From: Cercozoa sp. M6MM
Lineage: Eukaryota; Protista; Endomyxa: Ascetosporea
Length of the DNA: 64,000 bases
NCBI GenBank assembly: GCA_040357565.1
Contig: JBDODJ010000002.1
Reading direction: 5' to 3' (one strand)
In this document: piece after piece, positions 1 to 64,000 of the stretch
Layout of the letters: every line of letters begins with the position of its first letter
Position numbering within the stretch: position 1 is the first letter of the stretch
Position numbers and translations under genes: made by a program
Notes under the pieces: generated by a model
Seen by the model: the letters and a program-made list of their open reading frames with translations, nothing else
The model's database searches: none
Told to the model about the DNA's origin: nothing

Positions 1-1947
1 CACCCCTATACCCCCCAGTATACCCCCCCCCCAGCTAGGGCAAATACCGGCCACGGCGGCGAGGCCGTCATTGTCGAGGCAGTCCATGTCCTCCACCACC
101 AGCGTGTCGAACACGTCGGTAAAGTGCTGCACACACACACACATTCCGCAGCCTTAATTAGCACCACATTGCAGCCTTAATCATCCCCATTGCAGCCTTA
201 ATTGACTACGCCCTTTTAACCAAATCTGCGTACCAAGGGCCGAGTCAACGCGGCAATGTCGGCCGTCGTCACTTTTTGCTTCTGCGCCTTCTGTGCCTAC
301 TCACTTGGGGTACCAGGGGGGGGGGGGGGGGTAAAGGGGGTGTGTACGAACCTTGTTGGCCATCTTGACGGCCTTGTCCGACGACGACACTGTCTCCGAC
401 GCTACACATCCGAGGGAGGGGTCGGGAGTAACAGGGGGTAGGGGGTAAGGGGGCAAGGAAAGGGGTGTACCACTCGGCGCCTCCAACGCGGCCGTGTTGG
501 TGGCCGACGAAGCCTTCTGTGCCAGCACACTGGCCTCGCTCTGGTCCGTGAAGCACTCCTGCAGGAGCAGCGCCGCGCTCTTCTCGCCGAACGCGCGCAT
601 CAGACAGTCCTGGGTGGGGGGGGGGGGTAAGAGGGTAAGACGGTAAGGGGGTAAGAGGGTAAGGGGAGGATAGGGGTAAGAGGACAGGGGGGTAAGAGGA
701 TAGGCGGGGAGTAAGAGAGGGGGGGGGGGTAAACCCGGCTACCAGCACGAGCACGCGCGGCCGCAGTTCCTCGCGATCGCAGTGCGCCAGGTACGTGGCC
801 AGCAGTCCACTGCGCGAGTCCGGACTGGGCGCGCGCCTGTCCAGTTGTACACAGGCCCGTTCGTACGGTCCATTTGTACCAACCCATTTGTACCAGTCCA
901 TTTGTACCGGTACATTTGTACCAGTCCACAGAAACACAGGGACAAGGGACACAAAGTACCAATCCTCGAGCAGCTGCGGCGCCACCTGCACGCGCGGTCG
1001 CAGATGCGTCGGCATGCCTAAGAAACGCAGCCTTAACAGTGAGACCAAGCACCCTTAACCAAAACAAACGGCTACCCTTGGTGACCGAGATCGACGCTGC
1101 CAGAACGGCCTGCACGAGGCGGCGCGCCACGTCTGCGTCGAGGTAGGGAAGGAGGAAGTAAAGGGGAGTAAGGAGGGGGTAATGGGGGGGGGGGGGGGTA
1201 AAGCTCACCCTGCGAAGGACAGGCAACGTTGAGCGGCTGTCCCAAGAACTGCAGCGACACGGCCGACGGCGTCGCTTCCGACACCTCAATGTTCTCCAGG
1301 TCCTGTCCATATGTACCGTAAGTGCCGAGCCCATCTGTACCGAGTCTGTTTCGGGGTCCAAACGGACCAGGATTGAGTAGTTCTGTCGCACGCTGCGTCG
1401 CAGTGCGCCCACCTTGAGCGACACCACGCGGAACCTGCCCTCGCCCAGCATTCTCGTACAGTCCCATCCCATCTCAACAGACCCCACACAACACACCAGT
1501 AGACCCCACACAACACACCAGTAGACCCCACACACACACTCGACACACTCACAGTGACTAGCAAACTACCGAGTCACAACGAGAATTCGCTCCTTCACTG
1601 TTGTCGATGCCGTAGCCAAAGCGACCTAGATCCAAGCAAATGCACCACAAAAGCAGGACTGAAATATCTGGGCTCTAAGATACCCACGACTTGAACACGG
1701 CCTCCTGGCCCAGATGCGACATCACGCTCGACACATAGGCTGCAGCCACACATTGGGTTTTCTTATATTTGTGTATGTGACAAGGTCACAAGCACCCCCA
1801 CAACGGAAAGTACAAACTGACCATCCTCCTCGGCGTCGATCGGGCGCTCCAGAGCGGAGACCTGTGCCATAGCACCGTGTTAGTACTGTGTACACTAACA
1901 CTCACTCCCACGGCTACTTTCAGAGCTTTCGGGTCACGCACGTGCAT
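1..1947 (-). CDS. CARMIL/LRRC16-like protein (PH-like domain, linker, start of LRR region); multi-exon, 3' end runs off the window
   Basis: Spliced translation MHVRDPKALK|VSALERPIDAEED|...KERILVVTR|FRVVSLKVGALRRSVRQNYSIL|DLENIEVS matches the CARMIL PH-domain pattern. LLATYLAHCDREE resembles the CARMIL linker (TY.c.CD), and ALTRAL|HFTDVFDTLVVEDMDCLDNDGLAAVA resembles the first LRR. Introns are GT-AG. Confidence 0.65.
1479..1535. repeat. 22-bp minisatellite (AGACCCCACACAACACACCAGT, ~2.5 copies) inside a CARMIL intron
   Basis: Direct tandem copies read in the sequence. Confidence 0.85.
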
Positions 1948-2428
1948 CAAGTGGATTTTTAAGGCTGCGTCCGCGCTGCACAGAGCGCCGGTTGCTCCAA
2001 AAACAAGAACAAACCAACAAACTCGTTGTTTCCACTCGAATTCTCGGTGAGCTTGACTGTGCTTATGCCTGCTGGTTGCGCTGCGCGCGCTGCGAGCGGT
2101 TCTGCCCGTTTTTCTCGCGCTGCGCCGTGGGTGTGACACTAAAAGCCAAGTGCGAAGGAGTGTCTCTGGGTCCGCTGCAACGGTGGTATGTGTGCCTCGC
2201 GGCCACTACGGCCGCACTGCGCGTGACCGTGGGGTGCCGGTGAAAACACGTCTGTGGCTGTGAGAAATCTGGCCCGCAGATCGTGCACTTCCCGGTGTTG
2301 TGTGCCCCACCTCCCAGACTCCCGTAGGCTGCGCCATCCCCGCTGAGACAGCGCTTTTTTGCGTTTTGTGCTGAAACATGCTTTTTCGTGCTGTGTATTG
2401 TGTTTTTTTGTGGTGCAGATTCTGCAAG

Positions 2429-2821
2429 ATGGTGCTCGTTTCGGTTCTGGCCAACACGCTGAACTCGCTCGTGAACGCTGAGCGTCGCGCCAAGCGTCAG
2501 GTTCTGCTGCGCCCGTCGTCGAAGGTCGTGATCAAGTTCCTGCAGGTCATGCTCAAGCACGGCTACATTGGCGAGTTCGAGGTCATCGATGACAAGCGCG
2601 GCGGCAAGATCGTCGTGCACCTCAACGGTCGTCTCAACAAGTGCGGCGTGATCTCGCCGCGCTTCGACGTCAAGGTCAACGAGATGGGCAAGTGGCAGAC
2701 GCAGCTCCTGCCGTCGCGTCGCTTCGGCTACCTGGTGCTGACGACGTCGTCGGGCATCATGGACCACGAGGAGGCCCGCCGCAAGCACGTCGGTGGCAAG
2801 ATCCTCGGCTACTTCTACTAA
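2429..2821 (+). CDS. RPS15A: 40S ribosomal protein S15a (uS8, cytosolic), 130 aa, intronless CDS
   Basis: [51 protein letters not shown]...[22 protein letters not shown], with strong C/G-ending codon bias. Confidence 0.98.
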
Positions 2822-3279
2822 GTGTCTTCTTGCTCAGCTGAGTCGCGCCTTTTGCTAGTGGAAAAACTACCATCAGAAAACAATCAGGTGGAGACCCAAA
2901 CATTCGATGCCACGTTCTGCTGCTGATTCGGCAATTTTCTCCTGCGACAGCAGATGGTCAGGGATAGGGCACCAGCCGTTGGCAAAACCCATGTGCGATC
3001 ACTGATCGTTTGTGATCATCTGTGATCAATTGCAAGTGGTGCTCTTGGCCGGACCACAACCCAGGGTGACAGTTGACTGCTAACGACAACAAGCCACCAA
3101 GAGTGTGCGCTGTTCACCGCTTTGTTGACAGCGAGCGCCTGGAAGCCTTCTCAACCCTGACAGGTGTGTGCCAGTGCTTGTGTGTTCACTCCAACTTAAT
3201 CGATCTCTTGGGTACCGAAGCATCTGCGTGCTTTTTCCGTTCATGTTGCTGATTCTCGGGACAATGGCAGGACGCACGC

Positions 3280-6200
3280 ATGTCAAAGCCGGACAGGACG
3301 ACTGCGTCGAGTGCCTTTGTTGGTATAGGCGGCGCCTTGACGACACGGCAGGGTACAACGCCCTCCCTCCATCCTACCTTGCTCGGCTTATGCAGCACGG
3401 TGCGTGGTTCAGAGACTGTCCTCTCGGAGAGCAAGCCGAAACAGTTCACCGAAAATGGTGTCTTGAAGGCCGACCAGCAGGTGCTTGTCTGGAGGGACAC
3501 GTCCCGTCGCACTCGACACTGACCATGTTGTTTGTGTGCGCAGAAACGCAAGTTGGAGTCGCGCATGCGCATTGCCACGATGTTGTTCTTTGTGCTAGCC
3601 CTGTCGATCTCGATATTCTTTGTTGTGGTATGCCCCCCCCCCGATACTTCAATCTTGTCCCCTCACTGAACATACCTGTACAGCGGCGTCTGCAAGAACG
3701 CGGCGTTGTTGACTCGGACATGGTGTGCGAGCCTTGCTTTGTATCTGTACCTGACCGTTGTTGTTTGTTGGACCTACTGGCTTTCTGTGACAGGAGCGTA
3801 CGGTAGCACTCTTCGTGGGACACTCGCGCATCAACGCTGGTCTAACCGCGGTAGCCCTCGGTCTTGTGTAAGGGAGGGAAGCACTATCTATGATGCTGTC
3901 TCTTAGGCGGTCGTAATCGCTAATGCGGTGCGACCGGCCGACGTGATGCCAGAGGCAGAGTACCAAGCACTGCGGGGTAACTCTCTGTTCTTCTCCTGCA
4001 ACACATTACACGTGATCTTTTGACAGCGGAGGGCCAGCAGCAAGCGGATGTGCTGCCAGACACCATCGCCTCGGTGCTGGCGAACTTTCCGCAGACAGTG
4101 CGCGACACTATCGACGATCTCGGACTCAACGAGGACGACTCTGCCAGAGTGGCCTCTTCTACTATCAGATAGACACGCACAGATGCATATATATATATAT
4201 ATATATTTACATATCGCTAAATGTAGATACATGGTGTATGTACCCACAGGTAGAGACCTGCAAGGGAGGCCACAGCGAGAGCACTGGTGTCAGCGAGGAC
4301 GTACTGCGCCAAGAGTGCTGGGCCGTCGTGCAGGGCGCGTACGGCAATGTAACTTAACCCTCTTTCCCCTACCCCTCTATCCCTACCCTCACTTCGTACC
4401 CTTACCCCTCTCACATAGCCGGTCCCAACTGCTGAGGAGCGCAATGAGTTGTTGGCACGTGCCACGTTTTTCAAAGTCGACACTGCCGCCAAGACTCTTC
4501 CTGTATGCTATTCATCCCCTGTCTTTACTCCTACGCCTCTCCTTTGTACCCCCCCCCCCCTAATGCAGTCGTTTGTGAACCCGGTGACGGGCACGATGGC
4601 GCTGCGACGCCAGTTGCCGCTGAACGAAACCTCGGCGCGTGTAGCCTTGACCTTCAAGGAGGCCTTGGTACTACCCCTGCTACTACCCGGTGATTCCAGG
4701 CATGAATGTGCATTGTTGTTGTGCTGTGTGGGACAGCTGCTGTTCCGTGTGCTGGACTACAACGGCGCCATTGATGCCAGCATCACCTCCATTGCGGTAT
4801 GCCTCTTTACACTACTATACTGTATATCCAGATATATATTGAGTATGCAGAAACAACAAGGCCAGGACCTGCGCGACATGGCTGTACGTATGCCCCTCTC
4901 CACCTACTTCTTTTACTCCCCCTCCCCCTGCCGTGCGTGCAGAAAGGCGACGACGCCGTGGCGATCGTGCTGCTGTGCATCTCGATTTTGTTCTGCGTGG
5001 CCTTTTGCTTCTGGTTCGGTGGTACGGCACACCTACGAGCATACGGACCCCAGTTGGGCGTACCAGTTTGGCGGACCAAATAGGACAATAGGACAGGACA
5101 TGTGTTGTTGCTGTTGTAGTGTGGCGCAACGTGCACTCCAAACTGTCCTTCGAGCTATCGAAATCGGCGCGGCGACTCGAGATGCGGTACGTTTTTTGTC
5201 AGGGGCGCGAATTATAGTGTTTGATTAAGGCTGCCTTTTTACCACCTAACCTTGGCAGAGCACAACAGGGTGAGATCGAGCTGCAGGTCGATCTGGTACA
5301 CTCTGAGCTGCATTGAACTCCTGTCCCGTCCATTTGTACCGACCAGTTTGGACAAGTGTTGCTGTTGGCGTAGACACAAGGTACCGAAGAAGGTGCCGAA
5401 GACAGCGAGTCCTCGGTCTCGTTGTCGAATGTAGTTTCTCTCTTTTTTACCCTTGCCCCCCCACCCAGCTCCCTTACCTTGTCCCGTCCCAGTCGTCGTC
5501 GCTCGGCATTGACGTAGCCGACCAAGCTGTACGACACGCAATATAGTACCCTAAAAAGAAAGGTTAAGGGGTGTCGGATGCAGGTACGTGACAAGTTCCG
5601 CCGACGTCGCTTTCTGGTCCTCGTGTCGATCGTTGTGTTCGCGTGTATTGCCCACTTTACCTCCCCCCCCCCTACCCCTAAAACCCCCTTCCCTACCTCC
5701 TCTTCCGTAGCCGTGGTGGCGGCCCTGTCGGTAGTAGTGTTTCTCGGCAGTCGCGTCGTTAATGATGCTGCTGACGACTTCTCCGAGTCCAACTACTCTG
5801 TACTCTCACCCCCCTACCACCTACCACCTACTCTTCACCTGCCCTTTTATCCCCGCCTCTCCCATTCTAGGTGGCCAGGAATTCGAACTACCTGTACGAG
5901 TTCTCGCTGTCGCTGATTCAGTTCACCACCATGTAAGACCCCTTAAGCTTCTCTGTACCCACCCCTTGTATTATCCCCTATAGGTGGCTAACTGGCCAAG
6001 TGCTTAATGGCGCCGATCCGAGTACACTTGTTCGTTTACCTCCCTACCGTTTACTCCCTTCCTAATCTTTGCAGACAACCACAAGCAGTACATATTGACG
6101 TTGACCTTGTTTCCTGACTACATCGGCACCACCTTTAATAGCACGGTAGGGTCTGGTTTTACCTACCCTTACCCCTTACCCCCTTCCCCCTTGCCCCCTG

Positions 6201-8032
6201 ACTCTTACCCTTGGCCCCTTTGGGACAGCTGGAGGCCCTGACGGGCGATCTGCGTGAGCGCGTGCTGCCACAGGAGAAACGCTTCCGTCAGCTGGAGCAG
6301 CAACTGATCCAGGATATCTATGTGCGCTCGCGTGACAACCTCACCGCCGAGATTGGCGACAAGTACCGCGTGCATGTGGTACTCCACCTACCCTCCTTTT
6401 AATCTCCTTTTACCCCCCCCCCCCCCCCCCACCGTCCTCGCAGTTGGAGCCATCCAACGGCACGATGTCGAACGTGTCCTACCAGGACTGGGACGAGGTC
6501 TACAAGACCGAGTACGACCAAGCCATAGCACCGATCGTTGACTACTGGAGCGACACGATTCACTCCGATGAGGTGCTCGACATGGAGAGCGAGATGTTGG
6601 AGGTATGTTCTCCACCTTCATCCCTGCCTCTTTATCTTTTACCCCCCTCCCTCCCCTGCGCGAGCAGATCTCGCGCGAGTTAATCGCCGTGGCCGAATTG
6701 CAGCGTCAAGGTGCGCTTGTTGTTTTGATGTTGTTGTTGTTTTTGCTGTTGTTTTTGCTGTTGTTGTGGTTTTTTGCTGCTGTTGGTGTTGTTGATTTGG
6801 TGTTTCTCCTGTTTGTAGAAACGCTGGACGAGACGCTCAACTCGACGCTTGTTGTGACTGGTGGGTTTGTGCCCTCCCCTTACCCCATTCACCCCCTTTA
6901 CCCTTTACCCTTTATTCCCAACAGTTGTGGCCAGTGTCGTCGCCGTGCTGCTGCTGCTGGCGCTTGTCGTCGTTGTCATCTCCGTTCGGCAGTTCGGTAT
7001 TGTTACCTACCCCCTTTTATGCCCCCTCTAATCCCCCCGGAGTGCAGGCGAAACGTCAGCGCTCGTGTTTTCGATGCAGTTCTGGACGGTAGGCATTGTA
7101 TAGTTTACCTCCACCCCTACCCCTTACCCCCCCCCCCCGTGTGTGTACAGGTGGAGCGCCTCCTGGCAGACGAAGAGGCGTGTGGTCTTTTGAGGAAACA
7201 GGCGCAGAGGCAGCTCTCTGGTAGGACGCATTTATACTTCCCTTACACTCCCTTACCCCTTTACCCCCCCCCCCCTCCTGTAGTCGAAAACGTCGACTTT
7301 TTGCAGCACATGAATCGACTGCACATTTATGTGCTCGGTCTGCGCAAGGGCGATGCACGTGAACTTGTGGTAGTTTAGCCCCTTCCGGTTCCTTTTCTTT
7401 ACATCCCCCCCCCCCAGAACAAGTTCATCAAGGAGGGTTCGTCGCACGAGCTCAACATTGCTGCCTCGTTGCGTCGGCGGATCATAGAGACCTTTGTAGC
7501 GTTTTTCCTATACCCCCCTGCCCTCTTTACCCCTCCCCATTCGCCAGGACGCGTGTTGCGGTGAGGCCACGGACAAGAACGACGCGCTCGAGGACTGGTA
7601 CAGCTGCCTTTACTCTACTCTTGGTTGATCCTCTTGTTTTAGCCCCTTGTTTTATCCCCTCTTGCTTTACCTCCTTTTTGGTTTACCCCCCCCCCCATAA
7701 CAGCGATGAGTCGCTGCCGGCCTTGCTACTGCAGTGTCGCGAGGTAGCGTCCGACCTCATCGTGACTAACGTCTTTCAGGTACTCTTGGACTGCGTACTG
7801 GACTGGACTGTACTGGAATGGACTGGATTGTGTGTGTGGCTGCAGTATCTCGTGGAAGGCGATGAATTCAAGCAGTTCGAACTCCGTCGCCGACAGGAGA
7901 TGCAGGCAGAGTGTACGCCCTATTATTGCCCCTCCCTCACCCTCGTTCCTGGTTACCCTTTCTGTCCGTGTCTGCGCAGTTGCGCTTCTGTCTCAGCACA
8001 TGGCGTCTGTCGAGCTGTCGCCGACACCCTGA
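3280..8032 (+). CDS. Four-transmembrane receptor-like protein with C-terminal RGS domain (many short introns; start uncertain)
   Basis: Four hydrophobic segments: IATMLFFVLALSISIFFVV, AVAIVLLCISILFCVAFCFWFGVW, FLVLVSIVVFASVVAALSVVVFL and VVASVVAVLLLLALVVVVISV. RGS signature VERLLADEEACGLLRKQAQRQLS|VENVDFL...NKFIKEGSSHELNIAASLRRRIIETF. TGA stop at 8030-8032. Confidence 0.75.
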
Positions 8033-8460
8033 TTTAAGAACCGTAATACCCCGTCGATCGATGTGTGGCTGACTGAAAATAGTATCAGATGGCGAACCCT
8101 CATCTAAACGCAATTACAGCGTGTTTAAATGACTCGATATGCACTAGCATGCGATTAACACACTGGTGCACTGCTCATAGTTCCGTCTTAGTTAACACTG
8201 AGATGTGTTTTTATGAATCGGCAAACGCAAAAACAAAAACAGGCTCGCTCTTCCGTCCTTGGTTTCGACAGGAACATTGTCCACGGTACTGTGTCCTGGT
8301 AAGGCTTCCTCGGGCATTGATATTTGAGGCTGTTTTCTGTACACGTTTAGCGTGGGGGGCCACTTTTTACTTTTTGTGTGGAAAAATACCAAAATCCTCA
8401 ATATTGAGATTGTTCGTTTCTTGCTCAGGTCAAGAGGTTTGACAGCGACCTTACGTTACG

Positions 8461-10465
8461 ATGACTGCATCTATGAGCACAGGCGTGATTCCTGGTAGCA
8501 TGTTTGATGCGAGCGTTTCTTTTGAGGTGTCTCGTGTGTAATGCGAGTGTTGCACAGCGAGTGCGTGGCTATACATTGACAACATCGATGTGACATGCTC
8601 CGAGCAAGCACTGCGCGAGTTCCTGGGTCAGTACGGTGAGATGCGAAGCTGCTCGCTCAATCTGCACGGTCGGCGGCCGTATGGCTTTGCTCAGATGGCG
8701 AGCGAGCTCGATGCCGCCCGCTGCGTGCGACACCTGCATGACGTAGTGCTCTTGTTCTTTGCCCCCCCCCCCCCCCCCCTGCTACCCTTTCCCCTGTCCA
8801 TACATTATTCCCTGTACCCAGGCGACATGGGGCGTGCGCAAGGTGAAGGTGCTACCGCGTTCCAACAAGCCGGACGGCAGTCAAGGGCCGGCCTACGCGA
8901 CGCGCGTGCTGGTGCGGCAGTTGCCCAAGAGCGAGGGCACGAGCAAGGAGGCGCTGGAGCAGCGCGTGCGACGAGCCTTCGAGCGGTTCGGCGGCCTGGA
9001 GCAGGTGATGATGGTGCCGCGCGAACTCGGCAGCACGGACGCCGTGGCCGAGGCGGTGGCCACGGCCATGACGGAAGGCACGCCGGTGCCGCGGCCGGTT
9101 CCGACGGGTTCCAGCGTCTCGCCGGCACAGGCTTCAGCACAGGCGCAGGAGAGCTACACGCCGCAACCGACGGCAGGCTACGAGGCCGTGCTGCGCTTCC
9201 AGTCGCCTGCGCAGGCTGCTGCTGCCATCGAGGAGCAGAGTGGCCGGCCTCTGCCGCCGGACAGTGCTGCTGCTGCTGCTGCTGCTGTCCCTGCTGCTGC
9301 TGCCCCTGCTGCTGCTGATGATGCTAAGCAAGAGGACAAGCAGGAGACACAGGCGGAGACACAGCAGGAGGCACCGGTCAAGGTCAAGTTCCTGGCCGCC
9401 TCGCGCAGTGGTCTCGACACCTACCGCTCGTCGCAGTCGTCGACGTCGATGCTGCCGCCGGGCGTGCGGCCGCACGATCTCTTTGGCATCTATGTCGCGC
9501 AATTCCCTCTGCACTGGACGCCCGATGACTTGGTATATATATATATATATGTACAATAGGTATATGGTATACATGGGGGATTGTGTGGACACACAGGTGG
9601 CACTGTTCCGCGACCAAAACTGCGTCAACGCCAAGGTGCTGACCAAGCCGGGCGCCGCTCCCAACCGCGGCATGGGCTTTGCGCACTTCGCGCACCTCCA
9701 CGAGGCGCAGGCCGCGCAGCGCTTCTTCGACGGCAAATGTCCGCACGATGCCGTTGTGCCCATCATGGTGCGCATGGGTACTGCGCCCTTACTTTCTTCC
9801 CTTTACCTCCTTTACCCCTACTTTCTTTACCTCCTACCTACTCACCCCGACTTATCCCCCTCCCCCCAGCGAACCGCAAGCGACCGCCGGTGCAGCCGTA
9901 CGGCGCGAGTCCTTACGGCGCCGCTCCGGGCGGCTACGGTCCGCAGTACAACCAGTACGGTGCTCGTCCGTATGGACAGTCTGCTGGCTACGGACAACAG
10001 CAGCCGTACGGACAGCCGTCTGGCTACGGACAGTACCCACAGTCTGCGTAAGCTTCTTTCATCTACCCCTGCCTCTTACCTTTACCCCCCCCTCCCCGCA
10101 GGTACAGTGCACCGCCGCCGACGCAGGCACACCAGCCGCCGCAGCACGCGCAGTACGGTGCCTACCCGTCGGCCTCGCATGCACCTGCCCCGCACCATGC
10201 GGCCTCGCATGCGCCTGCCCCGCACCATGCCGCCCCGCATGCGCATGCGGCGCCGCACCACCCGGCACCTCATCATGCAGCCTCGCACCCGCCTGCACCG
10301 CACGCTTCGCACGCACACGCTTCGCACGCACACGCGTCGCATCCCCGTGGTACTTCATCTGTATCTACGTATGTATACATCTATATATATATATATATAT
10401 ATGTATATTTTTATGTGTGTGCATGTGATGTGTATGTATGTGTAGGCACTCCTCCGCAGTACTAA
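8461..10465 (+). CDS. RNA-binding protein with three RRMs and a GYGQ-rich plus His/Ala/Pro-rich C-terminal tail
   Basis: RNP2/RNP1 pairs LYIDNI...RPYGFAQM, VLVRQL...GYEAVLRF and IYVAQF...RGMGFAHF. Tail QPYGQPSGYGQYPQ...APHHAASHAP. Confidence 0.85.
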
Positions 10466-10520
10466 AAGCAAGGCCGGATCTTCCTCTCGATGTGGTATTC
10501 CTCTCTTGTGTGTCTGTGTC

Positions 10521-10556
<36 letters not shown>

Positions 10557-11356
10557 TGTGTGTGTCTGTGTGTCTGTGTGTCTGTGTCTGTGCGTGTTTT
10601 TTGAATGATGACACGTATGCGTGTGCATAGACTACTGGCTACTACCACTACTACCCCAACTCTACCACTACTTCACTACTGGCTCTACCACTACCTCACT
10701 ACCATTACTGCGGATACCCGGAGGAGTGTGTACTTCGCGCGTGTGTGCCTGTCTCGCGTGTATGTGTATCGAGTGTTGTTGCTGTGTACGTATTTGGTTC
10801 ATTACGATACTATTCGGTCTTAGTGTCTACCCCACCATACCTTATCAGTATGTATCCCATCATGCTTACCCTACGCTACTAAATGCGTTACTCGTACGAG
10901 CTAGTACTACCATAACTGCATATCTCGATCTCATCTACCCGAGCATCGGCTGGCTTGCGCACCTGACCCACTTACGATTCGCGCTGATCGGCATCCGTCA
11001 GCTGCGATGACGATGGTCGGGCGGGACGTGTACGCTGGTCGGAGGGGTGGAAGCATGGCGTAGAAATCCCGTTATTGTTCTGCCAGTTTGCAGTTGGTGC
11101 ACCCCGTGCGGGCACGTCCGTCTTACCGCTGTCCCTTAGTTAGGACTTGAGCCGTTGGTTAATTTCGATCCGCAGCTGCTGACCAGGTGCGCTTCGCTCA
11201 ACCGGCAGTTTGTAGAACAACGCAGTTACGACGATATCTATGGCACACTATTTATGGTATTACAGTTGAATCAATCCGATCGCGCCTAGGCCTGCAATTT
11301 ACGGCAAACCCTTGCGCAGCTGCAGCACACTATCCACTGACAGCACTGACAGGTGC

Positions 11357-13156
11357 TCAGTGGAGCTGCATCGCGACGAGAGCGCCAGCGGCAGCGGAAA
11401 GCGCGAGGAGTGGCGACGTCGCGGCGGATGGAACGTCTTCGGGCACGGTCTGCGCTGCCTCTGCTCCGGTGACAAGGTACACATCATTCTACCCAGACTG
11501 ACCAGACAGACAGGAGGAAAAAAGGCACCGCAGTCGTCGTCGGTGCTGCACTCAGCCGTGGCCGACAGCGACACGTCAAGCGAGGCCTGCGCGCCGGTGT
11601 TCGGACGGCCCGCTGAAAGTTGCACACCAGTCAGTGTCGTGTAACACAGACCATAGACCTACTATATAAAAACGGAGGACAGAGAGCAGTACAGGCAGGA
11701 GTCAGTTCAGCAAAGGCCTGGATCTCGGACAACGTGGCGGCGGCCTTAACGTAGCGCTGCGCCCGGGCGTCGTTCAGCAGACGAACCTCGAACACGAGTG
11801 TCACCAGGCCGTGCTGCAGACGCACCTCGAGACTCACGTCAGCCACTGGTGCACCGAGCGTGCGTGCCACCAGGTGGCGCAACTCGTCCACGCGCTCTTC
11901 GGCGTAGTCGAACGCGACGTTGCGCAGCACCAGGCGGCCTGCCACTTTCTGCCAGATATATATACTTATATATATATATAACAAACCAGTAATGTAAAAT
12001 GTATCTCGAGATATGCAGGAATAGAAGACACAAAATGAATGGGAGAAATGCACCTTGTCGCTCGTGTACAGCGGCGTGCACACCTCGGCGAGAGAACTGC
12101 GGTTGAAAGGCTTCATGGAGGCCTCTTCGTTCGCATAGCAGCATGAGTCCTGTTCACGTCCAATACAATACAATGTCATAGCACTAGACTTGACGTTTTG
12201 CCATATGTCTTGGTTAAAGCACAGAAGTAAGGGTTTACAGTGGGTGCGCCCCCCAGGTGGTGCAGACAACGCGTGTTGTTGGCGTCTTTCTGACAGAGCT
12301 GTTCATTAAACACACACATACACACACACACATACACACACATATATATGTGTGTATTATACACATATGTGCAGACACATAAAAATATAAATCTAGAGAT
12401 ATTGAGGCGTCCCACCAGTTCTAGTGCGACAGCAGCGCCGACGGGCGGGTTGTCCTCGCCCAACTCGGCCACCATCTAAGAGCACCTCTCATGCATAGAT
12501 ACACTGGTGTATGTCTACATATATACCACGAAGGTGTCGGCAAGGCACGTATCGTCGCACACACTGTTGAGCACGTTGAAGGTGTCGCCGCCGGAACCCA
12601 GCTTCGACATCATCGTGTCTAAACAGCCGTCGTTCTGTCGCACCAACACTGAGGTGGAGGCAGAGCGGGAGAGAGGATAGAAATGGCTACACAGAGACTG
12701 TCGACAGTGAGCGCGAGTTGGCGCAGCTTGGTAGTGTTGACGCCACTCGGAATGCTAACAGGAGGTGTCACAACGATACCGTCACTGGCCACCGACGACA
12801 CGCACTGCATCAAGTCCTCCGTCGACTGCGAGATCGCCACAGCGCTCTTACTGCTCATACCGTTCCTCAGACTCAGAATGCAACAAGAAACAACAAACAG
12901 CAAAAAACACAGATATCAGCAACGTTACATCATCTCGCGGTTGCAGTCGCCGCACAGTTCCGACGCAAACATCGCGCTATCTTTGACGCTGCAGGGGTGT
13001 AGGAGTAAAGAGGATAAGGGGGAGGTGTGAAACGCAAGCACCCGTATAACTCCATGCCGAAAAGCGGCAGACGCTCCTGCTGCGCGTCCAGACAGAAACC
13101 GCCGGTTGAGTTTCGCGCACAGACAGTGTCGCGCGACGTCGTCAGCACGTCGTCTG

Positions 13157-13204
<48 letters not shown>

Positions 13205-13950
13205 GTACAGATGAATTCGCCCGAGCACTTCATAAACCCAAAGCTCATGGCCATGTCCGAAGGCTGCTTGTTGTAAATATAGTCACACAAACACGAACGC
13301 AGACACCAACAAAACATGGTACGGCAAACGTCGAATTAGAGTCGGAGCACGATTCAGCAATCTCCTGGATTACGTCCGAACTGCCCAAAGAGTCGGTAGA
13401 AATATACGGTCACTCAGTGACACTTATCTAGAGTACCGAACAAGGCCCATGACAGCGTCAAAGCAGCCGTCGAACTGCCTGGACTTTTGGGCGTCGCAAA
13501 TCACCGAGTAGCCGCTGCTGTCTGAGTCAAAACGGTGAACCCAACCAAAAGAAAGTCTTTATTTACTGTACCTCCAAACAGATCAGAGCACTGCAACATT
13601 GTGCCCATGTAGTCCACATACGGCTTCTGGGACAGGACCTGTACACATTAACAGTTAAATAACTTGCGGGAAGACTTGTTATCTTCCAAGAAAAGAACAA
13701 AGCTACCGCGGTCACACACGGGGGTAGGCCGTCCTCCAGGAGCGATAGCGACCCAGAGGCGCCACGCTGCAAGGCGCTTTGCGCCTGCAGCAGCGTTGTG
13801 ATCATTTGCATCGCGGTCTGTCTCGTCACTGACACTAGTACAGTCTCTACAATAACTCGAGACAGAACCAAACGACTCCGAGACTCTATAAAGGAGATTT
13901 CTTCTCCGGTTTCTTGCAAGCGATCGATCGGATCACATCAACCACCCATG
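11357..13950 (-). CDS. Cys-rich secreted or cell-surface protein with GPI-anchor-like C-terminus (start uncertain)
   Basis: Spliced exons give repeated Cys motifs (VCARNSTGGFCL, LCGDC, VCDDTCL, LCQKDANNTRCL). It ends VPSAATSPLLALSAAAGALVAMQLH*. Confidence 0.6.
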
Positions 13951-14253
13951 TGAGCCAAAGCTCCCCTCCGACCAATGCGTTGTCCAGTCACACAACACCA
14001 CACAACGCAAGGCATAGCAGCTTGCTTATTGTTGACCAAAGCTGATACCGTTATCGAACAACTCAAACAGTTTAAAATGCTCCGCATCATTGATCCACCG
14101 ATTCCTCATTTGACCCTTTATCGAAGTTATTCGCCACCCTTCTCGAACCTCGAACAAAGCAGCTACGAGAACAGTTTCCCTTCAGTTCACCGGCCCTGAT
14201 GGCCCCGAGGGGTAGTTTTACTGCCAACAGTCGCAAATTGGCGAAAGGTATCT

Positions 14254-17200
14254 TTAGAGAGGACATCCGACAGGATCGTTCGCGTGCTGGCGCAGCTTTG
14301 AGCCTGCAAGACCCAATGCAGACTCCCAAATTGAGATGAGAAAGGCAGTTTTTGTCATCACTTACGCAAGAGTTTCCCGGTGGCCGTGCACGGCATCTCC
14401 TCGACAAAATGTACCTCTCGCGGGTACTCGTGCTGCGCCACGCGTCTAAAGCAAAACACAACTGCAGCAGAGTAATAGGATATCGAGCAATAAAGCCCAC
14501 TGTCGAACGTGCTCCTTCAGCCGCATCGCGAGCTCTTCCGTTGGCTTCACGTGCTCTTGTAGTTGCACAAAAGCGACCACCACCTCGGTTCTCTGCATAC
14601 TCCAAGGATTTAAACTTACTGAGAGTTAAACTCCTATCCCAGTTCAGTTTTTTCTTTCAGCAGAGTAGAGCGCCGTACAAGTAAACAAACAGGTACCACG
14701 GGGTCCTTCTTGCCCACAACGGCAGCGAGTGCCACTTCTGGCAGCTCCTGAAGCGCCGCTTCGATTGGCGACGGCCCAACGCGGTAGCCGGAGCTTGTGA
14801 TTATGTCTGCAGGCAACAACAAAAGTAAGTCGGTTGAACTCAAGGTCAGAGTTACCGTCATCTCGACCGACAAAAACAAAGTCGCCAGCTTCGGTGCAGT
14901 ACCCTGCCCACACACCAAATTTAAAAGTCATAATTGAGAGCTGCGTTTTTCCAACCGAGGTGGGAAACGCTTCATCGAAACCCGGGGATTTATTCATTAC
15001 CCCGGTCACCAGTGCGCATGAATTTGCCGTCTTTTGTGAACTTCTCTGGAACAGTTTTGTTCCAGTAGCCTAACATCATGGCCGGGTCCGAGGTGTGCAC
15101 GGCGATTTCGCCTTCTTCGTGCACGGACGCCTTCAAAAATCAGGGTGTCCGCACGGATATAAAATCAACTGAAGATTAGAGAACTCTAAACTTACGACAT
15201 TGTCGCTCTCGTCGCGCAGAATGACAACGCGTTTGCCTGGAACACTTCGTCCGATGCCTGCCAGAATGGGAGTCATCTCAGTCAAATTGGACTGAAGGCA
15301 AGTTTTCTGTTTCGACCGACTGCGAATCAGTTTGTACCTCCGATTGAAGGAAACAGCTCGTGTGCGTTGGTGCAAACCAGCTGTTCGTCAACAAAAAGTT
15401 TCATTCTCAAGTCTGTTAAGCATGAGTGGATCATCTCATATTTCAATAAATATACGTTGCACTCGGTCTGGCCGTAGAACTCGTCCACAGTGGTTCCGAC
15501 TGCAACACACTCAGAGAACTGTAGTTCCGAAATAATCTGTTGGTGTAAAGAAAGGTCAGAGCGAAACTAACACGTCTCCAAGCACCAATCACGAATGTCC
15601 TGACCCAACGACTCGCCGCCTGATTATGGTAAACCTAATTTGTGACTCAAAGAAATGAGGAGGAAAAGAAAGACAGACAACCTGCTGCCACGGAGCGCAA
15701 TCGCATGTGCGGGTACATGAGTCGAATCTTCTCTGTTCCGTCAGTTGTACAGAACAATGTAAAATTTAAATTAGGACAACCCAGTCGTACGGTCCATGTG
15801 TACCACCGCAGTGATCGCCGAGTTGACGGCGCAGCAGTTTCAGCGCTGTAGGCGGCAGGAACGTCGCCGTCACGCGCCGGCGCTGCACCAGTTCCAACGT
15901 GTCCCTTGCGTCGAACTTGCGTGCACTGAGGAGAGGGTAAAATTGGGCGCAAGAGGGGGCAGGAAAGCCTAAGTTGAGAACCGATGGGCAACGACAGAGA
16001 CGCCGTGGAACAGCGACGGCATCAGCACGTCGAAAAGTCCGCCAATCCATGCCCAGCATGCTGGTGTCCATGTCACCTCCTTCGGGGGGGGGGTTAAAAG
16101 GAGGTGGTAAATGTTAAACATTATAAAAGGAAGTACGCCTGGCTGTGGAAAGCATTGATGGGGCAGTTCCACTCCTACCAGAAAGAAGGGAATAGGGGAA
16201 AAGGCAATATAAGTTTACACAGACACAGTCTACCAGGCAGGTGACCCAACAACACGCGGTGCGCATGCACACATCCCCTGGTATCAAATGATTTGGGAAA
16301 TTTAAGAGGATTAAGGGAAAGAGGCAGTGTACTTGGGCGGTCCCGTGCTGCCACTGGTGTAGATGATTACTGCACCGTCATTGGCCTACAGTGATCAACC
16401 GTGTATCATTTCTATGGGCAGTGTGATGAGCTGATGTGACTCACTCACCTTGGTGGTGAAAGTCGACGCATCCACGATTTCGTCGATCTTGGTGCACTCG
16501 TCGTCGTTGTCGAACTCGCGCAGCAGATCGTGCAGCGCGTGCATCTCTATGTTGTCACCCCGCGCGTTGTCACCGCAACTGCGCGGAACCTTGACTCTGC
16601 CTCGACTCGTTCCTGCGTCCTAAACACACAACTGAAGCCAGTTTTTGAACTTCAAAAAGCTGGCAATTCGCATCACTTTCACCAACACTGCAAACAAAAA
16701 CAAAACAGAAACTTAAGCTTCGTCCAAGCTCCAAACAACTGAAATAGTAGAACAAAGAGAAAAACCCGATCAAACAACAATTAAAAGAAGAAAATCAAAG
16801 CCTTTGTACATCGTAGAAGTGTCCATCGCACACGATGACATGTCGCACCTCCGTGTGCTGTAACAGCGGTCTCACTTTGTCCAACTGCGACAACGATGTC
16901 AGCAGCACTGTTGCTTGCGAGTCCTATTCGAAATGATCAGTTTTCCTCAAAACTGAAGTCAAAATTCAGTGTTAAATTTACACTCAGTCGGTACTGCAAA
17001 GCGGCACTTCCGAACAGCGGAAACAACGGCAGCGACAGTGCCCCCAGACGCCAGACCGATGTGTGCCCTGCTCCAAGATTATCTTAATCCAAAAAACACT
17101 TGTTTAGTCGGAATGAACCGAATAAAAACTAACCGAGAACAGTCGCAGCACACTGAGGCAAATGCAGAGCCACGCGATCGCCTTTTCGCACGCCTGCTCG

Positions 17201-17940
17201 ATCCGACTCGATGCATAATGAGTGAAACATTTTTAGATTAGGTTAGGTGAAAACGAACCTAGAACATGAAGTGCTCGAGCAAGCACGACAGATGCTCTGA
17301 AGGAAAGCTGTGTGTTGAGAAAGCAGGTTGCCACTAAGTGAACTACCTTCGCAGCTGACCAAAGCTGTGCGCTGTGCCATCGTCGTAGATAGCAACGGAT
17401 GACCCTAAGTTTACCACAATTTACCTTGCAGCTTTAGCAGTTTCGTATTGGAGAAACAACTGCCAGGTACCTTCGTCGAAGATAGGGAAGTCGCGCGTAT
17501 CGAAAGCAGCGCTGGAAGCAACTCCGCAGTGTCTGAAAACGCAGCACACACCGCGAGTTACTTGTAGTAAATTGCAGCATTAAATTGCGACTGCAAAAAA
17601 GCCAAGCACCGATCCAGAACGGCACTTGCGATGTTGAAGAACTCGGGAATACGCCATTTAAACCGCTTCTTCACATCGTCCTATTTGTTAATTTATACTC
17701 AGACATCACGATGAGAAACGCTACTGGAGATCATGTACCCACTCATCACCCTTGTAGACGCGGCAGTATGCGCGTTCGGTCGACGAGAGCGATGAGGCAA
17801 AGCGACTGCAGCAAACCGCGTGCACGCCAATCTGGCACTTTTTCGCCCGAGAAAGAGCCAACATTCCCCAACCGTGCTTTATCCACCCAAGCTATACGTT
17901 GCACCTGCAAAAAGAGCAGTATGGTCGCAGTGACCATCAT
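14254..17940 (-). CDS. AMP-dependent acyl-CoA synthetase/ligase (medium-chain ACS-like), possibly mitochondrial; start approximate
   Basis: Motifs FKWRIPEFFNIASAVLDRH, IIYTSGSTGPPK, WTPACWAWIGGLFDVLMPSL, EFYGQTECN, FVGRDD|DIITSSGYRVGPSPIEAAL and HEYPREVHFVEEMPCTATGKL. The N-terminus includes ARRFASSLS, which is presequence-like. Confidence 0.92.
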
Positions 17941-18364
17941 CTTCTGTCCGTTTAAGGGCGTGGAGATCAATCTGTCCTGTTTCAGTTTTGTCCGGCTGCC
18001 GGTTTGGAGTGGCGCGTGACAAGCTCGTTTGTAACTGCAGTGTGTGCATGCGTGTGTGCATGGAGTGTTATGTACCTCGACGAGCAATCTGATGTGTAGG
18101 TTTAGAAAACATGAACAATGCACATAAAATGTTGTGCTTTTTGCCAGGGTCGGCTCACTGACGGGTTACTCGCCAAGTCCGCACCACAGCACTGCAGTGC
18201 GAGAGCAGCAGACATTCACGAACTTCCATCTTCGTGCTGCGCTGTCGTCGCGACATTTGCTGTGCGTTCTGTGATTTTGACGCAATGTTGTGATTCTTTT
18301 TGCTGTTCGTTCGTGAGTGAAGTGACTTTGTCGGTTTAGAGAGCAACAGCGACGGTACGATGAG

Positions 18365-20855
18365 ATGCAGGATCAGTTGCGACAGCCGAAACCGTCATCA
18401 GCGCAATTACAGTCATCGACCCCGTCGCCACGATCGGTACATTTTCGTGCTTTTACTCTGTTTAAAAAAATCCAATTGGAACGGCAGCCAAAGACGCGGC
18501 CGGGAAAAACGCCAGAGAAACGTCGCCGACACTGCTTTCACTGCGACAAGAAGTTCACGTTTCTGCGACGAAAGCACGTGTGTCAGCGGTGCTACAGCGA
18601 GTGCTGTGCCATGTGCGTCGGCAAGCTCAACAAGCAGGTGCGCGCCAACCTGCCGCCAATGTCGGAAATGCTGCCAAAAAGCACGGCTTCTGAGGTCAGT
18701 TGTATGTGTGTGGATGCGTGTGTGTGTGTTGCTTTAAAACAACTTCCCACTAGCGTTAACACATAAACTCTCTGACAGGAAACTGATGCTTCTGCGGACG
18801 AGAGTTTCTTCTGCTCGCAGTGCATTTCCGTGTCGCTGCGGCATTCGATCGACTTGACTGGTAACACTGCTGTTGTTCTTTCTAATCATAAAGAAGTGAT
18901 GCCCTTTTGAATGCAGTCACGAGGATATCCAGAGAAGGCGAGTTTAACGACTGCGACGATTGCTCCTATCGCGACTCTCAGGTTTTCTTCTTGTGCATCT
19001 TCTGGTTTGAAGAAACGCAAGATAGCGTACGCTATCTCTGCAGTTGATGGCACAACGAGGTGTCCGATGGTGCGATCTTCTCGGTACAACTGTTTTTCTT
19101 GTTGTGCTTGTGGTACAACTGTCAACTGAATTGAGAAAGAAGGACTCAGTTTTTCTTGTTGTGCTGCAGGCCTGGCGCAGTTCAAGATTCGGTTCTCGCC
19201 GAAACTGTTTCAATTTTTGGTCGTACGTTTAGTTTCGCCAAGATGGATTGAATTGCCTGGGACTACATTAAACGTGGACACAGGCTCAGTCGCTTGCAGC
19301 TCGTGACGTTCGGAATATTCAGAAAGATTTGGTATTTTCTGTTGGTCGATTTGTGTTTTCTTGTTGTTTTCTTGCTTGTTTAGTCTCATTTTTTCGTTTT
19401 CCGGCAGCAACGAACCTTTCCAAAACACGTGTTTTTCGCCGATGCCGAAAACCGCGAGTCGCTGCGTCGCGTTGTTAGTGCGTACTTGTGCTTCACGCGC
19501 TCAGGTAGGCTTGTGTTTGACTCAAGTTTCAACCTGCGAAAGAGGCGAATCGAAGCGTGTGCTGTTTGTTTGCAGAGTACTGCCAGGGCATGCTTTTCAT
19601 CGTGGGCGTGCTTCGATTGCACATGTGCGAGGAAGACGCTTTCTTCTGCTTTGTGCAAATCATGCAAGGTCGTTTGCAGTGGCACGTAATGTTTGGTACC
19701 ACACACACACAGAGATGACCAGCAAACACGTGTTTGTTCAATGAGTGACTGCTCAGCATCAAATTCTTCCGTACTGAGCGACTGTTGCTCGCTGCTTGAT
19801 CGACTGGTGCTTTCCTTGCTTTCTCTTTTTTCTCGATGAGTGAAACGCATTGCTTTTGGACAGGCGGGCGAAGTGATTCCCCCCGTGGCTGCACATCTTG
19901 AAAAACACGAAATCTCTGCCATAATGTACGCCTCGCAGGTTTTTTCGCTTTTTGTGGGGTCTTTGTTGCGTAAATTTATTTGTCTTGTCACTTCCGCGCG
20001 GCTGTGTAGTGGTTCGTGACCGTGTTTTGCTACAAGCAGCCGCTGCACTTTTGCTTGTCAGTGTTTGAGGTAGTTTTGGTTCTACCAAACTCTGTTTGTG
20101 CCCTTGAGTTCCTTTCACCCAGATATTCTTGCACCTCGGTGTTTCCGCCTTGTTCCGCACGGCACTCGCTCTCCTTGAGGTGTCTGCTAACATTTTTGCA
20201 TTGCTTGCTCGTGGTCTGTAGTTGCGAATTCGGTAGATCCACGCTCCTCGCTTGCTGCGCTCTAACGATGGTCGCGAGGCCACGATGGAAACTGCTTTGC
20301 CATTGTAGCTTTTGACTTTTCCAAGATATGTTTCTAAAACTGACAGCTTTTCGTTTGAGTCTGAAGCGATCGGTTTCTTTTTGCTTGTCAGATTGATCGA
20401 GCCTCTGCGAGTTGCTGCTGATGTCGTTAACTCACCACGTTTCTCTGCCACGGTATCCTCGCTGCTTTTGAGCCAACAAAGCAAAATTTTTAGTATCTTT
20501 CTCCTTCTGCGCGGAATTTAGAATTCGTTTTTGCTGGGCTAAACAGGTCATACGGCGTGCATGCTCGCTCGTGTTGCCTGATCTGCGGCTCAATGATGCG
20601 TGCAGACCGAGCGATGTTACTGGGCACTCTGATACGCACCTGACTCGCGCGGATGCTGCCGAAAACGAGAGCGGGCGAGACGACACGAACGATCAGGTGC
20701 CAATGAACCGTCGGAAGGGACCGTCGTTGCTCCAACAGCTGCTACAGTCCTCGCCACGCAAGTTGCGGCAGTTGGGTCTGGACGATCTCGTGACTGTGAC
20801 AACGCCCAAGTCGAACAGACGCTTATTAAAACGCGCTGCTGGTAAAAGGAAATGA
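18365..20855 (+). CDS. FYVE-like zinc finger plus TBC (Rab-GAP) domain protein
   Basis: CFHCDKKFTFLRRKHVCQRCYSECCAMC...FCSQC is followed by the TBC catalytic motifs IQKDL|QRTFPKHVFF and EYCQGMLFIVGVL..MCEEDAFFCF, then YASQ|WFVTVF. Confidence 0.88.
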
Positions 20856-21121
20856 CGAGAAATAATCACGTGCGTTTGCCGCGCGCTGTACTAGTACCCG
20901 CGATGTCCCGGATTGGCGGGGCGCCTTTTTCTTTGGTTTGTATGGGCAATCTGTGAGTCGCCCCTTTAAAAAATCGTCGTGCCAACAGCAGCGAGAGGAG
21001 TAGCGCGGACGTGTGCACCCAAGATTACAACAGGGCAGCACGTTCGTAGAATTGGTAGAGGCATTGTGACCAAAAAAGCGCAAGACAGCTCCTGGAAAAA
21101 CTCAAACCCCAAAAACTAGAG

Positions 21122-23133
21122 ATGACGGCACTGGCGGCATCTGCGCACGAGATCTTCTTGTTCGAAATGGCGCTCAAGCGGCGAGAGGTTTCTGGGCCAT
21201 TCGCGAGCGCCACACGCACGCTAGTGCTTTTACAGCGCGTCATCGCTGCGGCCAAGGTGCGTTTCTCCAACATGGATCTTGACTGACGCTTTACGTTTTG
21301 TTTGCTCAGGTGAACAGTGCGGCCGACTTGCTTGGGAGTCTTCGGGACCTGGCTCAACGTCTGCAGGTTTGTGTTTCTAACTTTGGATCTTTCTTTTCGA
21401 AAAAAATGTTTGTTCCGCAGAAAGCGCGACCTCTCGAGTTGGCGCTCGGCAACATTGTGCGAAGAGCAATGTTTTTCGTGCGCGACGCTGCGCGAACGGT
21501 ATTTTTCTGTTTTAATGGTCCAAAAGTTAATGAATCACTATGCGCAGATCGAGGAGGACGTTGAGGTCAGGAAAGACACGCCGTCGGTGCAGACGCCGGT
21601 GAAAGACGAGTTACACGCGCTGTTCGACTCGCCGCTGCCGTCCACGCCGCGCAAGCAGCGGTTTGCAGTTTTTGTCACATCGTTCTGCTTTTGTTGATGG
21701 CTATATATTTGGCTTTTTTGAGCAGAGGCAAGCCGCTCAAGGTGCCAGAGCTGAGTTTCGATGAGGTTTCGACGCCGAGTCCCGTGACGCCGCTGCTGTC
21801 GCCCGATCTGGAACCTGCGCTCACTCAACAGTACTTTTGCTTTGACGCTTTCGTTTTGTTTCACTTGTTTTCGCCTTTTTGACCTGTTTTGTTCTCGCTT
21901 GCTTTGCTTGTGTCGTTTATTTCGCTCAGTTTGGCGCTTTTTCGCTTTCTTTCGCCAACCTGTTGCTTTTGGTAGTTTGTCGGCGCAAGGAGCACGGAAG
22001 CTGCGCGAGGCGATCACAGAGCGTCTTGCTGAGCTGGAGTACGAACTAAAGGATGCTTACCAATCAGTTGCTGATCAGGCCGAGATGCACGTGGTACGTT
22101 CCATTAGCTTCTTGTGTGTTTTGAACTGACTAGAGTTGCTGCTTTAGCACTCGGGCGACGTAATCATGACGCTCGGTCACTCACAAACCGTAACTTGTTT
22201 TTCCCATTTTTAGCTCATTGATCGATAAGAAAAACAAGAACACTATTTTGTCTTTTTCAGGTGCGTAACTTTTTGGCGCACGCTGCGTCTCGCGGCCGCC
22301 ATTTCTCCGTGATCGTGGCCGATGGCTCTGACGGGCATGGCGCTGAGTTTGCCTTGCAGCTGGCGTCTTTGGTAGCATTTATTTGGAGCTCAACGGGTTT
22401 TTTGGTATTTTGTGGCGTGATCGGACTGATGACGTGACATGTGACGTGACTTGAGTGAGTGCAGCAAGGCGTGTCGGCTCAAGTGATCCCGGAAGCAGCC
22501 GTTCTTGCAATGATGCCGCAGGCCACCAAGGTTGTCATTGGCACAGAGTATGTGCTGGCCAATGGTGGTCTCGTGAGTCGCTGTGGCACTCGCAACCTGT
22601 GTCTGGCGGCCCAGCTGCATGCTCGGCCTGTGCTGGTGCTTGGTGCGTTTCTCCCAAACAGTCAGAGTCGAAAAATACAATGAATGGTCTCTTCCACTCT
22701 GGCAGGCGGCATGTATAAACTTGCGCCGCTCTATACTTTCGGTCAACACACGTTTAACGAACTGCTTCCGGTACCAAACTCGTTTTTCCTCGTTTGTTTT
22801 GACTGAACCTTGGCGAAACTCTGGAGAAACGCCTGTTGTGAACTGCTCAGCCACCGACGTCTCCACCAGTGGCTGCCGATCTGGCCGCCGAGGTGGATTT
22901 CGTCATTCCACGCTTCGACTATGTCGAGCCGGCACTCGTGGCGCTCTTTATCACCAACACTACGGTACACTGATTGACATCGTTTGTGTTCTAAACCAGC
23001 ACAGAGTGGAGTCGTGGTTTTTCTTTTGAGGCAGGCCTCTGAGGGTGCCGCAGGCGGCAATGGCTTTGCTCCGCACTTTGTCTGGAAACTGCTCAGCGGC
23101 TACTACTGCGAGGCTGATTACGAGCTCAACTAA
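21122..23133 (+). CDS. EIF2B2: Translation initiation factor eIF2B beta subunit
   Basis: ARPLELALGNIVRR; QAEMHV|HSGDVIMTLGHSQTV; AMMPQATKVVIGTEYVLANGGL; GMYKLAPLY; PRFDYVEPALVALFITN; KLLSGYYCEADYELN*. Confidence 0.93.
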
Positions 23134-23274
23134 GTTATCCGCGTATCTATGTTGCACTCCTACAATCCTAAAAACGAAAACTCGTTGTGGTCAGAAGAAG
23201 ATCATCGAATGTATCGATACAGTATTGATAATTTCATTGAGCTCTGTGGTGACAGAGGCGTAGTGTTTCTCAAG

Positions 23275-25333
23275 ATGTTGTCTGACTTAAATACACTGGA
23301 CCAGGTGCTTGGGGTAAGCTCGTTAGACCACCGTCGTTTTTTCGTTTTTTTTTCTGTCTTGGTGTTCGGTGTTCGTGACCACTATCTTCGGCAGGACAGC
23401 GAGGCGCTAGAGCTACTCGCTGAGCACGCAGCGAACCGTGTCTCCATAGAGGTTGTGCATTGGTGTCGGTAGGCTTAGTCGCACGCCTCAAAAAAGTGGT
23501 TTTGAATGATTCTTGTTTAGGCACTTGTCGCTGGTGAGGCAACTGGCGCGCCACGATGGCCCAAGTGAAAAGGTAGTTTCAAGTCACATCAAGCGCTGGG
23601 TATAGGAGATCAATATTGACCCAACGATTGTAGCGCCAGGACCCGTTCGATAGCGAGGACGAGGATGAATTGGCGCAACTCGTGTCGCTCAAGAGCGCTC
23701 TCGAGCTTGCGCATTTGTACATTCGAAGCGGCGCACGGTTTGAGTACGTTTCTCTGTTCTCGCCTAAAATGAGAGAGGCTGAGTCTGAAAGAGTCTGAGT
23801 CTGTGCAGACTGAATATTAGTGCCGAAAACCGTCGCTCGCTTGTGCAACTTTTGGATCAGGAGGCACTCGAGTGCGTGCGACGTAAGTTTTCGTTTTGCT
23901 GAACGAGGTAGTTAGAAAAAAGTCTCATTCGGCTCACGAAATATTGTGTGAGTAGAAGCACGCAAGCACTCATCTGAGGGCAATGCACGATTCGATTTGT
24001 GGCACGACGAACCGCGAGAGTTGTCGAAAAAGTATCCGCTTCCGCGCGGATCGCCTGCAGGTATTTTTAGCGACTTGTAATGACCGCAAGTGATCAACTG
24101 CATTTTGTTGTGCCTAAACAGGTTCGCCACGCAACTTGCAGCGTTCACATGAAGAGAGCAACGACGAGTTTCTGCGACGAGCTTTTTGTCGCGGTTAGTT
24201 CATTCAGTTGACTTAACTGATGCATTTCGACTGACTGACTGATGACTACGTGTGATTTTACGTCAGGTGGTGCTTTGTTTCGCCGAAGTGTGTCTCGCGA
24301 GTTGCAAGAACACATTGACGAGCTTGACCAAACGGCAATTTGAACTTTACTCTTTCTTCTGTTTTTGGTGAAAAATGTCTTCGTAGGTGCGCAAACTGAT
24401 CGAAACAAATTTGATGTTGTCGCTACGTGCATCGAGCGAGTGGCATAGCTTTCTCAAGCGTCGTGCTGAGGTGCCTACTTTAATGACCTGTCCCTCCTTG
24501 ACGTTTGTTTGCTTTGACAGCGATTGGAACGGCTTCGACGTCCGCGCGGACCCCCGCCTTCATTGCGACAGGCGGTGAAGAGCAAGGTAAAGCAGATAGA
24601 AAATGTGTCGATGTGTTCGCATGTGTGTTTCTAGGCTTTCAGCAAGCCAATGCGCGTAACGAACCGATCGCGCGACTCGCTTCCGTCAAAACCTCCGAAG
24701 CCGTCGAAACCTTCTTCAAGTACGCTTGTTTTGTTTGTTGCTTTAGTGGATTAAACGATTGAATCCCTGCAGAAACGAACGAAAGCAGCATGAGCAACGA
24801 ATCCGCGAGTTTTGGCGCAGCCTTTTCTTCCTTCTCTTTGGCCGACATGAAGGACACCACCCTGCCAAGTATATTGTCTGTTCACCAGGTTTACTTTCTC
24901 CTTTTTGTTCCATGTGTTACGCTTTCGCAGTGTTGGCCAATCGACCATCGTTCTACGATGCCGAAGCACTCCGACTCTTTGCTGTATTCTTGTTTTACAT
25001 CTGGCTCGTGTTTGCTTAATAATATTGCACTGTAAATTTACACAGGAGGACGAAGTTCCGACAGAAGAGGACGAACCAATGGAGGACAGTGTAGCCGCAG
25101 AAGTATCTGCAACAGAAGAGCTGCAACAAAAGCCCACAGTATCTGAAGTGAAGCACGCCGAGCAACCGCAGCGGCCGTACACAGAGCCACCGAGTTCTCA
25201 GGAACAGCATCATCGGCACCAGCAAGAGGAGGCAGAACAGCAGCAAGATGAGGAAGAACATCAGCAAGAAGAGAAAGAGCGAGAAAACAGCGTTAGCGCA
25301 CTCATTTCGACCTGGGAGTCGCGTACGTCCTAA
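23275..25333 (+). CDS. RGS-domain protein (N-terminal RGS with insertions, acidic Q/E-rich tail)
   Basis: LDQ|DSEALELLAEHAANRVSIEVVHW...LAHLYIRSGARFE|LNISAENRRSL...VRKLIETNLMLSLRASSEWHSF matches the RGS helices. Confidence 0.7.
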
Positions 25334-25974
25334 ACGCAACTGTCGCATTGAACCGCTCAAGCAACATGTCGCGCGACGGACCATATCGTATTCTATCGAT
25401 CGATGCACGCACAGAAGCGCCGTAGCATCGTGCAACCACCGCGCAGCATCGCATACGATCGGATCACATCTCGTCTTACGTACATTATGAGACATATCGT
25501 CGCGTGTTAGTTGCGTTAATTCTAAAGAGATCACCGCATGATTATGATCCCTCAAAAAGCTCGTTTGACTAGAAGAGCAGTTTTGGGCGCGGATGCTTGA
25601 TTGCAACGGTTTGCAGCGCTAACGTTGTGTGATTTTTAACTCCCTGTTGCCTGGGAACGAGCTCGCTTCCACGTCACCTCACGTCCGGCGTGACTTCCCT
25701 GGACGAGGCCGACACGTGAAAGTCTTTCGGACATTCCTGAGATTTTTGAGTCTTGTGTAATGTCGTTTTGCGCCTCGATTCGTGTGTACCTTCGTTGCTT
25801 TGTGAGTTCGACCTTGTTCTCTGTCGGCTTCGTGACGAATCTCGCTCGGAGCCGGTGTCTTCGTGCCTGAATCCGCACTTTCAGTCTTTCCGACAGCGCT
25901 TCCTGTCGTTATAGCTGGTTTAAGTGAGTGCTTGCGACGATTCAGCCCTTAGAGTGAAGACTCGCGTTCAAAGC

Positions 25975-27777
25975 ATGCCCGAAAAGAGCGAGTGTGAAGG
26001 TGAGTCCACTATTACAATCATATTTCACTTCAATCCGACAGATACTGATCTTTATTCTTCGCGCTTTCGCAGACCAGGAAGACACCTCAATGAACGCAAC
26101 CGTGCTACATTTGTTGGCACGACAGCGTCTGCAGGCACAAATGAAACAACAACAACACATGCGCGCTGCTGCCGTCTTAGAACGTGTGTTCCAAGTCAAA
26201 CAAAGGCTTAGCGACGACGAAACTGCTCGATTGGTAAGATGAATTTTAAGTTGACTCCTTTTTCTCAAACAAACAGTGGTTTTGCAGGCACGAGTGGTGG
26301 GAATGGAAGAAGGCGTCGTGAGGAACTTCTTCTTGTTGCGCACACAGCAGGCGGCCAACCTGCGTCGCCGTCAAGAGGAGCAGCTTTCGATGCTGCGACT
26401 GCTGCAGCCGCGAAAAAGAGCGATTCCGCTGCAGACGCAACCCATGGCCAAGCGGCGTAACAGTGGTACTCAAGTAACGCTGGAACGACGGACACGCGAC
26501 TCGATGCCTGTGGTGCCACTGCCCATCACTGAGAACCGCGATTCGACAAAGCTTGATATCAACAGCGACGGCAACACACACTCGCCCCGAGTTCATTCAA
26601 CGGAGAGTGTTCCAGCCTTGCTCAAAACAAGTGAACGCAAGTCTCGTCCGTCGAAAACAACCAGTCTCAACAGTGGTATTCTCAGCTCACCGAGATAAAC
26701 GTGTTCTTTAACTTGAGGGTGACACTTTAGGCTTGCCAGGTAGTCCTCGCGGTTGGCTTGGACGCAGTCGCAGTGATAGCGATGACTCGCAACACAGTGC
26801 GAGCAGTGGCAGCTCCGGAATGCACAGCGAGTCGCATGAGACGGCACCTCTCACTCCTCACGCACTCAGCGGCGTCGTCGTGCACTTTCTCAACTTTGTG
26901 TGCTCTCGTTGCACAAATGCCGATTCTTCTGCCAACTCTGAGGTGCTCCCATACACTAATTATTCTTGCTGTTTGTTGTCGGTTCAATCTCTTCTCTTTC
27001 AGCGCCGAAGACGAAAGCCGCGCAAAGCAATCGACGCAATGCGACACTGCGTTGTGGCTGCTCGGTAAGTTGAAGTCAACTTTAGCTGCGTGTAGTCACT
27101 TCTTGTGGTCCCTTAGACTGTGCACGCAGTCGCAGCGTCGAATTTCGATGCGTGGTTCGCCGAGATTTCACGACGACACAAGTTGCATGCGCATGGTACC
27201 TTTCTTCTGTAATACAACAAACGGCTGCGACGAAAGTTGTATCTTTGTTTGCACAGCAGCGACAGCGACGAGTGCATTGGATCACGACTGCGAAGCCGTG
27301 CGCGCGGCCAGAGAGATTGCGAGCTGTGCCAACTCGGCACCGTCGATGGGTGCCTTCCTGTCGCAGCAGGTATCTTAACCTTCTCTGCGCAACACTTCAA
27401 TCTGCCAGTTTATTTTTGTTTGGCAGCGCACGCAGCGTGCAGTGACACGATTGGTGACCAAGGAGTCGAAATGGGACGCTGTTTCTTCGTACACTGACGA
27501 AGACACCTCCGAGTCGTCTGACGGCAGCGACACCGAGCAAATGCCGACACTGACTCACCACGACCAGTTGGAACCTCGGTCCACTAGCAGCACAAGTGCT
27601 GCAGACACACGCTTGCGCCGACTCTGCCTCTTGTCACAACAGTGTCAGGCCGAGTCGCTGCAGCTGCGCCGAGCGGACAAACGAAGTTTTGAATCGACGC
27701 CTACTAAGCTACCAGCCACGGCTCCTTCCGCCTCCAGCAGCACGCCGGCCGATCGACCAGTAACTGGAACTGACTAG
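25975..27777 (+). CDS. Divergent homeodomain-like protein with long Ser-rich C-terminal region
   Basis: VLERVFQVKQRLSDDETARL|ARVVGMEEGVVRNFFLLR is in exact homeodomain register (L16, F20, L26, L34, A35, G39, E42, V45, F49). Confidence 0.6.
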
Positions 27778-27867
27778 ATTCACGACGCCTGGCGTGTGCA
27801 ACTTAGTGATCGCCTTGATTCCTGCAGCAACCTACCGAGCTAGAGCACTCACATGCACCAACATAAG

Positions 27868-27980
27868 CACACACGCTCGCGCACGCACACAAACACGCAC
27901 ACACACACACACACACGCACACACACACGCACACACACACGCACACACACACACACACACGCACACACGCACACACACAG
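27868..27980. repeat. (CA)n microsatellite
   Basis: Direct reading. Confidence 0.95.
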
Positions 27981-28176
27981 GCACGTGCTGCCTGATCTGA
28001 TCGGAAAAAGCGGCCACCTTTTCTGGTTGGTGTTCTGTTTTTCCGGGTTCTGTTTTTTGGTTCGGCCCGGGAATTCCAACGCCCAAACGCTCGTGCTTTA
28101 ACATTAGCAGTATCGCTGAGAGCATAAAGGGACCACTTTATTGCAGGTCAGTTTTGCTTGTTCCTTCAGTCCAAGA

Positions 28177-28523
28177 ATGATGGTATCACCGGCATCGGAC
28201 CATATAACCCTGACCAGCACGGGCTACAAAGGTTTCTCGGCTCAGACGCGTAACTGCCGAAACCTCGGCGCGGAGTCGTATGATCCCTTTTTGCACTTGA
28301 GAGCTGATTTCACTGCCTTTCTTGTGCAGTTTCAAGAAGCAGAAGGGTCAGAAGGGCCCGACGCGAGGCGATGTGCTTATCACTGACATTCTTAAAAACA
28401 AGAGTACCATCGTCGGACTTCAGGACATAGGGCCCGGCGCTGTGGAGCCTTTAAAAGAGGAGTTGGGGCCGGAGTACGAGGTCTTCGAGTCCGCAGAGTT
28501 CGCTCTGAGATCCAAGAAGCACG
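28177..28523 (+). pseudogene. Truncated paralogue (exons 1-2 only) of the permuted EEP gene at 34037-35397
   Basis: MMVSPASDHITLTSTGYKGFSAQTRNCRNLGAES|FKKQKGQKGPTRGDVLITDILKNKSTIVGLQDIGPGAVEPLKEELGPEYEVFESAEFALRSKKHG. Intron positions and phases equal those of the intact copy, and homology stops at the (TG)n array. Confidence 0.75.
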
Positions 28524-28557
28524 GTAAAACAGACACTCACTCCCTGTCTTTTTGTGG

Positions 28558-28613
<56 letters not shown>

Positions 28614-28622
28614 GTGTGTGTG

Positions 28623-28689
<67 letters not shown>

Positions 28690-28713
28690 GTGTGTTTGTG
28701 TGCGTGTGTGTGT
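28558..28713. repeat. (TG)n microsatellite
   Basis: Direct reading. Confidence 0.95.
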
Positions 28714-29284
28714 TTAGGTCAGGAAGGATCTTCGAGCGATTTCGCGCCGGAACGCAGAGGAGGGAAAGCAGCGATTCGAAGCTGCCAATTAAAGTGAGCA
28801 AGCAGGCAAGATCGACGAGTCGAACTCTCCGTCGCGGTGGACATGCCGACCAACCCAGCACAGCTTGCGACTTCAAGAGCATCAAACGATGCAATGCCGG
28901 CTGAGGATGTGACCAACTACTTTACTGACTTCGATGGACTGGATTTCGAGCTCGAAAGCGCTTTGCGGACAGTGAGATGGAAAATGAGGACGAGAACGCA
29001 GATCTTCCTGTTGGCGAGTATTAGGACGGTTACGGCAACCTGAAATAGAAATCTGTAAATTAATCGTATTTTAGTGGTCTTTAGGTCTATTCTAAGACAA
29101 TATACTGTAGGAAAATTTGGTACTATTCTAGTACAAAACCTCAAATTTTTTAAAAATAAGGAAATTCAGCAAAACGTAACACATTAATTGTAATAGTAGA
29201 GGGCGATTTCGGCTTATAGTCGCTGCCCCTGCCAGCAGTCATCCTTCGGCAAGATTGTACCATAGCGCGTGTGTGATCTACATC

Positions 29285-29950
29285 ATGGCGCCCCATCAGC
29301 CGAGTCAGTTGCATCAGTACTCACCATAATTGTGTGCTTTTTGTCAAGATTAATTGTAGATCGTGATGGAGATATCGAGTACCAGCCCGTGCGGAAAGAT
29401 AACTTTGAAGAGTCGCCTGAGCAGGATACTGAGCCCTTCGGCTTAAGAACCGGGCACACCGATATGCCGATTTTGAAAAGAGTCTGCTCGTGGTCTTTTT
29501 TGGCCCTGCTGCTGTTTGCAATGTTGTGGCTCTTCGCCTGGACCCGTAAGGATAGTCTCTGCCTTAGTATTCTCCGTTTTTTTGCCGTGAACTGCACAGT
29601 TCCTTCTGTCTAGCGAGGGAAGAGCCGACACCGTCACTGCAAGAAGACCAACCGTCCTTCATGCAGTCTTGGTTGATCAATTTTCGTCTGAAATCTGTGT
29701 CCATGCTGCTGCGATGAAACTCTCCGTGTGTTAATTTACAACAGGGAACACAACCTGAAATTCAGTCCGCCAACAAGGCGAAGACGGCAGCAGCGTCCCA
29801 CAACTGAAGCACTCACAGTCCGTACCATTCGATTGTTGTTTTGCTGCACACTTGTTAGCACGAGAAATGAGAGTTGTGTTCGCACAGGAGGACAGCCGTC
29901 TCTGATTGTGGATGCTGCGCAGTACGAAGCCTCCTGGGAGTACGTTGTTC

Positions 29951-30016
<66 letters not shown>

Positions 30017-30126
30017 TGTGTGTGTGNNNNNNNNNNNNNNNNNNNNNNNNNNNNNNNNNNNNNNNNNNNNNNNNNNNNNNNNNNNNNNNNNNNNNNNNNN
30101 NNNNNNNNNNNNNNNNNNNNNNNNNN

Positions 30127-30171
<45 letters not shown>

Positions 30172-30612
30172 GTTTCAGTGGATTGATGCCTATCTCGGCT
30201 TTCGTGGACTGGTGGGCTTCCGACCCGACTGCATTCGACGCGATTGGTGCAAAACAATTCTGCAGACTGAAAAGAGAGAAAGATAGCAGCTTTACTTTGT
30301 GTGCTTCTAGCAGAGCACGAAGCTTTCGTTGCTGCGAGCACGGCCAAAACTGAGAGCGAAGTTGGAAGTTTTGACAAACTGGCTCGTCGTGAGGTGGCCA
30401 CACAGTTCGGTTTCCTGCCGCAGATGGATTCGGTACCAAAACCGTCTGCTGCTAGGGCTCTTTTGTATCCAAAACCTTTGACCAAATCAACAGCCTTGTT
30501 CATATATTTAGTTTTTGTTTCGATTTATTTTGCGCTTGCAACTAGGAGCGTTCTTGCGATCCGGAAAAGGAACCGCGAAGCTGGCAAACGCAAACAAATG
30601 CGCCTTGGGTAG
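29285..30612 (+). CDS. Hypothetical two-TM membrane protein (spans an assembly gap)
   Basis: Spliced ORF with TM segments VCSWSFLALLLFAMLWLFAWT and ALFIYLVFVSIYFALA. No family recognised. Confidence 0.5.
30027..30126. other. Assembly gap (100 N) inside a (TG)n array
   Basis: Run of N. Confidence 1.
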
Positions 30613-30735
30613 AGCAGGACACTGTAACGTTTTTTTTTGACGGAGAACTTTTTTGGCAGGATGAGTTAAACGAGCGTTGGCAAACGGGCGAGTTCGTTGC
30701 TGTTCGTGTGTTGCAGCAGGTATCTCGGTCACTAT

Positions 30736-32639
30736 ATGCCTCCCCCGGCTTTGTTTTCCGTGTGGATTCTCGTTTGCTCCAGTTGACTGAGCCGTTGTTG
30801 ATTCAACTGCAAAAGCGAAAGCTTATTGACCGTGTGTTTCTCTTTCTTTCTGGCTGCTCGACTATCACAGATGCGCTTTTGCACTGCAGACTGCGCGTTG
30901 CGCTTTCGAAACATGTCGCTGCCGGCGAAACCGTTCGTTAATTTTCAAAGGCATTGCAAGAGTGCGCCTTTGCCAGACAGGGGGGTGTTTTGACAGGTGG
31001 GAAGAAGTGTCAGCGATGTCGTTCGCTGCATTCACGCCGCACGCCGATCGCTGGCGGCAAGGAAAACGGGTGTGTCTGATGTGTCGACACTATAGTTTAG
31101 CCAGTGTATCTGGAGGACATTTTGTTGTTTCAACTGTTTCTCTGTGCTGTGTAGACGTACTGGCAAGACTCGCAGTCGGTGTGCGTGTTTGATCGACTCG
31201 CCTTTGCGGACGCACTGCGCTCAATGGTTCTGGTACTTGTGTGTTTGTTTGTTGTTTTTGTTTTGTTCTCCAGTTGTTGATTTTGCTTTTGTTTGCTGCT
31301 TCGATTATTTGGATGTTGGGTTCTTTTTGTCGGTTTGATTTGAATAGTTGGTTCGTTTGTCTGGATGGTGTTGTTGTTATCTGCCACCTGAGCAGTCCGG
31401 ATCAGACGGGCCGCACGTTGTAATTCGCACGCAACAGGACGCAGGTACACTTTGCACGCTTTCATATGCACAAGTACAAAAGTGTGTGTTTGGTACGCAG
31501 AGGCCAAGGTGCCGCTCAATGCGACCTTGTTCGTCGACGGGCCAAAATCGCCGCTGCTGCTACCCGAGAAACCTGCCGCTGCCACTGCGGCTGTTGTGCC
31601 CAAGCTTTACAAGTTCAGGTGTGTTCAGGAGAAAGGGGGTGTATGGGCAAGAGTAGAGTAAAGAGAGAGTGAAAGAATCCACCTGCAGTCCGTCAATCGC
31701 ACTGTGGTTGCGACATATGCTGGAGAAACTGCGCTTCGATTATGTCGTGTTTTATATCGTGCTTTGTCTTTCTTGAGGGATAAGGGGTGGGTGAAAGCTT
31801 GTCTATTAGGTGTCTTCTGTGATCTCGCTGGACGACTTTGAGCTTCAACTCTGCGCTGCTTTGGGTGACACAACCAAACCCTTTTATATTTTTAGGATCC
31901 TGTTGTTTATGCATGTGTACAGACGGTGCCCCGGACAGCACATACTCTGAGGTATCTATCGATGCATACATAGAGCATTCCATGTCTATATATATGTCTA
32001 CGTACATCTATAGTTGTTTTACACACGTTTACATCTTGATTTGTGTTTGTATGTGTCATAACAACAGCACACGTGTTCCATGTCGTCGCGTGGCTTGTTG
32101 AAGCGTGTGCTGACACTCGATTGGTACATGCACAGTTCGCCTCGGGCGCACTACACTTACGCTGTACACAATCCGCTTGTTTTAATCTCTCTCGCCCCCT
32201 CCCCTCCCTGTTTGTCTCTTTTGACCGCTTCTTGGGAGCAGGTGGAATCGGCGGCGTGGGACGCGACTTTACGTTTTCGGGTGCGTTGTCTTATCCCTAT
32301 ACCCCTTCTTGTATCTTAATGTGTGCCAGTGTAGAAAACATTCGACGTGGTGCACATTGTCGACACGGATGAGTTTCTGACGGCTCGAACAGGAGGAAAC
32401 GACGTTGTTAGGATAGCCTCGGTGAGCGAGCTGGTCGAGGTTTGTCCCTTTTCCCTGTCCGTATGACCACCCTGTGTACGTACNNNNNNNNNNNNNNNNN
32501 NNNNNNNNNNNNNNNNNNNNNNNNNNNNNNNNNNNNNNNNNNNNNNNNNNNNNNNNNNNNNNNNNNNNNNNNNNNNNNNNNNNGGTGCCCCAGCAAATAA
32601 TAACAACAACAAACGTGGTTGATGTGACTGTGTGTGTGT

Positions 32640-32679
<40 letters not shown>

Positions 32680-32945
32680 GTGTGTGTGTATGCGTGTGTG
32701 TGTGTACAGGAAGACGGCGACTTTGTGCAGTGCACGCCGCAGGAGTTCCGGCAGTGTTCGGAGTTCATGACACGTGACGACACGCTGCTGCGACTGCTGG
32801 GACCGGACACCTGTACCTTCCTCTTGTTGCACACATACACATCTATATATATATAGATCTGGTGTATGTGAATAGCCGAGGAACTGGTGCAGCAGAAGCG
32901 TCGCTGCATGCACACGTTCGGCAAGTCGCTGTTTCGACCAACACT

Positions 32946-33027
<82 letters not shown>

Positions 33028-33422
33028 GTGTATCCTCCTTCTGTGATGTGCTTGTACCAGTGTTTGTTTGCAGCGAACACCACCCCTACCTGCACTTCAG
33101 TATGCTCACAGTGCAACATGAGGTAGTGTCTCCCTACCTACCTTCTTTCCTGTCTGTATGTGCGTGTGTGCCGGGACAGGATTTTGTGGGCATGTGCGAG
33201 GCTACGGCGCCCGCCTATGAGCGCGCACTACGAACAGAGTCGGTACGCACCGACTCTCCCTGATCACTGTCGTGTGTATGTGTACACATGTTTTGTGGCG
33301 GACCACAGGGAACAGCTGTGGTGCTGCACGTCAGAAACAGTCTCCCCGAGGGCTACGTCGACTTTGACACCCACGCCTGCACCTGCGCTGATTGGCAAGC
33401 CTTGCTGCATGCGCGGGCGTAG
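30736..33422 (+). CDS. Putative glycosyltransferase, GT92/DUF23-like (spans an assembly gap; start approximate)
   Basis: IALWLRHMLEKLRFDYV, FDVVHIVDTDEFL (DxDE motif), FGKSLFRP and AVVLHVR occur in the order expected for GT92-like enzymes. Confidence 0.55.
32484..32583. other. Assembly gap (100 N)
   Basis: Run of N. Confidence 1.
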
Positions 33423-33920
33423 TCCGACGCCGCTGTGGCTAACAAACAACCATACAGGAGGTGTGAGTGCTTTTTTCAGGAAACTTTATCGCTTCTAGAT
33501 ATGTGTGCGTGGTGTGTGTGCATGTGTGTGCGTGTGTGCGTGTGTGTTGACAGATGCCACACGACAGAGCATTTGGTTGGTTGATATTAAACCATTGTGA
33601 GTGAGTAGTGCGTCAGTTGCTGGACTAGTAGACGTCGAGCATCCCCCCCCCCGCAGCTGCTAGACTATGACTGGTCCACGTGCGTGAATTAGCGTTGCTA
33701 GCAACGGAATTTATAGCTGTCGAGCCACAATGCGTTGCGTTGGTTTTGCTTCGCGCCAGCGTTCGAATCTGAAATTTGACGCTCAAGCTCGCTGTGACTG
33801 CGACGCCTCCCTTTCTTTTGGATTTTGGGTGAAGTGTCGAGTCTCACATATACACACACGCTCACAGGCACGTGCACAAGTTTGCCCAGGCTGCGTGAGG
33901 TGATCGAAAAACGGTGGCCA

Positions 33921-33968
33921 CCCTTCTGGTTCCAACGTTCTAGCGCTTGTGAGTCGGAACCAGAAGGG
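33921..33968. promoter_or_regulatory. Perfect 13-bp inverted repeat (CCCTTCTGGTTCC / GGAACCAGAAGGG, 22-nt loop) ~70 nt upstream of the EEP start codon
   Basis: Arms at 33921-33933 and 33956-33968 are exact reverse complements. Confidence 0.6.
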
Positions 33969-34036
33969 CCAGGAAATCCAACGCCCTAAACGCTTGTGAT
34001 TTGCATTAGCTAAGCACAAAGGTATTGAGCACAACA

Positions 34037-35397
34037 ATGGAATCGTTCGTTTCGGACCACCTCTCCGTGAGCGCCACAGTCGAAGATTTCTCGGTTTGCA
34101 CGCGTAACGTCCGAATCCTCGGTTGTAAATCGTACGATTCCTTTTGCACGAGATAATTGGACCTGAGGGATGTTTCCTTCTGTGCAGCTTTGAGAAGCAG
34201 AAGGGCCAGAAGGGTCCGACCCGAGGCGAGGTCATCGCCAACGACATTTTCCAAAGTGGAAATGTCTTGGACGCCATTTTGGAGGTCAAGCCGGGCGCTG
34301 TAAAGAAGCTGGAAAAGGCTTTGGGGCCAAAGTATAGGCTCTTCGCGTCCTCGAACTTCTTTCTGAAATCCAAGAAGCACGGTAGAAACAGACAGTCACT
34401 CTCCTGTCTCTTTGTGTAGCCATTGCTACTTTAATGTTGCAACATTCTGCAGGCGAGGTCGTCGTTCTCGTGGTGAAAACAGAAAATCTCAAGAAAGTCT
34501 ATTGCATGGAGAGCATCTGGCCTTGCTCTAACCGACGAGGTGCTCTGTGCCTGGTGCTCGATCTGCGCCTTCGTGGAGGCACCAAACGAATCGCAGTGCT
34601 TGCGACGCACATCACCCATGGCGGCAACAAAACCGCCACACGAGCAGCGCGGACAGACGACATACGAAGTTTGATCAAGCAGTTTCTCGGAATTGTCAAA
34701 AAGGTCAGCTGACAGTTGGGAGGCGGAGAAATGCTGTTCGTACTCTCACAGTGACTCAACTTATGTTGCAGCATAAGGCCGACGGATGGGTCTCCATGGG
34801 AGACTGGAACGTCAACATGAACGCGGACGACAACCGCAAGGTATGACCAACAGGCGATCTGTTTTCTGTTTTAGATTCGCTGCTGTTGCACAGACACTGG
34901 AGAAACGGTTCAAGGCCGTGTCGGCACTTCAAGCCACGCACGGCGGGACGACGTTGTCGTCGACGAGTGCGTCGGCCACACCAACTGAGAGGCAGTATGA
35001 TGCCATCTTTTTCGGTGGCTGCCTGAATAAGGAAAACATCAAGGCCAAGGTGAAGCTACCACCTACGTACAACGCTCCTCCGTCCAAGTCTCGCAAGTTC
35101 AAGGACGTTGACCTCGTCAACCTGGGTGATCTGCCGAGCGGACTCACCAAGCTGCTTGAGCCAGACTTCTACCACAAGAACACCAAGCCGCCGCTCGTCG
35201 CCAAGCTGCTGAACTGCTCAGAATGCTTCAAAGATGGCTATTTCAGCTTCTCTAAGGTGCGACTTTGTGCAGGTTTGGTTTCTCTACCTGGGTCATCGTG
35301 TGTTTTACAGCTCCAAGATGCTCCTGGAATCGGCGCCAAGACCGCTGAGGACGCGTACCGCGCACTATGCAGGCTGGGACTAATAGTAGACTACTGA
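34037..35397 (+). CDS. Circularly permuted endonuclease/exonuclease/phosphatase (EEP) domain plus C-terminal ComEA-like helix-hairpin-helix; 6 exons
   Basis: Introns at 34132-34187, 34382-34452, 34704-34771, 34841-34893 and ~35257-35310. Motifs in order: SDHLSV (aa 6-11), FSVCTRNV, DAILEV, GEVVVLV, VLATHI, VSMGDWN, GTT, QYDAIFF, then FSFSKLQDAPGIGAKTAEDA. Confidence 0.85.
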
Positions 35398-35544
35398 GTT
35401 ACCATTAATTCGCATTGTTTTTAAGTTTTACTCCCAACTCGACTGACGTTTCTTCGCTGGCTTCAATCGACTGATCACTGGCTTTGCGGATAACTAGATA
35501 ACTTGCGTCACGCCTCAAACACATGGCCGTAGTCCCCGCCCGCT

Positions 35545-35641
35545 CGTTTTGAAGTGAAGTGATGTGTGTTTTTGTAGTTCTGGGAGCGGGCGTTTTGAAG
35601 TGAAGTGATGTGTGTTCTGGCTCTGGGAGCGTGCGTTTTGA
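35545..35641. repeat. ~46-bp tandem repeat (CGTTTTGAAGTGAAGTGATGTGTGTT...TCTGGGAGCG), ~2.2 copies
   Basis: Direct reading. Confidence 0.85.
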
Positions 35642-35854
35642 GTTGCTTTTTCTCGTTAGCTTTTTCGCGTCTTTCTTTGGCAGCGTTGCATGGCAATCCT
35701 TTCTACACCATCGATAGGCCATTGCCAGATCTCAGGACCAGTTTTCCTGATGTCTAGCCAGCTTCACCTCAGTCGCGTACACATCTCTGCTTTGTTGGAG
35801 CCATGGTTGCTGCGGGATCGCGGAGACGACGACGGCACACGGCACACGGCACGA

Positions 35855-36332
35855 TGTTACAGCATGAACTACTGTATCCGCGCTTACAAAAATCCTCAAG
35901 CCTGGAGAGATCAGATTCCCTGGTCGAGAGAGAGCCCTTTTTTGAGTCCAACTGCAAAAAGCTTGCTCAAGGCTTCCCTACTCAAACACAGGTGTTCCAC
36001 AGTCTGGACTGAAGCTCTCAGTAGGTCAGGATACCAGCGAACATACGTCCTCTGCCTTTCCAGAGGCCCTTCTTTTCTTAAGCCGTCCTCTGCCTTTCCA
36101 GAGGCCCTTCTTTTCTTTGAGGCCCTTCTTACCATCTGACGGGTGACTTCCCCGTCCACCAGTGCTTTGCCGCCCAACTGAATCGTTGGGGTAACTCACT
36201 CTTTCAAACTGACACTTGGCCACTCTAAATTTACCCCCAAGAACAGACTTTCTTACGTTCCTTAGTTTTTTTGTATCTAACTTACTCTCAATTTACCAAG
36301 GCCTGATCCCTATCTCGGAGGGCTGCGTAACA
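35855..36332. mobile_element. Solo-LTR-like dispersed repeat, copy 1 (478 bp, TGTTACAGC...GCTGCGTAACA)
   Basis: TG...CA ends with short inverted termini, homology to 57464-57926, and an internal tandem duplication of CGTCCTCTGCCTTTCCAGAGGCCCTTCTTTTCTT. GGCACGA lies immediately left and again 5 nt after the right end. Confidence 0.65.
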
Positions 36333-36622
36333 TTTTTGGCACGACGTTGTCTGGGAGTCGGCATCCAAGCGCCGGCGTAGCACTCCAGCAGGGCGGCGAC
36401 GGCGGCGGATGCGATGACTCTTGCCGTGCGTCCCGTCCAGCGGGGTGAGTCACATCGTGCCCATCTGCTCTAGCGCTTTCGTGTATGCACACGTCTGAGT
36501 ATCTTATTGGGTCTCAACTCGGTCAAAAAACTCTCTAAACTGTACGATACTTCGAGGTACCCTATCATGTCGCGTTTGCGGTTTCGGTTGCGTTCACACG
36601 ATGTTGGTTCCCGTACGTCAGG

Positions 36623-37339
36623 TTAGTAGATGCGCGCCACGACAAAACCGCCGAGTCGCAGACGACGCGCGTCAATTGCCGACATGACGCCTTTTTGCGT
36701 GCTGACGATCTGCCGCACACACAGTCGTGCACACAAAAATATCGAGGGGCAGAGTGGGTACCTCGAGGCCGAGACCGGCCTTGTATGAGCGGAAGGTGAA
36801 CCACTTGCCCCACATGCGACCGTGCGTCGGGCCGATCGTGCCGCGCTGGTAGCGTCGCGATGCCTTGCCCACCGTCTGCAGGAGAGAGGTACAGAAGAAA
36901 GTACTTCTGTGAGACGGGGGGGGGGGACAAGCCTACCTGGACCTCTGAGAGCACAGGCTTGTTGTTGTCGTGGTACTTAAGGTTGACTCGGAAGTGCTGA
37001 CCCTCGCGGTGATACGTGCCGACGAAACCTTCTTCGTGCAGCAGCTCCAGCAAGTTGTCGCGCAGGTTGCTTGCACGCAGCATCACGTGCGCGCGACCGC
37101 GCTGCGAGCCCATCTTCAACTATGCACACAGACAGTCATATTAGCCACTCAATCCTCACTTTGTATGCTAACCTGATTCAAGGCGCCCAGCATGTCCTTG
37201 GACCGCGGCTATTTAGCACAAAGTCAACCCTAAATTCAGCAATGAACCAGTTTCCACAAATGCACGCTACGGCTGATGCCGACATGAACGACCGCATGCC
37301 GAGTCCGCCGAAACTGGCGTTCATCGCGGCACGCAGCAT
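36623..37339 (-). CDS. rps8: Nucleus-encoded mitochondrial ribosomal protein uS8m with N-terminal presequence
   Basis: MLRAAMNASFGGLGMRSFMSASA|PRSKDMLGALNQ|LKMG...ASNLRDNLLELLHEEGFV...VNLKYHDNNKPVL...GLGLE|IVSTQKGVMSAIDARRLRLGGFVVARIY*. Confidence 0.88.
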
Positions 37340-37698
37340 TGCTGTTGGGGCCTCTGCTACTCGTGCACACTCGTTGGCACGCCTAGAGGCTTCCTGCCGC
37401 TGCTTGCGCATGAATGGCTACATTTCTTCTAGCGTCCATTTGTACCAATGGGCGCGAGCTCGCGACTCATCAGTGAACTGTGCATACTGTACGTGCAGTC
37501 AAACAGGCTCTTGAGTGCACTCGAGTGTGCTGCAGGGCCGAAAAGAGCTTCAGGGAGTGTGAGCGGCACGTTTTCGTCCCCCCACTCACAGCCAGGTGCT
37601 CTGCCCATTATTTATTATCTGACCCTTGGTCACTTGCACGTGCGTCCGCGCTGACACGTCGGGATTGACTCACTGGCAGCTCACGTCTACGGATCACC

Positions 37699-38788
37699 AT
37701 GACGGACCTGGTAAAGTTTGCCACAGGTAGGTTTTCTGTCTTTTGTGATGTGGTGATGTGGATTTAGAACGACATCATTCCACCGCCTCCCGAAGTGGTA
37801 CTTGTCTGATTCCGTTTTTCTTTTGGGATTCGACGCTATTGTGCACGCTAAGGATGCGCCGCCTGTTGTGCCGCCCCCGCCTCTGCCCAGGTACGAACTC
37901 ACTCGTAGTCCACTGGTTGCCGAATCGACGTGTTTTCTTTTGCAGTGACGCCGACATCAGCAGTGATGCTCAAAACAGCAACAGCGGCACGCCACAACGC
38001 ACGGAGCAGGACTGGCAGGTGCGCAGAAACTGTTTTTACGTGCTAAGGTCTGTAGACAGTCGAAATATGTTCAGGACTTTGCGAAGCGCACGAATCGGCG
38101 CATCGCGCGACTCGAAATGACTGTAGCACCACATATACCTCTATGTGTTATGTGTGTTTCAAGAAAGACTCTTGCTTTTGTCCAAAGGTGGCCGCACTGC
38201 GTCGCGTGGTTGAGCAGCAGCTCAATATCCGCGTGTTTATGGACGAGAACGGCGTGGTAGCCACTTCTCATAGCTCGTTTGTGAGTATGGAAGCATTAGC
38301 TGTTCATAGGTCACGAGTGCGGCCATCGGTGCTGGAGTCGAGCAAGAGAAGCGACAGGCTCCGGCGTAACTTGTCCTCATTCTTCTAGCCCTTTCAAAAA
38401 TGGTGGATCCTTGTATCGCGTGCGACAGATCCAATCGTCGTCGCAACCGGCCGCGGACCAGCACAGTGGGTGGCGAGGAGGGCGCCATCTTCCGCAGCAT
38501 GCGAGGTAACGCTGCTGCTTCGCTAGCTCTGTGTTTGTTTGTGTGAAGTTCTGTCGTATGTGTGTGTGTGTGTGTGTATATGTGTATATGTGATATGTGA
38601 TTGTGTTTTTTGTGTTAGATGACGACACGAGTGTACCAGTGATGCCGCCGATGTCGGGTGTCACCGTGGTCGGCAGCGAGGAGTCATCACTCGCAGATGC
38701 CGTGTCGAACGAGCAGGCCAAGCAGAAGCGCGCACTGCTCGACAAGATCCGCGGCAAGGTCTCAAAGAAGAAGAACCGCTTCCAAGAG

Positions 38789-38840
<52 letters not shown>

Positions 38841-41088
38841 GCACACACACACACACACAAATGCACATGCACTCTCGCGTGCACGTTTCTGCTGAAATGT
38901 TGGTTGCTGATGTTTTACCTGCGAGTGTGCTGCAGGACGGCTTCGATCTCGATCTGACCTACGTGACCGAGCAAATCATTGCCATGGGTTTCCCGGCTGA
39001 TTCGCTTGAGGGTAGCCTGCCTACCTTATGATGTGTGTGTATGCTTGCTTTCGGTATGTGTGCGCCGTGTGCGACAGGACTGTACCGAAACAACTTCCGC
39101 GACGTGCAGCGCTTCTTTGGATCGCGTCACTGCTCCGCCGACGGCACGCCGCACTACCGCGTGTACAACCTGTGCAGCGAGCGCGACTATCCGGACAAGT
39201 AGAGTTTTGCCTCTTCAACTCCCTCTGTTGCCTTCTGATATCCTTACGTTGCTGCAGTCGCTTCGAAGGACGCGTCATGCGCTTCCCGTTCGACGATCAC
39301 AACCCGTGTCCATTCAAGATGCTGCCACTATTCTGCCGCGACGTCTACCAATGTACACGCAAACGTGCTTGTTTTTGGCACGAAAGCGGTTAGATACTAC
39401 ACATTATCTTTGCGACAGGGTGCTCGCGCGATCGCGACAACGTCGCCGCCATTCACTGCAAGGGTGCGTCTCCCTGTGCTATGTCTCTTGTCGCGCCTTC
39501 TGTTTATGTCTGTCTGTGCAGCTGGCAAGGGCCGCACGGGTCTCATGATCACTTGCTACCTGCAATACGAAGGTTTGGCCTCGACGCCGCAGGAGGCACT
39601 CGAGTACGACTGGCTTTCCTATGCATGCGAGACCTTCCGTCCGTTTGGACTAATGACATGTGTCATAGGTACTACGCCCAGATGCGCACGCAGGACGGGT
39701 ACTCAGTTTTCGTTGTGTGTGTCTGTGTGTGTGTTTGTACGTGACTGTGCCCGCAGGCAAGGCGTGACGATTCCGTCGCAGCGACGCTACACGCACTACT
39801 TTGGCACCTTCTTGCGACGCGAGCGCGAGCGACTGTTCCATTTCTATTTTTCTGTATCGCTGTACTCCTTTATTCTTGTGACTCACAGAGGATTGCCAGC
39901 GGATGCAGTTGTGCCGCTCGACGACATCGAGAGCAATGCGCGCAGTGAACCGATCGTTGGCGCCTCCAACATCCGTTTGCTGAAGCGTGTTTTCGTAGCC
40001 TTTGCTCTGATGAATTTGCTGAAGTGTTGGGACATGTGTGCTCCATGCTCGCGTCACTGTGCAGATCCGCCACATGGATCTTAAGGGCGGCGAGTGCAGC
40101 TTCCGACTGCGCATCGGCAACCGCAAGTTCAGTTCCAAGGTGCACAGCGACAAGTACACGCAGGTGGAGGCGACTCACTCGCACAGCTACGAGTGCGGCA
40201 ATAAGGTGCGCGCGTTTTTCTGCAAGGTGCTCATTTGCTTGGCTTGAGACTGTTCCCGGTTTCTTGTAGATTCCGCTGCCCGACGAGGTCGATGTCAAAT
40301 GTGAAATTTACAAGGAAAAGGCGTTCAACAAGGGTAGAAATTTTCTGTGTTGTGCACACTGATCGCGTGCACGGTGTGTACTTGCGTTGTGTTTGTCGCA
40401 GAGAAGATCTGCCACTTCTGGTTCAACACGGGTTTCTTGGAAGACAACGTAGCATTAATAATTGTCTCTCATTGTTAAGCTGTTCGCATGATGATTGGTT
40501 TTGTGCGTAGAAACTCGTGCTGCAGAAGCTCGAGATCGACAAGCTGCAGTAATGACTTTTCGTTTTCGCCTAATGTGTTTGCCTGGTGATGCGTGTGTGT
40601 ATGTTGGCAGCAAGGACAAGAAGCACAAGCTGTTCCCTGCCGACATGTCGATCGAACTCGAGTTCGAAGACTTCCACTCTGCCTCGGTACAGCGTGCCTG
40701 GTCAGCTGTCAGGTGTGCTCTCTGATTTTTGTCAAACAACACACAGGGCGCCGTGTTGGAAGCTGGCGTACTGTCCGACGATGACACGCGTCCGGGCCAC
40801 TGTCGCGACCCGTCCTGCGGCAGCGGTTTTCTGAGCGATGATGTACGTGTGCTTTTGGGCTACCTCTCCCGATATCCTCTGACACGAGCATATAAACAGG
40901 ATGCGTTCCTGGCGTCGCCGCGAATGCAGGCAGTGGCACAAGAGGTACGCATGGTAGGACACTCGTGTCTCGTCTCTTTCTCTTTGTTTGTCTTGTGTGT
41001 AAGCGTCTTGTGGGTGTACAAACAGGAGTCCGTGCCGTCTCGCTCGCGTCGCGGCGGCTTCTCGCTTGCTGCCACGGAGTCCAAGTGA
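37699..41088 (+). CDS. PTEN: PTEN-family phosphoinositide phosphatase (phosphatase + C2 domains)
   Basis: VSKKKNRFQE|DGFDLDLTYVTEQIIAMGFPA; YRVYNLCSER; FPFDDHNP; AIHCK|AGKGRTG; GVTIPSQRRY; CHFWFNTGF; KDKKHKLFPADMSIEL. Confidence 0.95.
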
Positions 41089-41751
41089 CACCGCACACAT
41101 AGCAAGAGTCTAAGCCGACTCTCCAACGCACCGCCTTGATTTTACTGTATTCGTCACGTTCCGTCCGCACTGCGCTGCCTGGCTTTCGCTCCGCTCGACT
41201 TCACTTAACTTCCATTCATTTGTGCGCTGCAGACCGATGATGTCTAGACCGAAACTTCGTGTGCATTGGTGTAGTGTAGGTAACGTCAGCCGTGAATTTT
41301 CGCTTCGTTAGAACGAATGACGAAGAAACTTATCGTATGCGATAGAAATATACCGTACGGTACGTACTCGACTTTACCGGACCGAGACGCAAGTCGCGTC
41401 ACGGTCTCGATTTAACGTTGCTTGCGGGACCCCGCCCACTTTCTGCCAGAGCGTCGCGATCATGATGCTTCGCAAGCGACACGACGTTTTTGTTTCTAAG
41501 GTCCTCCGTACTGCATGAATGTTTCTAAGCTGTTATCCGCTGGCGACGGGTGCAGTGTTTGGATGAGATGGTGCATGCACAGGTTTATTTGATTCCGTCA
41601 GTTCTCCGCGCGGACGCGCATAGATGCAAAACTAAACTGGAACTTTGTATGTACGCTCACGAGTGCAGCAGTCCCCACTCGAGGATCTAAATTTGGGTAC
41701 GTCCGTTGATTTCAGTTGGACCTGGACCACAGCGAGTTTTGGACTGGAAGG

Positions 41752-44700
41752 ATGCCAGAAGTGGATTCATCTCTTCGGCTGGTCGGGACAGAGTTGTCGA
41801 ACGACAAGAGAGTTGTGTCGCTGGGCGCCGTTCGAGAGTTGCACTGGTCGCGACATGCAGCTTGGAGTGGATTTCGACAGACGCAGCTCGAAAGCACACG
41901 CGACGTGGATGGGCGTGGAGAAGAACAGCCAGAGTATCAACAGGAGGACGACCTGCTGTGTTTGACTCTTGCAGGTGGTGGTGTTGAATTCGCCCTGCGT
42001 TGTGCTGGAACTGAACGCGTCGGAGAGCGTGTTGAAGTAAGTCTGTTCAAACTGGGTGTATGACAAGCTTTCACTACAACAGCGAGGTACCCTTGGCTCG
42101 TAGAGAGTGGGTCAGCGTGTCACGTGTCTTCGATGGCACCCAAAGCTCCCCTTGTGCGTGATTGGCTGGAGCGATGGTGCGCTCACCTTCTGGCAACCAC
42201 TCGGTCACGACACAGCGGTTGCCCATCGCGAAGCTTCAATGACCGGGCTTGCCTGGAGTGGAGGCTCTGCGTCGCTCTTTGTCTCCTGCGACACGTTGGG
42301 CAGATTAAAGCTGTGGCGAATGGCCAACGATGCAGTCGAAGAATGCAACACCTATCTTCTACCCTTCCCAAATAAAAGCACGACGACAAGCGAAACCTCC
42401 CAAGCTGAAGGTATCGTTGTAAGTGGAAAGAAAGAAAACAACAACAGTTTTGCTCAAAACGTGTCGTTCATCGACGACGATGCCGTTCTCGCCTTGGACA
42501 ACACCCAGAAACAACTGTTCGCATTTGCATTGCCTCATGAAGCAACACTAAATAGCGAGACACGGTTGCGTGTGTTTTTCGACTTGCAGCTAAGTTCAAA
42601 AGCGTGTGCTTTCATGTCTCAAGACGGGAAAGACAGTCAACGCGAGGTTGTTGTCGTTTGTGTCGACGGTTCCGCGCACTGGTTGCGACGCGCTCTGGGG
42701 TAAGACAACATTTTTTTAATCTACATTGTGTTAGTCGAAAAATTTAAACTGTACGATAGCGGAGCGATCTTGCACGAGCAGTACACGCTTCCATTGTCCT
42801 CCGAAAACAAAAGGTTCAGTGTGGCTCTGATTCCGCAAAAACGCGGAACAAATGCACCTGCCGTCGCTTACTGCGGTGGTGCCGACGTGCGCATTTTTGA
42901 CTTTGCTTCCAACACGGCGACGGCGCTGTTGTACAACTGATAATTTTCTAGAAGGCACAGTGGGCTTGCAGGGGTTATCTCTCTTTCTTTAGAGCCCCGA
43001 CAGACACGGTGGAACAACACACGTGCACAACACTGTGTTGCACTGTCACACAGGTGAACGAAAGTGCACACTTCACGCTCGTTGTGGGAACCACGACAGG
43101 CATGTTACTGCTGTGGCGTCGCCTTCTTTCTGGTATACACTTCCCACCGGCAGTTGATATCCCAAATGGGCGTATTTGGTAGAAGAAAACGACCTCACCG
43201 AAGCCTGGTCAGGCATGTCGCAAGTGAAGTTGCACACTTCGCGCCCGGTGCAGTGGCTCCAAGCCTCGGTACCATTGTTTTCTTTACATTTCGCACTGGT
43301 GAAGGTAGAATAAAAAAACAAACGAAACAGGCGCGACATGAAGAAGAGCTTGCGATCGGCATTTTGTGCGACACGGCGTCGATTTGGAAGAGTTTTCAAC
43401 CCTGCACCGTGGCGTCTGGCACTTTGGTAGATAGATTTGAAGGTGTTCGGTCTGGAAGGAGGGTTCTCTGTTGTAGGTGGCGACGCAGTTGTCACCATCG
43501 GAAGTGACACTGACCATGCCGAGCCAGCGACGTCGTGTGGCACTCCCTCTGGACAATGCACTCGGTCTCTCGGTGCACACGTGGCCTGATCAGCCGCAAA
43601 CACAACTTTTGGTGGCCTGGAATGCTCAGAAAGTCGTCATTCTCGATGCACTTACTGATCAGTGCGGTACCTTTCTGATAAATTCATCCTTCTTGACTTG
43701 CTTCACTTCCCTGAAGTGTCTTCTTTCCCGTCGAGTGCGCGAAAGGTGTGCTTGTTGAGCCCAAAACTATGCGTGCTGTTGTTGCGACAACACGTGCTGC
43801 TTTGCCGCCACACTGGCGCCGTTGTTCGCACCTTCCACGGTCGATTCGACGGCATTGAATCCAAGCCTTGCCGAGTGCCTACCGAAGACGATTATGGGTA
43901 CATACTGTTGGCAGGGCGTAATTAAAATTGAAAGCGTACGAGTAGGGACAAAATCTCCAAGTTCGACGGTGTTGTGACCTGTGCCTTCACATCCACGAGC
44001 ACTCGGGACAGCGAAGCACTTTCTGTCCGAGTGTGGCGCACACGCGGTGAGCGTGTTGTGGCAGAAACTGCGCTGTCGGTGTCGCTGCGCGATTTCGGAA
44101 AGGTCCAAATATGCTCCGTGTCGTGCGATGGTGCACGTATCGCATGCCTCCATGCCAGCGTAAAATCTAAACAGTTGCTGGGCTTAACTTTGTAACCCTT
44201 GACTTGATAGCACAAAGCGACAGTGACAAACGTAGTGACACAGGCGACGATCGCACTCGCTGTAGACGAAGCAACGAGTGTGCATTGGTACTTGGGAGTA
44301 TGGAAATGGGAATTGCCTGCGAAAAGAAGGAAATGATGAGCTGTGTAGGTGCAACAGCGATGCACGTGTGTGCGTGGTGAGCGACAAGTCGCACCGAGTG
44401 CACTGGTTCGTTTGTCGACTCGAATCCGCCGTTTTGCTGGAAACTACGCACATCGAAGGCGACGTTGTTGGCGTGCATGAACTTAAGTGTAAATAAATTT
44501 ACAAATAAACAGCAATTCGCTCTTTTGCTAAAATTAATACGATATGCCACCAGGTGTCACCCTGCGAGGCACGACAGTGCATGTCACTCTTCCAAGTTTG
44601 GGCTCGTCCCACTCTGAAGACAGCTTCGATGTGCAAGTATGAAAAATGGCACCTCGTATACTTGTCTGTTCGTTCCATCTAGTGGTCCGTGAGGTAGGAC

Positions 44701-47700
44701 ACGACAAGTGACAGCAGCAGCAGCACGTCCAACAGCTCCGACTCTTCCGCAGTAAGCAAGAGCACATTCGCAATGCGACACGCGTTGCTTCGCTTCGCTG
44801 CTCGAGTCGCCAGTTTCGCTGACAGTGACGAAGCGACAGACGAGATCTACGACGAAGCGCTTGACGTCATTCATCACGCTCTCGGTTCTGAGGTTGCTTT
44901 TGCTTTTGATTTTGCTTTTGCAGGCTTTGCTCTTGCTTGTCCAATTCTTTGAGTCAAAGAAAGAGAGAAAGCGTAGGGCACAACGGCGCTGTTGTTGCGT
45001 TTGCTGAGCGGCGCAGCGGCGCGCTTCGGTCGCAGTGACATTGCAGAACGGTTGTTGGGTCGCGCCAACGAAACACGCGCCTTGCGAGCTTTGTTTCTTG
45101 TACGTGAACTTAAACCCTATTATTTGGTCAAAGCAAACAGTGTATCTGATATAGACGAAACGGCTCGGCAAGTGCCCAGTAGAGCAGAGTGCTCAGGTGG
45201 CTGCAGAACTTGGCAAAGCGAAAGTGGCCGAATCGCTGCTTTTGTCGCACAAGCGGAACGACGAAGCTGCTCGCTGGAGTGCCTGTCGGGGCCATTGGAA
45301 GCATGCGCTGAAGCTGTCGCAATCCAAGGAGCTTTTAATGCTTGTAGCTTTCATTTCTCTAAGGGGTGTAGCGTGAAAGAACCAAATGGAAAAAGAAATG
45401 CAGGCTGCACGACACTGTGCTGGAATGGGAAACGACGACGTTGCGTTGAAGTTTCTCGAGAAAGCCGACGGCTTAAGTGCGCATACACACGAATGGTTTC
45501 TACGCAGTCCGCAGGAATCGCTCGAAGACGCAGAGTTTGGTAGGAAGAAAAGAGGAATTGAGGCGAAGGAACGGAATAGAATGCAAAGCATTGTTTGAAA
45601 TAGAGGAGTCGCCGTGGCCGATTAAATGGCGAGCACGCGTTTGCGTGGCACGTGACCACGTACGTTCGTCGACACTACATCCCTTCTTTGCAAAACTTTG
45701 ACCATGTGTTAAGCTTAGATTCAAGATGGCGTGCGACTGCTGCGACAAATCGATGGTGCAATTAAAACTGACCGGAAGACGATCAGTAGTTAGTATATGT
45801 GGTGTGTTGCAGATCACAAAGGCGTCGTGCAGACGCTACTGCAGTTGAATCGACTCATTGACGCAGCCGAATACTGCGAGGTGTTGGGTATCCACAGCAA
45901 TATCGTTTAGCTCCTGGGTTAGTCAATTGAATACTGGAACTGCAATTGTTTAACAAACGCAAACAGGCGATGCGTGCCCGCACGAGGCGCTGCTGCTTTG
46001 CGCACGTGCTCTCGAGTATAGACTCACTCAAAAAAGTGACGAAAGCAACGACGGAAGCAACGACGGGAGCAGCGAAAACAGCGAGGAAAAGTACGTAGAT
46101 TGGGCACTTCGCTTTTTGCAAAAGTGCGCACCGCATCGCGCCGCTCTTTTCGCACATGCTCACGGTCGTCTGACTCGCGAGCTTGCGCTAGCTTTGTTAG
46201 GTGCCGTTCTTCGTCACCCTAGTGCATATTTCTTGACTCTTTCCCCAACGCAGAAGAGGACAACAGTATGCACCCGTACACGCGGTTTGGTCTGTCGCCG
46301 AAAGACGCGATGCGAAAAATGCTCGCCGAACTGCTGACGAAGCAAGAGGTTTCTTCGCTCGATGCTTCTAAATCTACTTATTTCTGACGTTAGGAAGATA
46401 CCTTTGATCTCACAGGACATTGCTTTGGCAACTCGGTTGCGTAAGGACGCGAATTTGCACGTTGATGTTGTAATCCCAACTTCAGTATCGCTTGAAACCA
46501 AATCAGCCTCTTTCTACCCCCCCCCCCCCCCAGACGAAGCAAGACGGCCAGGCTGCAGAGGGTGCATTGCGCCACGGCGACGCTCTCAAGGCGGCGCAAC
46601 TCTTTCTCGCTGGCGGTACTAAAACATACAGTTGCTCCCTTACCTTCAGTATTCTCGCAACCCCATCTATTGCAGGGTTGACGAAACAAGCGCTCCTTGC
46701 CTTGCAAGGCTGGCACGGGTACTCTCTGCAATCAACACCGGTTGAGTGAACTAAACAAAAGAATGAAAGCAGCGTGCCTGAAGAGTCGCTGTGCGAAGAG
46801 TTGCTTCAGACTGCCGAAACTCGTGAAGAGCGACACCAGTTCGCTGCTGCTCTCGGCGAGATTCTCGTGGTACGGCGGCTCTTTGCCTCACTACATTCGA
46901 GTAAAATTTCTGTTGCGCTCATACTTGAGTGCAGAAGAGAAAGGAACACGCTCGTGCGTGTAAGTACCTCGCACAAGCCGGCGACTACGACGGCGCCCTC
47001 AAAGCGCTCATTCGCGCGGATCGGCCGCGCAAAGGTGCGTCTTTGTTTACGTGTTTCAGGACAACTAAATTACCTTTGGTACCGCAGTTGCCTTCTTCGC
47101 GAAGAAACTTCGCGCCCACCCGCAGCTTCTCGAAAGTACAATTTCCAGCATTTTTTTGAATTGCTTCTGCTTCGAAACAAAGGATAAAATGCAGTTGCTG
47201 GAAACTACTTCCAGCGGCTGTTTTGGCGACTGGTCGACCATGAGACGTATTGCATTTATTTTCCACATTATCGTTTTTCTCGTTAAATTAATGATACTGT
47301 ACAGCGAAGGCCAAATCACTGCAGACGAAGCGCGAAAACTGCTGCTCCACTTCTACACCAAATGTAAGAGAACCGATATCCGTTGTTCTCTGTCGGTTTG
47401 AATGAAATGTCAGCGGGCAACAAGTCGCGAGTGCGACGCTTTCACGAAGCGATGCTGCTGCGGTGTATCGAAACACGTGACTACGATGCTGTAGGATTCA
47501 GCTTTGACAGCTACAGTTGTGGCTCTGTCATTTGAAGCATTGCAGGCCGAGCGAGAAGTGACGAACGCACTTCACAACACTTCGGAAAGTGACGAAGCTG
47601 AGCGATGGCGCAGTCTCACGAAGCAAGCGCAACAGCTGCACGACTTTCTGGCAGCGAGCGATCTGTTGCGCCAGCATCTGCTCGATGTGCACAACAACGG

Positions 47701-48065
47701 TGCAGCCCCGGATGGCGATGAAAACAACAAAATGGCGCGCGCCCTCGCCATGCTGCGTCCGCTCATCGAAAGCGACGAAAGCGACGTCACCGTGCGAAAG
47801 GTAAAGACTACCCGAAACTGGCACACGCCTTTTCGCACGGCCTATTTTGTGGTAGGGCGACGTGTACGGCTTGCTGGTCGAATTTTTCGACGCATTGGGC
47901 GACGCTCGACGTGTCACACTCTTGCTGAAAAAGATGTCTCGCCAGCTGCGTGTGCCACTATCCCAGTTTGTCGATCAAGAGCTGCTGCTGCGGTACGGTG
48001 TGGCTGAACCACACAACGAGGAGTTTTCTGCCGATGCAACTGACGACTCATCGCCTGCGTCGTAA
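41752..48065 (+). CDS. IFT140: Intraflagellar transport protein 140 (WD40 + TPR)
   Basis: VTCLRWHPKLPLCVIGWSDG; ACKYLAQAGDYDGALKALIRA...VAFFAKK; LLHFYTK...RDYDA; GDVYGLLVEFF. The length and order fit IFT140. Confidence 0.82.
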
Positions 48066-48467
48066 GGTCATTCTGCACGGCTCCTGCGATCGCCAGCTCA
48101 TTCAAAGCATGGTGACGGTTCCGTGCCAGTTAGCTAACAACGCAAGCGTGTTCGTTAGTTCAGTCTACCAACTAAGAAACCAGGGACTGTAGGTAGTTTT
48201 TCGATTTGCGTTAACAGCCACGCACTACGCTGCTGCACTAGAAGAGAGTCCGGTATAGCCTAGCAGTCACCGACACGGTACTTCAGGCGCGGCGTTTAGC
48301 GCAATGCAAAGCAAGAGCACTGCACGCGCACCGACGATGGTAACGATGCGTAGTCATTCGATCAAAAATAAACTGAAAACTACTGACTTAAATACACGCG
48401 CGGAATGCTATCGGATGTCCTGACGCGTCACTACATGACGTACCGTCCGTCGATGATACACGCCATG

Positions 48468-48635
48468 CGGGTATGACGGGGTTTTTCGAGGAAAAACCGA
48501 ACCCCCCCCCCCCAATATCTACCCTTTAACCCCTTAACCCGTAACCCTTCGCCTCTTTACCCTTTACCCATCTTACCCCTAACCTCTCCGCTCGATTTGA
48601 TTCTGATTTTGCCTCGAAAAACCCCGCCATACCCG
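48468..48635. mobile_element. MITE-like non-autonomous DNA transposon (168 bp)
   Basis: 24-bp TIRs CGGGTATGACGGGGTTTTTCGAGG (48468-48491) and CCTCGAAAAACCCCGCCATACCCG (48612-48635) match 23/24. CGCCATG is directly repeated at 48461-48467 and 48636-48642. Confidence 0.88.
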
Positions 48636-48696
48636 CGCCATGCCCCGCACCGCCGACGGTTATCGAATTTAGATTCAACGGACATCGGATTTAAAA

Positions 48697-51407
48697 TCAA
48701 TGGATGCCATTGGTGATGCGCTGGTACTGGTCGTACTGCGCAGTGCGCCAGTTTTGCATGCTGTTGTACACCATGGTGACGACGTGCTCCATGAGTGCAC
48801 CGTCGTCGAGATCGGCCACAAAGCGCGCACGCAACTCGCCCAATGCGTCCTGCCTCACGAACTGCCCAAAGGGAGGGGTTGTCGGTCGGGTAGATAGCTA
48901 GATAGGACAGGAGGTAGTTACACAGGGCAATGACGGTCCCTGCTGCATCACCGAGCAAAGCAGCACGAACTTGTCGACGTGTGCGCGCAGTGCCTGCAGT
49001 CCGCGGAACATGAGCACCTGGAAGTAGCTGAAGCACTCCGAGTCCTCGCCGCCCATTATGAGGATCTGCATCATATGGGGGGGGGGTAGATGTGGGTAGA
49101 GAGGTAAGGGGAGTAAGACAGCAGTACATCGTCGCGAGTCAGCTTGAAGGGCGCACTCTCAAAGTTGAGATTGCCACCCGGCGACGAGCCGAGAAGGAAG
49201 CCAAAGTCGATGTGCACCACTCTGCCATCACGGCACATGAGAATGTTTCCGTTGTGCCGGTCGCGCAGTGCCAGAATGTGCGCCACCAGCGCGTACGCTG
49301 CCTGCTCAGATCAAGCCAAGTCTCAGCAAAAGTTGCTTCACTCGAAACATCGCAAAGTTTTCACTCGAAACATCGCAAAGCTTTTTACTCGAAACATCGC
49401 AAAGCTATGCACTCAAAATTGCCGCAAAGCTTTGAAAAACGAAAGCGCCATGTACCGAGCTTTCGGCGAAGCGTCGCTGCGCAGCCTCGAGAGCGTCGTC
49501 GCCACCCTGCGCGAGGAAGCGTCGCTCGAACCACTGGTGCAGCGACACGGCCGGACGACGCGCCGCGAGCGTCTTCTTGAGCGAGTCGATGCTGACGGCA
49601 TCGAGCACGGTCTCCAGCACGCCACAGTCGGCGCCAGTCACAGTGACCGAGTAGGGCGTCAGTCGCAGCGGCAAACCGACGTGCTGCCACACGACGTGCA
49701 TGAGTGAGATGAGCTGCATGGCCAGATGCTCTTGTCGCAGGTCGTCGCCACCTTTGAAAATGTACGAAGCGAGCTGCTGCGACAAAGCTTTGCCATTCAG
49801 CAGACGCTGCGAGCGCTGCTGCCACGGCTCACCGAACACATCTTCGTCTTCGTCGCGCTCGTCTTTCGCTTCGCCTTTCGTCTCGCATTTCGCACCGTTT
49901 TTCGCATCGCTTTCGCGTTTCGCATCACTTTTCGCATCGCTACTCACGTCGCTTTTCGCATCGCTTTTCACATCGCTTTGCGTGCGCCGCAGACGACGCG
50001 CGATCTGCCAATCTGAGCAGAGGAGGTCGGGCGAGGCGCGCTCGCACTCGCACAGGAAGAGGAAGGGCACCTTGTCGCGCGACGACAGGCACACGGCCTC
50101 CTGGTGCAGGATGCGCGCCACCGCGATGTGCGGCTGCGACGCGAGATGCGGCGCTCCCAGCGGCACGTAGAGTCCGCGCGGAAGCTCGTGCTGCAGTCGC
50201 TCGAGCTGCTCCGACAGTTTCGCCTTCCTCCTGGCCTTGGAAACACCGCCTACTCAACAATACAATTTGAGAGGCTTTGAGTTGAGTTGAGTTGCTTTGC
50301 AATGAGTTGAGTTGAGTTGCTTTCATGAGTTGAATTGAGTTGCTTTGCGATATGAGTGGGGAGAGGGGTACCGAGGTAGTGCGAGACTCGCTCGAGCATA
50401 CGAAACAAGGCAGTGACGGCGTCGAAGTAGTCGCAGCGCAGCGTCTTCTCCTCAGCGACCTGTCGATGCAAGCTTGCGACGCTCAGAGCGTCGTCGCAAT
50501 CGATCGCGTCGATTTCGCGTGGTTCCGAGTCGAGCTCGCGTGTTTCAACAGTGCAGCAGGTGATTTCACTCGAAATTTCGCTTTCCTCGCTTTCGCTTGG
50601 AGAGCTTTCACTTCGAGAGCTGTCGCTTTGACAGCTTCGCGTGAGATCGTTGGTGCTTCCGCGCGGAGAACTCACTGGAGAGGCCGAGCGACTGCCGGAT
50701 TGCGTCAACTCGTCCGCGCGGAAGTGAGTTAGACTGTCGTGGTAGCGCGACGGCACGGCAGCGTTGACGGCAGCTTGCTCCACCTGCCCGAGCATCTCGC
50801 GACATCGCACGCTTTGCTCCGACTCGCGCGCGTAGCACAGCGACGCCTCCAGCAGCCACACCGTCTTGATGGCCACGTGCAGCGACTGCGCGCACCGGTA
50901 CAGCAACTCGCCGCGCAACGTGTGCGAAGCTGCCTCGGGCCACGCCACCTGCGGCCACAGACACATCAAAGCTTTTCAAGCAAAGCTTTTCAAGCACTTC
51001 GCAAGGTGAAGCAAGCACTTCGAAACAAAGTAAGAGAAATAAAGAGATAAACGAAAGGTACCACCAAAGCGACGAACTGCGGCAGCAAAAACTCGAACGC
51101 ATCGAGCGACAGGTTGTGCAACAATCGCGACGCTTGCGCGCGCGGCTTCTACTCACGTACACGTTTTCAAGCGCAACAACAAAGCGAAACAACACAAAGC
51201 GAAGCGAAATAACGCAAATTAAAGCGAAGCAACACAAACCGAAACGAAACGAAGCAATGCACGTTGAAACAAAGCAATGCACGCGAAACAAAGCGAAACA
51301 AGCAGTACCTTGGGACCGCGAAAGAGCATGCGAAGCACGCCCCAGGCGTCGAAGCGCGCATCGGCCGCACCCGTGATGTCACGGCGGAAACGCTCACGAG
51401 AGTCCAT
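48697..51407 (-). CDS. PI4KB: Phosphatidylinositol 4-kinase type III beta
   Basis: EFLLPQF; LSSRDKVPFLFLCE; IFKGGDDLRQEHLAMQLI; ILALRDRHNGNIL..DGRVVHIDFGFLLGSSPGGNLNFESAPFKLT; WRTAQYDQYQRITNGIH*. Confidence 0.96.
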
Positions 51408-51747
51408 CTTTCGTCAGCGACACCGGGATCTCGCGTGAGCAGGCCAAAGAAAAAACACAGTCGATTTCGTCAGACAACGAACTTCGGTTCTCTGCGTGCT
51501 ATCGATCGGGCATCCACGCTCAAATCAATACAATGTGTTTCGCGCCGTATCGAGCACCTCTCGTGTGAACTCGTAGCACAGCACGCCTTGTGAGCACACT
51601 GAAGACGCGAGGAACAATACACAACTCTCGATTCTCGGTTTGATGATTGGCAGACATTTGTGGGCCGTTTGGACCACCACAAATAAAAAAAGGTTAAAAG
51701 TCGTTGTTTCAAGTTGTTTTAGTGCTATGGTAGCAGATCGTATCAGC

Positions 51748-53832
<2,085 letters not shown>

Positions 53833-54427
53833 TTTGGCACCTTTCTCACCTTCGCCTTCGCTGTCTTCGTCCTTGATCTTCGCTATTTCGATTCCTTCCT
53901 GCACGGAGATTGATCTCTATCTTCTCTAGCGCTCTTGAGCACACTCTGCTGCACAGATCGTGCGTCAATCTATTGCTGAATTCGGCTGCGTTTCTTCCTC
54001 CAATTTTCTGGGTCCAGTACGCAGGGCACTAATTCCCGACAGAAAGCAGACAGCTAAAGCAGCCTGCGTCTCTCGAGAAGCAGGCTCAGAATCTGCACGT
54101 TTGGTCAAAAGATTGGTACAAGGAAACGCCGCCTCTGCCGCTTTAAACTCATAAAACAGGTGCATAATCTAATGGGCAAGCTTATGCATTAATTTAAGCG
54201 TATATGCTGACACAACTTGCATTTTTCTTTTTTTGGAGTACGCTTGTTCTGTGTAGGCTCTTCACAGAAACCAATGATGTTCGCACAACCCTAATTCGCT
54301 CAAGTTGACTCTCGGTTTATGAAGTAAGAAGCAGTTTGGCCCGAAGAGCTTTCGGGCGCACGCAGCGCGCAACAAAACAGGGAGTTTCGATTCGCGAGCA
54401 AAAAGAAGTTTTGCTTTTCCAAGAGAG

Positions 54428-57256
54428 ATGCAACGCAGTGGGCCTTACGTGCCTCAACGACCAGGTTTGAACACTGGCGGCGACGGCGGATTTCACGATG
54501 TCGCCATATTTTCTCTTGGCGATCACGGACTGCCGTGTACTGCACCGGGACCAGCGGCAGCTTCAACGCTGTTTCAGAGCGAAGATGAGTCGCCGCAACG
54601 ATCACTATTGCAGCGAGCGGTCCTGTTCTTTGCGCTGTTCATTCTGGCAGTGCTTTTGCCTCGCACAATAATCTTCGACCTGTCACGGTCTCCATCGGTC
54701 GAATCGAGCGCGAACTCAAGTCTACCAACGTCGCAGGTGACTTTGCCTGTGTTGGCACGAATGAAAACTGAGAGGGCACCGGCACAACAAGCGCGAGTAC
54801 AGCAAGCAGTGTTCCCGGCGCTTGGCTTGCGAGCTTTAGAGACTGAAGTACGCAGCGTGCTCGTGCACGACACTGGACGACGCGAGTCGATACTACCTCT
54901 CACTGTGGCAGTGCTGTATCGCGAGACTTTGCTTGGGTGACTCTTTGTTCAAAGTGTGCGTTTCGTTTCGTACCAGAGTAAAAACGCATTGTACACTGAC
55001 TACAGGTGCCGAGACATGACGAATTTCATCTCCGACAAGTTCGCGACCGTGTTCGTGATGCAGAAGGACGTGGCCGAAGTGCTCGAAGTACCGCGACTCT
55101 TCCGACCTGGTAGGAGAGTCTGTTTTCTCGGGATGATCGTTTAAAGTCCTGCAACGTCTTGTGTGTGAAGATTCGACTGGTGTTGCTCCCGTTAGCAAGT
55201 CTCCTCATGTTGGTATCAGTCAGTTGCTTTGTCACTGGCCAATACAAAACTATAAAACATATAAATATTCGGTTGATCGGCTCCTCACTCTAGGTTTGGT
55301 GATGCTGAACGACTACAAAGGCGACAACTGGGCCAGAGCTGTAGCGTTTGCCTACTTACACCATGGCGGCATCGCTGTTCCGAATGGCACAAGTAAATTC
55401 ACAAAGCTAAAAATTTACTCTTCAATCTTCAAATTTCCGTCAAAATCCTGCAAATATTAGAGAAATTTGACGAAATTCTGCGACACAAGGTGCCACGTCC
55501 GTTACATGAGGATTTTGGTGACTTCATGATGGCGTCGAACTGCGATATCATCCCGATCAAATTCCCGACCTCGCGCATGTTGAAACCTTCAGTAAATCCA
55601 TTTGTTCTCCAACTGACGGCTGCTTTTGTTTCTTTTCCATTTCAGTTATCGAAGCAGGTGCAAGAATCGTTTGTTCGAACTTGCGAAGTGGCGCGGCAGC
55701 TTCGAAACGAGAGCTTATTCACCTTGGTGCTATGCTTACACAACTTGTGTTCACCCATGCGAACGCATTGAACAGGCTCCGATACTGTACGAAAGCCAAG
55801 AACTCGGACGAAACAAAGGAAGATTGACAGTGCATGTACGATACAGTCTTTGTCAGTTTCTTCAGTTTTTGTTTTTCAATGACTCTTGCGATTCTTAAAA
55901 AAGGGAGACCAAAAGAAAATGCGACCCTTCAAGAAGAGCTTTCTCGAAGAGGCGACATACTTTTCCGAAGCGCACGCTGTTTTGTATGACTTGCAACGCT
56001 TACGCCAGAACAACTGTGCGGTCGCCGTCGATTATTTTCGTTCCGCATGGAAGCACTTGCAGGTCAGTCAATCACACTCGCTTGTTGGGTTAGCTTTTGA
56101 TCTTATAACTTTCCCACTGTAGTCAGAACACACTGTCTTGCGACCGTTCTTGTGAGATTAACGTCTTATTGCCACTCCGGCACCTTTAATTCCCCTGTCC
56201 TTAATTTCTGTTTCAGAAAGAAGCACGGTCTGCGAGCCTTTCGACTGCAAACACATCCTCTGTTCTTCGATGCAGCAGGTACTGTATGGCACTGACCTGT
56301 TTTTCCTTCTGTGTTTGTGTCGCCTGCTTGCTGAATCGAATGAAACAATTCAAAAAGGAAGAGAAGCGTACCAGCTGACACCAGAGGTGCAGTATCCTTC
56401 TAACTCACTTCACTCAGTTGGAACTGTTTCAACTTGTGCAGAAACAAACAAAGCTGTGTGTCTTACACTGGCGTGAAGTAAGCAAACACTTGAGACCAGT
56501 GCAATGCTATCTCGACGCCAAGGCACTCAACTTCCCTTCTTTGACTGTTTTCTGGTAAATGTGTGACAACTGACTGCGTGACTTGTTTTATGGTTTCTCT
56601 TTTTCAGCAACGAGTTCATTCACGCTCACTTTGGACCTTCGTGGGTGCCTGCAAGGCTAGCCAAAGCTCCCATGAAAATGAAAGGTGCTTTCATAAAACG
56701 CACCCAACTGAAGCCCCGAGAAAGTGTGAAATATTGCAGACCCGCTGGCGCACGATTTGCTTGTGTACGTGCTACAAACGCTCGGCTACGAGCTTGAAAG
56801 CGAAAACGACAGCACAATTAAGTTCCGCATGTTTGCGCCGCATTGGGCGATTCGGCATTACGCGCACGCTGGTACAGTGAGCTCGAGCCTAAATTAGTAT
56901 CTTGTTGTTCACTATTGACTTTGCGTTTTGGTGTCTGTGATGCTGCAGTTCAGTTGGTTGACATGGACACTGCACCTCTGAACGATCGCCGTGCCTGTTT
57001 CATGACCCTCCGCAACAACAAATCCAAGTAAAATGAGCCTCAGTCTTTTACATTATTTAAGTGTTTTTGCCGATACAATGATGACAATGTTTCGCTGTGT
57101 CGCAGACTCTTTGGCCTCAGGATGCGCAGAGACTGGTACTGGCTAAATGTCCATACTGGCAGCATTCCTCAGTCCCATTTTCTTGACAGGAAGCCACGGC
57201 ATAACCGGACACTCACGTTGCCAGGTGATCCAAATATTGGCGAACCTGTGAACTGA
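54428..57256 (+). CDS. Hypothetical type II membrane protein, possibly glycosyltransferase-like
   Basis: Single TM (AVLFFALFILAVLLP) after a short cytosolic tail, then a long spliced luminal region including ARAVAFAYLHHGGI (weakly GT32-like, no DxD). Confidence 0.5.
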
Positions 57257-57463
57257 AGAACATTGACATCGGATACCCCGTACTCATTCAATTACTTTTT
57301 TGTTGTCCAGTTGGCGCGATCGTCGGCTTGCACCACCAACCGCCTCTGTGACCCTAGTTGACGTGAACTAGATTCGGGGACGCAGACGTACCACGTCAGT
57401 GCTGAACGGACCTGCGCTGAACAACCTCGATAATTTACGTATCGTACGCGTATATAGTAAGTA

Positions 57464-57926
57464 TGTTACAGCATGATCTACTGTATCCGCGCGGAAGCCA
57501 CTTTAAGACTCACAAAATACCTTAAGATAAATGTGGAAGTTGTTGACGTGTGTTCGCTGGTACCCTGACCTACTTTTTCAGCTGAACTCAAAAAAGAGCT
57601 CTCTCGACCAAGTACTAGGTACTCTGATCTCCAAAACCAGTTGCTTCGCTTCTACCCGACCTCTGTCTTTCCAGAGGCCTTTCTTCATTTCTTCCTTCTG
57701 ACTACCCGGCCGGGCCTCTCTTCCTTCTCGACCACTCGAGTCTACATCCTGTACTTTGCCCACCCTATCTTGGGGTAACTACGCGACGTCTGAACTGACT
57801 ACGTCTGCTGACTCAATTCTTCATGTCGATTCCATTTGTTTCTTTAGTCTTTTTCCTATAGCACTTTCGTTTTATTGCGTTGCACTGCCAAACGAAAGCC
57901 CCCATTTCTGAAAGGCTGCGGTTACA
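57464..57926. mobile_element. Solo-LTR-like dispersed repeat, copy 2 (463 bp, TGTTACAGC...GGCTGCGGTTACA), with core inverted relative to copy 1
   Basis: Shares TGTTACAGCATGA.CTACTGTATCCGCGC, CCTCTG.CTTTCCAGAGGCC.TTCTT, TTGGGGTAACT and the GGCTGCG..ACA end with 35855-36332. Confidence 0.65.
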
Positions 57927-58077
57927 AATAGCACACTAGTCGAGTGAACGCAAACTACTCCCATTGCATTGATTCACGTCAGCTCGCGCCAAATCCGATC
58001 GAAGGAAACTAAAGAGGTCGCGACGGGGGGCCGATCAGGCACAAGTATCCGTATGACAGACACACCCGACCATCCTT

Positions 58078-60262
58078 TTAGAAGTAAACAATCATGACGC
58101 TGATGTTGTCGAGACTCCTCCTGCACACACACCACGTATGCACACACGGTATGGCTCGAGGAGGGAGGTGGGGTACCGGTCCAGTGCCGTCTGGATGAGG
58201 TCGCGACACACCTGTTCCAGTACGGGTCGCAACTGCGCCTTGCTGTAGCTTGGCCGAGACGTCACTGTCTTCGTTGCCGCTGATTGCGACACTTGCTGCT
58301 GTTGCTCCTGCTCTTGCTGTTGCTGCTGTTGCTCCTCTTCCTTCTGTTGCTGTTCCTCCTCATTCTCCTGCTCGTGCTGCGCATCCTGCTGCTCGTGCTC
58401 TTTCTCTTGCTCGTCCTGCTGCTCTGGTTCCTGGTGTTGCTCTTCTTGCTCTGCTTCCTGTTGCTGCTCCTCCTCCTTTTCTTCTTCTTTTCCTTGCTGC
58501 TGCTGACCGTCGCCAGCAACGAGTTCAGCCACACGCTTGTCGACAAAATCAATCACGTCCTGCGTTTCCCCCACCACAAGAGTCAAAAAAGCTCAGGCTC
58601 AATACAGGGCACAGGAGAAACGCACCTGGTCATCCATGACATCCCAGATACCGTCGCATGCCAACACAACGTACTCGCACTCAGCGTCCAGTCGCGTCAT
58701 TGTCATGTGCGGCTCTGCTGATACCTGCAGGGGGGGGGGGGGGGGGGTAAAGGGGCTGGCCGGGATAAAGGGGCTGGCTATAGGGGGAGGGGTAATGAGT
58801 ACCGCCGGCTTGAGCATGTGGTCGCCCAGGGCACGCGACACGGCGAGAATGCCATTGACGCGTTGGAAGCGTCCGATGAAGCCGCCAACCGACGTGACGC
58901 GCTGCGCCTCCTCGGGGTCCTGCGGCTTGTGATCGCGCGTCAGTCGCTCGGCACGTCCGTTGCGACACAGCACGGCTGGGGTGGGGGTAAAGGGGTATGT
59001 TGTGTGTGGGGTGATGCGCACATACCTCTCGAGTCGCCAACATTGGCCGTGAAGAGCGTCTCGTGTCGCAGCAGACACGTGACGGCCGTGGCACCCGACT
59101 GCATAATATTACGCCGGCGTACCTGACCGTCCGTGTGCAGGAACACATCGCTGATCGCTGCTTTCACTGCCTCCTCCTCCTCTGCCATTCGTCAAGTTGA
59201 ATTTTGCTTTGAGTTGGGTTGAGTTGAGTTGGGTTGAGTTGAGTTGAGTTGTGATGACTTTATGTACCTGCCTCAGAGCTAACCTTGTCTAGTCGGTGCT
59301 TCAGGTTCAGCGGCAGCGTGCGAACCACACAGTCCACTGCACTCGCAAACATCACATGTCATTGATATCAAAAGCAAAAAACCAAAGCAAAAAGTGAAAC
59401 AAAGAAACGCACCAGTCTGTCGACCGCCATGACCGTCGTAGAGACAGAAAAGCGCTTGCTTCGGATCGCCGTTAAAGCAGTCTTGCATCGAGTGAGAGTC
59501 CTCCTGCGATATTAGACATATTGAAAGCGTCGCTTTGAATGTGAAAGCTTTGCTTTGACTAGGTACCATGTAGGTGCGCCGACCGATTTCGCCAAGCGAC
59601 GCAGCCGCACGGACCGACACCCTGAAGCGAAAAAAGCGAAATCAACGCCCGCAATTCCGAAAGCAGCGATTTCAAAAACAAAGCAATCGCTTTGAAAGCA
59701 AAGCGTACCACTCCTTGTTGTTCGGCTCGCAGACCTCGTCCGCGAACTCCTTTCGCACTTCTTCCTGCAGAGGAAAAAGAAGCTTTGCGCTCACATGAAA
59801 AAGCAAGAAAAACACTTGTACCAGCTGCTGCTTGACGAGTTCGACGCACTGCTTCAGCGCGCTCTGATCGTCACGATGCACGTCCTCGGGCAGCACGAGG
59901 AATTCCTTCTCGCCGAGCACTTCAAACCCGATCGCACGCAGCAGCGCCTCGCCGTCTTCGATGTGGCCCAGTCGCTCCTGAGAAAAGCCAAAAAGAAACT
60001 CAACTCAACTCGACTCAACTTTACCCAACCCAACTCAACCCAACTCAACTCTCTCAACTCAAAGTTCGGCCTTGCTTTCGACAATGGAGTGCGAAAAATG
60101 CGAGAGCGGCAAGTGACGTACCTGGTAATTAATGTTCGCAATGCGAATCTTGCGGAAACGCGCGTCGAGCGGCGCCTTGATCACATTGTGCATGTACACC
60201 AACATCGTCTCCAATGCCTCGGCGAAATCCACGGCACACGCGCGTGCTTTCACTTCCTCCAT
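58078..60262 (-). CDS. PUB domain-PP2C (PPM) phosphatase fusion with a poly-Q/E insertion
   Basis: PUB: ALETMLVYMHNVIKAPLDARFRKIRIANINYQ|ERLG..DGEALLRAIGF. PP2C: GRRTYM|ED, LYDGHGG, ANVGDSR, DHKP, LAVSRALGD, LACDGIWDV, SLDNISV. Confidence 0.92.
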
Positions 60263-60755
60263 GGCCTCACTCACCTAAGCATACACACCAAAGCATGCGC
60301 CGCAGATATCACCTGTAAACACAGAAAGAAGAACAGGAAAAAGCGTTTCTCATCCCGCGATCACTCATGGGCACAATTTGACACCAGATGGCCATACAAA
60401 CAAAGACACACAACTAGAGCGTGTACTGCAACCAGTACACAGCTGTGTGCACACAGTGCGGCTGTGGCACATGAGGAGCATGATGTCTCACCATGCTGGC
60501 GAAATCAGCGCCTCGCCTCTCTGAGGACACCTCCGGCAGTCGTTGTGTTCTCCTGCCCATACTATAAAGCTAACTTGGTCTTGGATCGCTGAGCAGTGCT
60601 CACAGCCGACCCTGAGCAGGCTGCAGTGGGAGGAGTGAAGCATCGCCTTTTTCTGGACCATGTAGTCCATCTGGACGGTATATTCCGACATCATTCGGTT
60701 AAGGGAACACTGGCGCCGACAAGCCAGAAATCTTGCACATCTCGTGCAGTCAGCG

Positions 60756-61820
60756 ATGTTCCGTGCAGCTGTGCAGTCTCGTGCGTCAATCAAGCCGGTT
60801 CAGGCGCGGTATGTGCTTGATAGTTTTTTTTTCGCGCAAGATTGGCCCAGCTAGGCCCAGTGCTGATTTGACTGTGTCTGTGCGACCTTGATATGTGTTT
60901 AGATTCTTCGCCGTGCCGAAGAAGAAGCGGTCGCTCGCGCGACGTAAATCATCGCATGTGCTTTGGTTGGGGGTGCATTTCTCGTGTGCTTGCTTGTGGT
61001 CTTGACACAGGACGCAAGCGATGGACGCACCTCAAGCTCACCAAGAAGGGCCTGCAGCCAGTGCCGACCAACCACTATTCATTCTGTGAGAACTGCGGTG
61101 CCGGCAAGCGGGCGCACTATGTGTGTCATCGCTGTGTCACTGACGGTCGTGTCGCCTACCCTGCTGGGTACACACCAGGCCTACTTCCTTTCCGTGCAAG
61201 ACTTGAAGGAAAGGATCCTTTGTGTAGTATTGCCGGCACCAAGATCAGCTTTCCTCCGGAAGCGTACCACGGTGTGCGCGGCAGCAGTTTCGAAACTTAC
61301 GCTGACGTAAGATTGTGTGCTCTCTGAAATCGAAATTCTCACAACTTTTGTTTTTACAGGACGACAAGGCCAAGCAATACTCAACGTTTGACGGCATGGT
61401 GATCGACACTCCGTTCGACGAGCGTGAGCAGGTGCTTTCTTTTTCTCGTCGTTAATTCTTCCGCGTTTCTCATAATCGCGTTTTTTCTGTGTGAGCAGAA
61501 AGCTGTGTTGGACGCACGTCGCGGTCTGGCGCACTTCCAGTCGCAGTACGGCAGCGAGCAGTTGAGCACTGAGCAGTTCCGCGTGGTAGGCGATCGACTC
61601 GATAATTTGTTCTTTCTAATTATCGTTTATTTCTCACTCGCTGTAGGTGCGGCCGTTCTACGTGCCGGACGCGCCGACTGAAGACAAGCACACGCGCAGA
61701 TTGCGGTCACTGGAGGGCTCGAGCGACGTTTCTCGTTCCGAGGATCTCTTCGTGGATGACGGCGAGATCGATCTCATCGACCAGAAGAAGCGAATCGCGC
61801 AGCTCACTGACGTTGCTTGA
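60756..61820 (+). CDS. MRPL32: Mitochondrial ribosomal protein bL32m with presequence and long C-terminal extension
   Basis: MFRAAVQSRASIKPVQAR|FFAVPKKKRSLARR|RKR...CENCGAGKRAHYVCHRC. Confidence 0.88.
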
Positions 61821-61979
61821 ACTGAATCGAAACCGAAAACTGAAACCAACGCAAATTCGAACTGGATTGAACACGCTGGCGGTTAACTCGTCGAGTCATA
61901 CGAATGCGATGCGTGACGCGGGCAGTTTAAGTTAAACTTAGACGAAATAAGTGCACTGCAGCGGTCGTTTGCGGTGAAG

Positions 61980-63869
61980 CTAGCGCGCATCGTCCATGCC
62001 AAGTAAGAATTCACCATGTTCCAGCCCGCAGAGCGTCATCTCGGTGGCTACATGCCGTAATCCATGCCAGTAGTCACAAGCACAACCCCAAAGTGTGCAG
62101 CACACAAGCTGCAACTGAAGGCGAGTTGAACATACTGAGGCAGCCGCAGTCGCCGATGGTGAGCGTCAGCACGTCGTTGTCGGTCTCTCGCACCTCGGCG
62201 AGCAGCGACTTCAGCCTCGGCACGGCGTCGGGCGAGTTGACGGCGCGCGAGTAGCCGCCAAAGCTCAGGAAGGGTTCGACTGTTGGGACAACAAAGTGAG
62301 CGACACAGGCAACGCAGCACAAGGGAAGACTGAAGCAGCATACCACCCGAGAGCAGTGCATCCTCCTCCAAAGCAGCACGCACGTCGAACGCGAAGTCTT
62401 CGTTGTATTCATTCTCCGCCTCAAGTGCGTAAGTGTCGACCTCGATGCCATAGCTCAAACTCAGACGGCAAGGGAAGCGTTTCTCGTCCTTCACTTCCAC
62501 CAGCGGACATGTCAGTTCCTCTTCGTCGTTCTCCTCCTTCCCGATATCGTGCTGTCCAGGAGTCTTGTCGAACAGCAGCGAGCCTTCGTCCTCATCACTC
62601 AAGAACACCAACAGACCAGAGACGGGGAAACGACGACCCACGCCCGGCAGGCTGGGCAACTCATCTGGAAACAGCGAGAGGTATCACACAGCAAAATGAA
62701 CAGAGAGCGTTTAAGGCGGTTCTTACCCAAACGCGTCTGCAGCAGGAACTGACCGTAAGTGTCCTCGTGTTTCGGACTGAACAAACGGCCGCCAAAGCGA
62801 CTGGCGAAACGCGCGTCCTGCTGCTGTTCCTGCTCGGTTTGGTACGAAGGCTCGTGCACCGAGTCGTAGTTGCAAGCGACATTCACGACGAGTCGCAGAT
62901 GCTGCAGAATCTTGGCCCACTCGCTCGGAGAGTCACACTTTGATCGCAACAACTTCGTCGACGCAGTGTCCAGACAAAGTTGTTCCACTGTTTGAACATC
63001 ACACAAGAATTTAAACTAAAAAGCACAGAACATAGACAAACAACTTATTCGACCAACAAAACCTCTGACAGAAAGCTTCGAGTTGCACCGTGCAAAGTGA
63101 CATGCCTGCTCTTGTCGGGCGTGCGCACACAGAGGTCAAAGCAGCCGCTCGAGCGCGTGGCATCGTCATTCTCGTCAGCCACAAACAGCGTGCGCAAGAA
63201 CAGATCCTTGGTACTCTCGTCGATCTCACAGGTGGCACTCTGGCTTTTCAAATCGTCTTCCTTCGTGTGCTGAATCACAGCTTTCGCATTCTCAGTCAGA
63301 GCCTAAAACAATTTAAAATCGAAGAAGTCAGCTTCTGAAGGTGAGTGAATGATAGAGATACAGTGACGAAACGTTTCAGTAGCTTAAATGGCGTATTGCT
63401 TTCAAACGTTAGTTGCAAGGTCGCGTGTTTCTGGCGTTTCTTGAGTCTGTCAACAATGATGACTGATGACCGGGTCGCAAGAAAGAAATTGACAGGAGAA
63501 AACAAAGACAGCTGTACAGGAAAGGTAGCGACTGTGATCGCAGAAAATGGGCCAATCGCTGCTGAAGTAATGTTTCATCAGCGCATCCAAGCCACTCGGA
63601 CCGAATGTGGGCACTGAGATCATCCGGGAAAGCCTGTTTCACGTGACTCCACAGAGCAAAGTCATCTAGCAGTGAGGGTCGCTCCCTCACGACGCTATGT
63701 GCACAGTGCCACAGGTCGTCATCCGCACACACGCAGGTGTGCGTATCCAAGAAACTCGCTGGCAGACCCAAAGCCGCCGACAGTATCGTTTTCACTTGCT
63801 GCAAAGCAACATTTTGTAAACACCAACCAACCACCCAGCACAAGTTGCCACCTTTTCCAACTTTGCCAT
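61980..63869 (-). CDS. Hypothetical protein with C-terminal DUF1963/YwqG-like domain
   Basis: ASRFGG...QFLLQTRL|DELPSLP...FPVSGLLVFL...LSFGGYS...LTIGDCG follows the YwqG motif order (SKxGG, FLxQ, PxxGxLxFF, GGY, GDxG). The start is inferred (MAKLEK|QVKT). Confidence 0.6.
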
Positions 63870-64000
63870 TGTCTAAAGTTAGTCGTTGTTCGACACACAG
63901 CACTGCACTGTACAATTAGTAGTACAAGCACTTGGTTGCTCCATGAAGCGCAATCGCATTAAAAAAATACGATCAAGCAGGATCGACGCAGGTCAACTGA

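Follow-up and report, generated by a model that had tools for sequence, protein, structure and literature searches.

A six-exon gene occupies positions 34037-35397 (+) of the analysed window, which is the whole 64,000-nt stretch of contig JBDODJ010000002.1 from Cercozoa sp. M6MM. The reading frame opens with an ATG at 34037 and closes with a TGA stop ending at 35397, as an earlier note on this DNA had proposed, and its five introns are all of the GT..AG type with lengths of 54-71 nt. The public model of the gene (P0001) is a protein of 352 amino acids, filed as 'MAG: hypothetical protein MHM6MM_000186 [Cercozoa sp. M6MM]' and derived from the metagenome-assembled genome of an unclassified cercozoan. 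It was retrieved by querying with the long read-through open reading frame (ORF) at 34786-35394. The protein previously spliced by eye agreed with P0001 except at the junction of exons 1 and 2, which reads ...RILGCKS|FEKQ. The coordinates of all features are collected in Table 1.

Table 1. Features of the window gene, its truncated paralogue and the neighbouring reading frames
Feature	Position	Strand	Content
Truncated paralogue, exon 1	28177..28277	+	MMVSPASDH...QTRNCRNLGAES
Truncated paralogue, exon 2	28330..28523	+	GLQDIG: Asp replaces motif-II Glu
Upstream non-coding stretch	33843..34036	+	blocks common to both window copies (DNA alignment with 27960-28176)
Exon 1	34037..34131	+	residues 1-31 and two bases of the Ser32 codon
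Exon 2	34188..34381	+	motif-II Glu64 (DAILEV), helices, strand YRLFA
Exon 3	34453..34703	+	HGEVVVLV, RRGAL, IAVLATH149 strand; H149 is the equivalent of DNase I H134
Exon 4	34772..34840	+	catalytic Asp/Asn motif GD191-W-N193
Exon 5	34894..35256	+	HGGTT (T222/223), YD239AIFF, penultimate strand KAKVKL (253-258), ~60-residue basic linker
Exon 6	35311..35397	+	helix-hairpin-helix motif LQDAPGIGAKTAEDAY, then stop codon
Ribosomal S8 ORF	36568..37119	-	Ribosomal_S8 match, E 1.2e-6
PTP-like ORF	39365..40081	+	weak dual-specificity/PTP phosphatase match PF22784, E 1.2e-4

Transcription of the window gene and splicing of intron 3 follow from a 209-nt contig of the RNA-type run X2, which joins exon 3 to exon 4 (junction 34703|34772, at GT..AG); the RNA type of this run is a guess, and its support confirms intron 3 only and covers exons 3-4 only. 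The spliced contig (window 34549-34825) is 100% identical, yet the run carries another organism code and another study than the source of the DNA. In the sample of that run, the organism itself or else its RNA is present.

Ahead of the ATG, its frame is closed by a TAG 30 nt away (34007-34009). The non-coding blocks that adjoin the ATG are probably a promoter or 5'UTR and, when the genome was searched, they did not behave as a dispersed repeat. No coding potential, EEP-like ORF or [ST]DH was found in the 4 kb upstream of the ATG, which hold microsatellite and gap sequence. Inside the conserved blocks, ~70-115 nt before the ATG, a ~48-nt inverted repeat (hairpin) was observed at about 33921-33968; the only other genome match of this stretch was its own inverted match.

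The neighbouring reading frames are ordinary cellular ones. The match of the S8 frame extends over profile positions 13-72 only, a coverage which agrees with the rps8-like gene with an insertion noted earlier. The suggestion of a 'defence or mobile nuclease' found no support, in view of the S8 and PTP-like neighbours and of the upstream cassette, which is unique in the genome; the surroundings gave no sign of a mobile element or defence island.

Copies of the gene and their distribution

The family consists of three loci in the genome, namely the window gene, the copy at 28177 and a divergent gene of about 36% identity that is distributed over contigs C1077 (P0003, exons 1-3) and C516 (P0004, exons 5-6). 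The copy at 28177 ends after exon 2, before a (TG)n array starting at ~28557, and its two exons are 50% identical to the window gene (exon 2 at E 1.9e-16). In the divergent gene, introns 1 and 2 have the same positions. Exon 3 of the window gene matched P0003 at E 3e-9, and exon 5 matched the paralogue on C516 at E 3e-4. The exon-5 translation from C516 overlaps the record P0004, and the two were merged.

Long (TG)n/(CA)n arrays were seen within or just after introns of every family copy (window 28524-28720; C1077, C516). These arrays break the assembly between C1077 and C516, and the GDWN exon of the divergent gene therefore falls into the gap.

A phmmer search with P0001 against 1.84 billion representative proteins returned three proteins only, all from its own genome, and a family profile run against 5.8 billion proteins likewise stayed within that genome, adding a fourth fragment. 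No relative was found among the JGI metagenome contigs, and tblastn against plasmids and phages gave chance matches only (E of at least 2). Since the family was met in one metagenome-assembled genome only, its conservation is that of three paralogues, one of them truncated and pseudogene-like and one split.

The DNase I-like core and its catalytic motifs

Few hydrolases are as well studied as the EEP (DNase I-like) enzymes, which include DNase I, APE1, TDP2, L1 endonuclease, CCR4, the sphingomyelinases and the inositol 5-phosphatases. Residues 62-245 of P0001 aligned to positions 36-204/225 of the Pfam profile Exo_endo_phos (PF03372) with E 0.0024, and residues 30-110 of P0003 to positions 1-61. 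Both scores (18.1 bits for P0001, 12.5 bits for P0003) miss the gathering threshold of 24.5 bits. P0001 misses the threshold of every family and is publicly labelled 'hypothetical', a case that calls for caution in annotation. When Pfam was searched exon by exon, matches were obtained on the HhH exon only. NCBIfam gave only a weak match to the MnuA nuclease, starting at P0003 residue 29.

A profile search of the PDB with the family had as its best match the Bacteroides EEP 3mpr (E 1.3), and hhalign of the family against the E. coli YbhP family reached E 0.37-0.4. In a sequence search of the PDB, P0001 alone returned chance matches and exon 1 alone returned nothing. The uncharacterised bacterial EEPs (E. 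coli YbhP; PDB 3mpr, 3l1w, 3g6s) come nearest to P0001 by the general feel of the sequence, at the level of non-significant matches. Alignment to YbhP with hhalign and MAFFT paired LEV with LQEV, HGEVVVLV with HHGNAVLS, RRGAL with KRGVL, ATH with CVH and GDWN with GDFN. The motif containing Glu64 was placed consistently, as 'lev' on 'QEC' of 3mpr in the profile alignment and as LEV on LQEV of YbhP in hhalign.

The sequence matches are weak though consistent; the predicted structures point clearly to the EEP fold. The ESM Atlas model of P0001 (pTM 0.69) matched five EEP clusters with TM 0.52-0.59 over residues ~16-266, and its feature matches were EEPs of Bacillota and Bacteroidota. The AF2 model was computed from a 4-row alignment of the family; homologues of YbhP were not added to it as padding, since MAFFT placed the N-terminal strand and the YD motif wrongly when they were included. 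Its mean pLDDT is 47.8, it is usable only at residues 10-110, and the pLDDT is below 50 at residues 1-9 and 183-311. Foldseek on the AF2 model returned almost only EEP chains among the matches listed, including DNase I, DNase1L3, 3mpr, L1 endonuclease and TDP2 (E 9e-4). The structural neighbours are led by DNase I and TDP2, with nocturnin, CNOT6L, PDE12, ANGEL2, neutral sphingomyelinase and mannosyl-6-phosphatase tied within ~1.5 Z. The model has the four-layer alpha/beta sandwich of the fold, and the core of P0001 almost certainly belongs to the EEP fold.

The motifs of P0001 are SDH at 6-8, TRN at 22-24, ILEV at 62-65, ATHITH at 147-152, GDWN at 190-193, HGGTT at 219-223, YDAIF at 238-242 and PGIG at 329-332. 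The catalytic residues occur in the order that had been read from the letters alone (D7-H8, N24, E64, H149, D191/N193, T222/223, D239). The full catalytic set of an EEP enzyme is thus present (N24, E64, H149, D191/N193, D239 and D7/H8), and its positions are kept in P0003 and P0004 wherever their sequence can be read. The order departs from the canonical one, in which the Asp-His strand is the last of the domain.

That no SDH follows the last Asp motif held up on inspection: the [ST]DH at the N-terminus is the only one in P0001, and the plus-strand frames over the span of the window gene contain no other. Downstream of D239 there is one further strand, KAKVKL at 253-258, followed by PPTYN at the place where SDH would be expected. 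The only His after D239 in P0001 is H297, which is not conserved in P0004, and no [ST]DH or conserved His was found in the remainder of either paralogue after D239. No SDH was found in any plus-strand frame of contig C516. Beyond the window gene, the frame ...LQSTDHWLCG* was observed 73 nt past the stop codon (35470-35500, +); its TDH is followed four codons later by a stop, it looks like a chance occurrence, and it has no counterpart in C516.

The N-terminal Asp-His strand

Exon 1 encodes the initial Met and S6-D7-H8, after which a turn of two residues joins strands at 9-15 and 18-23; the second strand leads to the motif-I Asn24. The same start was found at all three loci: Met, 4-12 variable residues, SDH, an alternating strand, a turn, strand 1 and Asn. 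P0003 begins MTLISKPLISKPVSDH...GTWNVRN, and the copy at 28177 retains MMVSPASDH...QTRN, as the earlier note had pointed out. His and the motif-I Asn are 15-16 residues apart at three of three loci, and within the N-terminus, which varies elsewhere, SDH alone is invariant. The description of the N-terminal SDH as a trait of the family was therefore borne out, with one of the three loci only ~36% identical.

The SDH lies outside the domain as it is usually delimited. VIA-align placed model residues 18..201 on residues 1..201 of DNase I, that is, DNase I residue 1 corresponds to residue 18, which puts SDH ahead of the canonical first strand. In P0003, SDH (14-16) likewise precedes both position 1 of the Pfam profile (residue 30) and the start of the MnuA match (residue 29).

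Likeness of this peptide to the canonical C-terminal strand was assessed in several ways. The sole hhalign match between the family and E. coli YbhP joined residues 5-14 (VSDHLSVSAT) to YbhP 241-250/253 (LSDHAPLSAE) with E 0.4. In a scan with the SDH-strand motif from the C-terminus of the YbhP family, the N-terminal 11-mer was the top-scoring position of P0001 and also of P0003, and its score was reached by 1/58,472 (P0001) and 5/58,472 (P0003) background windows. Greedy hhalign of the P0001 core (18-260) covered YbhP 10-235 only. For an in-silico un-permutation, residues 4-17 were moved behind residue 262. By hhalign, the un-permuted P0001 gained no score over shuffled-segment controls, the profiles being too thin (Neff 1.4 vs 2.3), and the YbhP-family HMM, which does not detect P0001, gave negative scores in this test; neither outcome counts for or against a permutation.

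Bovine DNase I has eight residues beyond H252 at its C-terminal end and six before N7 at its N-terminal end. If these ends were joined head to tail, 14 residues would separate His from Asn; in P0001 the distance is 15. The AF2 secondary structure of P0001 has strands at 10-15 and 18-28 with two residues between them. As modelled, the two strands may form a hairpin, in which residue 8 would face residues 24/25. Because the AF2 model is weak at the decisive residues, we infer the position of His8 from the geometry of this hairpin.

The closest known EEP enzymes carry the SDH strand at the other end. In DNase I and DNase1L3 (PDB 2dnj, 4awn, 7kiu), the SDH strand makes up the last 11 residues, whereas in P0001 it precedes strand 1; P0001 also differs from them in having no signal peptide, in its identity of ~15% and in its additional C-terminal linker and HhH. 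TDP2 (PDB 5j3s, 4gz2) is canonical in its order: the SDH-type His is C-terminal, a UBA domain stands at the N-terminus, and no sequence relationship between it and P0001 is detectable. The bacterial EEPs end with LSDHAPLS..., the element with which the P0001 family begins.

Taken as a candidate on its sequence features, P0001 is rather likely to be a circularly permuted EEP phosphodiesterase. Of the permutation claim made earlier, the EEP fold, the SDH before the start of the domain, the missing C-terminal SDH and the family trait stand, and the descriptions as 'ComEA-like' and as 'defence or mobile' do not. We lean, somewhat less firmly, towards regarding it as the first natural permutant of the EEP/DNase I fold, in which Asp-His would be supplied from the N-terminus via a hairpin with strand 1 and the C-terminus would be free for an HhH anchor. 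A limited full-text search of the literature found no description of a permuted EEP.

The probable helix-hairpin-helix tail, proposed mechanism and alternatives

The two genes that can be followed to their 3' end close with a PGIG HhH motif, LQDAPGIGAKTAEDAY in P0001 and LRHIPGIGEKTINDLY in P0004, and have the tail signature hPGIGxKT in common. Exon 6 alone matched Pfam HHH at E 0.023 and HHH_5 at E 0.04. Matches to these two profiles were found in each gene separately and are weak (E 0.02-0.17), their 12-15.7 bits missing the gathering thresholds of PF00633/PF14520 (cut-offs 24-27). The pattern hxxhxGhGxxxA of a hairpin between two helices is present, and the AF2 model of the P0004 tail (pLDDT 54.8) has helices at 55-59 and 66-78 with a loop between them around PGIG. 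Foldseek on this model returned nothing below E 1.9, with alpha-CTD as a weak match. By sequence, the nearest PDB entries of the tail are the RNA polymerase alpha-CTD (1doq, E 0.25) and RuvA. One HhH motif is probably present in the tail.

The tail had been called 'ComEA-like', a name that the searches do not support. The ComEA/(HhH)2 domain (PF12836) has the hPGIGxKTA hairpin signature in common with the P0001 tail, but only one motif is recognisable there, and no PF12836 match was obtained at E up to 10 in P0001, P0003, P0004 or exon 6. A ComEA-type (HhH)2 domain in the tail is thus unsupported, the AF2 model of the tail being too poor to judge its fold; by sequence, alpha-CTD and RuvA are nearer to it. 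A combination of the two domains is known from EEPD1 (PDB 9yxy, PMC12988330), which has two (HhH)2 domains followed by the EEP domain; P0001 has the reverse order with a single C-terminal HhH motif. In PMC12988330, EEPD1 is called unique in the superfamily for its two tandem N-terminal (HhH)2 domains and is described as clamping DNA, its active site being termed a 'pseudo active site'. The EEP domain of EEPD1 is unpermuted and dimeric and has no sequence similarity to P0001, which does not have the EEPD1 architecture of N-terminal tandem (HhH)2 and C-terminal EEP.

In our proposal, the strand which closes the EEP fold, with SDHxPV in DNase I, APE1 and TDP2, now stands at the N-terminus and would pair with canonical strand 1 in a tight beta-hairpin. 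D7/H8 would then face Asn24 of motif I at the end of the sheet where unpermuted enzymes have this pair, and complete an active site composed of D7, H8, N24, E64, H149, D191, N193 and D239. The expected reaction is a metal-dependent cleavage of phosphodiesters like that of two-His enzymes of the DNase I type. Asn24, Glu64 and the metal would hold the scissile phosphate, on which Asp191/His149 would act together with His8, the latter oriented by Asp239. The chain would leave the core after the penultimate strand at ~262 and continue through the basic linker into the single HhH; linker and HhH may tether the enzyme to the backbone of a duplex nucleic acid, most likely DNA, P0001 being basic overall (pI 9.6). 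The most likely origin would be a tandem duplication and fusion, after which the first copy was reduced to its last strand and the second copy lost its own. The locus itself displays a tandem duplication.

It is fairly probable that the window gene encodes a divergent, lineage-restricted enzyme, for which we infer the position of His8 in three dimensions, catalysis and a DNA substrate. For DNA as the substrate taken by itself, the chances appear even. The RNA-, lipid- and sugar-phosphate-acting enzymes that are tied within ~1.5 Z among the structural neighbours lend some weight to a different, possible though doubtful reading, that of an active enzyme working on RNA ends (as CCR4, nocturnin and ANGEL), on lipids (as sphingomyelinase) or on sugar/inositol phosphates. 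The same list of neighbours is headed by DNase I and TDP2, the conserved PGIG HhH is most like the alpha-CTD of RNA polymerase and RuvA, which bind duplex DNA, and the protein is basic, all of which argues against a substrate other than DNA.

P0001 might also be a degenerate EEP that has lost the last strand with its His, a dead or weak DNA-binding protein in which SDH was kept for stability or regulation. We regard this as unlikely, given that N24, E64, H149, D191/N193 and D239 are kept, the readable ones also in the 36%-identical paralogue, that SDH is invariant with a fixed spacing of 15-16 residues in three copies, and that the SDH peptide resembles the canonical strand far above chance. 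The low pLDDT at residues 1-9, which covers His8, and the sub-threshold scores of all EEP sequence matches are compatible with such a loss, and a protein with EEP and HhH domains can bind rather than cut, as EEPD1 does (PMC12988330).

A variant of the permutation, in which the SDH arm would complete the active site of the partner subunit in a strand-swapped dimer, is improbable. With a turn of just two residues and low model confidence at 1-9, the arm could run either way, and a dimeric EEP has a precedent in EEPD1 (PMC12988330), but the two-residue link between strands 10-15 and 18-28 favours a hairpin within one molecule.

Slightly more improbable still is an incomplete gene model in which SDH would end an EEP segment whose upstream exons were overlooked (tandem or split EEP), as the RNA contig stopping short of exon 1 and the AG dinucleotides that shortly precede the ATG in the window gene and in C1077 (possible acceptors) might allow, since this conflicts with the in-frame TAG 30 nt upstream, with an ATG placed 4-12 codons before SDH at three loci independently, with the 4 kb upstream holding no EEP-like ORF or [ST]DH and with the conserved non-coding blocks adjoining the ATG in both window copies, and since the domain from residue 18 would, even given an upstream domain, still be without a His strand of its own.

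If the permuted arrangement is correct, the first and last strands of the EEP fold can be joined with the active site intact. This could be used in engineering to obtain new termini for fusions, split enzymes and biosensors, and the family would be a worked example of a permutation that enables a new domain fusion. The permuted EEP with its HhH would be a new DNA-processing architecture, so far confined to one cercozoan lineage, and the P0001 family a second, independent combination of EEP and HhH besides EEPD1.

Canonical EEP (PF03372) matches, at least 11 in number, were also observed in open frames of 650-1570 amino acids on other contigs of the genome (C984, C1046, C32, C524, C239, C1023, C163, C9, C5, C25 and C750). 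These frames look like endonuclease-RT ORFs of non-LTR retrotransposons and are unrelated to the window gene.
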